A stretch of DNA of 64,000 nucleotides from an uncultured cyanobacterium (GTDB lineage: Bacteria > Cyanobacteriota > Cyanobacteriia > Cyanobacteriales > CAWUOF01). The position numbers and the translations under genes were made by a program. The notes below the pieces were generated by a model. It was not told the origin of the DNA, ran no database searches, and was given only the letters and a program-made list of their open reading frames with translations. This document shows positions 1 through 64,000 of this stretch, one piece after another (within the stretch, counting starts at the first letter, position 1; every line of letters starts with the position of its first letter). Location of the stretch: NCBI GenBank assembly GCA_963744145.1, contig CAVUSO010000001.1:6336001-6400000 (forward strand), in the 5' to 3' direction.

Positions 1-1
1 T

Positions 2-262
2 CCTTGTCCGAGATCAGGACCGATGTTAAGTGTTTTTCTACCCACCACTCCCAACCCAGCGACAGGTTGGTATGCTGTGGTGAGTGAAGATGAGGTGATC
101 GACTTGCCGATTTCAGTGGAAGATGCCTTTAAGGTGATTGTGTCTGGTGGAATCGTGAGTCCAAGCGATATCTCTGCTAGCTACATTACCTCAATTAAAG
201 AAAAGCCAGTAGAAAGACCATTCCGAGAAGTGAAACACCAAACTATACCTGTAGAAGAATGA
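2..262 (+). CDS. DUF502 family protein, 3' part (5' end outside window)
   Basis: SVFLPTTPNPATGWY...SVEDAFKVIVSGGIV motif; frame open to window edge; usual neighbour of nusB in cyanobacteria. Confidence 0.85.
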   Translation, partial: PCPRSGPMLSVFLPTTPNPATGWYAVVSEDEVIDLPISVEDAFKVIVSGGIVSPSDISASYITSIKEKPVERPFREVKHQTIPVEE

Positions 263-344
263 TGCCGATCGCCCATAAATTAACCTAGGGGCGAAGACAG
301 CTAACGCCCCTCATACTTAATAATTACTAGAAATACCCTTAATT

Positions 345-974
345 ATGCAAGCCCGTCGAATTGCCCGTGAATTAGCTCTGCTTGGTTTAAGTCAGTTGAG
401 TAGCAATCAGGAAAAACTGGAAAATCAGCAATTACAAGATGTCATCCTCGCTGCGATCCGGACTTTGACTACAGAAGCGCAAGAAACGTTAGAAACCGCT
501 GTAGCTGAACTCAAGCGCGGTAGTGATTGGCTCCTGAAAAGTGAAACTCGTGCTACTGATGTTAAGAGCGCAACAGTAATGGTGCAAGATGCAATCAATC
601 TGACTCAGACTGCAATTAACCGCATGGGAATAGCGATCGAGTTACCAGAATTTATCCAACTAGCTAATCAAAAAGAAGTCCGCTCTTATGCTCTGGAAAT
701 TCTCAGCCACGTCAATATTAAAAAAGCCCAGATTGATGAGGAAATTACCCAATCAATGGTCGATTGGCAATTAAGTCGTTTACCGAGAATCGATCGAGAT
801 ATTTTGAGAATAGCTGTAGCAGAAATGCTATTTATTGGTCTTCCTAATCGTGTTGCTATTAATGAAGCGGTCGAGTTGGCTAAACGTTATAGTGGGGAAG
901 AAGGACATAAATTTATTAACGGAGTTCTGCGTCGTTTTACTGACAAACAAAAAGATCTGGAAACTAAGAGTTAA
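345..974 (+). CDS. nusB: Transcription antitermination factor NusB
   Basis: [10 protein letters not shown]-terminus; [27 protein letters not shown] and FINGVL motifs. Confidence 0.97.
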
Positions 975-995
975 GTTGATCCAGGGATTCGGTGG

Positions 996-1130
996 TTGAT
1001 GAAGTACAGTCAGATTATGGGACAGGTATCTGCTTGTCCGATCAGTTAAAGTCAATTGTGATTGATCTGTGTTGGTTGGGCGGGTTTATGATATTGATCT
1101 ATTGGTGTCAGAATTAATTGGTGAACCCGC
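996..1130 (+). repeat. Composite REP/MITE-like repeat, copy 1 (copy 2 at 15818-15958)
   Basis: About 135 bp near-identical to 15818-15958; contains a degenerate GGGACAGG..TGTC hairpin and a GGGCGGGTTT...AACCCGC inverted repeat. Confidence 0.85.
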
Positions 1131-1199
1131 TCCTTGTATCTTTAAAGGATACAGATAATTGGACTCTAGCTGGTGATATTCCTCTATCGTATCCATTGA

Positions 1200-1784
1200 T
1201 CACAAAATATCGTCAACACTAATTACTAAATCTGGAAACGCAAGGGGTGAGATACTTTCACCGCGTCTGAATTGTTGGACACTTTCATAGCCATTAGCGC
1301 CGGGATGGCGATAAACCTCAACTAATTCAGCCCTAATATCTACGATCCAAAGTTCTATAATTCCTGCTTGACGGTAGAGGACTGATTTCTCATTACGGTC
1401 ATATTCCACCGTAGTAACCGATACTTCAATTAATAGATATACGTCTTGGGGTTGTGGAATCTGATGCCTGTAACCATCTTCACGTCGTCTCAAAATTGAT
1501 AGATCGGGTTCTGGTTCTAATCCGCCGTTTAGCCTGACTGGGGTCTGTGACAAGATTGTGGCACGTTTAACTAACCCCAGGATGAAAATCTCAAGCAAAC
1601 GACCAACACAACTTAAATGACCACTACCCATCGGTGCCATAAGCATAATATCCCCATTAATTAGTTCTGTCCGTTCATCCGGTCCTATTATCCCTAATTC
1701 ACCTAGTTTGTGATATTCCTCGACCGTGAACTTCTTTCTTGTTGGTTTTGTTGCTGTTGCTACTGCGATCATCTTTCTCACCAT
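1200..1784 (-). CDS. Uma2 (DUF820) family endonuclease-fold protein
   Basis: FTVEEYH, ELINGDI, EPEPDL, LLIEVS and GIIELWIVD motifs. Confidence 0.93.
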   Translation of the reverse strand: MVRKMIAVATATKPTRKKFTVEEYHKLGELGIIGPDERTELINGDIMLMAPMGSGHLSCVGRLLEIFILGLVKRATILSQTPVRLNGGLEPEPDLSILRRREDGYRHQIPQPQDVYLLIEVSVTTVEYDRNEKSVLYRQAGIIELWIVDIRAELVEVYRHPGANGYESVQQFRRGESISPLAFPDLVISVDDIL

Positions 1785-2200
1785 CCTATTTACTGAATAG
1801 CTCCGATCATTCTCATTCTAATTGCATTCACTTAGAACTATGGGATTTAGCACTCAAACGATTATTCAATCAGGTTTTGCGGTACTTGCGAAAATTCAGA
1901 ATTTACGACTAAACCAGAGACAGTCGCTATTCGCTATAATAATTCAAGTTTCCGTAGCAAAATCTTCTGAGTCAATATCCCAGTTTACCCAACGAATTGC
2001 TTCTCGAGCAGAATCCAAATCGGGGGGGTTGTTTTTCGATCGCAGTCCCATCACCCTAACGATCCAATGGCTGTCAATTCTCTGGCTAGAGAATGAACGA
2101 TATTTTCAATAATTACGAGTATTAAGCAAACGGATATAAAATTTGAAAGTGTTATTTATAAATGATTACAGCGATTAAATCCGGTTGATTAATTTTGTTG

Positions 2201-2800
2201 TTATTCCCCAAAAATCGCATCGATACTAATCACTATGTCTGGAAATGAAAGAGGGGAGATACTTTCACCGCGTCTAAATTGTTGGATACTTTCATAACCA
2301 TTAGCGCCGGGATGGCGATAAACCTCTAGTACGGGCGTATTGCAATACGCCCCTTCGATATCTACGATCCAAAGTTCAATAATCCCAGCTCTAGCATAGA
2401 CAACTGACTTGACATTACGGTCATGGTCAATAGTGGTATCCGATACTTCTATTAATAAATAGATGTCTTGGACTTGGGGTAAGGATTTTATATAATCATC
2501 CCTACGATGTTTCAAAATTGATAGATCGGGTTCCGGTTGTAATCTTCCGTTTAATCTGACTGGGATTTGGTCTATGACCAAAGCTCGCTTTCTTAAATTT
2601 TCAGAAAAAATTCTATCCAACCGAATTATGTACCCAGCATGACGAGTACCCATTGGTGCCATATAAATAATATCCCCATCAATTAGTTCTGTCCTACCAT
2701 CCCCAAGCATCCCCAATTCACTCAGTTGGTAATATTCCTCTACTGTGAATTGCTTTCTTGTTGGTTTTGTTGCTGTTGCTACTGCGGTCATCTTTCTCAC
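2201..2800 (-). CDS. Uma2 (DUF820) family protein, tandem paralog with an in-frame palindrome insertion
   Basis: Same motifs as 1200-1784; shares about 50 bp of upstream sequence with it; extra GAYCNTP peptide. Confidence 0.92.
   Translation of the reverse strand: MRKMTAVATATKPTRKQFTVEEYYQLSELGMLGDGRTELIDGDIIYMAPMGTRHAGYIIRLDRIFSENLRKRALVIDQIPVRLNGRLQPEPDLSILKHRRDDYIKSLPQVQDIYLLIEVSDTTIDHDRNVKSVVYARAGIIELWIVDIEGAYCNTPVLEVYRHPGANGYESIQQFRRGESISPLSFPDIVISIDAIFGE
2333..2352. repeat. Perfect 20-bp palindrome GGGCGTATTGCAATACGCCC (REP-like) inside a CDS
   Basis: Read directly; absent at the aligned position of the paralog. Confidence 0.9.
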
Positions 2801-2880
2801 TATCCTATTTACTGACTAGCTCGGCTAATTCTCATTCTAATTGCGTTCACGTAGTGATTAAATCTTTGATCCACGGTTGT

Positions 2881-3570
2881 TTAAATATAACCATGTTCTG
2901 TCAAAAACGCGGGAGTAATATCCGCTAAATTGCTCGTAGCATTAATTACTCTAGTACCAAGTAACCGAGCCACATATTTACCTAAAATATCAGCTTCAAT
3001 ATTGACCAAATTGCCAGATTTTAAATGGTAGAGATTAGTCTGAGTAAAAGTATGGGGAATAACCGCCACTTTAAACCAACTACCATCCCGATCGCAATCA
3101 GCTACAGTTAAACTAACTCCATTAACGGCAATACTCCCCTTGGGAACTAAATAAGGAGAAATTTGTTCTTCCCACAGAGACGTTAGCTTGGTTGGAGTTG
3201 TAAAAGTCATTTCCCAAGAATTGGCTGTAGGGACAGATGTTTGTAAGCAACCCACTCCATCAATATGTCCAGTGACAAAATGTCCTCCGAGTTTACTACC
3301 TACTCGCAAGGAAGTTTCGAGATTAACATAACCAACTGACTCGGATTGTCCCAAGGTAGTCCGGGACAAAGTTTCCGGAGATGTAGCAGCAACAAAACCT
3401 TGGGGTAAGATTTTCACGACGGTTAAACAAATACCATCGACAGAAACACTATCACCGATCACTAAGTCCTGCAAAATTAGATCGGAGGAATCCCCCCCAC
3501 AGCTAATTTGCAAATTATCCGTACCTAATGGCTCAATCGTGCCTAATCCTTGGATTAATCCGGTAAACAC
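2881..3570 (-). CDS. ribE: Riboflavin synthase (alpha chain)
   Basis: MFTGL N-terminus; VDGICLTV, GGHFVTGHIDG and KGSIAVNGVSLTV motifs. Confidence 0.97.
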   Translation of the reverse strand: MFTGLIQGLGTIEPLGTDNLQISCGGDSSDLILQDLVIGDSVSVDGICLTVVKILPQGFVAATSPETLSRTTLGQSESVGYVNLETSLRVGSKLGGHFVTGHIDGVGCLQTSVPTANSWEMTFTTPTKLTSLWEEQISPYLVPKGSIAVNGVSLTVADCDRDGSWFKVAVIPHTFTQTNLYHLKSGNLVNIEADILGKYVARLLGTRVINATSNLADITPAFLTEHGYI

Positions 3571-3786
3571 TGTTTTTAATTTGAAGGTAGAGTTTATCGC
3601 TTTATTTCACTAAGGTATCTTATTCTAGGAGATAAATAGGTTAGAGTGGACATAATGTAGTAATTTTTGGTTGGAATTTTGCTTTAAGCACCTAACCAAA
3701 AAACGGGCACACTATATATCAAGGAAAGCGGTTTTTGCCCCGCTGTCCTGCTGGTCAAAACGAGTTTGGATGGGGTAAGATGCAAC

Positions 3787-4284
3787 ATGATTGAAATGAG
3801 AGTGGCTGGAATTGCCTTGGATGCAGCAACAAGAAGTCCGATTGTCCTACTCAAAGATGCTGGAGAGCGACGGGCTCTTCCCATCTATATAGGTCAAGAT
3901 CAAGCAAAAGCAATTATTAGTGCCCTAGAAAACCAAGCCCCACCTCGACCCCTGACCCATGATCTGTTTGTAAATATTTTACAAGCTTGGGACTTGACTT
4001 TGGATCGGGTGGTGATTCATTCGCTGCAAGACAATACATTTTATGCAGTGCTGATGGTTCATCATGGAGAAGTCAAAAAAGAAATTGACGCTCGTCCCAG
4101 TGATGCGATCGCCATTGCACTCAGAACGAATAGCCCCATCTGGGTGATGGAAGAAGTAATTGCTGATGCTTCCATTCCTGTTGATCGGGATGCGGATGAA
4201 GCTGAACGTCAAGCTTTTCGTGATTTTATCTCGAAATTACGACCGGAGGATTTTAGTCAAAGAGGAAGAACTCATGGAGATTAA
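3787..4284 (+). CDS. Bifunctional nuclease family protein (DUF151)
   Basis: RALPIYIG, PRPLTHDL and IDARPSDAIAIALR motifs. Confidence 0.95.
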   Translation: MIEMRVAGIALDAATRSPIVLLKDAGERRALPIYIGQDQAKAIISALENQAPPRPLTHDLFVNILQAWDLTLDRVVIHSLQDNTFYAVLMVHHGEVKKEIDARPSDAIAIALRTNSPIWVMEEVIADASIPVDRDADEAERQAFRDFISKLRPEDFSQRGRTHGD

Positions 4285-4344
4285 TTTTTGCTCAACTAAA
4301 AATCTGGAATCTAACCACTAATTTGTAATCGTTAAAATTAACCG

Positions 4345-5473
4345 ATGCGTTATCGACCGATTTGGCAAAACTAATTTGCTCCTGTCTGTACTTTCTTTGG
4401 GAACCATGCGTTATTTGGTTTCTGAAGAAAATGCGATCGCGACAGTAGAGCAAGCTGTAGCTGTTGGCATTAATCATTTGGAAACTGCCAGAGGCTATGG
4501 TAAAAGTGAGAGTTATCTGGGTGCAGCTTTATCAGGTTTGTCCAAAGATCGCTCCCAATTATATATAACTACAAAAATACCTCCCGTCGCTGATCCGAGC
4601 CTGATGGCTAGGTATATTGATGAATCCTTAGTACGTTTACAGGTAGACTATCTCGATGCTCTAGCTATTCATGGGGTGAATACTTGGGACCACTTACAGT
4701 TGGTGCAGTCGGAAAGTGGTTGTATGCAAGCAGTAGCTCAAGCGATCGCGGAGGGAAAAGTAAGAGCTGTGGGGTTTTCCAGTCATGGACCGTTAGAGGT
4801 AATTCTCGGAGCGATTAATACAGATCGATTTGATTTTGTGAATCTCCATTATTATTATTTCTTTCAGCGTCATGCTCAAGCGATCGCTTTGGCTCACCAA
4901 AAAGATTTAGGTATATTTATTATCTCTCCAGGTGATAAGGGTGGAAGACTCTATACACCACCCCAAACCTTAACCGATTTATGCACTCCTTTTACACCAC
5001 TAGAATTAACTTATCGATTTTTGTTAAATGATGCTAGGATTAGTACACTTAGTGTGGGTGCCAGTAATCCGGAAGAATTAGCAATACCCGTCAGTATTAG
5101 CGATCGCGATTATCCTCTAACGCCCGAGGAAAAAGAGGTTTTTCAACGTTTAGAACATCATGCTACTGTTACTTTAGGAACAACTAAATGTAGTCAATGC
5201 TATGCTTGTTTACCTTGTCCAGCAGCCATTAATATTCCCGAAGTATTAAGACTACGCAACCTCGCGATCGGCTATGACATGACCGATTATGGTAAATATC
5301 GTTACGGAATGTTTGAAAATGCTGGTCACTGGTTTGCTGGAGCTAAAGCTAGTCGTTGTACTGAATGTGGGGACTGTTTACCTCGATGTCCGGAAGAGCT
5401 AAATATTCCCTTGTTATTAAAAGATACGGATCAACGTCTTGCTGGTAAATCAGGACGACGATTGTGGGATTAA
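4345..5473 (+). CDS. Aldo/keto reductase with C-terminal 4Fe-4S dicluster; apparent +1 frameshift at about 4357
   Basis: HLETARGYG, CSQCYACLPCP and CTECGDCLPRCP; removing one C at 4357-4358 restores the N-terminus MRYRRFGKTNL from ATG 4345. Confidence 0.88.
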
Positions 5474-5510
5474 AGTGATCGAGAAAGAGAAGTCAAAAAA
5501 AAAGCTGATT

Positions 5511-6014
5511 ATGAAATTTGATACACCCCAAATCTACCGCAATGCGATGGAATATTTGGTTGCTGAAGAAGTTCAGCAACAGTTGAAGCTAGTACCACCT
5601 AAATTAGCGGAATATTTAGAGGGACATAATCTAGTGGAAGTGATCGCTTATGCTCTCAACCGTTTACCAGCTTTATATGCGACTAGCGAAGAAGGTTGGG
5701 AACAACAAAAATTAAAAGGAAAAAGAGATTTTAATGAACAAATTGTAGTCGCAGTTCGTCAAGCAATAGCAGCAGTTAACAAAGATCCATTGCGGGTTTC
5801 TAATCCGTTGAAACTGACTGAGGAAAACGAATATGAGTCAATATTTTTAAGACTAAAAAGCTTACTCCAACGGGAGGACATCTCTTGGGCAAATTTAGTT
5901 GATGTGATCGAAGAAACTCTCCTGTTAACCGTGCAGGGAAAGATTACTTGGCGTCGGACAAAACAGAACAATTCAGAGTATAAATTGTATCAACGAATGC
6001 GAGGCAATTCTTAA
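5511..6014 (+). CDS. ComFB family protein (CdgR-like)
   Basis: NAMEYLVAEEV, EVIAYALNRLPALYATSEEGW and DPLR motifs. Confidence 0.85.
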   Translation: MKFDTPQIYRNAMEYLVAEEVQQQLKLVPPKLAEYLEGHNLVEVIAYALNRLPALYATSEEGWEQQKLKGKRDFNEQIVVAVRQAIAAVNKDPLRVSNPLKLTEENEYESIFLRLKSLLQREDISWANLVDVIEETLLLTVQGKITWRRTKQNNSEYKLYQRMRGNS

Positions 6015-6041
6015 TTAGGATTTAGGGGAAAATTAGCAGTT

Positions 6042-6551
6042 ATGAAAAAATCAAAGCTAAAAAACTTATTGATCATTCCTTTTTTGCTAATGTCAGCTTA
6101 TGGTGCGGATGGGAAGGAGCAAATGGCTCCACCTCCACCAACAACTACATCTACCTCAGCTTGCACTCCCCTCCCACCTGACTATCCTTCCCCCAGTCCA
6201 TTACCAACAGAATTAAATCTGCCCAGTTTGTGGTGGGCTAAGGAACAATATCAAAAACAATGTGGTTGTAAACTGCTTGATAGTTGGTTAGTTGATGCCA
6301 ATACATTATGGATCAATTTGATTATCAATCGACAAGTATGGAGTTTACTAAATTACGTCGAACGCTATCAATTTGTGAATCGTATTGGTCTAGATGCTCA
6401 ACATCAAGGTTTTAATATCCGAGTTTGCAATCATCAAGGTGATCAATTAGCTACTTATGCTTGTACTAAAAACAGTTGCCAAATTAAATTAGATGCTTCT
6501 GGAAAGTCTGGATTGACAGGTAATACGGGCAATGATTTATTTGATAACTAA
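6042..6551 (+). CDS. Hypothetical exported protein with Pro/Thr-rich linker
   Basis: Signal-peptide-like N-terminus; PSLWWAKEQ and WSLLNYVERYQFV segments. Confidence 0.7.
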   Translation: MKKSKLKNLLIIPFLLMSAYGADGKEQMAPPPPTTTSTSACTPLPPDYPSPSPLPTELNLPSLWWAKEQYQKQCGCKLLDSWLVDANTLWINLIINRQVWSLLNYVERYQFVNRIGLDAQHQGFNIRVCNHQGDQLATYACTKNSCQIKLDASGKSGLTGNTGNDLFDN

Positions 6552-6555
6552 TTCA

Positions 6556-7644
6556 TCATACTTCTTCATTGACAATTAAACTTCCATCCAATAAAATTTT
6601 TTCTAGATCCAAAATACTCATCATTTTTTCCCGATAGTGAGCAGTTCCACGTAAGTAGTCTTCGCGACCAGAATGAACTGCAACAGGTACAGGTTGGATC
6701 GCTGATGGATGCAAATACATCACATCAAAAACTTCATCAACTGTAATCCCAGCAACTACATGATCAACATGAACCACCATAGTTTTTGAGCGATCGGATA
6801 TCTCACTTAAAGGTAGATTCAAGACCCCGCGAATATCGACTAGAGTGACGATTTCACCCCGGAGATTCATACTACCGACAATATGGCTCGGACAACAGGG
6901 CACAGGAGTCACTTGACCAATCTCAGTAAATTCCCGTACTATCGGTAAATTTAAACCAAAATATTCACCATTTAAACCAATCACAGCTAAGGGAATTAAT
7001 CCAGTAGAAGCTTCAATTTCGGTTGAAAGCATTAAATTTTCAGCGCGATCGCGAAATATTTTTCTAACTTCTGGGGTAGCATTGGGACAAAATAGGGGAG
7101 GTTCTCGTAAGCTGTTGTGATCTAATAGCTCTACTGAGTCTAAATCAGTAGTGAGTGGATTTTGGCTCAATCTGGCTAGAGCAGCATTTGATGTATGATT
7201 GCCCGTTGTGAGTAAATTTTCATGATTGAGGAGCATCACCACATCATTACCTAGATTAGCAATGCCAGCAATAAAATTAGCATGAGCTAGAGCTGTGCCA
7301 TTTTTTTTAGTCCGACTAGAAGCTAAGTTGGTTTTTATTTCAGCGGGGGTAAAGTTTTTAATTTCATAGACTTCATTAACAATTAGCCCGTATTGATGTG
7401 CTGGTGTCTGTAAAACAATAATGGTATCGCTGAGAGAATATTCTGATGATTGATAACCTAACCGTAGATTCAAATCTATGATCGGTAGGATCTCTCCGCG
7501 CAGATTCATCACCCCAACGATATCAATTCTGGTTTCGGCAATAGGTGTTAATTCTGGTAAGAAAAAAATTTCTTGCACAGAGAAGGATGATAGACCATAG
7601 AGAGAATGATGTAAGCGAAAAATTAAATAAGGGATAAATTCCAT
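6556..7644 (-). CDS. cheW: Chemotaxis coupling protein with two CheW domains
   Basis: Two GxMNLRGEI motifs. Confidence 0.93.
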   Translation of the reverse strand: MEFIPYLIFRLHHSLYGLSSFSVQEIFFLPELTPIAETRIDIVGVMNLRGEILPIIDLNLRLGYQSSEYSLSDTIIVLQTPAHQYGLIVNEVYEIKNFTPAEIKTNLASSRTKKNGTALAHANFIAGIANLGNDVVMLLNHENLLTTGNHTSNAALARLSQNPLTTDLDSVELLDHNSLREPPLFCPNATPEVRKIFRDRAENLMLSTEIEASTGLIPLAVIGLNGEYFGLNLPIVREFTEIGQVTPVPCCPSHIVGSMNLRGEIVTLVDIRGVLNLPLSEISDRSKTMVVHVDHVVAGITVDEVFDVMYLHPSAIQPVPVAVHSGREDYLRGTAHYREKMMSILDLEKILLDGSLIVNEEV

Positions 7645-7700
7645 TACAGGGATCAGGGTTCAGGGTTCAGGTGTTGAGAGCAACACCTCAATACATTATT

Positions 7701-9521
7701 TTAACGTTCTCTTTCGATTTTTTCTGGGTTCAGATTTTTCTGAAAATAGGTCTTGTAGATTTCATGAGCGATCGGTACTGCTGAGACAGCACCAAAACCT
7801 CCATTTTCCACAACTACAGCCACAGCAATTTGGGGATTTTGAGCAGGTCCAAACCCAATATACATGGCATTATCTGGTTGTCCTGGCACTTCTGCTGTAC
7901 CAGTTTTACCTCCAGTCAAAGGAATAGAACCATCATTAAGCTCTTGAGCAGTACCTTTTTGCACCACAGCAATTAATCCAGACCGAATCGTAGCTAGAAC
8001 TTCAGGAGCAATTCCAATTGGTTCTGGTGTAGTTTGGGCAGTATTAGTTTGGGATGCTAATAAATGAGGTTTGACTCGAAACCCACCATTAGCGATCGCT
8101 GACACCATCACTGCTTCTTCTAAAGGTGTCAACAATACCGGACCTTGACCAATTGCCATACTTACCGTATCACCAGTATACCAGGGTTCACCATAAATTT
8201 TTTCCTTATCAGCAGGAGATAAAAGAACACCTGTACTACCAGAATCTAATCCCAAAATATCTAAATTACTTTTATCTCCAATCCCTAATTTATGTCCCCA
8301 TTTAGAAATTTCTTCAGGTCCGGCTGCCATACCAACTTGATAGAAAAAAGTATTGCTACTATAAGCAAAAGCATCAGGGAATCCGATCACACCATAACCA
8401 CCACCATGTTCATGAAATTCAATGCCACCAATATTAATTGAATCATAAGTCATCAAAGTTGAATCAGGTGAAAACTTGCCAGATTGCATTCCCGCAGTTG
8501 CAGTTACTATTTTAAAAGTGCTACCAGGGGGATACCCTTGAAGAGCACGATTAAGCAGGGGATTTTCTTGACTTTGTAATTTCTGCCAATCCCGATTACT
8601 AATAGTATGAGTAAATAAGTTAGGATCAAAAGTCGGTCCGCTTGCCATTACTAATACAGCACCAGTTTTCACATCCATTACCACTACAGCTCCGCGACGA
8701 TTATTCAGCGCTTTTTCCGCAGTTTTTTGGAGATCAAGGTCTAAAGTTGTCTCTACTGGTAAACCAGATAAGGGAGATTGCTGTCCGATTTGACGCAATT
8801 CTTCACCACGAACATCTACTTCAATTAAACGACTACCCCAAGTTCCAGTTAGCTGAGGGTTAGCGATATGTTCGATCCCGACTTTACCCACAATCATCCC
8901 AAAGGGATATTTGGGATTATTTTTTAAGTCTTCCGCACTTGCTTCACCAATATAGCCTAGCACATGGGCAGCTAGGTTTCCATAGGGATAGGAACGGTTA
9001 AATTCAGCCCGAATTTCAATTCCTGGTAATCCAGATAAACGCTCGACGATCGCGACAAAAGTTGGTGAGGTAATATTTTGACTAATGCGTACAGGCATGG
9101 CAGAATTATAACCGCGCTCAGACAATCGATTCAGAATATCCTGAGCAGGTATATTGATAATTGAACTTAATTCAGTTGCTGTACTTTGCCATTGCTCGGG
9201 TGTCTGATCACGCGGCCATAAATATATAGAACGAATGAGATGATTAGAAGCTAATACTCTACCTTTGCGGTCAAAAATACCACCACGAGGTGCAGGAAGT
9301 GCCATCAGACGAATCCGATTTTTGTCAGCTTGCTGTCTGTGTACTTCTCCTTCAATCAATTGTAAGTTGATTAAGCGAATAGTCGGAAATACCATGACAA
9401 TCGTAATGATGATCATTAAAATAATTGCTCGATTTCCTCGATTAATTTGAGCCATCGCTGATGAGGAAAATGCTTTAGTAATAAAGCGTTTGTCTGATGA
9501 AAAAGTTAGTTCTTTAGTCAT
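7701..9521 (-). CDS. mrdA: Penicillin-binding protein 2 (class B transpeptidase)
   Basis: APRGGIFDRKG, PGSTFK (SxxK), SSN and GKTGTAE motifs; N-terminal TM helix. Confidence 0.93.
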   Translation of the reverse strand: MTKELTFSSDKRFITKAFSSSAMAQINRGNRAIILMIIITIVMVFPTIRLINLQLIEGEVHRQQADKNRIRLMALPAPRGGIFDRKGRVLASNHLIRSIYLWPRDQTPEQWQSTATELSSIINIPAQDILNRLSERGYNSAMPVRISQNITSPTFVAIVERLSGLPGIEIRAEFNRSYPYGNLAAHVLGYIGEASAEDLKNNPKYPFGMIVGKVGIEHIANPQLTGTWGSRLIEVDVRGEELRQIGQQSPLSGLPVETTLDLDLQKTAEKALNNRRGAVVVMDVKTGAVLVMASGPTFDPNLFTHTISNRDWQKLQSQENPLLNRALQGYPPGSTFKIVTATAGMQSGKFSPDSTLMTYDSINIGGIEFHEHGGGYGVIGFPDAFAYSSNTFFYQVGMAAGPEEISKWGHKLGIGDKSNLDILGLDSGSTGVLLSPADKEKIYGEPWYTGDTVSMAIGQGPVLLTPLEEAVMVSAIANGGFRVKPHLLASQTNTAQTTPEPIGIAPEVLATIRSGLIAVVQKGTAQELNDGSIPLTGGKTGTAEVPGQPDNAMYIGFGPAQNPQIAVAVVVENGGFGAVSAVPIAHEIYKTYFQKNLNPEKIERER

Positions 9522-9764
9522 ATTTATAAGTTACATTGTTTTGCTGAAAAGATTTATTCTCAGACCTAGAACTCAAATCCGGTTTAATTACTTATTTATC
9601 ACCCGGTGAATTATTAGAGTTTTATAGCTAATTATACCCATTGTTAAAGTAGCTACAATTAAGCGACGCTTATATACTTCATACTCCTGACTACTAATTC
9701 CGGAAATTTTTTTGAAAAGATTTGAAACTGGCGATCGCTTTAAGGATTTTGGTAGATAATTTAC

Positions 9765-11306
9765 TTATTTCAGCATCTTGCTAATATCCACCAATAGTTC
9801 TCCGGCTGTTAATGCTGTTGGTGGTTTTATCATTGTGGATGGGGGTAATTTTTGGAGTAATTCCAAAGCGGTTTGACGCATTTTTCGGGATCGGGTTAGA
9901 TCTCCTTCGATTTCGTAGATAGAACTTAATTCTAAATAAGCGTAGATGGATGAAGGGGCTAGATAAATAATTCGTTTAAACAAAAGTTTTGCTTGCTCGA
10001 TCTTACCCTGTTCTTCGGCAATATGTGCTAATAGGTAATAAGGTGCTATGGACAGAGCATCTAAATTTAGTGCTAATTGACAATAGTAATGTGCTTTAAT
10101 ATATTCACCAAGATTTGCATAAGCTTGTGCTACTAAAGCATAAGCGTCAACATAATTTGGATCTAACTCGATCATTTTTTTAGCATTTTCGATCGCGGCT
10201 GGATAATCTTCATGTTGAAAAAACTGTTCAGTTTCAGCTAGAATGAGGTTTAGCGGTGAAACTGGATTTTCATTGGTTAAGTATTGAGGAGGTAAAACTC
10301 CTGAATTGAGTGGTTGAGAAACTGGGGTTTCTCCCAAAGATTGAATTGTTTTCGTTGGAGGAATTTGTGCAAATGGTAGGGTGGGATCAATAATTTGTTT
10401 GCTCAGATTTTTACTCTTGGTTAAACTCCCATTATTGAGATGAGAGTAAGATATTTCTGGTAACCAATTTTCCCGAAGTTGATAAATAATTGATTCAGCA
10501 AAAACTTTGGCTTCTAACTGACCCAGGTTTTGTCCGTGAAGTTCCGTGTGTCCTGTGATCAGATACCCTCCTGGTCTCAAGGTTTGCTGAAACTTTTTTA
10601 AAACTGTAGCGATCGCTTGATGCTCAAAGTAGATAAAAACATTACGACAGATAATTAAATCCATATTATGAATATCGATGGGATTAGGAAAGTAATCATG
10701 CACTAAATTACCATACCTAAATTTCACCATCTGACGAATTTTTTCATCAATTTGCCATAGGTTTTTTTGGTGATGAAAATATCGATTCTGTAAATCTGCA
10801 CCGACGAGACGAAATGACCAAGAATTATATATTCCCCGCTGGGCTTTTTCTAAAACTTCTACATTTATATCCGTACCAATAATAGTAATATTCCATTCTT
10901 GATGATTAGGAATTAACTCATTGAGCAAAATTGCTAAGGAGTATACTTCCTCTCCGGTAGAACATCCAGCACTCCAAATTCGTAGCGATCGCGCTTCTTT
11001 CTTGGTTTTAATTAGTTCTGGTAAAATCTGATTTTCCAGGAGTGTAAACTGTCCTCTATCTCGAAAAAAATAACTTTCTACAGTAGTTATTTGGATCTCT
11101 AAATCTTTCCATTCTTGTTCACTCTGATCAGTCTTTCCATCCAGCAAACCATAATATTCTTCTGGATTAGATATTTTTAATATTTTCATTCTCATCTCGA
11201 TTTTATTACATAATAATTCTCGATCTTGGGGGCGAATATATAAACCTGTGTGAGTCGATATCAATTGCCTAAAATTTTCGATTAATGCTTCTTTCATTGT
11301 CATCAA
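9765..11306 (-). CDS. cheR: CheR-type methyltransferase with C-terminal TPRs (WspC-like)
   Basis: ESYFFRD, IWSAGCSTGEE, IICRNVFIYF and GHTE motifs; TPR helices. Confidence 0.93.
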   Translation of the reverse strand: MMTMKEALIENFRQLISTHTGLYIRPQDRELLCNKIEMRMKILKISNPEEYYGLLDGKTDQSEQEWKDLEIQITTVESYFFRDRGQFTLLENQILPELIKTKKEARSLRIWSAGCSTGEEVYSLAILLNELIPNHQEWNITIIGTDINVEVLEKAQRGIYNSWSFRLVGADLQNRYFHHQKNLWQIDEKIRQMVKFRYGNLVHDYFPNPIDIHNMDLIICRNVFIYFEHQAIATVLKKFQQTLRPGGYLITGHTELHGQNLGQLEAKVFAESIIYQLRENWLPEISYSHLNNGSLTKSKNLSKQIIDPTLPFAQIPPTKTIQSLGETPVSQPLNSGVLPPQYLTNENPVSPLNLILAETEQFFQHEDYPAAIENAKKMIELDPNYVDAYALVAQAYANLGEYIKAHYYCQLALNLDALSIAPYYLLAHIAEEQGKIEQAKLLFKRIIYLAPSSIYAYLELSSIYEIEGDLTRSRKMRQTALELLQKLPPSTMIKPPTALTAGELLVDISKMLK

Positions 11307-11660
11307 ATTTATTTTAAGGGAGATAAAAGACGAAGAAAAAATAAAAATTTACCAAAAATCTTTAGGCCAGAAACATCAAAGATCATGATCCAAACTTGGG
11401 AAAGATATTTAGAGGCACCTCTTTAATTTCAGCCAACCATTTTCCCTAGAAAAGTTAATTAATTTGGTTTCACCTTTAACTTCATTATAACACAATACAG
11501 TTCAGTTAAGCTAGATCAGGCATATTTATGCTGACATTGGTTACTGATGCTTGTCTGCTCGTTTACTACAGTTAATACCAATTCTTAAAATCCTTAATTT
11601 TCAAATAATTCAATCATGATACCCCATTTAATACCTTTAATTTTCAAAATTTTACTTCAG

Positions 11661-14600
11661 TTATTTATCTTCATCAATAACACTTTTTAAATCTAAAGTC
11701 AATTGTCCAGGTTCTAAAAGCAATTCCTGTTGCACATAAACTACTTTGGCTTTAATCTCATCCATTGCTAACCATAAATTTAATAAGGCTTTTTCTTCAG
11801 GGATGCGTTTACGTTCGTCTCCGATGCGGGGGATAACTTTTAAGGCTATTTCCCAAGCTCGCATAAACCTATCATTGGTGATTAGTTCTGTGGCTTTCAT
11901 AAAACGGCGGATTGGTTCGATGGTTTGTTCTTGTTGATAAATAGCAATGATCGTGTGGAGTCCGTCAATCAGATAATGGGCAGAAAATTCATTGTCTACG
12001 ATCGAGAATGCGTGTTTTTTATAGCGTTGTTCAGGGCTGAGGAATTTACAAGTTCCGCTTTTGATGTCGAGGATTTTGTAACTTTTGCCTAGGTCAGCAA
12101 CATTGAAACCACCTACGGCTAGGGCAAGTTGTCGAGCGTCATCAAAGGGGAATTCGCGGGCGCGGAAAGCATCCCAAGCGAGGAAATACCATTGGCTAAC
12201 AGGGTCAAAACCCATGGTGTCAGTTTGAGCGAGTTTGCGGAAGCGGTAGTTAGCAACAGCTTTGCGAGCTTCAGCAAATGCAACTTCGGGGCGGACTTCG
12301 TTACCTGTACTATCAAGAACTGGCCAGGAGCGGGAAAAGACATTGAGAGCGGGACCAAAGGCACTGAGATAGAGATCGATCCCTTGAATATCATTGTCTT
12401 CAAATTCTGGGGCGCGTTGTTCGACTAGATTGGAGACTTCGGGGCGGAGGTCATCCCACCAGGCTTGTTCGGCGTTGGGGTCGCGTTTGCGGCACACAAG
12501 TAATACTGTACTAGCGACGGAGTTCTTTTGGGCTTGGTGGAGGTTTTGCGGGTTTTCGGTGCTGACTGACCATGATGCGGTGATCTCAAAGCCTGCATTA
12601 ATTAAGGAATATGCTAGGGTATCCCATGCTCCTGATTCTTTGTGATTGAATTGCACAGTCATTACCCCATCTTCTCGTAAGACGCGATGATATTCGGCAA
12701 ATGCCATTGCCATTTTTGCTTCATAATCTTGGTTAGCGAGTTCTTCGGGGGATACTCCCATATTGCGAAAGCGTGAGGGATTGGCTACGGCTTCGCGATC
12801 TTTGTCGGTGAGTTCCATCCAGAAGAGATCGGGGAAGATATCGCCGAGGGTGCGTTTTTGCCAAACATAGAAAAAATCTGATAGTTCAGCGTATTGGATG
12901 GTTGCGTAATAAGGTGGATCTGTGATAATTACATCTACTGAGTTATCAGAAATATGAGAAAGGTTATCAGCAGAAGCGGAGAAAATTTCAAGAGAATTTG
13001 TCCTTGTGGGTCGGGCATCTTGCCCGACATTTCCGATGACATTTCCCCTATCCTCAAACAAATCATTATTTGTTAATAGTTGTTCATTAGTTTCAGCAAT
13101 TGACAGGCTAGAAGCCTGTCCCACAATTTGAGATTGCCATAGGAAAACATAATCTTCAGGGGTTAGAGATAAACTGGCTTTTACAGGATTTTGCCTGATA
13201 TATTCCCAAGTATTAAAAAACTCTCTTTCATCTCGAATAATTCGATCATATCGGCGATCCTGCCAAACAGTACCAATATGATTCATCACCTTTGAAATTT
13301 GTTTAGCTGTATAGCTTTTAATACTGTGTAAAATATTTGCTGATGTCCAATATTCTCCCTCATTTTTTGATAATGGTTCCAACAATAAATGCACATGGTC
13401 AGGCATAACCACTGCACAGTATAACTGATATCTTTGATCATTAAAGAATCGACAAGCATCTAAAACAATTTGTCTAGCTTCAAGTGTTAACTCAATTCTC
13501 TCAATCGTATTGAAAGTAATAAAGTATATAGAACCATTCAGTTCCCAGTGTGGAAGTGTACCCCAATTGCTGTAAGTAATTTTCAAGTTTGGATTTAGAT
13601 ATATTTCATCATCATCATTCCTTGTGGGTCGGGCATCCTGCCCGACATTTCCACCATCATCATTAACAATCAAACTGCCATTAATAACTAAATTATTGTT
13701 ATGAGTAGCTAATTTGTTATGATCATTGGTAATTGACAGGCTAGAAGCCTGTCCCACAAAATTAAGATTAAAAAGTATTCTGTTATCCTCCGTACCTAGC
13801 AAATTACAAAGATTTTGATAATCTGAGGCAAAAGCATCAGCACAGGAATTCCAGAGTTCACCTTTCCCACTAATTTCTGGATAATTCCACATTAAGTTTA
13901 ATGAGTGTTGTGCAGATGCTGTCTTAGAGCCGGCTCTTGAGGAATCCCAATGGGCTAACCTACAATTCGTGTCAGCACAACGATCTAATACTAACCCTAA
14001 ATAAGTGGCGATCGCCTCAACTTTATTCTGATAGTATAATTCAATATTTGCGATCGCCCTCTGGATATCCTCTACTTCTGGATTAGATTTTAATTTGGCG
14101 ATCACTGTTTCTTTTTCTTCTTCACATTCATCCTGAATTAGTGATTTTGCTTCATTGATAATTTCTAAATATGTAACAAGAGTTAAAAGTTGGCGAGAAT
14201 TGAAATAATCTAGGCTTTTTGCTAAACCATAAGCAATACATCTATCTGAAAAACCATCAAATCTTTCTTCTACTGGCAAAATTCCACTTGCTTTTAAATA
14301 ATCTAACTTCTCATTCAAATAAATTACTACTTTATTAATTCCGTCAATATCGATCTGAGTTGGTATTCTAAAATCTAAACTAGCTTTGCCTTTACGATAG
14401 GCTACAGCATACAAATGATGTCTAAAATTACCCGCCAAAGCTTGAGATTTAATTACATCATCTTCGATCACATTGTCGCAATTAGGACATCTACCAACGC
14501 CCCGACCAATAGTAGTTGTTGTATCCGGATCATATTCTCCATCATCAGTTTGAATAGTTGTTCCTTTTCCCTTCTTCCCCTTCACCAATTCAAAATCAAC

Positions 14601-15341
14601 CCGCTTATTCTCAGGGTTAGGAATTGGCTTGACTGCACACCATTTATGTAAATTCTGCTTTTCTGGACGTTTATATAACCACCAATTCGGACTCAAAGGT
14701 ACAACCGATTCACAATTCGGACAAACCACCGTATGTGCCCACAGATAATTCTGTACAGTTTCCCCAGGTAAAGAAGGGAAAAACTCCGCTAATCTTTTCT
14801 CGGCTTCATCACCTACCCACTTCACCCATTGATCAATATCCTGCTGCAAATCCGGTCCAAACTTTAGGGGATATTCCATCGCAGCTTTCATCGTCACAAC
14901 AGCGACAGGATTCAGATCCGATGCTAATACATTAAACCCATATCTTGCTGCTTCAAAGGGAATACTCCCACCCCCCGCAAACGCATCTAAAACTGTAGGT
15001 GTACGAGTTCCCCACAATTTTTCACAATAATCCTGCACCTTTTTAATTCTCAATTTACCAGGAGGTGTTTTATACAACTTAATATCAGGATCTGGTTTCA
15101 AACCTTCTTGTTCTGGGTACAAACCTAACAGATATTTAAACTCCTCCATTGTTACATCCCCAGGTAACAAGGAAGCTAACACACTGGCTCGACTAAAGGA
15201 CAAAGGTTTGCGCGAATACCACCGATGTAAACCCTTAAACGGATTACCCCCATGTTCGTAATATACCTGCTCGTTGAGTAACTTCACGGGCATAATTTTT
15301 TCAATAAAAACTTGAGGACGGTGGGAACTAGAGTTAGTCAT
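11661..15341 (-). CDS. DUF1156-domain DNA (adenine) methyltransferase with an in-frame internal RAYT transposase domain
   Basis: LHRWYSRKPL (DUF1156), LDAFAGGGSIPFEA (motif I), CPNC..CPNC Zn ribbon, ITDPPYY (motif IV); internal MPDHVH / WQDRRYDRIIRDE / YIRQNPVKA. Confidence 0.92.
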   Translation of the reverse strand: MTNSSSHRPQVFIEKIMPVKLLNEQVYYEHGGNPFKGLHRWYSRKPLSFSRASVLASLLPGDVTMEEFKYLLGLYPEQEGLKPDPDIKLYKTPPGKLRIKKVQDYCEKLWGTRTPTVLDAFAGGGSIPFEAARYGFNVLASDLNPVAVVTMKAAMEYPLKFGPDLQQDIDQWVKWVGDEAEKRLAEFFPSLPGETVQNYLWAHTVVCPNCESVVPLSPNWWLYKRPEKQNLHKWCAVKPIPNPENKRVDFELVKGKKGKGTTIQTDDGEYDPDTTTTIGRGVGRCPNCDNVIEDDVIKSQALAGNFRHHLYAVAYRKGKASLDFRIPTQIDIDGINKVVIYLNEKLDYLKASGILPVEERFDGFSDRCIAYGLAKSLDYFNSRQLLTLVTYLEIINEAKSLIQDECEEEKETVIAKLKSNPEVEDIQRAIANIELYYQNKVEAIATYLGLVLDRCADTNCRLAHWDSSRAGSKTASAQHSLNLMWNYPEISGKGELWNSCADAFASDYQNLCNLLGTEDNRILFNLNFVGQASSLSITNDHNKLATHNNNLVINGSLIVNDDGGNVGQDARPTRNDDDEIYLNPNLKITYSNWGTLPHWELNGSIYFITFNTIERIELTLEARQIVLDACRFFNDQRYQLYCAVVMPDHVHLLLEPLSKNEGEYWTSANILHSIKSYTAKQISKVMNHIGTVWQDRRYDRIIRDEREFFNTWEYIRQNPVKASLSLTPEDYVFLWQSQIVGQASSLSIAETNEQLLTNNDLFEDRGNVIGNVGQDARPTRTNSLEIFSASADNLSHISDNSVDVIITDPPYYATIQYAELSDFFYVWQKRTLGDIFPDLFWMELTDKDREAVANPSRFRNMGVSPEELANQDYEAKMAMAFAEYHRVLREDGVMTVQFNHKESGAWDTLAYSLINAGFEITASWSVSTENPQNLHQAQKNSVASTVLLVCRKRDPNAEQAWWDDLRPEVSNLVEQRAPEFEDNDIQGIDLYLSAFGPALNVFSRSWPVLDSTGNEVRPEVAFAEARKAVANYRFRKLAQTDTMGFDPVSQWYFLAWDAFRAREFPFDDARQLALAVGGFNVADLGKSYKILDIKSGTCKFLSPEQRYKKHAFSIVDNEFSAHYLIDGLHTIIAIYQQEQTIEPIRRFMKATELITNDRFMRAWEIALKVIPRIGDERKRIPEEKALLNLWLAMDEIKAKVVYVQQELLLEPGQLTLDLKSVIDEDK
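13006..13124. repeat. REP doublet A (inverted pair of GTGG-hairpin REPs)
   Basis: GTGG-GTCGGGCA-TCT-TGCCCGAC at 13006-13028 and GACAGGCT-AGA-AGCCTGTC-CCAC at 13102-13124. Confidence 0.92.
13624..13757. repeat. REP doublet B
   Basis: GTGG-GTCGGGCA-TCC-TGCCCGAC at 13624-13646 and GACAGGCT-AGA-AGCCTGTC-CCAC at 13735-13757. Confidence 0.92.
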
Positions 15342-15541
15342 AATTAATTTTCGAGTAAGTGAAGTAAAAAGAAATTACCCCTTGACTTTCCTGGGTAATT
15401 GCTATACTATAGCATCATGGGAATCTGTGCCGACCTATAAAGTAAGTTAAATTTAGTAAAATAATAATTTATCCTGATTTTGATCGTCATCTACCAGAAA
15501 ATATCATCAACGATTTGAGCAATCCAACTCCACCTCAAACT

Positions 15542-15798
15542 TCTGAAGAATTAGGCTGGTCTTCGGTTTTTTTTGAATAGATGAACCACCAAGGCACCAA
15601 GGCACTAAGGTTAGGAAGTTTGGTCCGATCGCTTCTTCGTGTCTTGGTGTCTTGGTGGTAAAAATCTCATGACTGTTACCTCTGAAGAATTAGGCTGGTC
15701 TTCTGGTTTTTTTTGAACAGACAGCAGGATGTTTAGCTGATGAGCTATTGGTGCGATATCCCCAAGGTGAATATGAGATCAGAGAGGAAATCGAATGA
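15542..15798 (+). pseudogene. Remnant of a small putative antitoxin-like gene with a 36-bp duplication around an inverted repeat
   Basis: Direct repeats at 15542-15577 and 15681-15717; broken peptide EELGWSSGFF/EQTAGCLADELLVRYPQGEYEIREEIE. Confidence 0.5.
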
Positions 15799-15817
15799 TT
15801 TACAGAGGATTTCTATA

Positions 15818-15958
15818 TTGATGAAGTACAGTAAGATTGTGGGACAGGCATCTTGCCTGTCAGTCAGTTAAAGTCGATTGTGATTGATCTGTGTTGGTTG
15901 GGCGGGTTTATGATGGTGATCGGTTTGTCACAAAATTAATTGGTGAACCCGCCCCTAC
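15818..15958 (+). repeat. Composite REP/MITE-like repeat, copy 2, with an intact GTGG REP at 15839-15861
   Basis: GTGG-GACAGGCA-TCT-TGCCTGTC plus GGGCGGGTTT...AACCCGCCCCTAC. Confidence 0.87.
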
Positions 15959-16300
15959 AAATCCCGGTTAATTGTAATCATAAATTTATCGACCATCTAT
16001 TATGATCATCTAATTTAATCTTGATGGTCTGGGAATTATTCCCTTGGTCATACAATTGCACCGCCCAACCTTACAGATCACATGGATGAATCCACCCCAT
16101 CTGACTAACGGAGATGGTTAAAATTTAATATATTTATTTTGTCTATAGCTTTGAAACAGAGAAAGAGTATAGCGATCGATCATAACTCCCGAATTTTCAT
16201 AAATTGCAGCGATCGCACATTCAAATTCAATCCTAGCAAACTGCACCAGATCACCAACGACCTGGGGTGTTAATTCCCACTTGCTCTGCTAGTCAGAATT

Positions 16301-17770
16301 TTAATAATTAGGATCAGACTGAGGGAGTTGAGGTTGAGGTGCTTCAGGAATTAGACGTGCTACTGCTTGCTTTACAAAAGACTGTAAAAAAGCTACTTTT
16401 TCGTTTTGCTGAAAAACTTTTTGCACAGTTTCACCCAATTTCTTTAAGTTTAAACCACTAGATTCTGGGCTATTTACATCCTGTGCTTGGAAATATTCAA
16501 TTAAACTTAATCCTGCTAATCGAGTTAAATAAGCAGCACTGATTCCCTGGGCTAATCCACCGGCTACATAGGTAATTGCATTACTTTTTAATATACTGCT
16601 AATGGTTTGAGTTGAAAGTTCTACTAACCCTAATTGTAACATTAATTTACCCAATGTTACCGCTAAAGTTTGGGCTTGTTGGAGGGAAAATTTTTGGTGA
16701 TAAATCCCACCTAAATCAACCACTAATTGAGCATTAATTGCTGCTGTTGCTAATAAATCTAGGGCTGGAAATGGATTAGCAAAAGCTGTAGCTGCGGCAA
16801 TCCATTGTGATTGTTCAATGATTGGTAGAGCCCGATCGCGTCGCACTCCATTTAATACTAACTTGACTTCAGCTTGGGTAGTTTGAGCAGCACGTAAGGT
16901 GGTAGACCAAACTAATTTTTGACCTACACTATTCAGAATTTGAGTTAAGCGATGAGTAAGTTCTTTAATCTCTGGGGTGGGTTGTTCTAACCATTCTTTT
17001 ACGCTCCGATCGGGTTGATGTTGCATAACTTTACGCGGATCGGGTAAAGTCGCGATCGCCACTACATCGGACTCATCAATTATTCCCTTAACTCGCTGTT
17101 TGAGTTGCTGTAAGATGATGGTGCGTTCGGTCGGTAAATATTGATCTTGCTTATTAAACACTAAGACTATATGCACCGCAATTTGGGCGAGTTTCTGTAA
17201 GATTTGATATTCAGGTTCAGTTAAATCTCCATTAACTACAAATAAGACTAAATCCGAGGCGATCGCCAGATCCAGGACTTCTTTTTCTGCGGTCATTTCC
17301 CCATCATCACTGACAAATAATGATGGTGCTTCCTGAAAAATGAGGGGTGTTTTTTGTCTTGCACCTGTCAACAGTTTTAGCAAGGTACTTTTACCGACTG
17401 ATTTACCACCAATAATCCCCAGACGTAGCTCAATTCGCTCTAATTCAGTTGTAATTTGGGCAATTGTCTCTTGGAATTTCCCATTAGCATCAAAACCGGG
17501 TGTTTCTGCTTCCAGCAGTGCGATCGTCTTGGTTGTTTCTTTAATTGCTTGTTCTACTGTAGTTCGTTCGATCAACTGGGGTGATGATAGTAGTTCCATT
17601 TGGGTAGTCTGTTGTTTCGACCACCAGATCACTGTCCCAATGGCGATCGCACCCAATACCAGGATCTCGTCCAGATTCTCGATGGAGTTATGTAAACTCT
17701 CCCATATCCATAATGCAATCGATATACCAATTCCACCAATTAAAATGGGTCGTCGCCAGGTTAGAGTCAT
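16301..17770 (-). CDS. YcjF/DUF697 family protein with a degenerate GTPase domain
   Basis: GGKSVGKS P-loop, VFNKQD, and ANPFPALDLLATAAINAQL. Confidence 0.85.
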   Translation of the reverse strand: MTLTWRRPILIGGIGISIALWIWESLHNSIENLDEILVLGAIAIGTVIWWSKQQTTQMELLSSPQLIERTTVEQAIKETTKTIALLEAETPGFDANGKFQETIAQITTELERIELRLGIIGGKSVGKSTLLKLLTGARQKTPLIFQEAPSLFVSDDGEMTAEKEVLDLAIASDLVLFVVNGDLTEPEYQILQKLAQIAVHIVLVFNKQDQYLPTERTIILQQLKQRVKGIIDESDVVAIATLPDPRKVMQHQPDRSVKEWLEQPTPEIKELTHRLTQILNSVGQKLVWSTTLRAAQTTQAEVKLVLNGVRRDRALPIIEQSQWIAAATAFANPFPALDLLATAAINAQLVVDLGGIYHQKFSLQQAQTLAVTLGKLMLQLGLVELSTQTISSILKSNAITYVAGGLAQGISAAYLTRLAGLSLIEYFQAQDVNSPESSGLNLKKLGETVQKVFQQNEKVAFLQSFVKQAVARLIPEAPQPQLPQSDPNY

Positions 17771-17846
17771 AATCTTAAATTTAGCAGCGCTGTTGACTTC
17801 TATTTTAAACTGGCAGAGCTAATTAGCGTTGTTTTTTTTCCTAACT

Positions 17847-17884
17847 AAAAAGCCCTACAACCGGATTTGGTTGTAAGGCTTTTT
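17847..17884. terminator. Rho-independent terminator downstream of the tRNA
   Basis: AAAAAGCCCTACAACC-GGATT-TGGTTGTAAGGCTTTTT hairpin with flanking A and T tracts. Confidence 0.8.
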
Positions 17885-17895
17885 CATCTGTAATT

Positions 17896-17972
<77 letters not shown>

Positions 17973-18061
17973 TTGTTTTCCTTCGCTTTATCTAGTATAA
18001 ACACAACTTCCTCAGATTGGCAACCCCTAATCAGAAAATAATTTACTTTTTTTTCCTGGAG

Positions 18062-19039
18062 CTACAACATGGACAATTCACCGATTACTTCTAAACGTTT
18101 GAACTTACTCAAACTTACAAAAGTTTCAGCCAAAGTCTCAGCGATCGCAGGGGTCAACCAACCCATCTGCTTGAGCAAGTAAATCGCGACAGCATATTTA
18201 GCCCGTTTGGCTCCATCAATTACCTTAATGGCTAATCCCATCCCTTCTCCGACCCTACCAATACACTGAATTCCTTCTGCACCTGACTTACTGACCAATT
18301 CACCTTCACTTAAACGCATCAATAGGGTATCAAATTCTCCTTCTCCAGCGATCATCGCCGGATGATGGGTCATTGCCCTGACAATCCGCTCCATATCCAA
18401 ATTATTCCCAGAGGCTAATTGAGCATATAAATTCGCCATTTGCCCAAGTTGCATGAAATAAGTAGGGGCACCACAGTCATCATGGGCACAGATAAATTCT
18501 TCTGCGGGCATTCGTAGTAATTCCGCAATTTTGCCTAAAATCAACTTCTGAACCGGATGATTTTTATGTAAATAATTATTAAGTGGCCAATTACGTTGCT
18601 TACAAACAGCTAGCATCCCAGCGTGTTTGCCAGAGCAATTATATTCCAGACTACTGCGTTTGCCTTCAGGAATCGGACATTGGAGGACTGAAGGGTCAAT
18701 ATCAGCACGCCAAAGCACATTAAAAGCTTGTCTGACCTGTGGTGTTGTTCCTAAATGGGAACTACAGATAATGGCCAAATCTCTATCGGTCAGGTTATAG
18801 CGTTCAAGAGTGCCCGTAGTAGTTACAGCCAACGCTTGAAAAGGTTTAAGTGCTGAACGGACGAAGGCGGCAGTTTCGGCGTTACCTGCAACTGATAGGA
18901 CCCGTCCTCGCTGGTCAGAGACGACTGCTTGGACTTGGTGTTTGGATTCAATTATGCCTTCCCGCAATAGTCTGACTTCTAATTCTGCGGCTTGAGTTCG
19001 TTTTCCCATTGTCATGTTTATGACTTTAACATCCTTCAA
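18062..19039 (-). CDS. L-asparaginase II family protein
   Basis: RSALKPFQ, NCSGKHAGML, DDCGAP and SKSGAEG motifs; true start may lie slightly downstream. Confidence 0.93.
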   Translation of the reverse strand: MKDVKVINMTMGKRTQAAELEVRLLREGIIESKHQVQAVVSDQRGRVLSVAGNAETAAFVRSALKPFQALAVTTTGTLERYNLTDRDLAIICSSHLGTTPQVRQAFNVLWRADIDPSVLQCPIPEGKRSSLEYNCSGKHAGMLAVCKQRNWPLNNYLHKNHPVQKLILGKIAELLRMPAEEFICAHDDCGAPTYFMQLGQMANLYAQLASGNNLDMERIVRAMTHHPAMIAGEGEFDTLLMRLSEGELVSKSGAEGIQCIGRVGEGMGLAIKVIDGAKRAKYAVAIYLLKQMGWLTPAIAETLAETFVSLSKFKRLEVIGELSML

Positions 19040-19065
19040 GGACAGGAGAAAGGAGAGCTAAAAAA

Positions 19066-19596
19066 TTAATTTTTATTACCAACGCTCAAAAGCTGGTAAG
19101 AGAGTAAACTCCAACTGAAACCACTCACCAAAATGAATATGGTTAAAATTTTCAAAGTGTGATTTAGTCTTTGGAGTAGGGGTTGGATTTGATAGGTAAC
19201 GATGAGTTGATCTTGAGCTAGAACTTCGGGCGGTTTCACCCAAATTTGACCATCATACCAACCTGATTCTTCATATATTACCGTCGGACTACGGAGGCGA
19301 TCGCCCACATAGCGCCAGCCTAAATATAGACGCAATAGAGCTAACCCCAAAATTACTGTTGTGCCCGCAGCACCACTGAGGAAAAACCGCAATGGGTATT
19401 TCAGGGGAGGAAAACTCGCTGCGGTTACTGGACTGATCAATAACCAACTCACACTCCAAATTCCCAGGATTTTGGTGACATAAGTCCTTAGTGCTAGAGC
19501 CGTCCAACCAAAACAACAGGATTCTTTTAATTCTTGGTATTCATTAATCGGACGTTGTTCAGGTGGAACTGGGCATACTTTCACAGAAGCATCCAT
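19066..19596 (-). CDS. CGLD27/Ycf36 (DUF1230) family protein
   Basis: CPVPPEQRPINEY and YEESGWYDGQIWVKP motifs. Confidence 0.93.
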   Translation of the reverse strand: MDASVKVCPVPPEQRPINEYQELKESCCFGWTALALRTYVTKILGIWSVSWLLISPVTAASFPPLKYPLRFFLSGAAGTTVILGLALLRLYLGWRYVGDRLRSPTVIYEESGWYDGQIWVKPPEVLAQDQLIVTYQIQPLLQRLNHTLKILTIFILVSGFSWSLLSYQLLSVGNKN

Positions 19597-19604
19597 GATC
19601 GTTG

Positions 19605-20040
19605 CTACGCTCCTAATCGATTAGGGTCGTCAAAATCGATCCGGTCTGCGTGTCCCCAAAATGCTTCTAAATTATAAAACTCCCGTTCCTTCGGCATCAT
19701 CAGATGGACAATTACATCTCCATAATCTTGGATGATCCAAGAACCTTGGCTTTGTCCTTCCGTCCTTAAGGGAGTCCGATCGCAGATTACTTCTCCCGCT
19801 TCTTTAATTGCTTGGGCGATCGCTCGGACCTGCACCCGCGAAAATCCGGTCACGATCATAAAATAATCGGCTAGATAGGATACTTTGGTCATATCTAGCA
19901 CAATAATATCACCTCCTTTCCGATCGGCGGCGGCGGTGGCGATGGTTAATGCTAATGTGCGACTATCACTATCTTTCGTCGACCTTGAGGGTAAATAGAT
20001 TAGGGGATGATGACGCTTGAATTGTGGTGTAATCTGACAT
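19605..20040 (-). CDS. rsfS: Ribosome silencing factor RsfS; apparent +1 frameshift in the 5' region
   Basis: [29 protein letters not shown] and [13 protein letters not shown] 20040 (MSDY) lies one base out of frame. Confidence 0.88.
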
Positions 20041-20238
20041 TCAGTTCTCTTTCATTTCTCAATTGTATAATCCATCATCTGGCAATTGCCCAAAATTGGC
20101 TGCCGCGCCAATGTAAATAAATGTTAATTTTTGCAGCAGATGTTGTTTGCCAGCCTTTTCTTTTCTGTCATGCTAACAAAAATTTTCCACCATCTGGGGG
20201 AGGGAAAAATAAATATTAGTTGCCGATTGAAAATTCAG

Positions 20239-20853
20239 CTACTCAATGGGAAAATCTGAGCGGGATTGGGATTTGGTCTGATGGAGGAACCAATTGCGGG
20301 TCAAAACCGTGCGAGGATGAATCAGCAGATGAGTTTTGAGCAAATATCTGAGGGAATAATCACAGGTTAACCAAACCGCTTGGTAGAGATTTTGCCGACT
20401 AATTTGTCGTAAAGTCTCAAGTTCGGGAGTATTACCTCGACCGACTTCCAGACTATCTGCTAAAAAAATAATACAGCTTAATAAACCCATTCCGGGTCTT
20501 CCTAAAGTATGATCCGCGATCGCCAGACAGATTTCTTGATCAACAATCCCAAATTGATCGCGAGCGATGATCGCACTAATATCAGCATGGAGTAGATGGG
20601 GATTTGCGCTCAAGATCGAATCAATCTCCAATCCTTCATCATTTGCCATTTGTAGTAATAACAAGGGCTGGAAATATTTAGCTAAATCGTGCATTAAACC
20701 AGCGATCGCCGCTTTATCAACATCAGCCTGATAATGGGTAGCTAAGTCGATCGCCATTTGCTCTACTCCAAGAATATGCTTAATTCTTGCGACTGGTACA
20801 TGTTCTGCTAACCAAGTTAAAACGCGATCGCGCTTTAATTCTAATTCACTCAT
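20239..20853 (-). CDS. yqeK: HD-domain Ap4A hydrolase YqeK
   Basis: RIKHILGV, AGLMHDLAK, LLHA, HTLG and FLADSLE motifs; adjacent to rsfS. Confidence 0.92.
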   Translation of the reverse strand: MSELELKRDRVLTWLAEHVPVARIKHILGVEQMAIDLATHYQADVDKAAIAGLMHDLAKYFQPLLLLQMANDEGLEIDSILSANPHLLHADISAIIARDQFGIVDQEICLAIADHTLGRPGMGLLSCIIFLADSLEVGRGNTPELETLRQISRQNLYQAVWLTCDYSLRYLLKTHLLIHPRTVLTRNWFLHQTKSQSRSDFPIE

Positions 20854-20938
20854 AATTTCGCTGGTATCTAAACATCACCTGATGGCAATTGCTATTTGGT
20901 GAAAAGATTTATTTTAGCAGAAGTTGAACCTGATTGCG

Positions 20939-22168
20939 TTATGCCTGATCAACAGAGATAATTTCAGCAAATAATGCTTCATAATGATTCAAAGCTTCCT
21001 CGAATCCATAATTTGCTACAGCAAACTGCCGTCCTTTTGTACCTAGACTTTCAGCTAACTGAGGATTATGATATAAATCCAGAATTGCTTGGGCTAAAGC
21101 TGCGGGATCTTCAGGGGGAACGATCAAACCACCACCACTATTTTGTAAAGCTTTTGCTGCTGTACCAAGCGCTGGCACCGAGGCAATAATCGGACGTCCA
21201 CTCGCTAAGAGAACAGGAATTTTAGAAGGCATATTAAAAGCAATTACCTTTTGTTTTTGTACCACTAAACTGACATCAGCAGCTGCCAACATTTCCGGCA
21301 ATTCAGACCGAGGTTGAAATTTTTTCAATAAAACATTATCCGTGGGGAGATATTGTTGGCGTAATTCTTCCAGAGCTAGAGGTTCTCCCACAATCACGAT
21401 CGCAATATTGGGGATATCTGTCAAGATTTGGGCAGCTTTAATTACTGTATTTAACCCTTGAGTAAGTGCAATATTACCAGCATATAAGACTACAAATTTG
21501 TTAGTAAGTTGATGAGCGACCCGAAAAGAGTTATTTCTTGGTAGGGGACGAATAAAATTTAGATTTACCCAATTAGAAATTAAAGCAATTTTGGCTGATG
21601 GTACCTTTTTTTGGAGTAAATTTTCGACAAAACCATCAGCAATAACAGTAATTTTGCTAGCAGTCAAATAGGCAAATTTTTCTAAAGCTGCAAACACCCG
21701 AATAATGACTTGGTTTTTCAGCAGTCCGACATGAACTGCTGCTTCATGTTGAATATCTTGAATATTTAATACTACTGGACAACGCTGTAACCAGCCTAGC
21801 AAGGTCGCAGGTAGACATACAGGCAACGGTGGGACAGTGGCCAAAATGACATCAGGTTTAAATCCACACAAAGCATTGGAAAAGCTAGTCAGCACAAAAC
21901 TACCATCGAGAAAAACTCGATCTAGCAAACTAGGGTGAGGACGAATCCAGACATAACTACGTTGCAATAAAACACCATTTCTTTGTTCTTTTAAATACCA
22001 TTTACCCTGATATTCAGGATAGATCCGTCGTTCGGGATAGTTGGGCATAGCTGTGACTACTCGGACTTGGTGTCCTCTACTGACTAATCCTTCTGCAAGT
22101 TCAGTCATTAAGGGGGCAATCCCGATTGGTTCTGGATGATAGTTATAGGAATAAATGAGAATTCGCAT
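20939..22168 (-). CDS. Family 4 glycosyltransferase (WcaI-like)
   Basis: YSYNYHPEPIGIA, YAGNIALTQGL and NMPSKI motifs. Confidence 0.92.
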   Translation of the reverse strand: MRILIYSYNYHPEPIGIAPLMTELAEGLVSRGHQVRVVTAMPNYPERRIYPEYQGKWYLKEQRNGVLLQRSYVWIRPHPSLLDRVFLDGSFVLTSFSNALCGFKPDVILATVPPLPVCLPATLLGWLQRCPVVLNIQDIQHEAAVHVGLLKNQVIIRVFAALEKFAYLTASKITVIADGFVENLLQKKVPSAKIALISNWVNLNFIRPLPRNNSFRVAHQLTNKFVVLYAGNIALTQGLNTVIKAAQILTDIPNIAIVIVGEPLALEELRQQYLPTDNVLLKKFQPRSELPEMLAAADVSLVVQKQKVIAFNMPSKIPVLLASGRPIIASVPALGTAAKALQNSGGGLIVPPEDPAALAQAILDLYHNPQLAESLGTKGRQFAVANYGFEEALNHYEALFAEIISVDQA

Positions 22169-23444
22169 ATATATATTAGTTGAGTGTTATTGGTCAGTCG
22201 GACTTCCACACCCAATTTAATTTGCTGGGGTTCTCCAAGCGAGCCAGGGGTAGGAAATTTTTGTGGGACAGATATCTGGTCAGATATCTTGCTTGTCCCA
22301 TTTATTTTCCTAAGAGGTCTCTTGATTAACAAACTAACATCTAAATATGGATTTAAATCAGACTGGTTCACAAATTCTCAGGGGTCAGAAAATTTGCAAC
22401 CAGAACCAAGGTTAAAAAAACTCTGTGACCTTTGAACTGTCCCCGAAACTTTCCCCCTTGCGGATATGCCTGTACAAGGGATGACAATTTCGAGTTTTTG
22501 CGATGGGAAAGTTCAGCTTAAATTTAAAGCTTTCATAAAGCAGAAGTTAAGAAGATAAAAAATTACTGTAAATTATCTCAATTGGTATTGCTTACGTAAA
22601 TTTACTATGGTTAATATTTACATGCGCGGATCACACTATATGGCTTAGTTAAGATATCAAGGTCAACGGACAGATAAGATGTCTGTTCTACAAGGGTCTT
22701 TTTGGTTATGGCACAGGCCATTCCAAAACTTTTCTCCCAACTCTTAATTTTAACCAAACCTTAATTGACATCTCGCAAGAACAAATGTATAATTGGCCTC
22801 CTCACATAAAAAAGGTAACAATTATGTTTTGCACCTTGACCGAACCAATTTCTGATAAACAACAAACCAATCAAGAGGATTTAATACTTTGCTACTTACT
22901 AATTAATAGTCTAATTTTCCATTTTTCTTATCGAAGTCCGATAAGTATTTAATCTGTCGCTTTTTCAACGCGATACATATAGCGACAGATTAGCTAATAG
23001 TATAGATTTTCCTAAAATTTATCGCAGAATAGACAACGCTAGCGATCGCAGTGCAACTGATCCAAGTAGAGGGTGAACCTCTTCTTTCTTGGCGTCTGAG
23101 GATAGTAATACTGTGCGATCGCAGACAGATTTAGGAATAACACCAGTTTCATAAATTGGCACTACAGATCATAGGTATACCATCTGTAGTCAGAATTAAT
23201 ACGACTTGGTGATCAATAGAACGGACGATCGCGATCGAAAATGTGCGATCGTCCAGAGTGGAATGTCTGGATTCAGGCAAAAATGTTAACCCTATTGGAA
23301 AAAAAGAGGACAAAATCATGTTGACTAAAGATTTGACTCTCTCCTGGACTATAAAAACTGATGATTTTGGGCAAAATAATTTAGGGAACGAAATTAAACT
23401 TAAAATAAAGAACGGTTTACCAGAATTATTTTTTTAACTTCCCA

Positions 23445-25009
23445 ATGTTTCTAAATCGCAGATCCTTACTAAGAGCTTTCTTGCTGGGTTTAACTTCTCC
23501 ATCTTTATTACGGGTTGTAGTATCCTTACCAAAAAATGAATTATCCAGCGTCAAAGATTCCCATAACTCTAAAAATCCCACTGTCCTCGAAAACAAAAAA
23601 CTAGGAACTTCTGAATGGAAACTAACTAACCCAGCTCGCAACAGAGAAATCGAAGGTTATGCTTCTCTGACCAGTGTGAATCGGGGTGAACCAATTAAAT
23701 TGTTTGTTAATACTGCTGATCCGACCTATACTATTGATATTTTTCGGATGGGATGGTATAATGGCGATGGTGGGCGTCGAGTAACTAACTCCATTACTCG
23801 GACAGGAATTAGGCAATCACCACCCATTGAGAAAGATCGATCAGGATTGATTGAATGTAACTGGCAAGATCCTTACATTTTAAATATACCTAATGATCTG
23901 GGAGATCCGACTAATTGGGCGAGTGGATTTTATTTAGCTAAGTTAACAGGTAACAAATCTGGTAAACAAAGCTACATTATCTTTGTTGTTCGTGACGATC
24001 TGCGGGTTTCTGATATTTTATTTCAATCTAGTGTAACTACTTTTCAGGCATATAATAATTGGGGGGGAAGATTCTTTATCGGTGGAATAGTAAAGGTAAA
24101 CAAGCTTATAAAGTTTCCTTTAATCGTCCCTATGCACCTAGTCCTAACCCAATTGCTGCTTATGGAGTTGGTGCTGGTGAGTTTTTAACTAATCTGCAAC
24201 CCAAACGAAGAACCCCAAGTTCAGGGTGGGAATATAATTTGGTACGCTGGTTAGAACGTGAAGGGTATGATGTGACCTATTGTACTAATATTGATACTCA
24301 TTTTGATCGTCAATTACTGTTACCTCATCAAGCGTTTTTTTCAGTAGGTCATGATGAGTATTGGTCATGGGAAATGCGTGAAAATGTGGAAAATGCTCGC
24401 AATCAAGGCATAAATTTATGCTTCTTTTCTGCGAATACTTGTTATTGGCAAATTCGGTTAGGAACTAGCCTCATTACAGGAGATGTAAATCGAACTATTA
24501 TTGCTTATAAAGAAATGATAGATTTAGATCCGTTTGGACACGATCGCGATCGCAGTAACGATCGTAAAATTACTACCCTCTGGCGCAAACAACCAGTAAA
24601 TTATCCAGAAGATGCTTTAATTGGAGTGATGTATGAAACATTTAATGTACATGGAGATATTGTGATTGATCAGGCTCCAGATTGGTTACTTGCAGACACA
24701 AAATTAACCAAAGGGGATCGCTTACCAGGATTATTAGGTTATGAAGTAGATCGAATTTTTGGGAATGCTCCTGGGAATTTGATCCGGATTGGTCATTCAC
24801 CCTATTCTCATAAAGGTGGTACACGCTACTCGGATATGACTCTTTATTATACTCCTAAAGGAAGTCTAGTTTTTGCCGTAGGTTCTATGCAATGGAGTTG
24901 GGGATTAGATGACTATAATGCTCCCCTCTTACGTCCATCGGTACTTAATCCTGCGGTCCAAACCTTAACTCGGAATCTGATGGCAAGAATTTTAAAACGT
25001 TCAACCTAA
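23445..25009 (+). CDS. Tat-exported N,N-dimethylformamidase beta-subunit-like protein, split by a 1-bp frameshift at about 24061-24072
   Basis: NRRSLL Tat motif; IEGYAS, FRMGWY, QAYNNWGG | VSFNRPY, WLEREGYDV and SVGHDEYWS spread across two overlapping ORFs. Confidence 0.8.
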
Positions 25010-25014
25010 AATAG

Positions 25015-26190
25015 TCAAGATTGCCAATATTGATAAGCTGCATAAGCTAAGGTGACAACTCCAGTCATAATCGCAGATTCATCTACTCTAAATTGAGGAT
25101 GATATAAAGGATAGTTAGGTTGATCTTGATCACCAACACCAAGAAGGAACATAGTTCCCGGAGCTTGTTGTAAATAAAGGGAAAAATCTTCAGCACTAAG
25201 AGATGGTTCAAGTAAGAGTTGAACGCGATCGCTACCCCAAGCTTCTTGAGCTGCTGTTTGTAATAATCTAGTCAAAGCTGGATCATTTTGGACTCCCGGT
25301 ACTCCAGGTCTATAATTAAGCTCATAGGTAGCACCATAAGCATGACAAATACCAGAAACAATTTGCTCAATCCATCCCGATAGATTAGGGATAGTTTCTG
25401 GATGTAGCGATCGCACTGTTCCCACCAAACTAACTCTTTCTGCAATTACATTGGCTGCGGTTCCACCATGAATTTGTCCGATCGTTAACACCAATGGATG
25501 TAAAGGATTTTGAGTCCGACTAATCGCTTGCTGAAGAGTTGTAATCACTTGAGCTGCAATCCAAATTGCATCAATTGCTTCATGAGGACGCGCTCCGTGT
25601 CCTGATTCACCAATAATAATGATCTCAATATCATCGGTAGCTGCGGTTAAAGTACCATAGCGAATCCCAATATTTCCAGCAGGAATATTTGGGAAAACTT
25701 GTAAACTAAAAATTGCCTCCACATCACACATTGCTCCAGCTTGAATCATCCAACTAGCACCTTGAGAAATTGCTTGAGCAGGTTGAAATAAAAAACGCAT
25801 TTTCCCTGGTAACTGATCTACCAATCCAGCTAATACCATTGCTGTTCCTAAACCTACAGTGGTATGGACATCGTGACCACCAGCGTGCATGACCCCGGGT
25901 TGACGAGAAGCAAAATCCAAGTGAGGATATTCGCTAATAGGTAAAGCGTCCATATCGGTACGAATTGCTAACAGTCGGCGATCGCTATTTTTACCAACTA
26001 ATTCTCCAATAATACCAGTTTTACCTACCGATTCTTGGACGTGAATACCCCAGGAAGATAGTATCCCAGCGATATAACTTGCGGTTTGATATTCTGCACC
26101 GCTTAACTCTGGGTGAGAGTGGAGGTGACGACGAATTTCAATCAGTCGAGGTGCTAGGGTTTTCGCTAAATCTTTGATTTGAGTCAGCAT
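25015..26190 (-). CDS. M20D family amidohydrolase-like protein with degenerate metal ligands
   Basis: RRHLHSHPELS, RTDMDALP, GHGARPH and AEDF motifs; HAGGHD and FQPAQA replace HACGHD and FQPAEE. Confidence 0.9.
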   Translation of the reverse strand: MLTQIKDLAKTLAPRLIEIRRHLHSHPELSGAEYQTASYIAGILSSWGIHVQESVGKTGIIGELVGKNSDRRLLAIRTDMDALPISEYPHLDFASRQPGVMHAGGHDVHTTVGLGTAMVLAGLVDQLPGKMRFLFQPAQAISQGASWMIQAGAMCDVEAIFSLQVFPNIPAGNIGIRYGTLTAATDDIEIIIIGESGHGARPHEAIDAIWIAAQVITTLQQAISRTQNPLHPLVLTIGQIHGGTAANVIAERVSLVGTVRSLHPETIPNLSGWIEQIVSGICHAYGATYELNYRPGVPGVQNDPALTRLLQTAAQEAWGSDRVQLLLEPSLSAEDFSLYLQQAPGTMFLLGVGDQDQPNYPLYHPQFRVDESAIMTGVVTLAYAAYQYWQS

Positions 26191-26192
26191 CT

Positions 26193-28247
26193 TTATGGAA
26201 TTAAAGGAGTCTCTTCTTTCTTAGTTGGAGTTTTTGGTTTAATTAGCTGTTCCCGATTCACAGGAGCCAAAACTAACAGAGAATTTACTTGTTGTCTGAG
26301 ATTGGTAGCAGAAGTAGAAAAACTCAAACTCCGCATCGTTCCCAGAAAACGTTTAAAGTCATCATTTTGGGGAGAATTACGTTGTTTCGGCGGTCCAAAA
26401 TTATTAAATAGAGCGAAAGTAGAGCCTAGATTCATGTAAAAATAGCCCGCATTGGGACGAGGGAAAGGATTAGTGGCTATTTTAAAAGCGAAGTTTTGAA
26501 TTAAGGATTGATTTGGAGCTGGATTGAGCAGTGCTAATGGTCCTATTCCTGTACTGATCATTAAGGTATCATTGTCAGCCCAACTGTGAGCTAAAACACT
26601 AGTATTTTTGGCTGGTGCTGATTGCACTTCCCAACTCACCGCAGGTTGATCGCGAATATTACGGGAAATGATATTAAAAGGTTTACCTGCTTTAGCAGCA
26701 AAAAATTTATCTAATTTAGCTAAAGCTGCTTCAGCCGCAGGGCGATCGCTAGTTTGGATGATGAAAGCTGCACCAAGCGGAAAACTTTTCCCAAATAAAC
26801 TAAATAGACCTTCATTACTGGGGAAAAAAGAAATTCCATATTTTCCATCCATCCAAGGAATAATGTCTTTATCGATATCTAAACCAATCCATTGACGAAC
26901 AAATGTCCGCATTTGATCCAAGAACTTTTTCGATGATGGTTGAATTTCTAGACCAGCAATAGCACTTTTCCAGACAGTTTTCAAATTAGAAGTGGTGGTG
27001 GCCAGATAGACATTAGCTGGTAGTTTAGAAAAAACTGGATCGGTTTCATTAGTATTGTTATTGCCGATAATTAATTGCGGCATTTGGTAATAAAGATTGG
27101 TTTGATTACGCAGCCCTTCCTCTTGAATCCAAATATAGGTTTCATAGTGAGAAAGGACTGTTTCTAAGGTTTTAAAATCTCTAGTTAAAGGATAAGGTAA
27201 GGGCAGGGGTATCCCTACACTTGGTTGCAAAGGAAGCAATTGTTGGAGACTGCTAATGGGTAAATAACCAACTGCTAGCGATCGCCCAAATTGGGGATTT
27301 TCAATGAGCCGTTGGAACTTGGGATTATTAGTCAATGGCTCTAAATTAGTTTGACTATCAATCAACTTTTCTAGTGGTTCACCCAGAGTAGAAATCCCTA
27401 AATATCCCGGTAACATAGCGATCGCTAACCCGGGAATGACTCGTTGGGGGACTCGGTATAATGGTCTTTTTTTCGATGGTGGTCGATGCTCGGGAATTTC
27501 GGCTGCTGAGTTTTTAAATTGTTTAAGATTAGTTGTGTCAGTTGGTTGATTTAAAGACAAATATTCTGTTTCAGTCTGCGAGAGCTGAACAAAAAATTCC
27601 GTCAAATTTTCTGGTGATAATAGTGATAATAAAGACCAAGTTTCCTTTACGGGTTGACTAGGTGCAGGAAACGGCACAGGTTTATTACCTGGTGATGGCT
27701 CAGGATTGGGTGGTGTGGGAAAATTTGGATGATGACTGGGCAACTTTTCTGGGAGCCATTCGATGATAGTAATACCTTTGTATTGACGCTCTATAGGTGG
27801 TTTTTTATGATTAGTTTTTACTTTTTCTAAAAAACTTTTTACCCCATCCTGATTTTTTACTGGTGCTAACATCACACTGAGGGAATCAGTGCTTTTTTTC
27901 GGAGAATTAGTGGTTTGTGGCCAAAGAACGAGGGCTGTCCATTCCCCGATCCAAGGTTGAACATCAGTTTTAAAATTAATTTTTGTAGGGAAGTAAGGTA
28001 ATCCTGGTGGACCATCAATTTCCGTCGGAAAGGGATTAAAGCGATTAAAGCTGCTCCAGTTTTGGGTGGTAGTGTTGATTAATAATACTCCGGCTGTATC
28101 ACTTGGTAATATAGTTGTGACAGGTGGAGGTGTGAGAGGCTGTGGTGTAGTTACTGGTTGGGCATGGACGCTGGTAATCCCTAGTACCAGCATTGAACTA
28201 GGGACAATTGTGAGCAAGGATAGCAGTGGTAAGGTAATCCGACCCAT
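26193..28247 (-). CDS. DUF3352-like exported protein
   Basis: Signal peptide; DVQPWIG and DIIPWMDG repeats. Confidence 0.75.
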   Translation of the reverse strand: MGRITLPLLSLLTIVPSSMLVLGITSVHAQPVTTPQPLTPPPVTTILPSDTAGVLLINTTTQNWSSFNRFNPFPTEIDGPPGLPYFPTKINFKTDVQPWIGEWTALVLWPQTTNSPKKSTDSLSVMLAPVKNQDGVKSFLEKVKTNHKKPPIERQYKGITIIEWLPEKLPSHHPNFPTPPNPEPSPGNKPVPFPAPSQPVKETWSLLSLLSPENLTEFFVQLSQTETEYLSLNQPTDTTNLKQFKNSAAEIPEHRPPSKKRPLYRVPQRVIPGLAIAMLPGYLGISTLGEPLEKLIDSQTNLEPLTNNPKFQRLIENPQFGRSLAVGYLPISSLQQLLPLQPSVGIPLPLPYPLTRDFKTLETVLSHYETYIWIQEEGLRNQTNLYYQMPQLIIGNNNTNETDPVFSKLPANVYLATTTSNLKTVWKSAIAGLEIQPSSKKFLDQMRTFVRQWIGLDIDKDIIPWMDGKYGISFFPSNEGLFSLFGKSFPLGAAFIIQTSDRPAAEAALAKLDKFFAAKAGKPFNIISRNIRDQPAVSWEVQSAPAKNTSVLAHSWADNDTLMISTGIGPLALLNPAPNQSLIQNFAFKIATNPFPRPNAGYFYMNLGSTFALFNNFGPPKQRNSPQNDDFKRFLGTMRSLSFSTSATNLRQQVNSLLVLAPVNREQLIKPKTPTKKEETPLIP

Positions 28248-28513
28248 TACGTTTTAAAACCATCGTGTTTTTCCAGACCCAGACTATCTTATTAGATTAT
28301 TTTTAGCAACTGAGAATTTTAGACCAACAAGCACTTTTTTTTTGAGTAATTCCGAAATTGGTCTAGTTATTAAGTGTTTCTGGTTGGGTTAATGTTGTTT
28401 ATAAAAAAAAACGATCACTTTTGACTAAAAAGCGATCGTGAATAATGTTGATTTAGGTGAAATTAGAAAAATTACCAAGATGGAAACCAAAATATCTTTT
28501 GGTTACTTTCTAT

Positions 28514-30466
28514 TTACATTAGCCCTGCGGGAATGTCCGTAAAAGCTTTGGAACCGAGGGCAATTTGCTTGGCCATTCCTGGGGGGAGACCTTTTAGCTT
28601 CTTCAACTTCGCACCATGAGTCCCAAAATCTGAACCAGCTAATTTAACTGGTGTTGTCCCCGTAGTGGTGGTATCAGCAAAACCAATTTGGAAATCCGAT
28701 GCTTGTACAACATTCTTGGAGAAAATGGTAATCGAGAATTGTTGAGAAAGTTTGAGGATATAAGTGTTGATCCCGCTAGCAGTCACACCTGTATTCGTGA
28801 TTGCACTTAATAACGTCTGTGTACTAGTAAACCCAAAGTCAGCAGCAATCTGAATCTGATCTTTCGAGTCATCGAAATTATAGATCGTAGTCATACCAGT
28901 TAAGGGGTCTACTGTCGATCCACCAGGCGTCTGGCCAGGCATCGGACCAGGCATCGGACTAGGCATCGGGCCAGGAGCAGGACCAGACATCGGACCAGGC
29001 ATCGGACCAGGAGCAGGAGCAGGACCAGGACCAGGCATCGGACCAGACATCGGACCAGGCATCGGGCCAGGAGCAGGTGGTACAGTACCTTGACCAATGA
29101 CAAAGGTGGTCTGACCGGAACCGCTGATGAGGGAATCGCTTCCAGAACCAGTGATCAGAATATCTTGTCCTGCACCACCAACCAGAGTATCGCTACCTAC
29201 GTTATTATCACTAATTAGACAATCGTTGCCAGCACCTGCTTGGAGAAGACTTTTGCCACCGCTACTGATGATTAAATCATTTCCTTTACCACCGATAAGT
29301 ACGCTACCGCTAGCAAAGGAAAGAAGTTTACTATCACTGCTACCACCAGTTAATATGTCACCAGGAGTTGTACTAACAGTTAAACTAGGAATATTGCCTT
29401 GAGCAGGAGTGTTAGCAATAGTAGTTTTTAAGTTACTAGTTTTACCAAACTCAAGATAGTGTAAGAATGCAGATGTAACTTGACCTTGATTTACCGCTGT
29501 TTGGACACTAGGATTTAAAGATAGGTAAAGATCAGCGTTAAAGTTAGGATTAGGACTCAGATTTTCAGTTAATCCGAATTGGAGAAAATGATCGACCGCG
29601 CTAACACATTGACCACTAGCAATTGATTGTGAAACTTCTGGGTTAGCTTGTTGATAGTAGGCAACATTTAATAGGGCGTTAGGACTACGGTTTTCTTGAA
29701 TACCAAAGGTTAAGAAATGTTGAATAGCCGTAGTTTTTCCAGCAGCAACTGCTTGGGCAACATCAGGGTTAGTTTGCAAATAGTAGTTGGAATCGAAAAG
29801 AGGTGTGCAACTACGATTTTCTTTAAGACCAAACATCAAAAAATGCTGGGCTGCACTTTCTACTGTACCTTTCTGAATTGCCTTAGCTACATCTGGGTTT
29901 TGTGCTAAGTAAAAGCTGGTATCAAATATAGCGCTAGTATTGCGTTCTTCTTTGGCACCAAATGCTAAGAAGTGGAGATAACCTCCTTTAAATGAACCTT
30001 CCTGAACTGCTTTGGCAACATCTGGATTAGAGTCGAGATAGAAGGTGTTGTTATAGAAAGGGTTAGGATTTAGTCCACTACTAATACCAACTTTGATGAA
30101 CTGTTCGTAAGCACTGCTATATTGTCCGCTAGCTACCTGTTGATTAGCTTGCGGATTTTCTTGCAGATAGTATTTTGAATCTAACCCCATGATGGGAGCG
30201 TCTCCCTTGGCACTACCGACTTTGAGAAAATAGTCAAAGGCACTTGTATATTGCCCTGATTGTACTGCTAGTGCCGCTTGGGAATTTGTGGCTAAATAAT
30301 ACTTACTATTGAACCAAAGACTTGGATCATCACCTCGCGCTGCACCGACATTAATATAAAAATCTAATGCAGTTTTATACTTACCACTAGCAACAGCTTG
30401 TTGTGCATCGGGATGACCGTTGAGATAATATTGTTGGTCAAATAAATCGCTTGCAGTTATACTCAC
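28514..30466 (-). CDS. Surface/secreted protein with YLxxNPDVAxAV repeats, RTX-like GGxGxD motifs and a PGPM repeat
   Basis: About nine YL..NPDV..AV repeats; GGKGNDL and GGAGQDIL nonapeptides. Confidence 0.8.
   Translation of the reverse strand: MSITASDLFDQQYYLNGHPDAQQAVASGKYKTALDFYINVGAARGDDPSLWFNSKYYLATNSQAALAVQSGQYTSAFDYFLKVGSAKGDAPIMGLDSKYYLQENPQANQQVASGQYSSAYEQFIKVGISSGLNPNPFYNNTFYLDSNPDVAKAVQEGSFKGGYLHFLAFGAKEERNTSAIFDTSFYLAQNPDVAKAIQKGTVESAAQHFLMFGLKENRSCTPLFDSNYYLQTNPDVAQAVAAGKTTAIQHFLTFGIQENRSPNALLNVAYYQQANPEVSQSIASGQCVSAVDHFLQFGLTENLSPNPNFNADLYLSLNPSVQTAVNQGQVTSAFLHYLEFGKTSNLKTTIANTPAQGNIPSLTVSTTPGDILTGGSSDSKLLSFASGSVLIGGKGNDLIISSGGKSLLQAGAGNDCLISDNNVGSDTLVGGAGQDILITGSGSDSLISGSGQTTFVIGQGTVPPAPGPMPGPMSGPMPGPGPAPAPGPMPGPMSGPAPGPMPSPMPGPMPGQTPGGSTVDPLTGMTTIYNFDDSKDQIQIAADFGFTSTQTLLSAITNTGVTASGINTYILKLSQQFSITIFSKNVVQASDFQIGFADTTTTGTTPVKLAGSDFGTHGAKLKKLKGLPPGMAKQIALGSKAFTDIPAGLM
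28925..29078 (-). repeat. 12-bp tandem coding repeat (PGPM/SGPM/PGPA)
   Basis: Repeated ggcatcggacca units. Confidence 0.9.
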
Positions 30467-30989
30467 CTGGATTAACCTCGTTTTCAGTCAAATATTATTA
30501 CCTTACATTCCCAGCATGACGGTAAGTGAAACATCTAGTTCCCCATGACTTTTATTGATAATTCACTATTTTCTTGCATTTATAAATTATACGATTATTT
30601 CCAAAAATAGATCATTTATATTTATTCTGATAAAATCTAGAAAAATAAATCTGGAGTTTTGGCAACTAAATAGTGAATATCCTCTTTATAACAAAAGTTT
30701 TACGAAAAAATCTGCTTTTTTCAGTAAAAATACGGATAAATCTTTGAGGAAAACAAAAATTTTCATTAGATATCTAGTTAATTATATAAATATATTGATA
30801 TTAGTGTTACTGATCACCAATATAGTTAGAACTGGAAATCTAGAAGCTACTTGATTTAATTAGTTAGGTACTTATCTATAAAAATCAATCAGGTAACAGG
30901 GAAATCAGGAAAAATTAGGATGTTCTTTTTTAGTTGCTCGATTTCAAGTCTAATTGGGAGAAAATCAAAACTGAATCAGCAATAGTCGC

Positions 30990-32834
30990 TTAAATACTAG
31001 GTGGGAGAGGATTAGGGATATAGCCCCATAGGTAGTCAATTTCTACTGCTGCTAATCCTTCTGAAAATGAATTAGCATCATCAAATTGAGGTGCGATCGC
31101 GATATTACCATTTTGATCAATAAATCCCCATTTTCCGTCGATTTCTACTGCTGCTAATCCTTCAGCAAAAGGATAAGCGATAAAATATTCATTAATTTCT
31201 GGGAATTGTGGTGGGATGACGAAATTTCCTGTTTGATTAATATATCCTACTTGTTCACCAACTTTTACAGCAGCAAGTCCTTCATAAAATCCTTCAGCAG
31301 CATCAAATATAAATGGAATTATCACTTGAGAATTTTGATTGATGTAACCATACTTATTGTCGCGTTTTACTACTGTTAAACCAGCTAAAAAATTTCCAGC
31401 TTGTTCAAATTGTGGCTGGATCATTAAATTTCCTTGTTGATCAATGTAACCCCATTTTTGCTGCAATTTTACTGCTGCTAATCCTTCTGAAAATATTCTA
31501 GCACTGTCAAATTGTGGGGAAATGACTATATTGCCACTATAATTAATAAATCCCCATTTATCTTGGATTTGAATACCTACTAAACCCTGAGCATACCCTT
31601 CGACTTCGCTCAGGGTGCAGTCGAAACATTCAGAAAATCCACTCACACCATCGAAAATTGCTGGAATCACTAAATTTCCTGTTTGATCTATAAAGCCCCA
31701 TTTATTATTAATTTGAACCGCTGCTAAACCTGAACAGAACGCGGAAGTATTAGCAAATTGGGGCTGAATAACTAAGTTACCATTTTTATCGATAAAACCA
31801 TTTTTTCCCCCAATAGTTACTTGAGCTAAACCTTCAAAAAATGGTTCAGCAAAATTAAATTGTCCTGCAATTACTAACTCTCCAGATGGATCGATATAAC
31901 CCCATTTGTTGCGAATGGTTACTTCAGCTCTTCCTTCAGAGAAAGACCCAACATTATCAAACTGAGGTGCGATCGCGAATTTTTTAGTTTGATGATAATT
32001 GATTTTAATTGGAGGAGCATTTATCAGTTTATTTGGTTCGGTTTGAATGTGAAGAAGTGCTTGTAATGCTGCTGATGCTGATTGATAGCGATCGCCAAAA
32101 TATGATCTTACCATAGTTGAGATGATATTAGCAAAATCATCACTTACTTGCACTTGGTCGCGCCAAATTATTTCTCCATCAGAGTTTTTGGGGAAATTAG
32201 AACAAATTCCAGTTAAAGCAGCGATCGCGGTGATTCCAGTCGCATAAATATCACTACAAAACCTAGCTTTACCATCGGTTTGTTCCATGGGTCGATATCC
32301 ATCTGTACCAACTGTAATTTTTCGCTCAGGATGATTGATTCTTTGGACTAAACCAAAGTCAATTAAAACGATTTTCTGATCAGTAGAGCGTCTAATTAAA
32401 TTTTTGGGGTTAATATCACGATGAATCAGACCATGTTGATGTACAAAGATCAGAATTTCGAGTATTTGTTGTAAAATTTGCCTAACTTTAGACTCACTTA
32501 AGCGTTGCTCCCGTTTAATTTCATCATTCAGATTATCTCCGGGAATATATTCGTAAACTAGATAAAATTGTTGATTAAACTCAAAGTGATCTAACCAACG
32601 AGGAATTTGATCATGTTTGAGTTGAGATAACACCTCGATTTCGGTATCAAACATGATTCGAGCGGTTTTGGTAAAAAAGCGATCGCTAAATTCGGGGTTA
32701 AATTTCTTTAGCACACATTGGGGATGCTCAGGTAGATGTAATGCGATCGCTAAATAAGTTTCACCAAAATTACCTTTACCCAAATTGCAAATTAGGTGAT
32801 ATTCTCCCCCGTTGGTTGATCTGATCATGGTCAT
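30990..32834 (-). CDS. Ser/Thr protein kinase with C-terminal WG (KWG) repeats
   Basis: GKGNFG, HRDINPKN and LIDFG motifs; repeated KWGFIDQxG..FSEGLA. Confidence 0.92.
   Translation of the reverse strand: MTMIRSTNGGEYHLICNLGKGNFGETYLAIALHLPEHPQCVLKKFNPEFSDRFFTKTARIMFDTEIEVLSQLKHDQIPRWLDHFEFNQQFYLVYEYIPGDNLNDEIKREQRLSESKVRQILQQILEILIFVHQHGLIHRDINPKNLIRRSTDQKIVLIDFGLVQRINHPERKITVGTDGYRPMEQTDGKARFCSDIYATGITAIAALTGICSNFPKNSDGEIIWRDQVQVSDDFANIISTMVRSYFGDRYQSASAALQALLHIQTEPNKLINAPPIKINYHQTKKFAIAPQFDNVGSFSEGRAEVTIRNKWGYIDPSGELVIAGQFNFAEPFFEGLAQVTIGGKNGFIDKNGNLVIQPQFANTSAFCSGLAAVQINNKWGFIDQTGNLVIPAIFDGVSGFSECFDCTLSEVEGYAQGLVGIQIQDKWGFINYSGNIVISPQFDSARIFSEGLAAVKLQQKWGYIDQQGNLMIQPQFEQAGNFLAGLTVVKRDNKYGYINQNSQVIIPFIFDAAEGFYEGLAAVKVGEQVGYINQTGNFVIPPQFPEINEYFIAYPFAEGLAAVEIDGKWGFIDQNGNIAIAPQFDDANSFSEGLAAVEIDYLWGYIPNPLPPSI
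31587..31628. repeat. 42-bp nested REP-like insertion, in frame within a WG repeat
   Basis: Inner ACCCTTCGACTTCGCTCAGGGT (31595-31616) matches the reverse complement of 43286-43306 with one mismatch; splits FSE|GL. Confidence 0.8.
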
Positions 32835-32837
32835 CTT

Positions 32838-34151
32838 TTAGTGTTCTATTTCTGGGATTAATTTCGGGACCGAAGCTGTTAATACTTCACATCCTGCTGC
32901 TGTAACTAAAACATCATCTTCAATCCGAACTCCAATTCCCTTCCAGCGATCGGGAATTTCTGGTTGTCCTTCTACTGGAGTAATATTCGGTCCAATATAA
33001 ATTCCTGGTTCCACCGTTAACACTTGATTTGGTTGAAACAGTTCCGGACTTTCTCCATGTTGATAAACTCCAGCATCATGTACATCTAATCCTAACCAAT
33101 GACCAGTCCGGTGCATATAAAAAGGTTTGTATTTTTCCTCTTTAATCAATTCCTCTAGGTCACCTTGCAATAATTTTAACTCAACTAAACCTTCTGTCAA
33201 TACTCTGACTGCTGTTTCGTGAATTTTGCTATAGGGATTACCAGGTTTAACTTCTGCGATCGCTTGTAGTTGTGCAGATAAAACCAGCTCATAAATTATT
33301 TTCTGTTCGGGAGTAAATTTCCCATTGATCGGGAAAGTCCGAGTAATATCTGCATTATAATAATCGTAGGAACAACCAGCATCAATCAGTAGTAAATCTC
33401 CAGCTTCTAATTGTCGATTATTCTCAATATAGTGAAGAATACAGCTATTAGCACCGGATGCAACTATAGAAGGATAAGCTGGACCTAAAGCACCATGACG
33501 ACGAAAGATATACTCCATTTCTGCTTGAATTTCATACTCATAGCGTTGGGGTTTAGCGATTTCCCTAGCATAGTTATGTGCTTGGATCGAAATTGCTCCA
33601 GCTTGTCGCATTAATTCTAATTCTAATGGAGTTTTAACTTGACGCATTGCATGGAGAATTGGACCCGGATCAGCGATCGCGATCGGTCCGATTCCTCTTT
33701 TCGGATAGATTCGCATAAAATTTTGCCACTCTTTACAAACAAACTCATTAAATTGGCGATCGCGTCCGAAATGATAATAAATCTGATCCGCATTTTCTAA
33801 ATATTGGGGTAATTTGGCTTCTAACTCAGTAATCGGATAAGCTTCATCAGCAGCAAAAATTTCCTTAGCACCTTCTACCCCCCAACGACGACCAGACCAA
33901 GTTTCTTGGAGGGGATCTTTAGGTTGGACAAATAAAATAAACCGATGTTCTTGATGATGAGGTGCTAAAACTGCGACTGCTCGGGACTGATTAAAACCAG
34001 TCAAATAGTAAAAATCACTATCTTGACGATAATTATATTCAACATCATTGTGCATCACGGCTGTTGGGGCACTCCGGAAGATCGCTGTCCCACTACCAAT
34101 TTTAGACATTAACTGTTCACGACGTTGCACATATTCTGCTAAGGGAATCAT
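32838..34151 (-). CDS. pepP: Xaa-Pro aminopeptidase
   Basis: RQDSDFYYLTG, LIDAG, ADITRTFP, GHWLGLDVHD, TVEPG and GVRIEDD motifs. Confidence 0.96.
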   Translation of the reverse strand: MIPLAEYVQRREQLMSKIGSGTAIFRSAPTAVMHNDVEYNYRQDSDFYYLTGFNQSRAVAVLAPHHQEHRFILFVQPKDPLQETWSGRRWGVEGAKEIFAADEAYPITELEAKLPQYLENADQIYYHFGRDRQFNEFVCKEWQNFMRIYPKRGIGPIAIADPGPILHAMRQVKTPLELELMRQAGAISIQAHNYAREIAKPQRYEYEIQAEMEYIFRRHGALGPAYPSIVASGANSCILHYIENNRQLEAGDLLLIDAGCSYDYYNADITRTFPINGKFTPEQKIIYELVLSAQLQAIAEVKPGNPYSKIHETAVRVLTEGLVELKLLQGDLEELIKEEKYKPFYMHRTGHWLGLDVHDAGVYQHGESPELFQPNQVLTVEPGIYIGPNITPVEGQPEIPDRWKGIGVRIEDDVLVTAAGCEVLTASVPKLIPEIEH

Positions 34152-34325
34152 ATTTGCCCAAACCGAAGGATAATGGCCGAATTGTAAATTGATTAAATTG
34201 TATATTAGGCTGAAATTGACAGCAGCGATCGCCAGATATTTAATTTTGCCGGTGACAGCTTAAAAAAAATGCGATCAATCTATATAATGCAAGCAAGGAT
34301 TGATACTTTTAAGATGGAGAACACC

Positions 34326-35327
34326 ATGATTCAAGCTTATGCAGCACAGACACCAGGTGGAAAGTTAGAGCCTTTTGAGTATAAGCCAGGTTCTCTTAGA
34401 GATGAAGAAGTTGAGATTAATGTGGAGTATTGTGGGATTTGCCATAGTGATGTAAGTATGTGGCAAAATGACTTTGGAACTACTCAATATCCCTTTGTTC
34501 CGGGTCACGAAGTTGTGGGAATTGTTAGTGGTATTGGCGATCGCGTCACTGCGGTAAAAGTAGGACAGAGGGTAGGTTTAGGATGGTTTTCCCATTCTTG
34601 TATGCACTGTGAATGGTGTATGTCAGGGAATCATAATCTGTGTTTGACAGTAGAATCAACTATTGTCAAACGTCATGGTGGTTTTGCTAACCAGGTACGT
34701 GCTAATCAAGAATGGGTAATCCCTTTACCAGAGGGAATTGATCCAGCAAAAGCAGGTCCGTTATTTTGTGGTGGACTTACCGTATTTAATCCAATTATGG
34801 AATTTAACATTAAACCCACTGATCGGGTTGGTGTGATTGGAATTGGTGGACTTGGACATTTAGCATTACAATTTCTCCATGCTTGGGGATGTGATGTTAG
34901 CGCTTTTTCTACCAATCCTAATAAAGAAGATGAAATCCGCAGTTTAGGTGCGAATCATTTTGTTAATTCTCGTGATCCTGAAGCAATGAAAGCTGTTGCT
35001 AATTCCTTTGACTTTATTATTTCAACAGTTAATGCTGATCTAGATTGGGGAATATATATTAACGCTCTACGTCAGAAAGGAAGGTTACATTTTGTCGGAA
35101 TTGTACCAAACGCAATTCAGATCTACGCATTTCCGATTATTGGTGGGCAAAAATCTGTTTCTGGTAGTCCACTTGGTAGTCCAGCAACAACTGTGAAAAT
35201 GCTTGATTTTGCTAGTCGTCATGGAATTGCACCGGTCACAGAATTCTTTCCTTTTAATCAAGTTAATGAAGCTTTTAGTCATCTTGAGGAAGGTAAAGCA
35301 CGCTATCGGATTGTGTTAACCCATTAG
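34326..35327 (+). CDS. Zn-dependent NAD(P) alcohol dehydrogenase (Ahr/YjgB-like)
   Basis: GICHSD, GHEVVG, CMHCEWC..C and GIGGLG motifs. Confidence 0.95.
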   Translation: MIQAYAAQTPGGKLEPFEYKPGSLRDEEVEINVEYCGICHSDVSMWQNDFGTTQYPFVPGHEVVGIVSGIGDRVTAVKVGQRVGLGWFSHSCMHCEWCMSGNHNLCLTVESTIVKRHGGFANQVRANQEWVIPLPEGIDPAKAGPLFCGGLTVFNPIMEFNIKPTDRVGVIGIGGLGHLALQFLHAWGCDVSAFSTNPNKEDEIRSLGANHFVNSRDPEAMKAVANSFDFIISTVNADLDWGIYINALRQKGRLHFVGIVPNAIQIYAFPIIGGQKSVSGSPLGSPATTVKMLDFASRHGIAPVTEFFPFNQVNEAFSHLEEGKARYRIVLTH

Positions 35328-35406
35328 AAAAAATTAGACTAATACTTGCGATCGCTGGTATTAGTCTAGGATGAGATAATTTCAACCGATTAGCAACTAC
35401 TAAGTT

Positions 35407-36369
35407 ATGAATAATACAGCTCCAGAAAATAATAGTCTTTCCGGGAAAGAAATTTATGAAAAAATATGTAACAATATTCAAAAGGTAATGAAAGGACAAT
35501 CTGTCGCATTGCGAAAATTGTTGTCAGCTTTTGCTAGTGGTGGACATGTTCTCTTGGAAGATTATCCAGGAACTGGTAAGACTACCTTAGCAAAAGCGTT
35601 AGCATTTTCCATCGATGTCAGTTTTAAGCGAATTCAATTTACCCCTGATCTATTACCATCAGATATCTTGGGTGTATCGATGCTCGATCCAAATGAGCGG
35701 ACTTTTCAGTTCCATGAAGGACCGATTTTTGCCCAAATTGTCTTAGCTGATGAAATTAATCGTGCTTCACCACGGACTCAATCTGCATTATTAGAAGCAA
35801 TGGCAGAATTTCAAGTTAGTATTGATGGAAATTTAAGAAAACTGAAAGAACCTTTTTTTGTAATTGCGACTCAGAACCCAATTGAATCTAGGGGAACTTA
35901 TCCACTTCCTGAAGCACAAATGGATCGGTTTGCACTCCAATTTAGTCTCGGATATATTTCCCCAGAAGATGAAGTTGAACTACTTTCAGACCAAATTCAA
36001 CAACATCCAATTGATACAATTCAATCTTGCATTTCTTGGGAGGATGTCATTCGGTTAAAACAACAGGTAAAGCAGGTTAGAGTTAGTACAGAGATGAAAC
36101 GATATGTAGTAGATATAGTGAATGCTACTCGGACAGCAGCAGGTGTGCAATTGGGTGCTAGTCCAAGAGCTTCTTTAGCTTTAATGAAGATTGCTCAAGC
36201 ATTAGCTTTATTTGATGGTTATGAATTTGTCACACCAGAATATATTCAAGAATTAGCAGGAGCAGTTATTGCTCATCGTTTAGTCATGGAACCTCAAGCA
36301 CGTTTTTCTGGTAAAACAGCAGCAGGTGTTGTCGCTGAAATTATCCAATCTATTCCAGTTCCTACTTAA
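35407..36369 (+). CDS. MoxR family AAA+ ATPase
   Basis: EDYPGTGKT, RIQFTPDLLPSD, DEINRA, ATQNP and PEAQMDRF motifs. Confidence 0.96.
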   Translation: MNNTAPENNSLSGKEIYEKICNNIQKVMKGQSVALRKLLSAFASGGHVLLEDYPGTGKTTLAKALAFSIDVSFKRIQFTPDLLPSDILGVSMLDPNERTFQFHEGPIFAQIVLADEINRASPRTQSALLEAMAEFQVSIDGNLRKLKEPFFVIATQNPIESRGTYPLPEAQMDRFALQFSLGYISPEDEVELLSDQIQQHPIDTIQSCISWEDVIRLKQQVKQVRVSTEMKRYVVDIVNATRTAAGVQLGASPRASLALMKIAQALALFDGYEFVTPEYIQELAGAVIAHRLVMEPQARFSGKTAAGVVAEIIQSIPVPT

Positions 36370-36372
36370 ACA

Positions 36373-37722
36373 ATGAAACGTTTTTTATATAATCTCTTCC
36401 CGTTCTTTTATACTCTGGAAAAAAAGCGCAAGAAACTCTTTACTCCGAATGGATTAGTGGTATTTTTACTGATGATTATTTGCATCTCAGTGCTTAATCC
36501 GAATGAAAGTGTCACTTATCAGGTATTTAGTTTGCTTTTTTCCATGTTTATCGTCGCGATCGCATCGAGTTTAATTTTTCGATTCCGCTTTAGTGCTACT
36601 CGAATACTCCCTCGATTTACGACCGTAGGTATAAAAACAAACTATCGGATTATTATTCATAACAAAACTAACCAAATTCAATCAGAACTCAAACTATTAG
36701 AAAACCTTCCTGATCCATCTTTTAGTTTTGAAGAATTTCTGCAAGCATCAGAACCCAATGAAAAGCAACGTAATGCTTTTGATCAATATGTCGGATATTA
36801 TCGCTGGTTGTGGTTAATTTCCCAGCACCAGGGAGCTAAAGTAAAAGTCATCAATTTACCACCTCTTTCCCCTCTGAGCAAAACCGAAGTTGTCGGTGAA
36901 ATCACACCTCTTCGTCGAGGAATAGTCCGATTGACTGGTATGACCATTGCTCGACCTGATCCCTTTGGATTTTTGTATGCTTGTAAAAGTATTTTTTTAC
37001 CACAATCTTTATTAGTTTTACCAAAAATCTACAACTTACCACCATTGCAATTACCGGGTTCAAGAAGATATCAATCTGGGGGAGTCGCGTTAGCTTCTTC
37101 GGTGGGAGATTCGGAAGAATTTAGATCTTTACGAGAATATCGTCCGGGGGATTCACTCCGCAAAATTCACTGGAAAAGTTGGGCAAAACTTGGTAAACCG
37201 ATCGTCAAAGAAGAACAGGATGAGTTTTTTGTCCGTCATGCGCTGATTTTAGATACCTTTACTCAGGTAAAATATAGCGAAATTTTAGAAGAAGCGATCG
37301 CGATCGCTGCATCCTTAGCTTGTGAAATTCAAACCCAAGAATCTTTACTTGATCTCATATTTGTGGGTAATGAAGCTTATACCTTTACCTTTGGTAGAGG
37401 GATAAGTCATACAGACAAAATGCTAGAAATTATTGCTTCAGTTGTTGCTTGTCAAGATAAATCCTTCGCTTCTATTACTCCAGTAATCATTAACCAAATT
37501 TCTTTATTAAGTGGGTGTGTTTGCATATTAATAGATTGGGATGAAGATCGAAAAAAAATCATTAATTATCTGAAAAATATGGGTATACATACCTTAGTGC
37601 TAATTATTACTGATGAAAGCAACAATTTGCATCAGCTAAATTTAGAATCTCTTAGTGATGAATTAACCAATTTTCGCGTCTTAAAATTAGGAAAAATACA
37701 AGAAGGATTAATCGCAATATGA
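36373..37722 (+). CDS. DUF58 domain membrane protein
   Basis: EFRSLREYRPGDSLRKIHWKSWAK. Confidence 0.93.
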   Translation: MKRFLYNLFPFFYTLEKKRKKLFTPNGLVVFLLMIICISVLNPNESVTYQVFSLLFSMFIVAIASSLIFRFRFSATRILPRFTTVGIKTNYRIIIHNKTNQIQSELKLLENLPDPSFSFEEFLQASEPNEKQRNAFDQYVGYYRWLWLISQHQGAKVKVINLPPLSPLSKTEVVGEITPLRRGIVRLTGMTIARPDPFGFLYACKSIFLPQSLLVLPKIYNLPPLQLPGSRRYQSGGVALASSVGDSEEFRSLREYRPGDSLRKIHWKSWAKLGKPIVKEEQDEFFVRHALILDTFTQVKYSEILEEAIAIAASLACEIQTQESLLDLIFVGNEAYTFTFGRGISHTDKMLEIIASVVACQDKSFASITPVIINQISLLSGCVCILIDWDEDRKKIINYLKNMGIHTLVLIITDESNNLHQLNLESLSDELTNFRVLKLGKIQEGLIAI

Positions 37723-39701
37723 AAACCCCAATACTTCTGATTGGTGCGGCTTTAATATTTTGGGGATGGCAAACAGGTTGGTGGTTTTTAGCATTACCAA
37801 TGGCAATCCTATTTGAAATTTCTCCCCTCATTAATTGGCGTTTGGATTTATCTGACAAAAATTTTAAAAGTATCGGCAATTTCTGTGGGATTTTATTGCT
37901 ATTAAGTTTTATTTACTTTTTGCTAGTTAAGCCTTCATTATTTTTCATTTATACTCTAGTCCAGTGGTTACCTTGGCTCTTATTTCCGCTCCTATTAGCT
38001 CAAACCTATTCTACCAGTGACTACCTTGATTTGAAGCTTTTCTTTTTATTCCCTAATTTACTTAAAAATGCCGAAAATACTGACATAACTAAAATTAATT
38101 TAACTTATCCATATTTTGCTATTTGCATTTTCTCAACAAGTGCTGTTCATGCTAAAAATCTATCTTTTTATGTGGGAATGTATATTTTGGTAGGAATAGC
38201 ATTTTGGTGTTTGAGGTCTAAAAGATTTTCACCTCGCATTTGGATTTCCCTAATTTTGCTCGCGGGGATGACAGGATTTATCATGAATCTGGCAATATCT
38301 CAAAGCTTCCAGCTCTTAGAAATAAGCGTTGTGCAATTCTTAAGTAAGAATAATGGACAATTAATAGATCCATTGAAGAAAAATACAAGTATCGGAGAAA
38401 TTGGTTTATTAAAACAGTCAAATGACATTATTTTTAGAGTTGCTTCTGAACAGAAAATAACTTCTCCGTTATTACTAAGAGAAGCAACTTATAATAAATA
38501 TTTATTTTCTAATTGGCTAGCATTAAAAGCTAAATTTATTCCCATCCAACCAGATCACGAAACAACTTGGCACTTAGGAGAAAAACCTAGGAATAGTTCT
38601 CAGATTAATATTTCTGCTACCCTGCTAGGTGGAAAAGGATTGTTAAAGTTAGCAGATAGTTCATTTGAAATTAATAATCTAGCAGTTACCAAAATGGAGA
38701 AAAATCAATATGGAACTGTTCAGGTAGAAGGAAAATTTGAGTCGATTTCCTACCAAGTACAATTTAATCATGATCTTTCTTTAGATAGTCCACCCAATAA
38801 CGATGATTTGCAAATACCAGCAGAAGAAAGACCAGCAATTAAGGAAATTATCAAACAACTACATATTCAAGATCAATCATCTCAAAAAATCTTACCACAG
38901 TTACAAAGCTTTTTTGAAAAAAATTTCACTTATTCCCTAAATTTGTCAGTTGACAAAAGTAATTTAACACCTTTATCAGGATTTTTACTCAAAACTCGTT
39001 CCGGACACTGTGAATATTTTGCTACTGCAACTGCTCTTTTGTTACGTGCTTTAGGTATACCCACTCGTTATGCGATCGGATATTCAGTTCACGAATTTAG
39101 TCCTTTAGAAAATCAATATATTGTGCGAAGTCGTCATGCTCATGCTTGGACAATGGTATATCTAGATGGTAAATGGACAGCTTTTGATACAACTCCTGGG
39201 GATTGGACAAGAATTGAGGATGAAAGTGCTAGTAAATTAGCATTTATCTCTGATTTATGGTCACTGATAACTTTCAAATTTTCCGGATGGTGGCGAGATA
39301 ATGATAAATTAATATATCTAGTATTGTTACTACCATTGGGTTTGATCATAGTGCGAAGTTTAGGTTTAGGAAAACCAGGAAATCCGTTGAAGCGGATCTC
39401 TCGTAAACCGATCGCGAAAATAGAGCAAAATCCACCTAAATCTGAGTTCTATTTAATTGAGCTAGAGTTAAGTAAATTAGGATTAAATCGTCACTCCTCC
39501 GAATCATTAAGGAATTGGGTGCAACGGTTAAAAACTGAATTACCCGTTTCTGACTTTCTCGATGATTTGACATCAATCATTGAACTTTATTATCGCGATC
39601 GCTTTGATCCAAAAGGGATTATAGATCCTGAAAAAGTAAGATTAAAATCTGCCATCAAATCATGGATAGATAAATATAAGCTAGACTTACATAATAAATA
39701 G
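37719..39701 (+). CDS. Transglutaminase-like membrane protein (TgpA-like)
   Basis: GHCEYFA, HAHAW and FDTTP catalytic triad; multiple TM helices. Confidence 0.92.
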   Translation: MKTPILLIGAALIFWGWQTGWWFLALPMAILFEISPLINWRLDLSDKNFKSIGNFCGILLLLSFIYFLLVKPSLFFIYTLVQWLPWLLFPLLLAQTYSTSDYLDLKLFFLFPNLLKNAENTDITKINLTYPYFAICIFSTSAVHAKNLSFYVGMYILVGIAFWCLRSKRFSPRIWISLILLAGMTGFIMNLAISQSFQLLEISVVQFLSKNNGQLIDPLKKNTSIGEIGLLKQSNDIIFRVASEQKITSPLLLREATYNKYLFSNWLALKAKFIPIQPDHETTWHLGEKPRNSSQINISATLLGGKGLLKLADSSFEINNLAVTKMEKNQYGTVQVEGKFESISYQVQFNHDLSLDSPPNNDDLQIPAEERPAIKEIIKQLHIQDQSSQKILPQLQSFFEKNFTYSLNLSVDKSNLTPLSGFLLKTRSGHCEYFATATALLLRALGIPTRYAIGYSVHEFSPLENQYIVRSRHAHAWTMVYLDGKWTAFDTTPGDWTRIEDESASKLAFISDLWSLITFKFSGWWRDNDKLIYLVLLLPLGLIIVRSLGLGKPGNPLKRISRKPIAKIEQNPPKSEFYLIELELSKLGLNRHSSESLRNWVQRLKTELPVSDFLDDLTSIIELYYRDRFDPKGIIDPEKVRLKSAIKSWIDKYKLDLHNK

Positions 39702-39847
39702 ACCCAGATGAATTTCTTCAACCTTTAGCAATAATAGTAACTGCATTTACTGAGGTTTTTTTGGGTTAAATCTGATCTTAATTGATTCAACCCAAATTCA
39801 ACTAACTGCAAACTCAGGATATTCCCTAACCAAATTACAAGCAAAAG

Positions 39848-40117
39848 CTACCAGTAATATAATGGTTTTCCTGCCTTTTCAATTAAAATAGTCTGGATCG
39901 AAGATTTTATTTTAGCGATCGCCGCTTGTAATTTATATTGTTCCTCATCAAACTGCCAAGTAGTGGCATAATCCTTACAATTGATCACTAATGTATCAGC
40001 AGTAGCAAAAGCATAAATTATCCCGTCCGAATTTAAGCCACTGGTTGACAGGATTTGTTTACCTACTTCTTGGGCAGATAAGACTTGCTCTAGTAATATT
40101 TCTGCAATTGGATTCAT
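39848..40117 (-). CDS. Hypothetical protein
   Basis: 89-aa ORF with a GAGGAG RBS upstream of the ATG. Confidence 0.65.
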   Translation of the reverse strand: MNPIAEILLEQVLSAQEVGKQILSTSGLNSDGIIYAFATADTLVINCKDYATTWQFDEEQYKLQAAIAKIKSSIQTILIEKAGKPLYYW

Positions 40118-40450
40118 CCTAGTCTCCTCAATAATTTGCCGATGAAAAACTCTCCCTCTGCCAGTAGGCTGAAGGTCAAATTATGAATCACCTAAAAACC
40201 AGCTTGAATAGACTGCCCCAGTCAATCGACTTAGAGGAGATCGAAAATTAGCCCCAGGCAAAGGCTTTAGACCATCCTCAAAAACCCCAAGTTTATGTCT
40301 GCTGACAGGATCTCGTTATGATTTAAGGCATTTCTTCATAATTTCTTTAAAATCGAAAGAAAAACTTTTGGTATTTCTGTATTCTATTTTACTAAATGGC
40401 AGTATTTTATTTATCTTTGTAAAACTTTACATCAGATTTTTGCCCCGAAA

Positions 40451-40786
40451 ATGTTAACCCCGTGGCAATTGGACATCATTGTAGTAACTGACTACGGGCA
40501 ATGGAAAACAACCCAGAAGGAAACAGTCCTGAGTCCAGATTTTGTGATCGAATTGCGATCGCCAACCGATTCCCTCGAAAAATTGCGCTTAAAAATGCTG
40601 GATTACCAAACTAATGGCTGTCGTTTGGGATGGTTCATTGCTCCGCTAACACCTTTAGTAGAAATTTATCGACTTGCTCAGAATATAGAAACTATTAATT
40701 TCTCTTTTGAAGAACTGCCAACGCTTTCTGGCGAAGATGTACTCCCCAGATTTAGTCTCGATCTTATACCTATTCTTCATCCTTGA
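40451..40786 (+). pseudogene. Uma2 family C-terminal fragment
   Basis: SPDFVIELRSPTD, NGCRLGW and LSGEDVLP motifs; N-terminal half missing. Confidence 0.75.
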
Positions 40787-40851
40787 ATCAGGCTGCTGAA
40801 TTGGATTTCAATAATTCTTCTATTTATTGCTCCTCTTCACGTAATGAGCAA

Positions 40852-41628
40852 TCATGCTATAAGTTCCAATGGAACATGGTTTTCCACATACAAAATACCT
40901 TTAGGTAATAGAGTACAAAACCCCGCTTCATAATGGATAAGAGCATCACTATCTAATTTGGCTAGAATATCTCTCTTAAATTTTGATGGGTTAGAGTATT
41001 TTGTCCACTTTATTAAAGCAGAATCTTTTACTTTGGCAGGGCTTTTATAGTAGAGAATAACTAAAGTTTTGCATCTGAAGTCTAATGAAGTATTTTGCAC
41101 CCGAATAAACCCATCAACATCAGCGATAACTGGTAAAATGATTTCGTTAAGGCTGCTAGCAATTTTTTTGGCATTGTCAATCGAGCAATTGTAGTAGATG
41201 CGAAGAATTTCAATTAGAATCCAGTCAGCACTGTGAGCTATAAAAAGAGAGTCTGAGTAGTTTGGACTAACATCTCCACCTATATGAGCAACATCTCTGC
41301 GATTCCTTACATCAAGAAGTATTCGTGTAAGACGAGGGATGAAAAATCGGATGGATTCGTGTAATGTTGTATTCATTTCTGCGTGTTTTATAATAACATC
41401 GCTGTTTCCCAAAGATGTACCAAAAGGGGTATAAGGTGGGTTATCTAAATATTGGATGAGACGCAAGACGCATTCAGCAAATCGACCACCATTTAGTTCA
41501 CTTGGTCGGAATTTACCCAATGCTAAATGTCTCTTGATATCTAAATACTCATCGAGCAAGTGTGTCACAATTTCATTTGGCAACGGCGGTGATAAAGCAG
41601 CAGTAATTTGAGATTTTACTATTCCCAT
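40852..41628 (-). CDS. Hypothetical protein with HEPN-like RxxxxxxH motif and putative C-terminal wHTH
   Basis: GRFAE...DVRNRRDVAHIGG; separated by 2 bp from the upstream gene. Confidence 0.6.
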   Translation of the reverse strand: MGIVKSQITAALSPPLPNEIVTHLLDEYLDIKRHLALGKFRPSELNGGRFAECVLRLIQYLDNPPYTPFGTSLGNSDVIIKHAEMNTTLHESIRFFIPRLTRILLDVRNRRDVAHIGGDVSPNYSDSLFIAHSADWILIEILRIYYNCSIDNAKKIASSLNEIILPVIADVDGFIRVQNTSLDFRCKTLVILYYKSPAKVKDSALIKWTKYSNPSKFKRDILAKLDSDALIHYEAGFCTLLPKGILYVENHVPLELIA

Positions 41629-41630
41629 CG

Positions 41631-42860
41631 TTAGTCATCCATATTATTTTCTACATCAATTAAGGAATCAAGAGGCTTTCCACTAATCCAAGCCTCAACA
41701 ATTTGCTGCCCTTCTGAAGTAAGATAATATAATTCCCCACTTTTACGAAAATACTTTTCGTTACTTAGCTTTGATATAGCAGATTTGAATGATTGTGCGC
41801 TTACTGAGATTGTTTCAAATTTTTCTTTCAGATAATAATAGGCATCATTCCAACGAATAGCTTTCTCTTTTTTTAGATAAACAATGATAATATATAAAGC
41901 GACTAAAACATAATCAGTAGGCTTTTTAATATCCCGAATTTCTAATTTTCCAAGTTCAACATCGTCTTGGGTCCATTCTTTAAGTTGATCTTTATCATCT
42001 TTACTGAGACGAACTCTTTTAGTTGTTACATTCACATTTCTTTGCCAGTATTGATTACCTACCTCAACGTTCTCGTCTTGTATTTGAGCAATGATGTTGC
42101 TTACCTCTTTTTCTCCGTCGTGGTTAAGTTTGTAGCCACCACTAATTTTACTGAGGTATTGGCGAGTAAGCCCAGCTAAATATTTAGTAAAATTAATTGG
42201 ATCTAGAATACTAGCCTTTTTAGCAGCCACCTTAAAATGATCTTCAGATGGAACTGGTTGCTCAAAAATTTGGTAGTATTCTCTGGTATAAAGCAAAATA
42301 AATCGTCGTTGCTGCTCTGCCCAAGTTTTCCCCTTGAAGTCTTTAATATTTGGGATAAGCATTTCATCATCACGCTCAAAGTAGATAGCGCCTCCAGTGC
42401 CATTTGTTTCAGCATGATGATTTTGAGAAGTATCAGCAGGTAATTGCGGAGCTTCTTCAACTATAGGCAGCAAGTTGCTAGAAGGTACTGTTTTCTTTAA
42501 TGATGGATTAGAGTTACTTTGATTTGGCGTATAGTATGCTCTTTGTGGTGGTGAGGTTATCTGGGTCCCAATAAATGGAGCTAACTCACTAACTGCATGA
42601 TCAGAGACACTAAATTCAATATGTTCCTCGTAGTTCTTGCCATCCTGCTTTATGCTTCTGACATACTTGTTTGATGGTAATGTAGCTATAGTTTTTTTAT
42701 AAATTAGCTGACCACAGCCAAAGCAAAGTTCTTTGCCAGGAAGTAAAACTTTATTACAATTTTTATTAAGACATCTTGTTTGTTCGTTACAGGCAATGCA
42801 GAAGTTGTATTCAGAATTTGTATCACAACCGCACGAAGGGCAGATAAGCATAAGCGACAT
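41631..42860 (-). CDS. Hypothetical protein with N-terminal double Zn ribbon and two putative wHTH domains
   Basis: CPSC/CIAC/CLNKNC/CFGC; YKLNHDG and YYLTSEG wing-like motifs. Confidence 0.65.
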   Translation of the reverse strand: MSLMLICPSCGCDTNSEYNFCIACNEQTRCLNKNCNKVLLPGKELCFGCGQLIYKKTIATLPSNKYVRSIKQDGKNYEEHIEFSVSDHAVSELAPFIGTQITSPPQRAYYTPNQSNSNPSLKKTVPSSNLLPIVEEAPQLPADTSQNHHAETNGTGGAIYFERDDEMLIPNIKDFKGKTWAEQQRRFILLYTREYYQIFEQPVPSEDHFKVAAKKASILDPINFTKYLAGLTRQYLSKISGGYKLNHDGEKEVSNIIAQIQDENVEVGNQYWQRNVNVTTKRVRLSKDDKDQLKEWTQDDVELGKLEIRDIKKPTDYVLVALYIIIVYLKKEKAIRWNDAYYYLKEKFETISVSAQSFKSAISKLSNEKYFRKSGELYYLTSEGQQIVEAWISGKPLDSLIDVENNMDD

Positions 42861-43218
42861 GAGAGTTTAAATGAAAAGTTTGACAGCCGGATGCTGTTTG
42901 GATCGTTTATAGCATTATTACATATAATACTACAAATAACTACAGATCCGATAGTTTATAAATCAGCGCTTCTGAATTAGTGTATTATATTATTCTCGCT
43001 GATCGCAATGGGTCGTGATAAAATCCCTGAATCGTCAGTAGACTTCTACGATAGCTGGGCACATTTAGTCTCTCTGGGACAAAGTAGAGGAGAAATTGTA
43101 ATCTTTAACTGCACTCCACCTAACCAAAGCAGCAATATTGACATAGCAACCAAAGAAATAGCCATCTGTTCATCTACCAAAGCAAAGGTAATCATACCAC
43201 AATACGGTTCATTTAAGT

Positions 43219-43363
43219 GTAGGGGCGAACGCGAGAGCGTGCCATAGGGATCAGCATTCAGACGACAATTGACCATTCAAGTTTTACCCTGAGCGTAGTC
43301 GAAGGGCCGCTAATATTAGATCCGAATGCTTCGCCCAGTTCTTCGCCGATATATCCCAAAATA
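43219..43363 (+). repeat. Composite MITE-like repeat (inverted copy at 60312-60425) with an extra 21-bp unit at 43286-43306
   Basis: GTAGGGGCG...CCGAATGCTTCGCCCAGTTCT.CGCCGA shared between the two copies. Confidence 0.8.
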
Positions 43364-43435
43364 TCCTTAACTGAACTATATTGAATCATACCAATGATTT
43401 GGAACGAAGCAAATCAAAGCCCCATCAGTGCAAGT

Positions 43436-43879
43436 TTAGCTATCATCGGTAACATTGTCATAGATAAAAACGGGTAATGGCTGTCCGAGAGATAACAAGA
43501 TGCTTTGTGGTAACTTCTCTTCAATCTGCTTCAGCATTGCTTCAAGCTCTACTCTTGGACTGGTTTGTAAACCGAGACATTGTGCAATTCCATTCGCATC
43601 TGTACTCCAGCGCTTACTGAGTTGGATGCGATCGCTCCCAGTTTCAGCAACCAATTCGTAAGAGTGAAACTGCATCGGATCTCCAAGACCTGCCTCTTGA
43701 ATGTGTTCAAAGGAAAATTCACGTTGCATATAATTAATGAGACAATCTTGAACTACCAGGACAAGATGTTTGCTAAGATGCTCAAATGTATGAATTTTGT
43801 GGTCGAGTTGCATCAAGATTGTCTTAGCCGTCATCTTCCAGTTCATCCCAAAACCTTTTCCCGATAGGACATTGGTCAT
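43436..43879 (-). pseudogene. Truncated restriction endonuclease (NotI-family-like C-terminal part)
   Basis: GMNWKMTAKTILMQL..KI.TFEH..KHLVLVVQD; only 147 aa; overlaps the MTase stop. Confidence 0.6.
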
Positions 43880-44640
43880 AAAAGTAAACTACATCTTTCA
43901 CGAGCAACAGTCAGATATTCACCTGAGATATCAATTCCAATTGATTTGCGTCCTAGTTGAAATGCAACTAGATTTGTTGTACCTGTACCTGCAAACGGAT
44001 CTAGAACAACACCGACTTGTGGACAGGTAGCTAAAATCGGAATTTTACATAAGTCTTCAGGATAAGGTGCAAAGTGAAGAGATCGTTTTTGGGTATCTTC
44101 CGGTAAGATCTCCCAAACATCACTGGGTTTACTACCATTGGGGTGATATTTGAGAAAATAGAAACCACGTTCAGCTAGTTCACGCGATCGCCCAGAAACC
44201 CTTGCTGAGTCAGAGTGTGTTGTTCGTTGCTGACCCCGAATAATCATCCGAAAGTCAGATATTTTACCAATGCGTACTTCCTCCAAAATTTCAAATAGAG
44301 CTTGAAGAGCATTGATCCGTTCAGAATCACTAAGTGCTGTAGATAATTCAATTTGTCGGCGATAACGCACACCAGAAACACCCGTTGCAGAAACTACAGA
44401 ACCATTGACAACTTTAGCTTGTCTTGGTTTTGAGCGGATTGCATCAACATTATAAAAATAGCGATCTGCTTTGACAAAATGAAAGACGTTTTCATATATA
44501 TTACGGAGTTTATCTTTTGTATTGTCAGGGCTACCTTTTACTTTATTCCAAATGACACTATTATGGCAACATTCTGGGAAAGACAAAAATGTTTGAAAAT
44601 AGTCATTACCATCCCATTTAATCATAAATACCATTTTCAT
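43876..44640 (-). pseudogene. N4/N6 DNA methyltransferase (beta class), 5'-truncated
   Basis: IWNK, HFAPYPEDL and VLDPFAGTGTT present; no SPPY/DPPY motif. Confidence 0.8.
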
Positions 44641-44656
44641 CCGATCCGATCAGCTA

Positions 44657-45661
44657 TCAATTATCTGATGCTATACTATTAACAATATTTGGATTTGCCT
44701 TAGACCGAGGAGAAGCGACGGTTTTGATCGCATTATTCCGAGCATCATAAGCGATTTGCGCTGATTGGAATTGTTGACCGACATAACTCAAAGAATCCGC
44801 TAAATGTTGGTGCCAATAATTCCAACCCACGTCAGAACCAATAATTCCATGTCCTCCTGAAAAAGCATGAAAACTATTATCAATTTTTAGTTGATCAAGC
44901 ACCTTATGAAATTGTTTAGTTTGTTGGAGAAACCGCACATCTGATTTACCTGCGTCTAAGTAAATATGAAGTTGTTTTTGCTCAGATACAGGTAAATTTT
45001 TGACATAATAAAGAGGACTATTTTGGCGTCCACTTGCATCAGTAAAATAACCACTATGACTAAACATGATCGAAAAATGCTCAGGATGATGCAATCCAAT
45101 ATTCAACGCACCCCAACCCCCAGAAGATAACCCACCGATCGCCCAAAAATCTGGATCGGGTAGAGTGCGATATCGAGTTTTCACTAAGCTTACCAGTTCT
45201 TCGCCTAAAGCTGTATCCAGTTTACCATTAGGACCATCAATATATTGGGGGTCAAAAAAGGCACTCGAACCTCGCTGATCGTTACCATCAGGAGTAATAA
45301 TAATACTATCTGGCAGTTTACCTGATGCGTATAGCGTTTGAATCATTGGTAAAGCCGCAGCTTTTTTAAACCAGTCTGTGGTCGTTCCATGACCCCCGTG
45401 CAGCAGAAAAATCACTGGGTAACGTCGCTCTGAGGATTGATCGTAACCAGGGGGTAAAGAAACTGCATAAGTACGTTTTTTCTTTAAAGTTGAACTATAG
45501 TAGGTAACGATCTCAAATTTTAAGTTAGTTTTATGGGCGATCGTATCTGGACCATCAAATTGAGGAGCCCCAGCGATCGAGACATACCAATAACCTGACC
45601 CCATTAACCCTAATAATAAACAGCTCAACAATATCCATATTTTTTTTCTGCTCATAACCAT
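44657..45661 (-). CDS. Alpha/beta hydrolase (putative esterase), membrane-anchored
   Basis: YPVIFLLHG, GLSSGG nucleophile elbow and GGH. Confidence 0.9.
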   Translation of the reverse strand: MVMSRKKIWILLSCLLLGLMGSGYWYVSIAGAPQFDGPDTIAHKTNLKFEIVTYYSSTLKKKRTYAVSLPPGYDQSSERRYPVIFLLHGGHGTTTDWFKKAAALPMIQTLYASGKLPDSIIITPDGNDQRGSSAFFDPQYIDGPNGKLDTALGEELVSLVKTRYRTLPDPDFWAIGGLSSGGWGALNIGLHHPEHFSIMFSHSGYFTDASGRQNSPLYYVKNLPVSEQKQLHIYLDAGKSDVRFLQQTKQFHKVLDQLKIDNSFHAFSGGHGIIGSDVGWNYWHQHLADSLSYVGQQFQSAQIAYDARNNAIKTVASPRSKANPNIVNSIASDN

Positions 45662-45784
45662 GACCTATAATAGCTCAGGGTTTAATTTGAGGCATTTGCC
45701 TGATTAAAACCAACCTAACTTGATTGGTTGATTCAGTCCCCACTAGATTAATCTTAGATTACAATTTCACTATAATCATTTTTT

Positions 45785-46498
45785 ATGGATATTTTAATCG
45801 TCGAAGATGAACCGGAAATAGCCCAGTTAATTGCTATTGCTTTAGGAAATGAAGGATTTACTTGTCAGATCAGCCAAGATGGCATTACTGCCCTCCGGTT
45901 GTTTCCAGCACTTAAACCAGATATTATCATTTTAGACTTAATGTTGCCAGGTTTAGATGGCCTGGAAGTATGTGCCCGGATTCGTCAAAAACCAGGTCCA
46001 AAAGACCCATATATTTTAATGCTAACTGCCAAAGGTGAGGAAATAGATCGGATTATCGGTTTATCTACTGGTGCTGATGATTATTTAGTGAAACCCTTTA
46101 GTCCCAGAGAGCTAGTTGCGAGGGTGCGAGCTTTGTTACGTCGGAGTTTACGACAAGGTGGACAATCTCAAATTTTTCGGACTCAACACTTCGAGGTGGA
46201 TTTAGATCAGCATCAAGCTTCCCGATTATTAGATCCAGAACAACCTGAACCCTTAGAGTTAACTACCCTGGAATTTAATCTTTTAGCTACTTTTGTGAGT
46301 TATCCCGCTAGAGTCTGGAATCGATCGCAGCTAATCGATAAACTTTGGGGTAATGATTTTTTTGGGGATGAGCGAGTAGTTGATACTCATGTCGCTCGGT
46401 TACGGAAAAAAATCGAACCTGACCCAGCTAATCCCACTTTTATTAAAACGGTGATTGGGGTGGGATATAAATTTGAAGATCCAGTGATGCGTAGCTAA
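45785..46498 (+). CDS. OmpR-family response regulator
   Basis: IVEDE, LDLMLP, GADDYLVKPF and RVVDTHVARLRKK motifs. Confidence 0.96.
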   Translation: MDILIVEDEPEIAQLIAIALGNEGFTCQISQDGITALRLFPALKPDIIILDLMLPGLDGLEVCARIRQKPGPKDPYILMLTAKGEEIDRIIGLSTGADDYLVKPFSPRELVARVRALLRRSLRQGGQSQIFRTQHFEVDLDQHQASRLLDPEQPEPLELTTLEFNLLATFVSYPARVWNRSQLIDKLWGNDFFGDERVVDTHVARLRKKIEPDPANPTFIKTVIGVGYKFEDPVMRS

Positions 46499-46499
46499 A

Positions 46500-47603
46500 G
46501 TGCCTAAAGTAGATTTGCGATCGCGATTATTTTTCTCTCACCTATTAGTTATGATGGTGGGAGTAAGCAGTTTGGTGGTGATCAGTAAAGTCTCTTTTCC
46601 CCAATTTTTTGTGACTCACCTAGAACAATTAGAAGGTCCGGGTTTTAGTTTACGTTACGCTCGGACTCAATTAGTTCAAGGATTTGAAATTGCTTGGAAT
46701 CGGAGTACATTTTGGTCGGTCATGGTCGGGACTACTGCTGCGGGAGTTTTAAGTTATTGGGTATCACGACGAATTGTTCAACCTTTAACCCAAATGGAAC
46801 AAATTACTAAAAACTTTGCTGCTGGTAACCTAGATGAACGGATGCCCACTTTAGAAATTCCTGAACTGAATCGTCTTGGTGCTAGTTTTAACCGCATGGC
46901 AATTAGTTTAGAAGGAGTCGAACAAAGACGAAGGGAATTAATTAGCGATCTTACCCATGAATTGCGTACACCTTTAACTGTAGTGCGGGGTTATTTAGAA
47001 GAATTATCTGATAGTAGAATTGAAGCAACTCCCCAGATTTATCTGCAATTAGCCAAAGAAACTAGACGTTTAGAAAGGTTAGTGAATGATTTACAAGAAT
47101 TATCAAAAGCTGAAGCTGGTTATTTACCAATCAATCTGCAAAAATTGGATTTACGTCCTTTATTAGAATCATTAATCACCAGGTTTTCTGACCAAATTCT
47201 TGAAGATGGACCAGTCCTCCAATTAGATTGTCCCTCCCAATTACCGCTAGTCTTAGCAGATCTCGATCGCACCGAACAAATTTTAGTTAATCTATTAGGT
47301 AATGCCATCCGTTATACAGAAAGTGGTTCAATTATCATGCGAACTTGGGTAGAACTTAATGGGATACCACCTCGACTTTGGATTGCCGTAATTGATACAG
47401 GACCTGGTATAGCTGAGACAGACTTGCCCAATGTATTTGAGCGTTTTTGGAGAGCTGATCAATCGCGATCGCGACATTCAGGAGGTACAGGAATCGGTTT
47501 AGCCATCTCGCGTCGTTTAGTCGAACTTCAAGGTGGAGCGATTAGCGTAGAAAGTCAATTAGGTCAAGGTAGTACCTTTAAGTTTTACTTACCCTTAGCT
47601 TAA
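46500..47603 (+). CDS. HAMP-domain sensor histidine kinase
   Basis: HELRTPL, NLLGNAIRY, DTGPG and GTGIGL motifs. Confidence 0.96.
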   Translation: MPKVDLRSRLFFSHLLVMMVGVSSLVVISKVSFPQFFVTHLEQLEGPGFSLRYARTQLVQGFEIAWNRSTFWSVMVGTTAAGVLSYWVSRRIVQPLTQMEQITKNFAAGNLDERMPTLEIPELNRLGASFNRMAISLEGVEQRRRELISDLTHELRTPLTVVRGYLEELSDSRIEATPQIYLQLAKETRRLERLVNDLQELSKAEAGYLPINLQKLDLRPLLESLITRFSDQILEDGPVLQLDCPSQLPLVLADLDRTEQILVNLLGNAIRYTESGSIIMRTWVELNGIPPRLWIAVIDTGPGIAETDLPNVFERFWRADQSRSRHSGGTGIGLAISRRLVELQGGAISVESQLGQGSTFKFYLPLA

Positions 47604-47850
47604 CAATTTGTCTCAACATCGTCATCAGCTAGTCACAAATTTGTCATCCTAAAAATTTAATCTGAGATTACCAAAAATTTATTCTTTATTTTCCTGATGA
47701 TTACTTATGGAATCGCCCTATTTTTAGTGATTTTCTTGATTGGTTCTGGATTTGCCGCGATCGCCTATCTATTTCCAGATCATCACCATCAAGATTAACT
47801 GATTTGCTGATCCCCAAGTAGGGGCAATTTTCCCCTACTTGTACTGATCA

Positions 47851-49176
47851 TTATTGTTCTTGACTCGTAGGAAAAGCCCCAGGATGGACAGCCAAACTCA
47901 CACTTTGACCCTTACGACGTAACTCAACTTGCATATTACTACCAACTTGAGTTTGTTCTACTGCTTGCTGGACATTACCCGCATCACTGACACCTTGACC
48001 ATTAATTTTTTGAATCACATCACCCGCACGTACACCAGCTTTGGCTGCGGGAGAATTGGGGATTACTTTCACCACCAAAACCCCTTTCTCCTCATCAACT
48101 GTCAACCCACTATTTGGATTACTATTAATACTTTGTTTCAATTCTGGTGTCAAAGTCACCATCTGAATTCCTAGATAAGGATGATCAACTTTACCAGTTT
48201 TAACTAATTGATCAGCAATCCGTTGAGCAGTATTAATCGGAATCGCAAACCCTAATCCTTGAGCACCTTGAATAATCGCTGTATTCATCCCAATCACTTC
48301 TCCGGAAGCATTTAGGAGAGGTCCGCCAGAATTACCCGGATTAATTGCTGCATCAGTTTGAATAAAGTTGACTCGTTTATCAGGAACACCAACTTGAGAA
48401 CTAGAACGACCAGTGGCGCTAATAATTCCCATTGTCACACTATTATCTAATCCCAAAGGATTACCGATCGCGATCGCCCATTCTCCTGGTTTCAGTTGAT
48501 CTGAATTACCCAAGGTCACAGTGGGCAGATTTCCAGCGTCAATTTTCACCACAGCTACATCGGTAACCGGATCTACCCCTAACACTTTACCTTTAAAAGT
48601 GCGACCATCTTTGAGAATCACACTGACTGTATCTGTGCCATTCACCACATGAGCATTAGTGAGAATATCACCATTAGTATTGAGAATAAAACCAGAGCCA
48701 GTACCTTTTTCTACTCTAGTAGAAGGTCGATCGGGAATTTGCTCCCCAAAAAACCTGCGAAAGAAAGGATCATTAAATACATCAGGTACCTCGCTCGTCA
48801 CAGTGCGAGAAGAGTCAATCCGGACTACCGCAGGTCCAACTTTATCCACTACAGCAGTAACAAAGTTACTATTATCAGCAGTGATTGGTACTTTTGCTTG
48901 TAAAGTTGGAGTGACAGCTTGGCTGAGAACATTTTGGGAATTACGGGCCAAAGTTGACGGGGCATTTTGGGCAAGTAAATATTGTCCCGAAAATGCTGCT
49001 CCAGCACCCAGCAAGATTAAGGTGATTGAGGTCGCGATTTTGGGCCAAGGGGAAAAGCCATTATATCTTGGGGCTGAAGAGTTAGATATGAGGTCTTTTG
49101 GTTCCCTTGGATCATGATTTAAGTCGTTTTCTTGGATTCGCATTTTGATTACCCTTAGCCAGAGTGTTATCACCAA
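47851..49176 (-). CDS. HtrA/HhoA/HhoB family serine protease
   Basis: TNAHVV, DVAV and GNSGGPL motifs; PDZ domain; true start may be 49143. Confidence 0.96.
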   Translation of the reverse strand: MVITLWLRVIKMRIQENDLNHDPREPKDLISNSSAPRYNGFSPWPKIATSITLILLGAGAAFSGQYLLAQNAPSTLARNSQNVLSQAVTPTLQAKVPITADNSNFVTAVVDKVGPAVVRIDSSRTVTSEVPDVFNDPFFRRFFGEQIPDRPSTRVEKGTGSGFILNTNGDILTNAHVVNGTDTVSVILKDGRTFKGKVLGVDPVTDVAVVKIDAGNLPTVTLGNSDQLKPGEWAIAIGNPLGLDNSVTMGIISATGRSSSQVGVPDKRVNFIQTDAAINPGNSGGPLLNASGEVIGMNTAIIQGAQGLGFAIPINTAQRIADQLVKTGKVDHPYLGIQMVTLTPELKQSINSNPNSGLTVDEEKGVLVVKVIPNSPAAKAGVRAGDVIQKINGQGVSDAGNVQQAVEQTQVGSNMQVELRRKGQSVSLAVHPGAFPTSQEQ

Positions 49177-49413
49177 GCATTAGCTTGATGATTACTAGTG
49201 TATATCTTTCAATTTAGACTTTATATATGAAGCTTGTGTGGCAGGATTGTCACGGTTAAATGAAAATATTTAATTGGCAAATTCAGAGATTTTCAGCTAA
49301 ATCTTATAATTTGATCAGGACTAATTCAGGATCATCGCTGAGGATGATGGTGTAGCTGGATATTCTTTTCAGACTTTGATGAGCTGGTAAATCAAGACTG
49401 GATCGCGCATATT

Positions 49414-49908
49414 ATGAAAAAAAGACATTTTTTACAAACTGGCACCGCCATGGTTGGTACAGTCTGGCTATCATCTTCTTTACCTTGGAGATCAATACTG
49501 ATGGCAAGTTCAAGTAATGAGTTTGAGTATACTAAATCTGAAGCAGAGTGGCGTCAAATTTTGACCCCAGAACAATTTGCTGTGTTACGTAAACATGGTA
49601 CTGAACGGGCTCATACCAGTCCCCTTGATCAAGAGGATGATCCGGGTACTTATGTATGTGCTGGTTGTGGTTTACCTTTATTTACATCCACAACTAAATA
49701 TCACAGTGGCACGGGATGGCCTAGCTTTTTTACGACCATTCCTGGTAATGTAGATGAATCGATCGATACATCTTTCTTTATGAGAAGAGTTGAAGTTCAT
49801 TGTCATCGCTGTGGTGGACATCTAGGTCATGTGTTTGATGATGGTCCAGCTCCCACTGGTAAGCGTTATTGTATTAATGGTGTATCCTTAAAATTTGTCC
49901 CTGCTTGA
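49414..49908 (+). CDS. msrB: Methionine sulfoxide reductase B with export signal
   Basis: GTGWPSF, GHLGHVFDDGP and RYCING motifs. Confidence 0.97.
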   Translation: MKKRHFLQTGTAMVGTVWLSSSLPWRSILMASSSNEFEYTKSEAEWRQILTPEQFAVLRKHGTERAHTSPLDQEDDPGTYVCAGCGLPLFTSTTKYHSGTGWPSFFTTIPGNVDESIDTSFFMRRVEVHCHRCGGHLGHVFDDGPAPTGKRYCINGVSLKFVPA

Positions 49909-49984
49909 TCAGCATTTGATTAGACCAGAAAGCTAAAATAACTAAAATAGACCAGATGTCTGTCCCCCAAAAGTCTTTTTTGTT

Positions 49985-50007
49985 GTGGGACGGGCATCTT
50001 GCCCGTC
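49985..50007 (+). repeat. Intergenic GTGG-hairpin REP
   Basis: GTGG-GACGGGCA-TCT-TGCCCGTC. Confidence 0.85.
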
Positions 50008-50191
50008 GTTGTCCAATAAATTACTCAACCTGACCTTGTGTAAATTAAAATGATGGATTTTAGTTCAGCATTACCTACTTTTGTCATTACCCTACGTGAA
50101 GGTGTCGAAGCTGCGTTAGTGGTAGGAATTGTGTTAGCTTGTTTAAAAAAAGCACAGCAAAGTCACCTCAATTCCTGGGTTTATACTGGGG

Positions 50192-51648
50192 CAGGGTAAG
50201 AGCATCTCAATTAGGCTTGACACAAGGATTAAGAAGGATCTAATGTAGACTCAGAGAAACAAGAAAGGAGGATTTGGAGCATATAATTATTATCCATAGC
50301 AGCGCGTTTACTTTTCTGGCGTAAACTGCGTTTGTAAGTTGACTCGCGATTAAGAGCGTTGAGAGCTAATCGTCTGAGCAGAGAAAAGTTACGAGGACTG
50401 TGAAAAGAACGAATGCGACAGCTATCTTCAAAAAAAGTACAATCTAAAGTCCAGTGTGCAGAATTTTCGATTTCCCAATGTTGACGAATAGCTCGACCTA
50501 TGAATTCAGCATTGTTGTCTAAAGAAGTAAGATAGTATTGAGTCTCGCAAGTAGTTTTGTTCCAAAGATGACGGATACGATGAATGATGACAATACTTTT
50601 TAAACCTGCCCATAATTTGGGTTGGTAAAGGTCAGGAATGGCCGTAATAGGGAGCACCCAAACTTCACGAATTTCCACCCGATGATGCCCTTTCTCAATC
50701 CGTTTGTCATGAGTGAAATCAATTCCTGAAAAATTATTTTTCTGTGCAGTTTGGAAGAATTGTTGTACCTGATTATGTAAAGTTGGATGATTGGCTTTAA
50801 GTGTCAGAATATAATCAGCTTTTTTATCAATAATCTTTTGAGCAATTTCGGTTTGGGTCCCCATCGCATCAATAGTAATAATTGAGCCAGCGATATCAAG
50901 TAACTCTAGTAATGCTGGAATAGCTGTAATTTCATTGGATTTATCTTGGACTTTCATTTGTGCTAAAACTAATCGTTGTTCACTAGCCCACGCACTAATC
51001 AAATGTAATGCTGATTGTCCTTGATTTCGGTCATAGGAACCTCTGACAGTCTTCCCATCTATGGCAATTACTTCTCCTCCCATTTGAGTAACTAAGGTGT
51101 TTACCCAAGCTTGAAAACATTGCTCCAATTGGTTGGGGTTAATACTTTCAAATACTCGACGAAAGGTATCATCTGAGGGAATACCATTGGGTAATTCTAA
51201 AAACTCTTCTAGCCAAATTTGTTTACTAATCCCATAATTCTCAATGTCTTCCCAGCCTTGTGCTCCAGCTATTATGGCCAGAATTGCCATCACTAAAATG
51301 TCTATCAATAAGTGTTTTTTTGTTCGGTTTACTCTCGGGTCTTCAACATCTTCAAAATGCTTGACTAAACTCTGTTGTATTTCCATCAAGTCAGCTACTA
51401 CTTGGTTTTTCCTAGCAGAATGGGAGTTTTGTTTAGCATTAGCTATATTGATATCGAACCCTTGAGACATTTGAATATTCCTGGAGATTATGAGTTGGAC
51501 GGTATAGTTTTTCACCTACCACTCTCTATGCTCTTTTGTCAACTATTTTCTCTACCAGATTTGTGATGTTCTGATCTCGATGGCTATATTTCATATTTGA
51601 TGAAAATATTCTGTATCCTCGGTGACAAAATTAGATGCGCTAACCCTG
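50192..51648 (-). mobile_element. ISAs1-family insertion sequence, 1457 bp
   Basis: Terminal IRs CAGGGTAAGAGCATCT / AGATGCGCTAACCCTG; 10-bp TSD TATACTGGGG at 50182-50191 and 51649-51658. Confidence 0.95.
50229..51515 (-). CDS. ISAs1 family DDE transposase
   Basis: DPR, IPSDDTFRRVF, AIDGKT, KSNEITAIP, IDAMG and HWEIEN..HW.LD motifs; start may be about 51470. Confidence 0.96.
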   Translation of the reverse strand: MKNYTVQLIISRNIQMSQGFDINIANAKQNSHSARKNQVVADLMEIQQSLVKHFEDVEDPRVNRTKKHLLIDILVMAILAIIAGAQGWEDIENYGISKQIWLEEFLELPNGIPSDDTFRRVFESINPNQLEQCFQAWVNTLVTQMGGEVIAIDGKTVRGSYDRNQGQSALHLISAWASEQRLVLAQMKVQDKSNEITAIPALLELLDIAGSIITIDAMGTQTEIAQKIIDKKADYILTLKANHPTLHNQVQQFFQTAQKNNFSGIDFTHDKRIEKGHHRVEIREVWVLPITAIPDLYQPKLWAGLKSIVIIHRIRHLWNKTTCETQYYLTSLDNNAEFIGRAIRQHWEIENSAHWTLDCTFFEDSCRIRSFHSPRNFSLLRRLALNALNRESTYKRSLRQKSKRAAMDNNYMLQILLSCFSESTLDPS

Positions 51649-52483
51649 TATACTGGGGTGGGTTTGGGAATTTTAATTAGTGCGATCGTCGGGATATTAT
51701 TGACTGGAATAATTCAAGGGTTAAGCATATCAAACCCAGAATATGCATCCATAATTAAACCTTTAATGGAAGCAATGTTTGGAGTAATTGCGATCGCGAT
51801 GTTGAGTTGGATGTTAATTTGGATGACTCAGCAAGCGCAATTCTTAAAACAGGAAGTTGAAGGTGCCGTCACTACTACCCTAAAAACAAATAATAGTGCT
51901 GCTTGGGGAGTATTTATTTTAGTTTTAATTGCGGTATTACGGGAAGGATTTGAAACAGTTTTGTTTATTCTCGCTCAATTTCAGTCAGGGTTAATGCCAG
52001 TTTTTGGCGCTATTGCTGGACTGGTAGTCGCGATCGCGATCGGAATAGCTTTGTTTCAATTAGGTGTAAAAATTAATATCCGTCTCTTTTTCCAAATTAT
52101 GGGGGTTTTACTACTATTAATTGTTTCAGGTTTAGTGATTTCAGCTTTGGGAGATTTTGATGTAGCTGGGAGGAATTTATCGCAAATAAGTCCGGAATTA
52201 AGTATTTGTTTTAAATCTGAACAACTAAGTGCAATTTCTTCCTGTATTTTAGGTCCTTTGGTTTGGAATGTTCACGAGATATTACCAGATAAACAGTTTC
52301 CTGGGATTATTTTGAAAACCCTTTTTGGCTACAAAGATAAGCTCTATTTAGTGCAAGCAGTAAGTTATTTGTTGGTTTTAGTTACTATTGGTACTATTTA
52401 TTTTCAAAGTCTCGGTGGAGGAATATTGACAAAAGCAGAAAACTCGACTATCAATCGCACTTAATTGAGGAAAATATTCAGCA

Positions 52484-53284
52484 ATGTCACTAGCAACAAT
52501 TCAGCAGTTATTTATTTATCCAGTTAAAGGGTTAACACCCCAAGAAATTAGCGATCGCGTCGTTTTAAAAGCTGGATTTGGGATTCCGGGCGATCGCGCT
52601 TTTGCTTTAATGTATCAAGATGCTGATCATCAATCTGAATCCCTAGATTTAACTCCCTGGATGAGTAAAAATAACTTTGCTGTCCAAAATGATTGGCCCG
52701 GTTTAGCCCAGTTAGATTGTCAATATGATGTCGAAAGGAAAACTCTAACCATTAAAAAACAAGGAATAGAGTTATTGGTTGCACCCACAAATACCATAAA
52801 CGGACGCGATTGGATTGGTGCTTTTTTCACTGGTTATTTAGCATCATTAACACCAACAGAAGGAGCAAGACATCCTCACCAAGCAGCTTTACATTTAGTC
52901 GGTACGGATACAGGTGAAACTCGTTATCCCGATCGCGAACCAGTACATATTTCTTTAGTTAGTCAAGCAACTATTGACAAAATTAGCGAAGTATGCTCAA
53001 GCGTGGTTGATGTCCGACGTTTTCGTCCTAATATTATTTTAACTGGGATATCGGCTTGGGAAGAATTTAATTGGATCGGTCAAGAATTGATGATTGGTAA
53101 GGTGAAAATAGCGATCGCCGCACCAATTGGCAGATGTTTAAATATTGAAGTCAATCCGGATACAGGCGATCGAGATTTACCTTTATTTACACTACTGAAA
53201 GAAAAGTTTGGTCATCAAAAAACTGGTATTCTGGCTAAAGTTATTACTGATGGTAGCGTTGGGATTGGCGATCAGTTAACTTGA
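52484..53284 (+). CDS. MOSC domain protein
   Basis: IYPVKG, GDRAFAL, RRFRPNI and GRC motifs. Confidence 0.92.
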   Translation: MSLATIQQLFIYPVKGLTPQEISDRVVLKAGFGIPGDRAFALMYQDADHQSESLDLTPWMSKNNFAVQNDWPGLAQLDCQYDVERKTLTIKKQGIELLVAPTNTINGRDWIGAFFTGYLASLTPTEGARHPHQAALHLVGTDTGETRYPDREPVHISLVSQATIDKISEVCSSVVDVRRFRPNIILTGISAWEEFNWIGQELMIGKVKIAIAAPIGRCLNIEVNPDTGDRDLPLFTLLKEKFGHQKTGILAKVITDGSVGIGDQLT

Positions 53285-53298
53285 GGGATCTCATCAGT

Positions 53299-54222
53299 TC
53301 AAATCAGATCGGGATCAATTCCTTGCGATCGCAAATAAGCTGCTAATCGCTCTTTCTGTTGTTGTTGGGCATTAGCTCGGGCTGTTTCAGCCTCAGCTCG
53401 AGCTGTTTCAGCCTCAGCTCGGGCCGCTTCAGCCTCAGCTCGGGCCGCTTCAGTCTTAGCTCGGGCCGCTTCAGTTTCAGCTCGGGCCGCTTCAGCTTCA
53501 GCCCGTTGACGTTCCTGTTCAGTATACAGACGTTCAAGTTTAGCCTGTTCACTACCAGTGAGTAATAAATTGCCTTGACTATCCCACCAACGTAACCAGT
53601 GAGTAGTCTGATTTTGATAGCTACCTTCCCACACTCCTAATTCGATTCCCATCAGGTCAATTGGGTAATGTCCCCGCTCATTTGGTTGCAAACGGTGATA
53701 ACGAGTATTCACCCAGTTATAAACTTCCAATTCCCTGGTTTTGATGATGTATATGGCATAGTAGGGAATCCGAATAATCTGCTCATATACCCAAAACTTC
53801 CCAGGTTTTTGATTGCTCCGTTCGGGTAAACGAGATAGGGGAGTATTGTCTCGTTCTTCTGCACCATTTCCACTGGCTAATTCGATCGCGATTAAGGGCA
53901 CACTATATTCGCGCCATAATACATAGGAACGGCGAACTTGACCATCTAATAGGGGTGGAACGTTAGGTACATAGAACCAATCCGGTGCTTCCGCTCCCCG
54001 TTCCGGAGGATCTGTTTCTCTCCAATAAATCCCACTATCTTGTCCGATCGCATATTGACCATCTGGATGGAGAGTTTGTAATGTAGTTTCCAGAGAGTCA
54101 GTCAGCAAGATACATTGGGGATGTTCTTGAAAGTTTTTCACGAAAGTGCCGTCAGATTCAGGTAATTGGGTATGATCGGGAAAAGGAGGGGGTAATATAG
54201 TGGGGTCAAGACTTATGCCCAT
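53299..54222 (-). CDS. Uma2 family protein with heptad coiled-coil tail
   Basis: FPDHTQLPESDG, APDWFYVP, IELAS and WLRWWD motifs; (AEAEAAR)n tail. Confidence 0.93.
   Translation of the reverse strand: MGISLDPTILPPPFPDHTQLPESDGTFVKNFQEHPQCILLTDSLETTLQTLHPDGQYAIGQDSGIYWRETDPPERGAEAPDWFYVPNVPPLLDGQVRRSYVLWREYSVPLIAIELASGNGAEERDNTPLSRLPERSNQKPGKFWVYEQIIRIPYYAIYIIKTRELEVYNWVNTRYHRLQPNERGHYPIDLMGIELGVWEGSYQNQTTHWLRWWDSQGNLLLTGSEQAKLERLYTEQERQRAEAEAARAETEAARAKTEAARAEAEAARAEAETARAEAETARANAQQQQKERLAAYLRSQGIDPDLI
53375..53505 (-). repeat. 21-bp tandem coding repeat, six units
   Basis: gctcgggccgcttcagcctca units. Confidence 0.9.
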
Positions 54223-54359
54223 AGTTCTTAGCTATCCACAACAGGAATGACTAGATGCTTGATTTAAGTATAATAGAAACAATCAAGCTGCGAACGCATA
54301 TTGGGACAGATGGGATCTTTTTAATGCAGCATTTGCAACTACTACTATAGATGACTGTT

Positions 54360-54605
54360 TTAGATAACTTCTGCTAGGGGACGAACGGTGAGAATTTCAT
54401 CATTTCTCAAAGGTTTAATCGCAGAAATAGGAACGATGACAACACCAATCGATTCACCAGTAGCACCGAAGATTTCTAAAACGCTTCCTTGTTCACCGTC
54501 GCTAGGATGAGGGATATAATCAATTAGTGTAGCAACATCACCTTTTTTGAGATGGTGTTCAGGAAAGTCACAATTTAGTGAAACTCGTTGATAGAGGTCA
54601 ATCAT
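54360..54605 (-). CDS. DUF4926-like small protein (putative antitoxin/immunity)
   Basis: LYQRVSL..D.PEHHLKKGDVATLID...LEIF pattern. Confidence 0.75.
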   Translation of the reverse strand: MIDLYQRVSLNCDFPEHHLKKGDVATLIDYIPHPSDGEQGSVLEIFGATGESIGVVIVPISAIKPLRNDEILTVRPLAEVI

Positions 54606-54942
54606 TTTTTGGTTTCTCCTTTTTTTTGGGTTTAAGTGTTATGAACTGAAATTTGCCATCATTTTTCCGGTTTAGCCAAATTGTAATTACTGATAAGTTT
54701 CTGTTGTTGATACCGATTAATTCTCCTTCCACACGATAAAAAGCTCCATATTCGTTAGTTGTATCTTCGATCGCTTCAACGATATCTGCTAATTGACGGA
54801 CAGCCAATTTTAATTGTTCAGGGTTATCTTGTGTAAATCCAGCTTGCGCGAGAAACTTTGATTTGTCATCTTGTTCTCTGGGAACTAACAAGTAGTGAGT
54901 TACTTTATCATCGGGTATAATAGCATCGATCGGAATTTTCAT
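54598..54942 (-). CDS. DUF6883-like protein (putative toxin partner)
   Basis: AIIPDDKVTHYLL...DKSKFLAQAGF...YG..Y...FITL.P; overlaps the downstream gene. Confidence 0.7.
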   Translation of the reverse strand: MKIPIDAIIPDDKVTHYLLVPREQDDKSKFLAQAGFTQDNPEQLKLAVRQLADIVEAIEDTTNEYGAFYRVEGELIGINNRNLSVITIWLNRKNDGKFQFITLKPKKKEKPKND

Positions 54943-55000
54943 TGTTAGTTGGCGATTAATGCCGATCATTTCTGATTGTAACAACTGGGGAGAGGAATCG

Positions 55001-55249
55001 CTAAAGATACCCCCGAAACGCTGGATGAATTGCTTCCATAATAGCTGTTGCCGAACCTACTTTATGAGATAAAATTGCTAGGTCTTCGAGAAGATTAGAA
55101 AATTTTCTGTCTAAATCGCTAAACTCCGTGTCGTCAATAGCTTTTGAAGATATTTCTATTTCATCGCATTTTTCCCGTATTTGACGCACCATCCCCTGAA
55201 ACTCTTCAACCGAACCTTTTAAACCTGATGGTAATGATGAATATGACAT
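55001..55249 (-). CDS. Small helical protein (WXG100-like size, no WxG motif)
   Basis: 82 aa; GGAG RBS; two amphipathic helices; directly downstream of the FtsK ATPase. Confidence 0.65.
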   Translation of the reverse strand: MSYSSLPSGLKGSVEEFQGMVRQIREKCDEIEISSKAIDDTEFSDLDRKFSNLLEDLAILSHKVGSATAIMEAIHPAFRGYL

Positions 55250-55278
55250 TTGACTAACTCCACAACTTTTGTGACACT

Positions 55279-57327
55279 TTAAATTTTAGCACGAATTTTG
55301 CTCCAGAGAGTTTTATCTACTGGGATGCAAGCATCTGGAATTTCTATCTTAGGGGTATTGACATACATAGTACCTTCGTTTCCTCTCCAAATTGCTCTAC
55401 CGCATCCAGAATTGCCAATGGGAATCTTGGTAGCAGCAGAAAAAAGATTACCTAATACTGAATCTCCAGCATCTTCCGACACTCTAAATATGATTCTTTC
55501 ATCTAATTGGCTAGTAACTTGGGCGCTAATTAAACCAGCTTTTGGTGTCTGCGTACAATACATTAAATGAATTCCAAATGCACGTCCTTTACGAGCATAT
55601 TCTTCTAATTTTCCTTCAATTGCATCTCGCATCTTTGAAGTTTTGGAGTTTATAGGTATGTCAGCAGCTTCATCCACCACAAGTAAGATACGCTGTACAT
55701 TCACACCAGACTTTTGTAATTGTTCTATATTTGAAACGCGCTCTTCATTTAGTAAAGTCTGACGTTTTTGATAATCCTCAGAATAGATTGTCTCTAGTAA
55801 TTTTTGAGCTTCTTCCATATCATTGACTAGCTTGACGTTTTCTTTCAATAATTCTATTTCTTTATAAAAATGAAAGTCTACCTTTTTAAAATCAAAAATA
55901 TACACCTTACGTTCTGGATTTGCATATAAAAACTGAAACATTACCCAGTGAAGAAAATTTGTTTTTCCAGATCCATTAACCCCAGCTACTAAACGATGAG
56001 CTATTGCATTCCACTCAGAGCAGACAATACTCCCATCGTCGTTCATACCAATAATATACTTGTCTTCAGTAATTTCATAGCTGTACTGGCTGAATATTTC
56101 TTCAGCAGTCGGTTTAATAAAACTAGGTTGTTCTTGAGGAATACCAGGTACTGGGTCATCTCCTGAAACTACTATGCGAAAAAGACTGCTAATTTCTTGG
56201 GGAGTTACTAATCGATGTAGCAATTTTAATGCACTTGGATTAGTTGAAACCTTATTGCTATCGGGGGAACTTTCAAAATACTTTCCTAATGACCAGGAAT
56301 CATTACTTTTGACAATTTCACCACTAGATGATAGAAGATTTTCATCACGTAGAGGCTCTGTCTCAGGTAATCTGATAATATCGCGATTTGAGTTCTGAGA
56401 TTGAGATGCTCTTTTAGTTATTTGTTGCTCAAAATCACTTTTCCATTCGCTCCTTTCAATATCGGTGAAAAGCTCTACGTTTTTAGTTGCCATTAAACTT
56501 TTATTAAAATCTTCACTTCCTCGCTTTAGGATAAACCTGTGATACTTTTGTCCATAATTATCATCTTTGAAAGCATTTTGTATTAAAGCTTTAATCACTA
56601 AATCTATATGGTCACTAGACTCAGATAAGATTCTTATACTGTACTTGAATAAATTTCTATCATGGGTAACGTAGGAGTTTAAATACTGGTTATAAATATC
56701 TTTAGCGATATTAAGTTCGTTAGTGATTATATGCGTGTTGTAATATCTGGAAGTGTTTTGTTCTATCTCTCTAAAAGTTTGTTTAATTGTAGTTTTGATT
56801 GATTCTTTATCACAATTGCTGCAAGTTTGTAGGGTGAATTCTATAATTAATTTTTTATCCAATACGTTTAATTGTTTGCACAGGGATAACATATCATGAT
56901 CTAGGTATGGTTGAAATAAGTATGGTATGTAATATCCTTGATTTTTAGGGAATTTTTCATCTTTAATAATTTCGCAGATCACATCCACCCAATCTTCTAG
57001 TTGGTGTATCAAATCAGGTTGATCTTTGACAGATTGAAATTTATATAATTCTCTCAAACTAATATCATTGGTCAGAATATTAAAGGCTGACTTTACCTTT
57101 ACATTATCACCATCAGCATGATTAATACTCAAATAAATTTTGAGTCGCTGTTTAACATCTTTTGTGGGGTTGTAAACGTAGCGAAGAGAAACTACCAAGT
57201 TAGCAAACTGTTTTGGATCGCTGAGGGATTCCAATAAATTTTGCTGCTCTTTTATAACCTTACTACGCTTGGAACCAAGGTTGCGAAGTTCTGGAATTTG
57301 AAGGTGTAAGGGTGCAATATTAGTCAT
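55279..57327 (-). CDS. FtsK/SpoIIIE-domain ATPase
   Basis: HRLVAGVNGSGKT (Walker A), LLVVDEAAD (Walker B), RKGRAFGIHLMYCTQ. Confidence 0.9.
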   Translation of the reverse strand: MTNIAPLHLQIPELRNLGSKRSKVIKEQQNLLESLSDPKQFANLVVSLRYVYNPTKDVKQRLKIYLSINHADGDNVKVKSAFNILTNDISLRELYKFQSVKDQPDLIHQLEDWVDVICEIIKDEKFPKNQGYYIPYLFQPYLDHDMLSLCKQLNVLDKKLIIEFTLQTCSNCDKESIKTTIKQTFREIEQNTSRYYNTHIITNELNIAKDIYNQYLNSYVTHDRNLFKYSIRILSESSDHIDLVIKALIQNAFKDDNYGQKYHRFILKRGSEDFNKSLMATKNVELFTDIERSEWKSDFEQQITKRASQSQNSNRDIIRLPETEPLRDENLLSSSGEIVKSNDSWSLGKYFESSPDSNKVSTNPSALKLLHRLVTPQEISSLFRIVVSGDDPVPGIPQEQPSFIKPTAEEIFSQYSYEITEDKYIIGMNDDGSIVCSEWNAIAHRLVAGVNGSGKTNFLHWVMFQFLYANPERKVYIFDFKKVDFHFYKEIELLKENVKLVNDMEEAQKLLETIYSEDYQKRQTLLNEERVSNIEQLQKSGVNVQRILLVVDEAADIPINSKTSKMRDAIEGKLEEYARKGRAFGIHLMYCTQTPKAGLISAQVTSQLDERIIFRVSEDAGDSVLGNLFSAATKIPIGNSGCGRAIWRGNEGTMYVNTPKIEIPDACIPVDKTLWSKIRAKI

Positions 57328-60115
57328 TAATACCTCTTCCAGTAATCTAGAATGCTTACAGCATTTTTTAACCTTTTAGATTTTACTTCTAAATTTCGTG
57401 CTTTAAACTTTTTATATCCATCAGAAATGGCAATCAATATAGGTATATAAAATACAAGTATAAGACCTATTTGAAGCCAGTAAGCTATATTTTTAATATT
57501 AGTAATAGCTATATGAATACACAGAGGCACATATAAAAATATAACCCATATACAAATCATGACATAACGGTTTGCAGATTTTAATACTACTGATAATATT
57601 GTAGCTATTATAAATGATATGCTCGATATTACCGTTGTCTCATTTAGAAATGATATTAAATATATTAAAAATGCTAAAAATGCTAAAAATACCATTATGT
57701 TTAAAAGTCTTGGATCACGCGGCGTTAAATCACAAATTTGAATATCTAAGCTGCTTATAAGGCTATCCACATTGTCCTCTATCACTTCCTTAAAATTAAT
57801 TAATTGCTTATTTAGTTGACTACAATTATTATATGTATTTGGGTTACAGGTTTTAATTATTTTACTGTTATTATTAGCTATTATTTTCCTATAAACTCCT
57901 CTATCAATCTTTTTGATACTATCAATTGTTGTAGATATTAATTTACAATTTTCTGTAATTAAATTTTGATAATTTATTATGGAAGTAATTTTATCATTTA
58001 GAGTATTAATATATTGAGATAAATGTTTTGTATAAGCTGTGAATTTAGATGATAATAAATTGCTTACCTTGCTTGAATGAGCATCACAAGCTGATACAGC
58101 ACTCGAAAAAATATGATTAATTTTTTCGGCATTTTTCTGCTTTCCCTTAATATTTGCATTTCTTATTTTAAGTTCAATGTCTGGAATACTTAAAGAGTTT
58201 AATTCCATTTCTTCTAGAATAAACACCTTCCTACAGATCAGATTCGTAAATTCTATTAATTTCTCATCCAATTGAACATATTTATTATATGTACTTGGTT
58301 CTGAATCTTTAATTAATGTATAATTGCTGTTTGCTTGCAGATCGTTAGAAATCTCACTATTAACCGTCTCTAAATTACTAACTATTGTCAATATTAATTG
58401 ACGATTTTTTTATAAACAACTCTTGAAAATTTTCAAGAGATTTTACTTGATTTTCAAGACGATTGATATATTCATTTAAACTATTAAGGTAATTATCTAG
58501 GTTAGATAAAAATAGGCTTTTAACTTGATTTTTTATTTTATATTTATTAGTATTACAATCTGATAAAGCACTTGAAAAAATACCGTAAATTTCTTCTCTA
58601 CGCTTCTTAATATTTAAGATTTCAGATTCAATTTCCGAAATATTTAAAGAGTTTAATTCCAGTTCTTCCAGAATAAATACCTTTCTATAGATCAGATTCG
58701 TAAATTCTATTAATTCCTCATCCACATCCAATTGAACATACTCATTATATGTACTTGGTTCTGAACCTTCAATCAATCTATAATAGCTGCTCGTTCGCAG
58801 ATTTTTATATACTTCACTATCAAACACCTTTAAATTACTAACTATTGTAAATATCAATTGGCGATTTTTTATAAATAACTCTTGAAGACTTTCTACAGAT
58901 TCTAATTTATTTTCAAGACGATTGATATATTCATCTAGAGTTCTTACGTGATTCTTTAGATTGGATGAAAATATGTTTTTTACCTGATTTTTTTTCTTGA
59001 TTGGTTACCTCATATTCATGAGTATTACAAGCTGATAAAGCACTTGAAAAAATACCGTTAATTTCTTTTCTATATTTATTAATATTTACTATTTCACATT
59101 TAATTTCTAGAATACTTAAAGAATTTAATTCTAGTTCTTCCAGACTAAAATTAAATAACAGTGCTTCAAGAATAGATAATGATTTATCATCGAGTTTTTG
59201 CTTATATGGTGTTAATATATGAATAAGCCTATTTCTAAATTTTTCTTCTGAATATTGGAGAAAATTAGAAATTTCTGTAAAGATTGGGGATAAATTAATC
59301 TGATCAGCAACAATTATAGGAAGTAGTTGAAGTGATTCTTCTATAACTATGTAATTATTTTCACTGTTTAATCCATTCTTAACTCCTCTTAAAAAGAGGG
59401 GTTTTAATACGTCTTGAACCAGAGATTTATAATCTTCTGAGCGTAATTTATAATTTTCTGAGCGTAATGGTAGGCTGAATAATTCCCAAATTGGCCCATA
59501 CATCCAAAAATCAAGGTAGTCTTGATATTGTGTACTGAAAACGCTACCAGTGTAATTAACACGCAAAATTGGTCTATTATTACTATTAAGTGGCTCAACT
59601 TGCTCCTCAATCATTTTTTGGTAAAGCCGAGGTGCATTTATTCCCACAGGAATTGAATAATTCTTACCCTGCTTTTTCCATTCTTCATCGTACCAAATTG
59701 ATCTGATTACAGAAAGAGCTGACAGTCTGATTAGGGGAGTTTCTCCATGTATAGCTTCATGCTTTAGTACAGTCAATAAATTTTGGCTGACATCATTGCT
59801 TAATGCAGCGATCGCGCTCTTTTTGACCAGATCAGGAATTTTACCAAATGCTTGAATCACTAAGGCACGAATGAGATAATTCTCATGTCCTCTTCTATCA
59901 GATTCAGATATATCTTTTCCTAAAATTCCATGATTAGGGATGTCCAACACTTCAAAAAATGGATCTAGTCCACACTTTCTTAATGTTGCATCAATTATGT
60001 CTAGTTTTTTCCAAGGTTCAGATGCTATAGTGAGGGCGAGAATTAGTTCATCGCGATCGCATCTTATGGGCTGAGGAGTGCTGTCCCATTGTGATGTCCG
60101 CTGAAGATTGTCCAT
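57327..60115 (-). CDS. Large repeat/membrane protein (about 928 aa) split into three ORFs by two +1 A-tract frameshifts
   Basis: Three copies of LEE.ELNSL...IFSSA.S.C; removing one A at 58988-58995 and one at 58405-58411 fuses the ORFs; C-terminal TM helices. Confidence 0.75.
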
Positions 60116-60311
60116 ACTATCTGGTGTTTATAGGGGCATAGCAGCAGGGGTTGTTTCTTTTATTGACCCTGGTTTAATCTAAAATAGATGTGATAAAAGT
60201 ATTGTAGCCAGATTTATTCGTTTTGTCTATCTTGAGCATCCACCCTTGTCCATGCTCATCAACGATTAGAGGTGATGCGATCGCCATGTCTAGCTGGACT
60301 TAAATATAAAG

Positions 60312-60425
60312 TATTTTTGGGGATCTCGGCGTAGAACTGGGCGAAGCATTCGGGGATAAGATTAACCGTTTTATTGTTCAATTGTCGCCCGCTATGCCTC
60401 CGGCACGCTACGCGAACGCCCCTAC
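60312..60425 (-). repeat. Composite MITE-like repeat (inverted copy of 43219-43363)
   Basis: GAACTGGGCGAAGCATTCGG...CGCCCCTAC. Confidence 0.8.
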
Positions 60426-60670
60426 AGGTAAAATTGCTCTCATGTGCGATTAGACGTGATGCGATCGCTCCTCCGATCCCAAAAAACTGTTAGGTAACAA
60501 ATCGACTTGCTTACACGACCACTTGATGAATTAATCGCAATGGTAGAAACTGGTTTGCAAGAGCAACGTCTGGCTAGACTTCAAGGTCAAGGTCAAGGTC
60601 AAGCAGCAGAGACTATTAAGCGGTAACAGAAAAAGTGAAACCCATTAGATTAACTAATCATGCGAAATGT

Positions 60671-60851
60671 TGAAAATTTTTCACAAAGGTGCCGTCGGAT
60701 TCAGGTAATTTGGTATGATCGGGAAAAGAAGGAGGTAATATGGTCGGGTCAAGACTTCTGCCCATAGTTCTTAGCTATCCACAACAGGAATGACTAGATG
60801 CTTGATTTAAGTATAGCAATTTGAGATTGATCAGCTCGATCAGGTTTAATA
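60671..60851 (-). pseudogene. 5' fragment plus upstream region of the Uma2 paralog
   Basis: Near-identical to 54128-54272 and 62234-62414. Confidence 0.85.
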
Positions 60852-60965
60852 GGTTTTGGCAATTCTGGTTTGACAAAGTTTTTTTTCAGATTAGTTTCAG
60901 GAACTGGCTACACCCAATAGTTATTGACGCGATTGGAATTAATGAGATTAAGGAGGAATTTCTAG

Positions 60966-61442
60966 ATGGGAACCTATTATGGATTAGGAGTAGTGAAAAA
61001 TTTTGAAACTAGAACTAGCACTGAATTGACCACCCAAGAATTAGAAACCGCTGTGAACGAAAGGCTTAATCTTGACTTGTTTGATGTAACAATTACCAAT
61101 CATCAGTTGCATGGGACACTGAAAGCAAATTTATTCCAAGATCATGTGGAAGATTTTTTTAGCAAATTGCAAGCAATTGTGACAAGGAGTTCGGTTAAAT
61201 TCTATTGGGAGGAGTTTGGAAATGATATTGACCAATATCCTTATGAGCATTGCACTCTTAAGTTCTCTGATGCTCAGAATCATCAGATTACTATCAACAT
61301 GGGAGTAGTTTTTCTATTTTTTGAAGGTAAAGTTTCTGTGGAGGAATTTGACTTAGAACCATCCCTGATGAATTGGTTATTTCGACACAGTAATTTTGAT
61401 AATATCCTAGCTGGAGCAATTATGAGTGATATTATTGGTTGA
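60966..61442 (+). CDS. Hypothetical protein
   Basis: 158-aa ORF with an AGGAGG RBS. Confidence 0.75.
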   Translation: MGTYYGLGVVKNFETRTSTELTTQELETAVNERLNLDLFDVTITNHQLHGTLKANLFQDHVEDFFSKLQAIVTRSSVKFYWEEFGNDIDQYPYEHCTLKFSDAQNHQITINMGVVFLFFEGKVSVEEFDLEPSLMNWLFRHSNFDNILAGAIMSDIIG

Positions 61443-61551
61443 TGCGGTGAATTGTGGAATATTAGAAGACAATTTGCTTGTTCAGGAGAAACCAATGCAA
61501 TGAACAAGCGATTTCTTCGGAAAGCTTGGCTAGAGTACCCTATTTCAATAC

Positions 61552-62328
61552 TCAAATTAGATCGGGATCGATTCCTTGCGATCGCAAATAAGCAGCCAAT
61601 CGTTCTTTCTGTTGCTGTTCTCGATCAGCCCGTTGACGTTCAAGTTTAGCTTGTTCACTGCCAGTTAGCAACAAATTGCCTTGACTATCCCACCAACGTA
61701 ACCAGCGCTGGGTCTGATTTTGATAGCTACCTTCCCACACTCCTAATTCGATTCCCATCAGGTCAATTGGGTAATGTCCCCGCTCATTCGGCTGTAAACG
61801 GTGATAACGAGTATTCACCCAGTTGTATACTTCCAATTCACTGGTTTTGATGATATATATCGCATAGTAAGGAATCCGAATAATCTGCTCATATACCCAA
61901 AATTTCCCAGGTTTCTGATTGCTCCTTTCCGATGAACGAGATAGGGGAGTATTGTCTCGTTCTTCGGCACCATTTCCACTCGCTAATTCGATCGCGATTA
62001 AGGGTACACTATATTCGCGCCAGATCACATAAGAACGGCGAATTTGACCATCTAATAGAGGTGGAACATTAGGAACATAGAACCAATCCGGTGCTTCCGC
62101 TCCCCGTTCCGGAGGATCTGTTTCTCGACCATAGATACCACTATCTTGTCCGATCGCATATTAACCATCTGGATGGAGAGTTTGTAATGTAGTTTCCAGA
62201 GAGTCAGTCAGCAAGATACATTGGGGATGTTCTTGAAAGTTTTTCACGAAAGTGCCGTCGGATTCAGGTAATTGAGTATGATCGGGAAAAGGAGGGGGTA
62301 AGATGGTAGGATCAAGACTTTGGACCAT
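61552..62328 (-). pseudogene. Uma2 paralog with a nonsense mutation
   Basis: Close copy of 53299-54222; CAA->TAA at 62161-62163; tail 49 codons shorter. Confidence 0.88.
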
Positions 62329-62451
62329 AGTTCTTAGTTATCCACAACAGGAATGACTAGATGCTTGATTTAAGTATAGCAATTTGAGATTGAGCAGTTT
62401 GCTCAGGTTTAATATCTATAATATATACCTATAACTCAAAATCTACAGTCT

Positions 62452-63534
62452 ATGAAATATCCTGAAGAAAACCTGGCAAAAGATTTATACTATGAGCTAT
62501 CTCAGCATTTTGCTGATCGAACTCCTTTAATAGAATATAAAATTCAGGGATGTGGTGTTCACTGGCTTTGTACTGTTAAGCAAAATGATAACTTTTGTTC
62601 TATAGACTGTTTCCACGAACGGGATGGGATAGAATACTGTATATCTTTTGAGCGGAATGCTGAGAAAATTGCTGAGGGACGGACATCTGCTAAATTTGAA
62701 GCTATTCATGCAGTTGATGACTGGGTTCAAGGAAGTGAACTTTCTATTCTTTATGATAAATTTTTGTTTGTTGATCGAAACAAACGAGATATTTTTGATG
62801 TCCGTGATGATTTGGTAGCCAATTTTCCGGAGTTATCTCCATTAGCAGAGATCGAAGAGAAGTCAAGTCATTTCTGTCAGCTTTGGTTTAAATGGGATGA
62901 TCGACTAGCTCATATTACATTTGGTGATATTAATAAAGAAACGCTCAATATAGATTTCTATTGGGATAAAAGTAGTATCCTATTCAATACCAAAAACTGC
63001 GATCGCAAGCTGTTGGCAAAAATTCTCAAACGATGGGTTTATGATCGCGCTTTACCATCGGTAATCAGAACAGAATTTCCATCTGTCGAGATTAGTAAGC
63101 TTGCTGATTTTTATGAGCAAGGTAATCCAATTGAAGGTGAATTCCTAGAAAGTTGGGACTCAATTGAAAAGTTTTATGAGTCCATGTCTGGATTTTATGG
63201 TGAATTACTCAATCCCATGATTGAATTAGTAAAATCTATCAGAAAAGAAAATTATGATCGGCAGCTTAGAGCTGGACAATCAATGTTATTCTTATGTTTG
63301 AGCCGATCGCAATCTCATGGAGCATTAGGTGTAAATTACTTAGTTTTTGCAGGTGAGAATAACAGTTATGAAATTAATGGAGAAGAGAAAATAAGTCAAA
63401 GTTTGCAAGTTACTTATTATGCTAATGGTGCGATCGCTGAAAAATTGGTAGAAAATGAGATTGCGCTAACTAATCCAATCAGAAAACTGTTACAAAAATT
63501 GTCAGAGCAACTAATTTATATATGTTCGATGTGA
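62452..63534 (+). CDS. Hypothetical protein
   Basis: 360-aa ORF; no motif recognised. Confidence 0.75.
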   Translation: MKYPEENLAKDLYYELSQHFADRTPLIEYKIQGCGVHWLCTVKQNDNFCSIDCFHERDGIEYCISFERNAEKIAEGRTSAKFEAIHAVDDWVQGSELSILYDKFLFVDRNKRDIFDVRDDLVANFPELSPLAEIEEKSSHFCQLWFKWDDRLAHITFGDINKETLNIDFYWDKSSILFNTKNCDRKLLAKILKRWVYDRALPSVIRTEFPSVEISKLADFYEQGNPIEGEFLESWDSIEKFYESMSGFYGELLNPMIELVKSIRKENYDRQLRAGQSMLFLCLSRSQSHGALGVNYLVFAGENNSYEINGEEKISQSLQVTYYANGAIAEKLVENEIALTNPIRKLLQKLSEQLIYICSM

Positions 63535-63576
63535 CAAAAATAGGGGCAAAATTAGCTTGCCCCTAAAAGAATCAGT

Positions 63577-63999
63577 TTACACACCCTCAGCAATAATTCT
63601 TTGGAATTGATTGACTAAGTGGCTTTGTAATTCGGCAAAATCTTCGATCGCTTTTTCTAATTGAGTTTGACGTACCCGTTTTAAAGTTGGGTTTTGGATT
63701 TTTTCTGCTTCAATCATTAAGACCTCCATCCGGGCAATAAATTCAGAGAATATCTGATCTAAATTGCATTCTAGTTCTAATTTTTTCTCCATTAAGAAAG
63801 CGGCTGTGGAACTGCGGATTGCAGCTTTTTCGCGGACTAAATATTGATTACAGTGTTCGGTTAGGGATTGAATTTGGGTTTCTCGGACTTTTGCTAAAGC
63901 ACGACGACGAAATTCAAATTCATCTTTAATTAAGGCTAATTCTCCTTGAACTGCTGCCCGAGTTCCTGCGTCGGGTAAAAAGCGTTGTAAAAAACCTTG
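63577..63999 (-). CDS. Hypothetical coiled-coil protein, 3' part (5' end outside window)
   Basis: Frame open from the window edge (QGFLQRFLPD...FLMEKKLEL...). Confidence 0.7.
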   Translation of the reverse strand, partial: QGFLQRFLPDAGTRAAVQGELALIKDEFEFRRRALAKVRETQIQSLTEHCNQYLVREKAAIRSSTAAFLMEKKLELECNLDQIFSEFIARMEVLMIEAEKIQNPTLKRVRQTQLEKAIEDFAELQSHLVNQFQRIIAEGV

Positions 64000-64000
64000 G

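Follow-up and report, generated by a model that had tools for sequence, protein, structure and literature searches.

Among the described systems closest to the locus analysed here is the E. coli REPtron, whose nuclease TnpAREP (4ER8) is presented as a monomer in the consulted text of PMC3479197, from which the roles of its catalytic residues were also taken. An assay of Mn2+-dependent binding, cleavage and strand transfer on single-stranded REP is described in the consulted part of PMC8266576, and the GT[AG]G-reading positions of RAYT subclass 2.7 have been set out (Quentin 2018, PMC6006769). Palindromic REPs and Rickettsia RPEs have also been found in-frame in ORFs, where they are tolerated as extra peptide, often in replication/repair genes and tRNA synthetases (Di Nocera et al. 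2013, excerpts of PMC3733652).

In the window, the whole 64-kb stretch of DNA that was analysed, a RAYT and its REPs lie in the reading frame of a DNA methylase gene (see table). The RAYT shares with E. coli TnpAREP the HUH motif, the single catalytic tyrosine and the predicted fold, its DHVH, WQ and YIRQNP motifs correspond to the subclass 2.7 row of Table 1 in PMC6006769, and, as in REPtrons, REP hairpins with a GT[AG]G foot stand on either side and cognate REPs occur elsewhere in the window. Unlike REPtrons, however, it has no start or stop, it is situated within the reading frame of another protein, and its REPs are translated. As in the REP/RPE insertions, both REPINs of the cassette are open in the host frame in the same phase, and two REPIN-only alleles (P0091 and P0117) are of that kind; here, in contrast, the enzyme is included, whereas the consulted excerpts of PMC3733652 describe only short repeats within genes. 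The IS200/IS605 elements belong to the same superfamily and fold (PDB fold matches, ranks 2-30) and likewise have hairpins near both ends, the flanking units in the window being direct repeats, but the cassette has no gene of its own and gives no sign of being multi-copy, with one RAYT in the 64 kb. Homing-endonuclease inteins are similar in being in-frame nuclease-coding inserts without start or stop that recur at one position in orthologs of conserved, essential proteins and are patchily present among close alleles; the nuclease here is instead of the HUH/Y1 type, and any homing would be hypothetical. An earlier sequence-only reading had called the insert intein-like in effect but without splicing motifs, in agreement with the absence of any intein or Hint splicing family among the Pfam matches of the host protein at E <= 0.01; because no Hint/splicing domain was detected, the mature protein should retain the insert. 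Within the family of the host methylase, P0383 carries a true intein, with matches to Intein_splicing and LAGLIDADG_3. From the sequence, we consider that the cassette is probably a gene-resident REPtron whose translation product forms one domain of the host protein.

Table. Coordinates of the host ORF, the cassette and the related REPs in the window
Feature	Position	Strand	Remarks
Host ORF (P0001)	11661..15341	minus	ATG-started, 1226 aa, 0 internal stops
DUF1156 N-terminal domain	15159..15293	minus	residues 17-61; Pfam PF06634, 31.8 bits, gathering score 24
SAM-binding motif I FAGGGS	14964..14981	minus	residues 121-126; invariant in 15 aligned homologs
Putative zinc ribbon	14478..14723	minus	CPNC 207-210 and CPNC 285-288; four Cys invariant in 15 homologs
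Left REPIN	13620..13759	minus	REP 13735-13759 and inverted REP 13622-13646
In-frame TTG, codon 586	13584..13586	minus	ten codons before LPHW; possible, unsupported internal start
RAYT core (TnpAREP-type HUH/Y1 nuclease)	13128..13559	minus	residues 595-738
HUH motif H649-V650-H651	13389..13397	minus	aligns with H59-M60-H61 of E. coli TnpAREP
Catalytic tyrosine Y714 in WEYIRQNPVKA	13200..13202	minus	aligns with Y115 of 4ER8
Right REPIN	13002..13126	minus	REP 13102-13126 and inverted REP 13004-13028
Catalytic motif IV DPPY	12909..12920	minus	residues 808-811; invariant in 15 aligned homologs
Solitary intergenic REP, cassette family	15837..15861	plus	2 mismatches to the cassette REP
Solitary intergenic REP, cassette family	49983..50007	plus	from repeat search of the 64-kb window

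The host methylase

The sequence-only reading described one uninterrupted 1226-codon ORF without stating its strand; the ORF was confirmed and lies on the minus strand, and the plus strand over the same interval has stops throughout. By homology, the encoded protein P0001 is a DUF1156-family, HmaB-like N6-adenine DNA methyltransferase, and the DUF1156 domain, FAGGG motif I, zinc-ribbon cysteines and DPPY motif named in that reading could all be verified. The paired CPNC motifs would presumably bind zinc. Pfam MethyltransfD12 matched residues 114-164 (25.1, cut-off 22), and N6_N4_Mtase matched residues 802-956 with 24.5 bits, below its cut-off of 26.7. The best PADLOC match was HmaB (251 bits), and the order of DUF1156 at the N-terminus, motif I, a variable middle and then DPPY is that of HmaB/DUF1156 proteins in the consulted parts of PMC11232893 and PMC12839542. 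P0001 differs from the Hma and BREX-related systems in being solitary and in scoring 218 bits against the cut-off of 1000 of the NCBIfam equivalog 'anti-phage-associated DUF1156'. A second protein, P0002, is identical to P0001 at 296 of the first 300 residues and about 97% identical beyond residue 800, with a different middle, and on this comparison P0001 is a mosaic of P0002.

This affiliation bears on one alternative, also raised in the sequence-only reading, that the protein is a domesticated methylase-nuclease chimera, in which a methylase of the defence type would use the HUH domain as its effector or for targeting, for instance by recognising or nicking hairpins on ssDNA in a way coupled to methylation or restriction, and the REP-like flanks would be leftovers of its recruitment. 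We regard this as unlikely, and as less likely than a gene-resident REPtron. The HmaB-like family argues for the chimera, HmaB being part of a defence system according to the consulted text of PMC11232893, and so do the conserved catalytic residues. Nevertheless, the genes adjoining P0001 (CheW, PBP2, CheR-TPR, DUF697 GTPase and asparaginase II) include no HmaA helicase, HmaC/DUF499 ATPase or other defence gene, PADLOC gave no relevant match on the two adjoining ORFs, and a literature search for an HUH-methylase fusion returned no paper. Besides, the REP hairpins that flank the RAYT on either side have kept their DNA structure, for which a protein-domain fusion would have no need.

The RAYT domain between two REPINs

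The middle of P0001 matches the NCBIfam profile REP_Tyr_transpos (NF047646) with 95.3 bits against a cut-off of 80, over model positions 4-145 of 146, and the IS200 profile NF033573 with 16.8 bits against a cut-off of 55. Two Pfam profiles, Y1_Tnp and DUF1156, had been proposed as checks on the fusion, of which DUF1156 clears its threshold and Y1_Tnp falls just short (22.6, cut-off 23). The assignment of its motifs to the HUH and catalytic-tyrosine centres of TnpA-REP/RAYT was borne out by NF047646 and by alignment with 4ER8 (E 2e-4), the motifs being LPHW (596-599), YFITF (606-610), MPDHVHLL (646-653), WQDRRYDRIIRDE (693-705) and YIRQNPVKA (714-722). Y714 is invariant in an alignment of 26 RAYTs and H649/H651 are invariant or nearly so, N718 aligns with N119 of 4ER8, and W693, Q694, D699, R700 and R703 take the GT[AG]G-reading positions of subclass 2.7. 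As far as alignment tells, the domain is an embedded RAYT with intact catalytic and REP-reading residues. Structure prediction, as suggested earlier, gave a confident TnpAREP fold (pLDDT 80-98 across residues 581-740) between two linkers, with 4er8_A as the best PDB fold match (E 2.3e-8, TM 0.70, rmsd 2.5 A). The REPIN-encoded linkers (residues 527-578 and 742-794) are predicted to be disordered, with pLDDT < 50 and the left REPIN without secondary structure.

Two REP doublets that are direct copies of each other bracket the RAYT and form a REPIN-RAYT-REPIN cassette at 13002-13759, residues 528-780. The interval and the placement of a whole REP-flanked RAYT in the methylase frame agree with the sequence-only reading, except that the flanks are REPINs and not single REPs, and that DPPY begins 28 residues further on instead of about 25. 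The REPs at 13735-13759 and 13102-13126 have a TTGTGGG foot, an 8-bp stem and a 3-nt loop, and 100 shuffles contained no REP matches. Both REPINs are translated as VGQASSLS...NVGQDARPTR (residues 528-574 on the left, 739-780 on the right), the right one repeating the left in identical codon phase at spacings of 633 and 618 nt, both multiples of three, and each shows a double-hairpin fold (z -5.7 left, -5.4 right). REPs of the cassette family in the window are the four flanking the RAYT and the two outside the gene.

The insert contains no stop in the frame used and 9-35 in each other frame, with one of six frames open; from base composition, the probability of no stop across the 108 non-RAYT codons is about 7e-4. 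No Met codon occurs from residue 528 to LPHW and no stop follows the RAYT, that is, the embedded RAYT lacks the start and stop of its own that mark a free-standing gene, while at the 22 closest free-standing RAYT loci the ORF ends within 20 codons past the RAYT. The sequence-only reading had made the same two observations on start and stop but missed the in-frame TTG at codon 586. The TTG raises the possibility of a separate product, with RAYT made apart from the full fusion either by initiation at this codon, yielding RAYT plus the methylase C-lobe, or by proteolysis in the disordered REPIN linkers. It is consistent with such a product that free-standing relatives have their N-termini aligned with the TTG, that five of the seven RAYT-bearing proteins at this site (site A) have Leu at its column, and that both linkers have low pLDDT. 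However, P0008 and P0010 carry Ile at that column, neither Leu nor Met, no Shine-Dalgarno-like sequence was seen by eye upstream of the TTG, and translation alone could not release a free RAYT because no stop follows it; we judge a separate product improbable.

Alternative alleles at the methylase site

In relatives of the methylase, a short linker connects the variable middle region with the DPPY catalytic lobe, and the site is occupied by the RAYT cassette, by one or two REPINs without RAYT, by a DUF559 nuclease, or by a plain 17-residue linker, the last being the insert-free allele that ortholog alignment had been expected to reveal. Among 15 aligned methylases, seven bear RAYT at site A and two bear DUF559 (P0028 and P0043). 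P0091 has two in-frame REPINs exactly at the position of the REPIN-RAYT-REPIN of P0008, the flanks of the two proteins sharing 96% identity over 457 aa, P0117 has one REPIN at the site, and P0003 and P0006 have extra REPINs at a second site. The REPIN-only and linker-only alleles among near-identical methylases speak against the chimera, to which the presence of a second nuclease, DUF559, at the same site lends support; DUF559 is, however, equally promiscuous in housekeeping proteins.

In trees of 120 methylases, the seven RAYT-bearing rows require 6-7 changes, and the nearest neighbour of every one is RAYT-less, at 90-97% identity. A single origin of the site-A RAYTs was not rejected (AU p = 0.108), and thus the patchy distribution could be due to loss and recombination without movement. 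Among the seven site-A proteins, identity is 59-89% in the RAYT core and 62-76% in the methylase N part, and is at most 30% in the right linker in 20 of 21 pairs. The methylase, in our interpretation, may remain active, because the cassette occupies an inter-domain linker.

Gene-resident RAYTs in other host proteins

Members of the same RAYT family occur in-frame and REP-flanked within ValRS, IleRS, AlaRS, ThrRS, PurH, Ham1, PriA, RecG and others, with shikimate kinase and DnaK as further hosts, so that the search for additional in-frame RAYT+REP fusions proposed earlier was productive. The family is borne by 156 long proteins; among the 120 of these that were listed, the hosts include 34 DUF1156 proteins, 25 class-I aaRS, 11 AlaRS, 11 PriA, 9 PurH and 6 RecG. 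Of the best 150 cluster representatives, 46 exceed 300 aa, and among 80 genome loci there are 12 in which 100 or more open codons border the RAYT on each side. The host family was identified for 17 of 20 ORFs and 30 of 40 long representatives. REPs flanked the RAYT within the host ORF at all five loci inspected, and a REP was common to both RAYT flanks at 17 of 19. An artefact of assembly or gene calling, conceivable where repeated REPs mislead assemblers, is extremely improbable given that the insert is read in the same frame as the two halves of the host protein, that independent records from different sources have identical architecture, and that at embedded loci elsewhere the host Pfam domains are split by the insert into two stretches.

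The presence of RAYT and REPs in unrelated housekeeping genes, together with presence, absence and REPIN-only alleles, sustains the idea of the sequence-only reading that a transposase persists in the host frame, and it argues against the chimera, since in PurH, Ham1, aaRSs, shikimate kinase and DnaK a role for a DNA nuclease is not evident. The main support of the chimera is that, in the closest relatives, DNA methylases serve as hosts far more often than any other protein: of the 81 closest RAYT domains, 52 are not short and 47 of these are in DNA methylases, a proportion not to be expected of a passenger that is purely opportunistic. Methylase-hosted RAYTs occupy at least four different sites (A to E) as well as type IIG enzymes, and the alternation with DUF559 at the methylase site could reflect selection for a nuclease module.

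As a gene-resident REPtron, the RAYT would have no gene of its own and would be translated as an internal domain, with promoter and start codon provided by the host gene. It may still bind, and cut or rejoin, GTGG-foot REP hairpins on ssDNA as a monomeric HUH nuclease, one copy being plausible as an enzyme by analogy with the monomeric TnpAREP, and, by acting on such hairpins, it could service the REP/REPIN population of the genome. The host gene would be a safe haven, in that a gene needed by the cell would tolerate no deletions other than those that keep the frame. Recombination between the direct REPIN repeats could remove the cassette or leave REPINs alone, and homologous recombination could carry it together with the variable middle segment between methylase alleles. 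Further points count against this REPtron reading. Transposition of REPtrons as units reportedly does not occur, according to the consulted part of PMC3333891, a free-standing cognate RAYT may lie in the genome beyond the 64 kb analysed, and locus L020, a DUF1156+RAYT relative, is frame-broken, as could be expected of an inert passenger.

We tentatively suggest that RAYT REPtrons, perhaps with DUF559, may form a further gene-resident class beside self-splicing introns and inteins. Such a class would do without splicing, its catalytically intact nuclease domains residing in essential or addictive host proteins (aaRSs, PurH, PriA, RecG, Ham1, defence methylases), borrowing host expression signals and being shielded from deletion by the importance of the host gene, with turnover at fixed sites among alleles that could be homing-like or recombination-driven and with maintenance of the REP/REPIN population. 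The nesting of RAYTs in essential genes of many bacteria, for which a literature search found no description of RAYTs nested in-frame in host genes, suggests a little-noticed lifestyle of mobile enzymes within host proteins.

That the cassette is instead an inert passenger, a recently acquired in-frame insertion tolerated in a permissive linker with its RAYT inactive in the fusion, has a low probability. The predicted disorder of the linkers, a site that accepts very different inserts, the lower GC of the RAYT core (34%, against 39% and 45% in the flanks), and P0002, apparently of the same genome and perhaps able to supply methylase function, would all fit it. However, the RAYT core is conserved like the host enzyme and the linkers are not, and 142 of the 143 embedded copies retain the H-H-Y triad, compared with 156 of the 161 short ones. 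Omega of the RAYT was 0.12-0.48 in the same-site pairs that yielded a value, with dS saturated in all pairs, 5 of 14 pairs giving no RAYT value and the site-A methylases not among them. In same-site pairs of PurH and Ham1 (59-75% host identity) and of ThrRS (78%), the RAYT is still intact.

The methylase frame and its REP-flanked RAYT

The 1226-codon run described by the sequence-only reading as uninterrupted is indeed a single ATG-started ORF, with the minus strand as coding strand, while the plus strand across the same interval is closed and stop-rich on translation. Judged by profile matches and conserved motifs, both ends of its product, P0001, are those of a DUF1156-family N6-adenine DNA methylase: the proposed N-terminal DUF1156 and FAGGG motif and C-terminal DPPY were recovered, and FAGGGS, both CPNC pairs and DPPY are invariant across 15 aligned homologs. 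The top PADLOC match was HmaB, the Hma system's DUF1156 methylase (PMC11232893, available text), and the NCBIfam anti-phage DUF1156 equivalog was far from reached (218 bits; cut-off 1000). The surrounding genes are of housekeeping type (CheW, PBP2, CheR-TPR, DUF697 GTPase, asparaginase II), and the methylase is therefore solitary in this location. The insert-free methylase found no match as a PDB sequence query, and a promoter and terminator scan gave nothing decisive. The 960 bp of intergenic DNA that precede the methylase gene contain a 36-nt direct repeat, with a T run at its end, together with a 25-nt inverted repeat. Rfam returned only tRNA over the window, and a tRNA-Met gene lies between the DUF697 GTPase and asparaginase genes.

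Features of the methylase gene, its insert and their surroundings (window positions; residues of P0001)
Feature	Window position	Residues	Remark
Host ORF (P0001)	11661-15341 (-)		1226 codons
DUF1156		17-61	Pfam match
Motif I FAGGGS		121-126	under D12-class match
CPNC pairs		207-210, 285-288	
Middle region	about 13840-14440	301-500	48-88% identity to P0002 per 50-residue block
Insert (cassette)	13002-13759	528-780	0 stops in used frame, 9-35 in each of the other five
Left linker		527-578	pLDDT below 50, without secondary structure
RAYT core, model		581-740	pLDDT 80-98
RAYT core, composition	13128-13559		GC 34.0%, GC3 24%
REP_Tyr_transpos		598-733	NCBIfam, 95.3 bits (cut-off 80), model positions 4-145 of 146
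Right linker		742-794	pLDDT below 50, without secondary structure
DPPY		808-811	sub-threshold N6_N4_Mtase match, 802-956
First REP of each doublet	13735-13759, 13102-13126		TTGTGGG foot, 8-bp stem, 3-nt loop
Inverted REP of each doublet	13622-13646, 13004-13028		ends CCCACAA, 60-80 nt downstream of first REP
Single intergenic REPs, same family	15837-15861, 49983-50007		
36-nt direct repeat	15539-15574, 15678-15713		
25-nt inverted repeat	within 15585-15659		
tRNA-Met (CAT)	17896-17972 (-)		

Between these methylase parts lies a REP-associated tyrosine transposase (RAYT). The expected Pfam match to Y1_Tnp fell slightly short of its cut-off (22.6 against 23), whereas DUF1156 was matched and the REP_Tyr_transpos profile scored above threshold. 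A PDB sequence search with the RAYT part led to E. coli TnpAREP 4ER8 (E 2e-4), and the proposed HUH and catalytic-tyrosine motifs are upheld by this alignment, which pairs H649 and H651 with H59 and H61, Y714 with the catalytic Y115 and N718 with the metal ligand N119 (roles in PMC3479197, available text). The tyrosine of RRYDR, at whose position P0003 and P0004 carry H or F, was rejected as the catalytic residue, since the 4ER8 alignment points to the invariant tyrosine of WEYIRQNP. W693, Q694, D699, R700 and R703 align on W94, Q95, E100, H101 and R104, positions named for GTAG recognition, where subclass 2.7 is noted to have D in place of E and R in place of H (Quentin et al., PMC6006769); DHVH, WQ and YIRQNP likewise reproduce the subclass 2.7 row in Table 1 of that paper, as far as its text was available. 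In an AlphaFold2 model of residues 441-900 only (460 residues, 48 aligned sequences), the confidently predicted core has the TnpAREP fold and is flanked by low-confidence linkers; 4er8_A was the closest PDB fold (E 2.3e-8, target TM 0.70, rmsd 2.5 A over 143 columns), and IS200/IS605 transposases ranked after it. The insert thus shares with TnpAREP the positions of the HUH, catalytic tyrosine and metal ligand as well as the predicted fold, and since TnpAREP is active as a monomer (PMC3479197), a single embedded copy is plausible as an enzyme. The RAYT core is richer in AT than either methylase part (N part GC 38.7%, GC3 30%; C part 44.9%, 41%). No match to the RAYT domain was found by tblastn in the plasmid collection.

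The predicted REP flanks are present on both sides, each flank being a REP doublet rather than a lone REP. On the coding strand, two direct copies of the doublet bracket the RAYT core, and each consists of two hairpins closed by foot-foot pairing (z = -5.7 and -5.4; 0 of 200 shuffles fold as well), which is the REPIN form. No second RAYT occurs in the 64-kb window. Both REPINs share one codon phase, and the probability, from base composition, that the 108 non-RAYT codons would hold no stop is about 7e-4. As had been claimed, the stretch from residue 528 to LPHW lacks a Met codon and the RAYT is not followed by a stop, although an in-frame TTG (codon 586) is present at the start position of free-standing relatives. 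The anatomy is that of a whole REPtron, a RAYT with its REPs, sitting in a permissive linker between domains with the frame open throughout, from which a fusion protein would be made.

Alleles and histories at the methylase site

Most of the best 120 methylase homologs are 910-990 aa long, with a 17-residue linker between the middle region and the DPPY lobe, and the RAYT sits at exactly this linker (site A) in six further proteins (P0003, P0004, P0005, P0006, P0008 and P0010), the REP-derived peptides of the RAYT-bearing site-A relatives being of three types. Alignment to DUF1156 orthologs yielded the sought insert-free alleles, which have the plain linker, and two further proteins have REPINs but no RAYT there. 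In P0091 a tandem pair of REPINs takes the place of the REPIN-RAYT-REPIN of P0008, the following 457 residues being 96% identical, and P0117 has a single REPIN. These mirror E. coli strains in which tnpAREP was lost by precise deletion and the flanking BIMEs were kept (PMC3333891, available text). In P0028 and P0043 the RAYT site is occupied by a DUF559 (Vsr-like) nuclease domain (columns ~700-1000 of the 15-homolog alignment). Such alternation of a second nuclease at the same site speaks for a less likely but live alternative, in which P0001 would be a methylase-nuclease chimera.

In trees of the 120 methylases built from the N-terminal 330 or C-terminal 445 residues, in which the REPIN-only P0091 was labelled as having no RAYT, 6 or 7 changes are required to account for the seven rows with a RAYT, and the nearest neighbor of every such row, at 90-97% identity, lacks one. 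Between P0003 and P0006, identity is 96% over the C-terminal lobe and falls to 62% over the RAYT core, and their linkers are unrelated. The trees and these identities indicate that the cassette and its host gene have different histories; a single clade of site-A RAYTs, as expected from one origin, was neither rejected nor established by the AU test (p = 0.108). P0001 and P0002, the latter probably a paralog in the same genome, are identical at 296 of their first 300 residues and about 97% identical after residue 800, and diverge between. Codons 301-500 are probably the target-recognition part, and the two proteins may therefore methylate different motifs. Homologous recombination that swaps this middle segment is a plausible vehicle for the cassette.

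P0003 (residues ~268-305) and P0006 (~282-305) each have one more in-frame REPIN at a second methylase site, and in both it is of the type of the protein's own cassette. This match would fit local action of the embedded RAYT, or merely reflect the REP family of that genome.

Pairwise identities among the seven site-A proteins are 59-89% in the RAYT core, 62-76% in the methylase N part and 77-96% in the C part, compared with at most 20% in 16 of 21 pairs for the left linker and at most 30% in 20 of 21 for the right. Because core identity is near that of the methylase and linker identity is low, the RAYT has been kept as a protein and the linkers have not.

The same RAYT family inside unrelated enzymes

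The search for other in-frame RAYT and REP fusions was productive. Among proteins of 674-2146 aa, the RAYT part gave 156 matches; by precomputed Pfam columns, the 120 listed included 34 DUF1156 methylases, 25 class-I aaRS, 11 AlaRS, 11 PriA, 9 PurH and 6 RecG, besides DnaK, SerA, type IIG methylases and others. Among 1.84 billion cluster representatives there were 8803 matches at E <= 1e-3, and 46 of the best 150 were longer than 300 aa with an internal RAYT. A genome scan with an alignment of seven RAYTs retained 80 loci, all outside the window's own genome. The closest 22, nearly all cyanobacterial by title, are free-standing RAYTs ending at most 20 codons after the domain, and those of the four loci inspected all lie within intergenic REP arrays; in 12 of the 80 loci, at least 100 open codons stand on each side of the RAYT. 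A Pfam-named host was assigned to 17 of 20 long ORFs from these loci (PurH in five, Ham1/RdgB in three, ThrRS and IleRS in two each, and ValRS, LeuRS, Archease, ThiD2-ThiE and DUF1156 in one each) and to 30 of 40 long representatives, which add shikimate kinase, biotin/lipoate ligase, a LOG-family protein and a class-I methyltransferase. In the long ORFs of the genome scan, the RAYT splits the host Pfam domain, and hosts of one family are interrupted at the same profile position. Inverted REPs with GT[AG]G feet flank the RAYT inside the host ORF in all five loci inspected, and an exact REP of at least 14 nt recurs on either side of the RAYT in 17 of the 19 loci that are embedded or one-sided and in 32 of the 55 free-standing loci; the flanks of six loci were too short for this count.

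The H-H-Y triad is retained in 142 of 143 embedded, 43 of 44 one-sided and 156 of 161 short domains. In same-site pairs from PurH, Ham1 and ThrRS (host identity 59-78%; the two IleRS loci differ in insertion site), RAYT omega was 0.12-0.48 where computable, 5 of 14 pairs giving no value for the RAYT part; as dS was saturated throughout (1.0-2.9), this is read solely as dN well below dS. In a tree of 336 RAYT domains, the free or embedded label changes at least 18 times on well-supported branches. In a tree of 81 closer domains, the RAYT of P0001 belongs to a cyanobacterial clade of 42 rows (26 short free-standing, 12 site-A, 1 site-D, 2 type IIG and 1 long unlabelled, L022), and a second clade of 34 rows consists mostly of DUF1156 proteins in which the RAYT is placed at other sites. 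Mapped onto P0002 by BLAST, the RAYT positions in DUF1156 methylases number four or more. The main fact in favor of a chimera is found here, in that DNA methylases host 47 of the 52 non-short rows among these 81 domains. Two side observations concern individual loci. In a Methylomirabilota MAG (L020, 5081-7487), a gene combining DUF1156 and RAYT shifts frame in the REP region after the RAYT, leaving two overlapping ORFs; either this copy has decayed or the shift is a sequencing error. A free-standing cyanobacterial RAYT carries a REP copy inside its own ORF (L016, 6239-6263); REPs within tnpAREP itself are known from subclass 2.4 (PMC6006769, available text).

The DUF559 domain itself is not confined to methylases, which weighs against reading its presence at site A as a sign of chimeric function. 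It is found inside Ile/Leu/ValRS, ThrRS, PriA, UvrA, MiaB, SufBD, the CCA-adding enzyme, photolyase, MetH and many methylases (P0382-P0499), being internal in 108 of 120 proteins, and DUF559 may represent a second such family of nuclease passengers carried in frame. A true intein also occurs in the same methylase family, which again counts against a chimera: the DUF1156 methylase P0383 holds a DUF559 domain and a LAGLIDADG intein (residues 551-653 and 773-1167). The range of DUF559 hosts and this intein suggest that the DUF1156 gene family and site simply collect in-frame passengers. Given that the same RAYT family, with its REPs, sits in enzymes unrelated to DNA methylation, that the catalytic residues are retained in unrelated hosts, and that RAYT, REPIN-only and empty alleles coexist among near-identical methylase genes, the evidence on balance favors an element that resides in a gene and is translated as one domain of the host protein. 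The embedded RAYT of such an element would act on the REPs of the genome, and an important host gene would shield the cassette from imprecise deletion.

Implications for the search and annotation of RAYTs

In the accepted view, a RAYT is a domesticated transposase that stands free and in a single copy, and REPs are extragenic. The occurrence of a RAYT without a gene of its own, in a methylase and in essential enzymes of several phyla, shifts where RAYTs should be sought, and embedding gives a concrete reason why they could have persisted by vertical descent for so long. RAYTs, REPtrons and REPINs are already known, as are REPs inserted in-frame in ORFs (PMC3733652), and an earlier survey dropped long proteins as fusions or errors (PMC6006769), which leaves these as new places to search. 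Literature searches and the available text of PMC6006769, PMC3733652, PMC5581495, PMC2817692, PMC3333891, PMC3479197 and PMC12839542 gave no account of a RAYT lying in frame within host genes.

The embedded copies also provide a natural test of whether an HUH nuclease functions when placed inside another protein, a point of interest given the use of HUH tags for protein-DNA conjugation, and they make testable the question of whether the embedded enzyme is the mobiliser of its genome's REPINs. Automatic annotation in public records already reads 'adenine-specific DNA methylase/REP element-mobilizing transposase RayT'. There is an annotation hazard as well, with the embedded domain hiding host function: whole ValRS or methylase proteins (P0135, P0149 and P0159) are publicly named 'REP-associated tyrosine transposase'.
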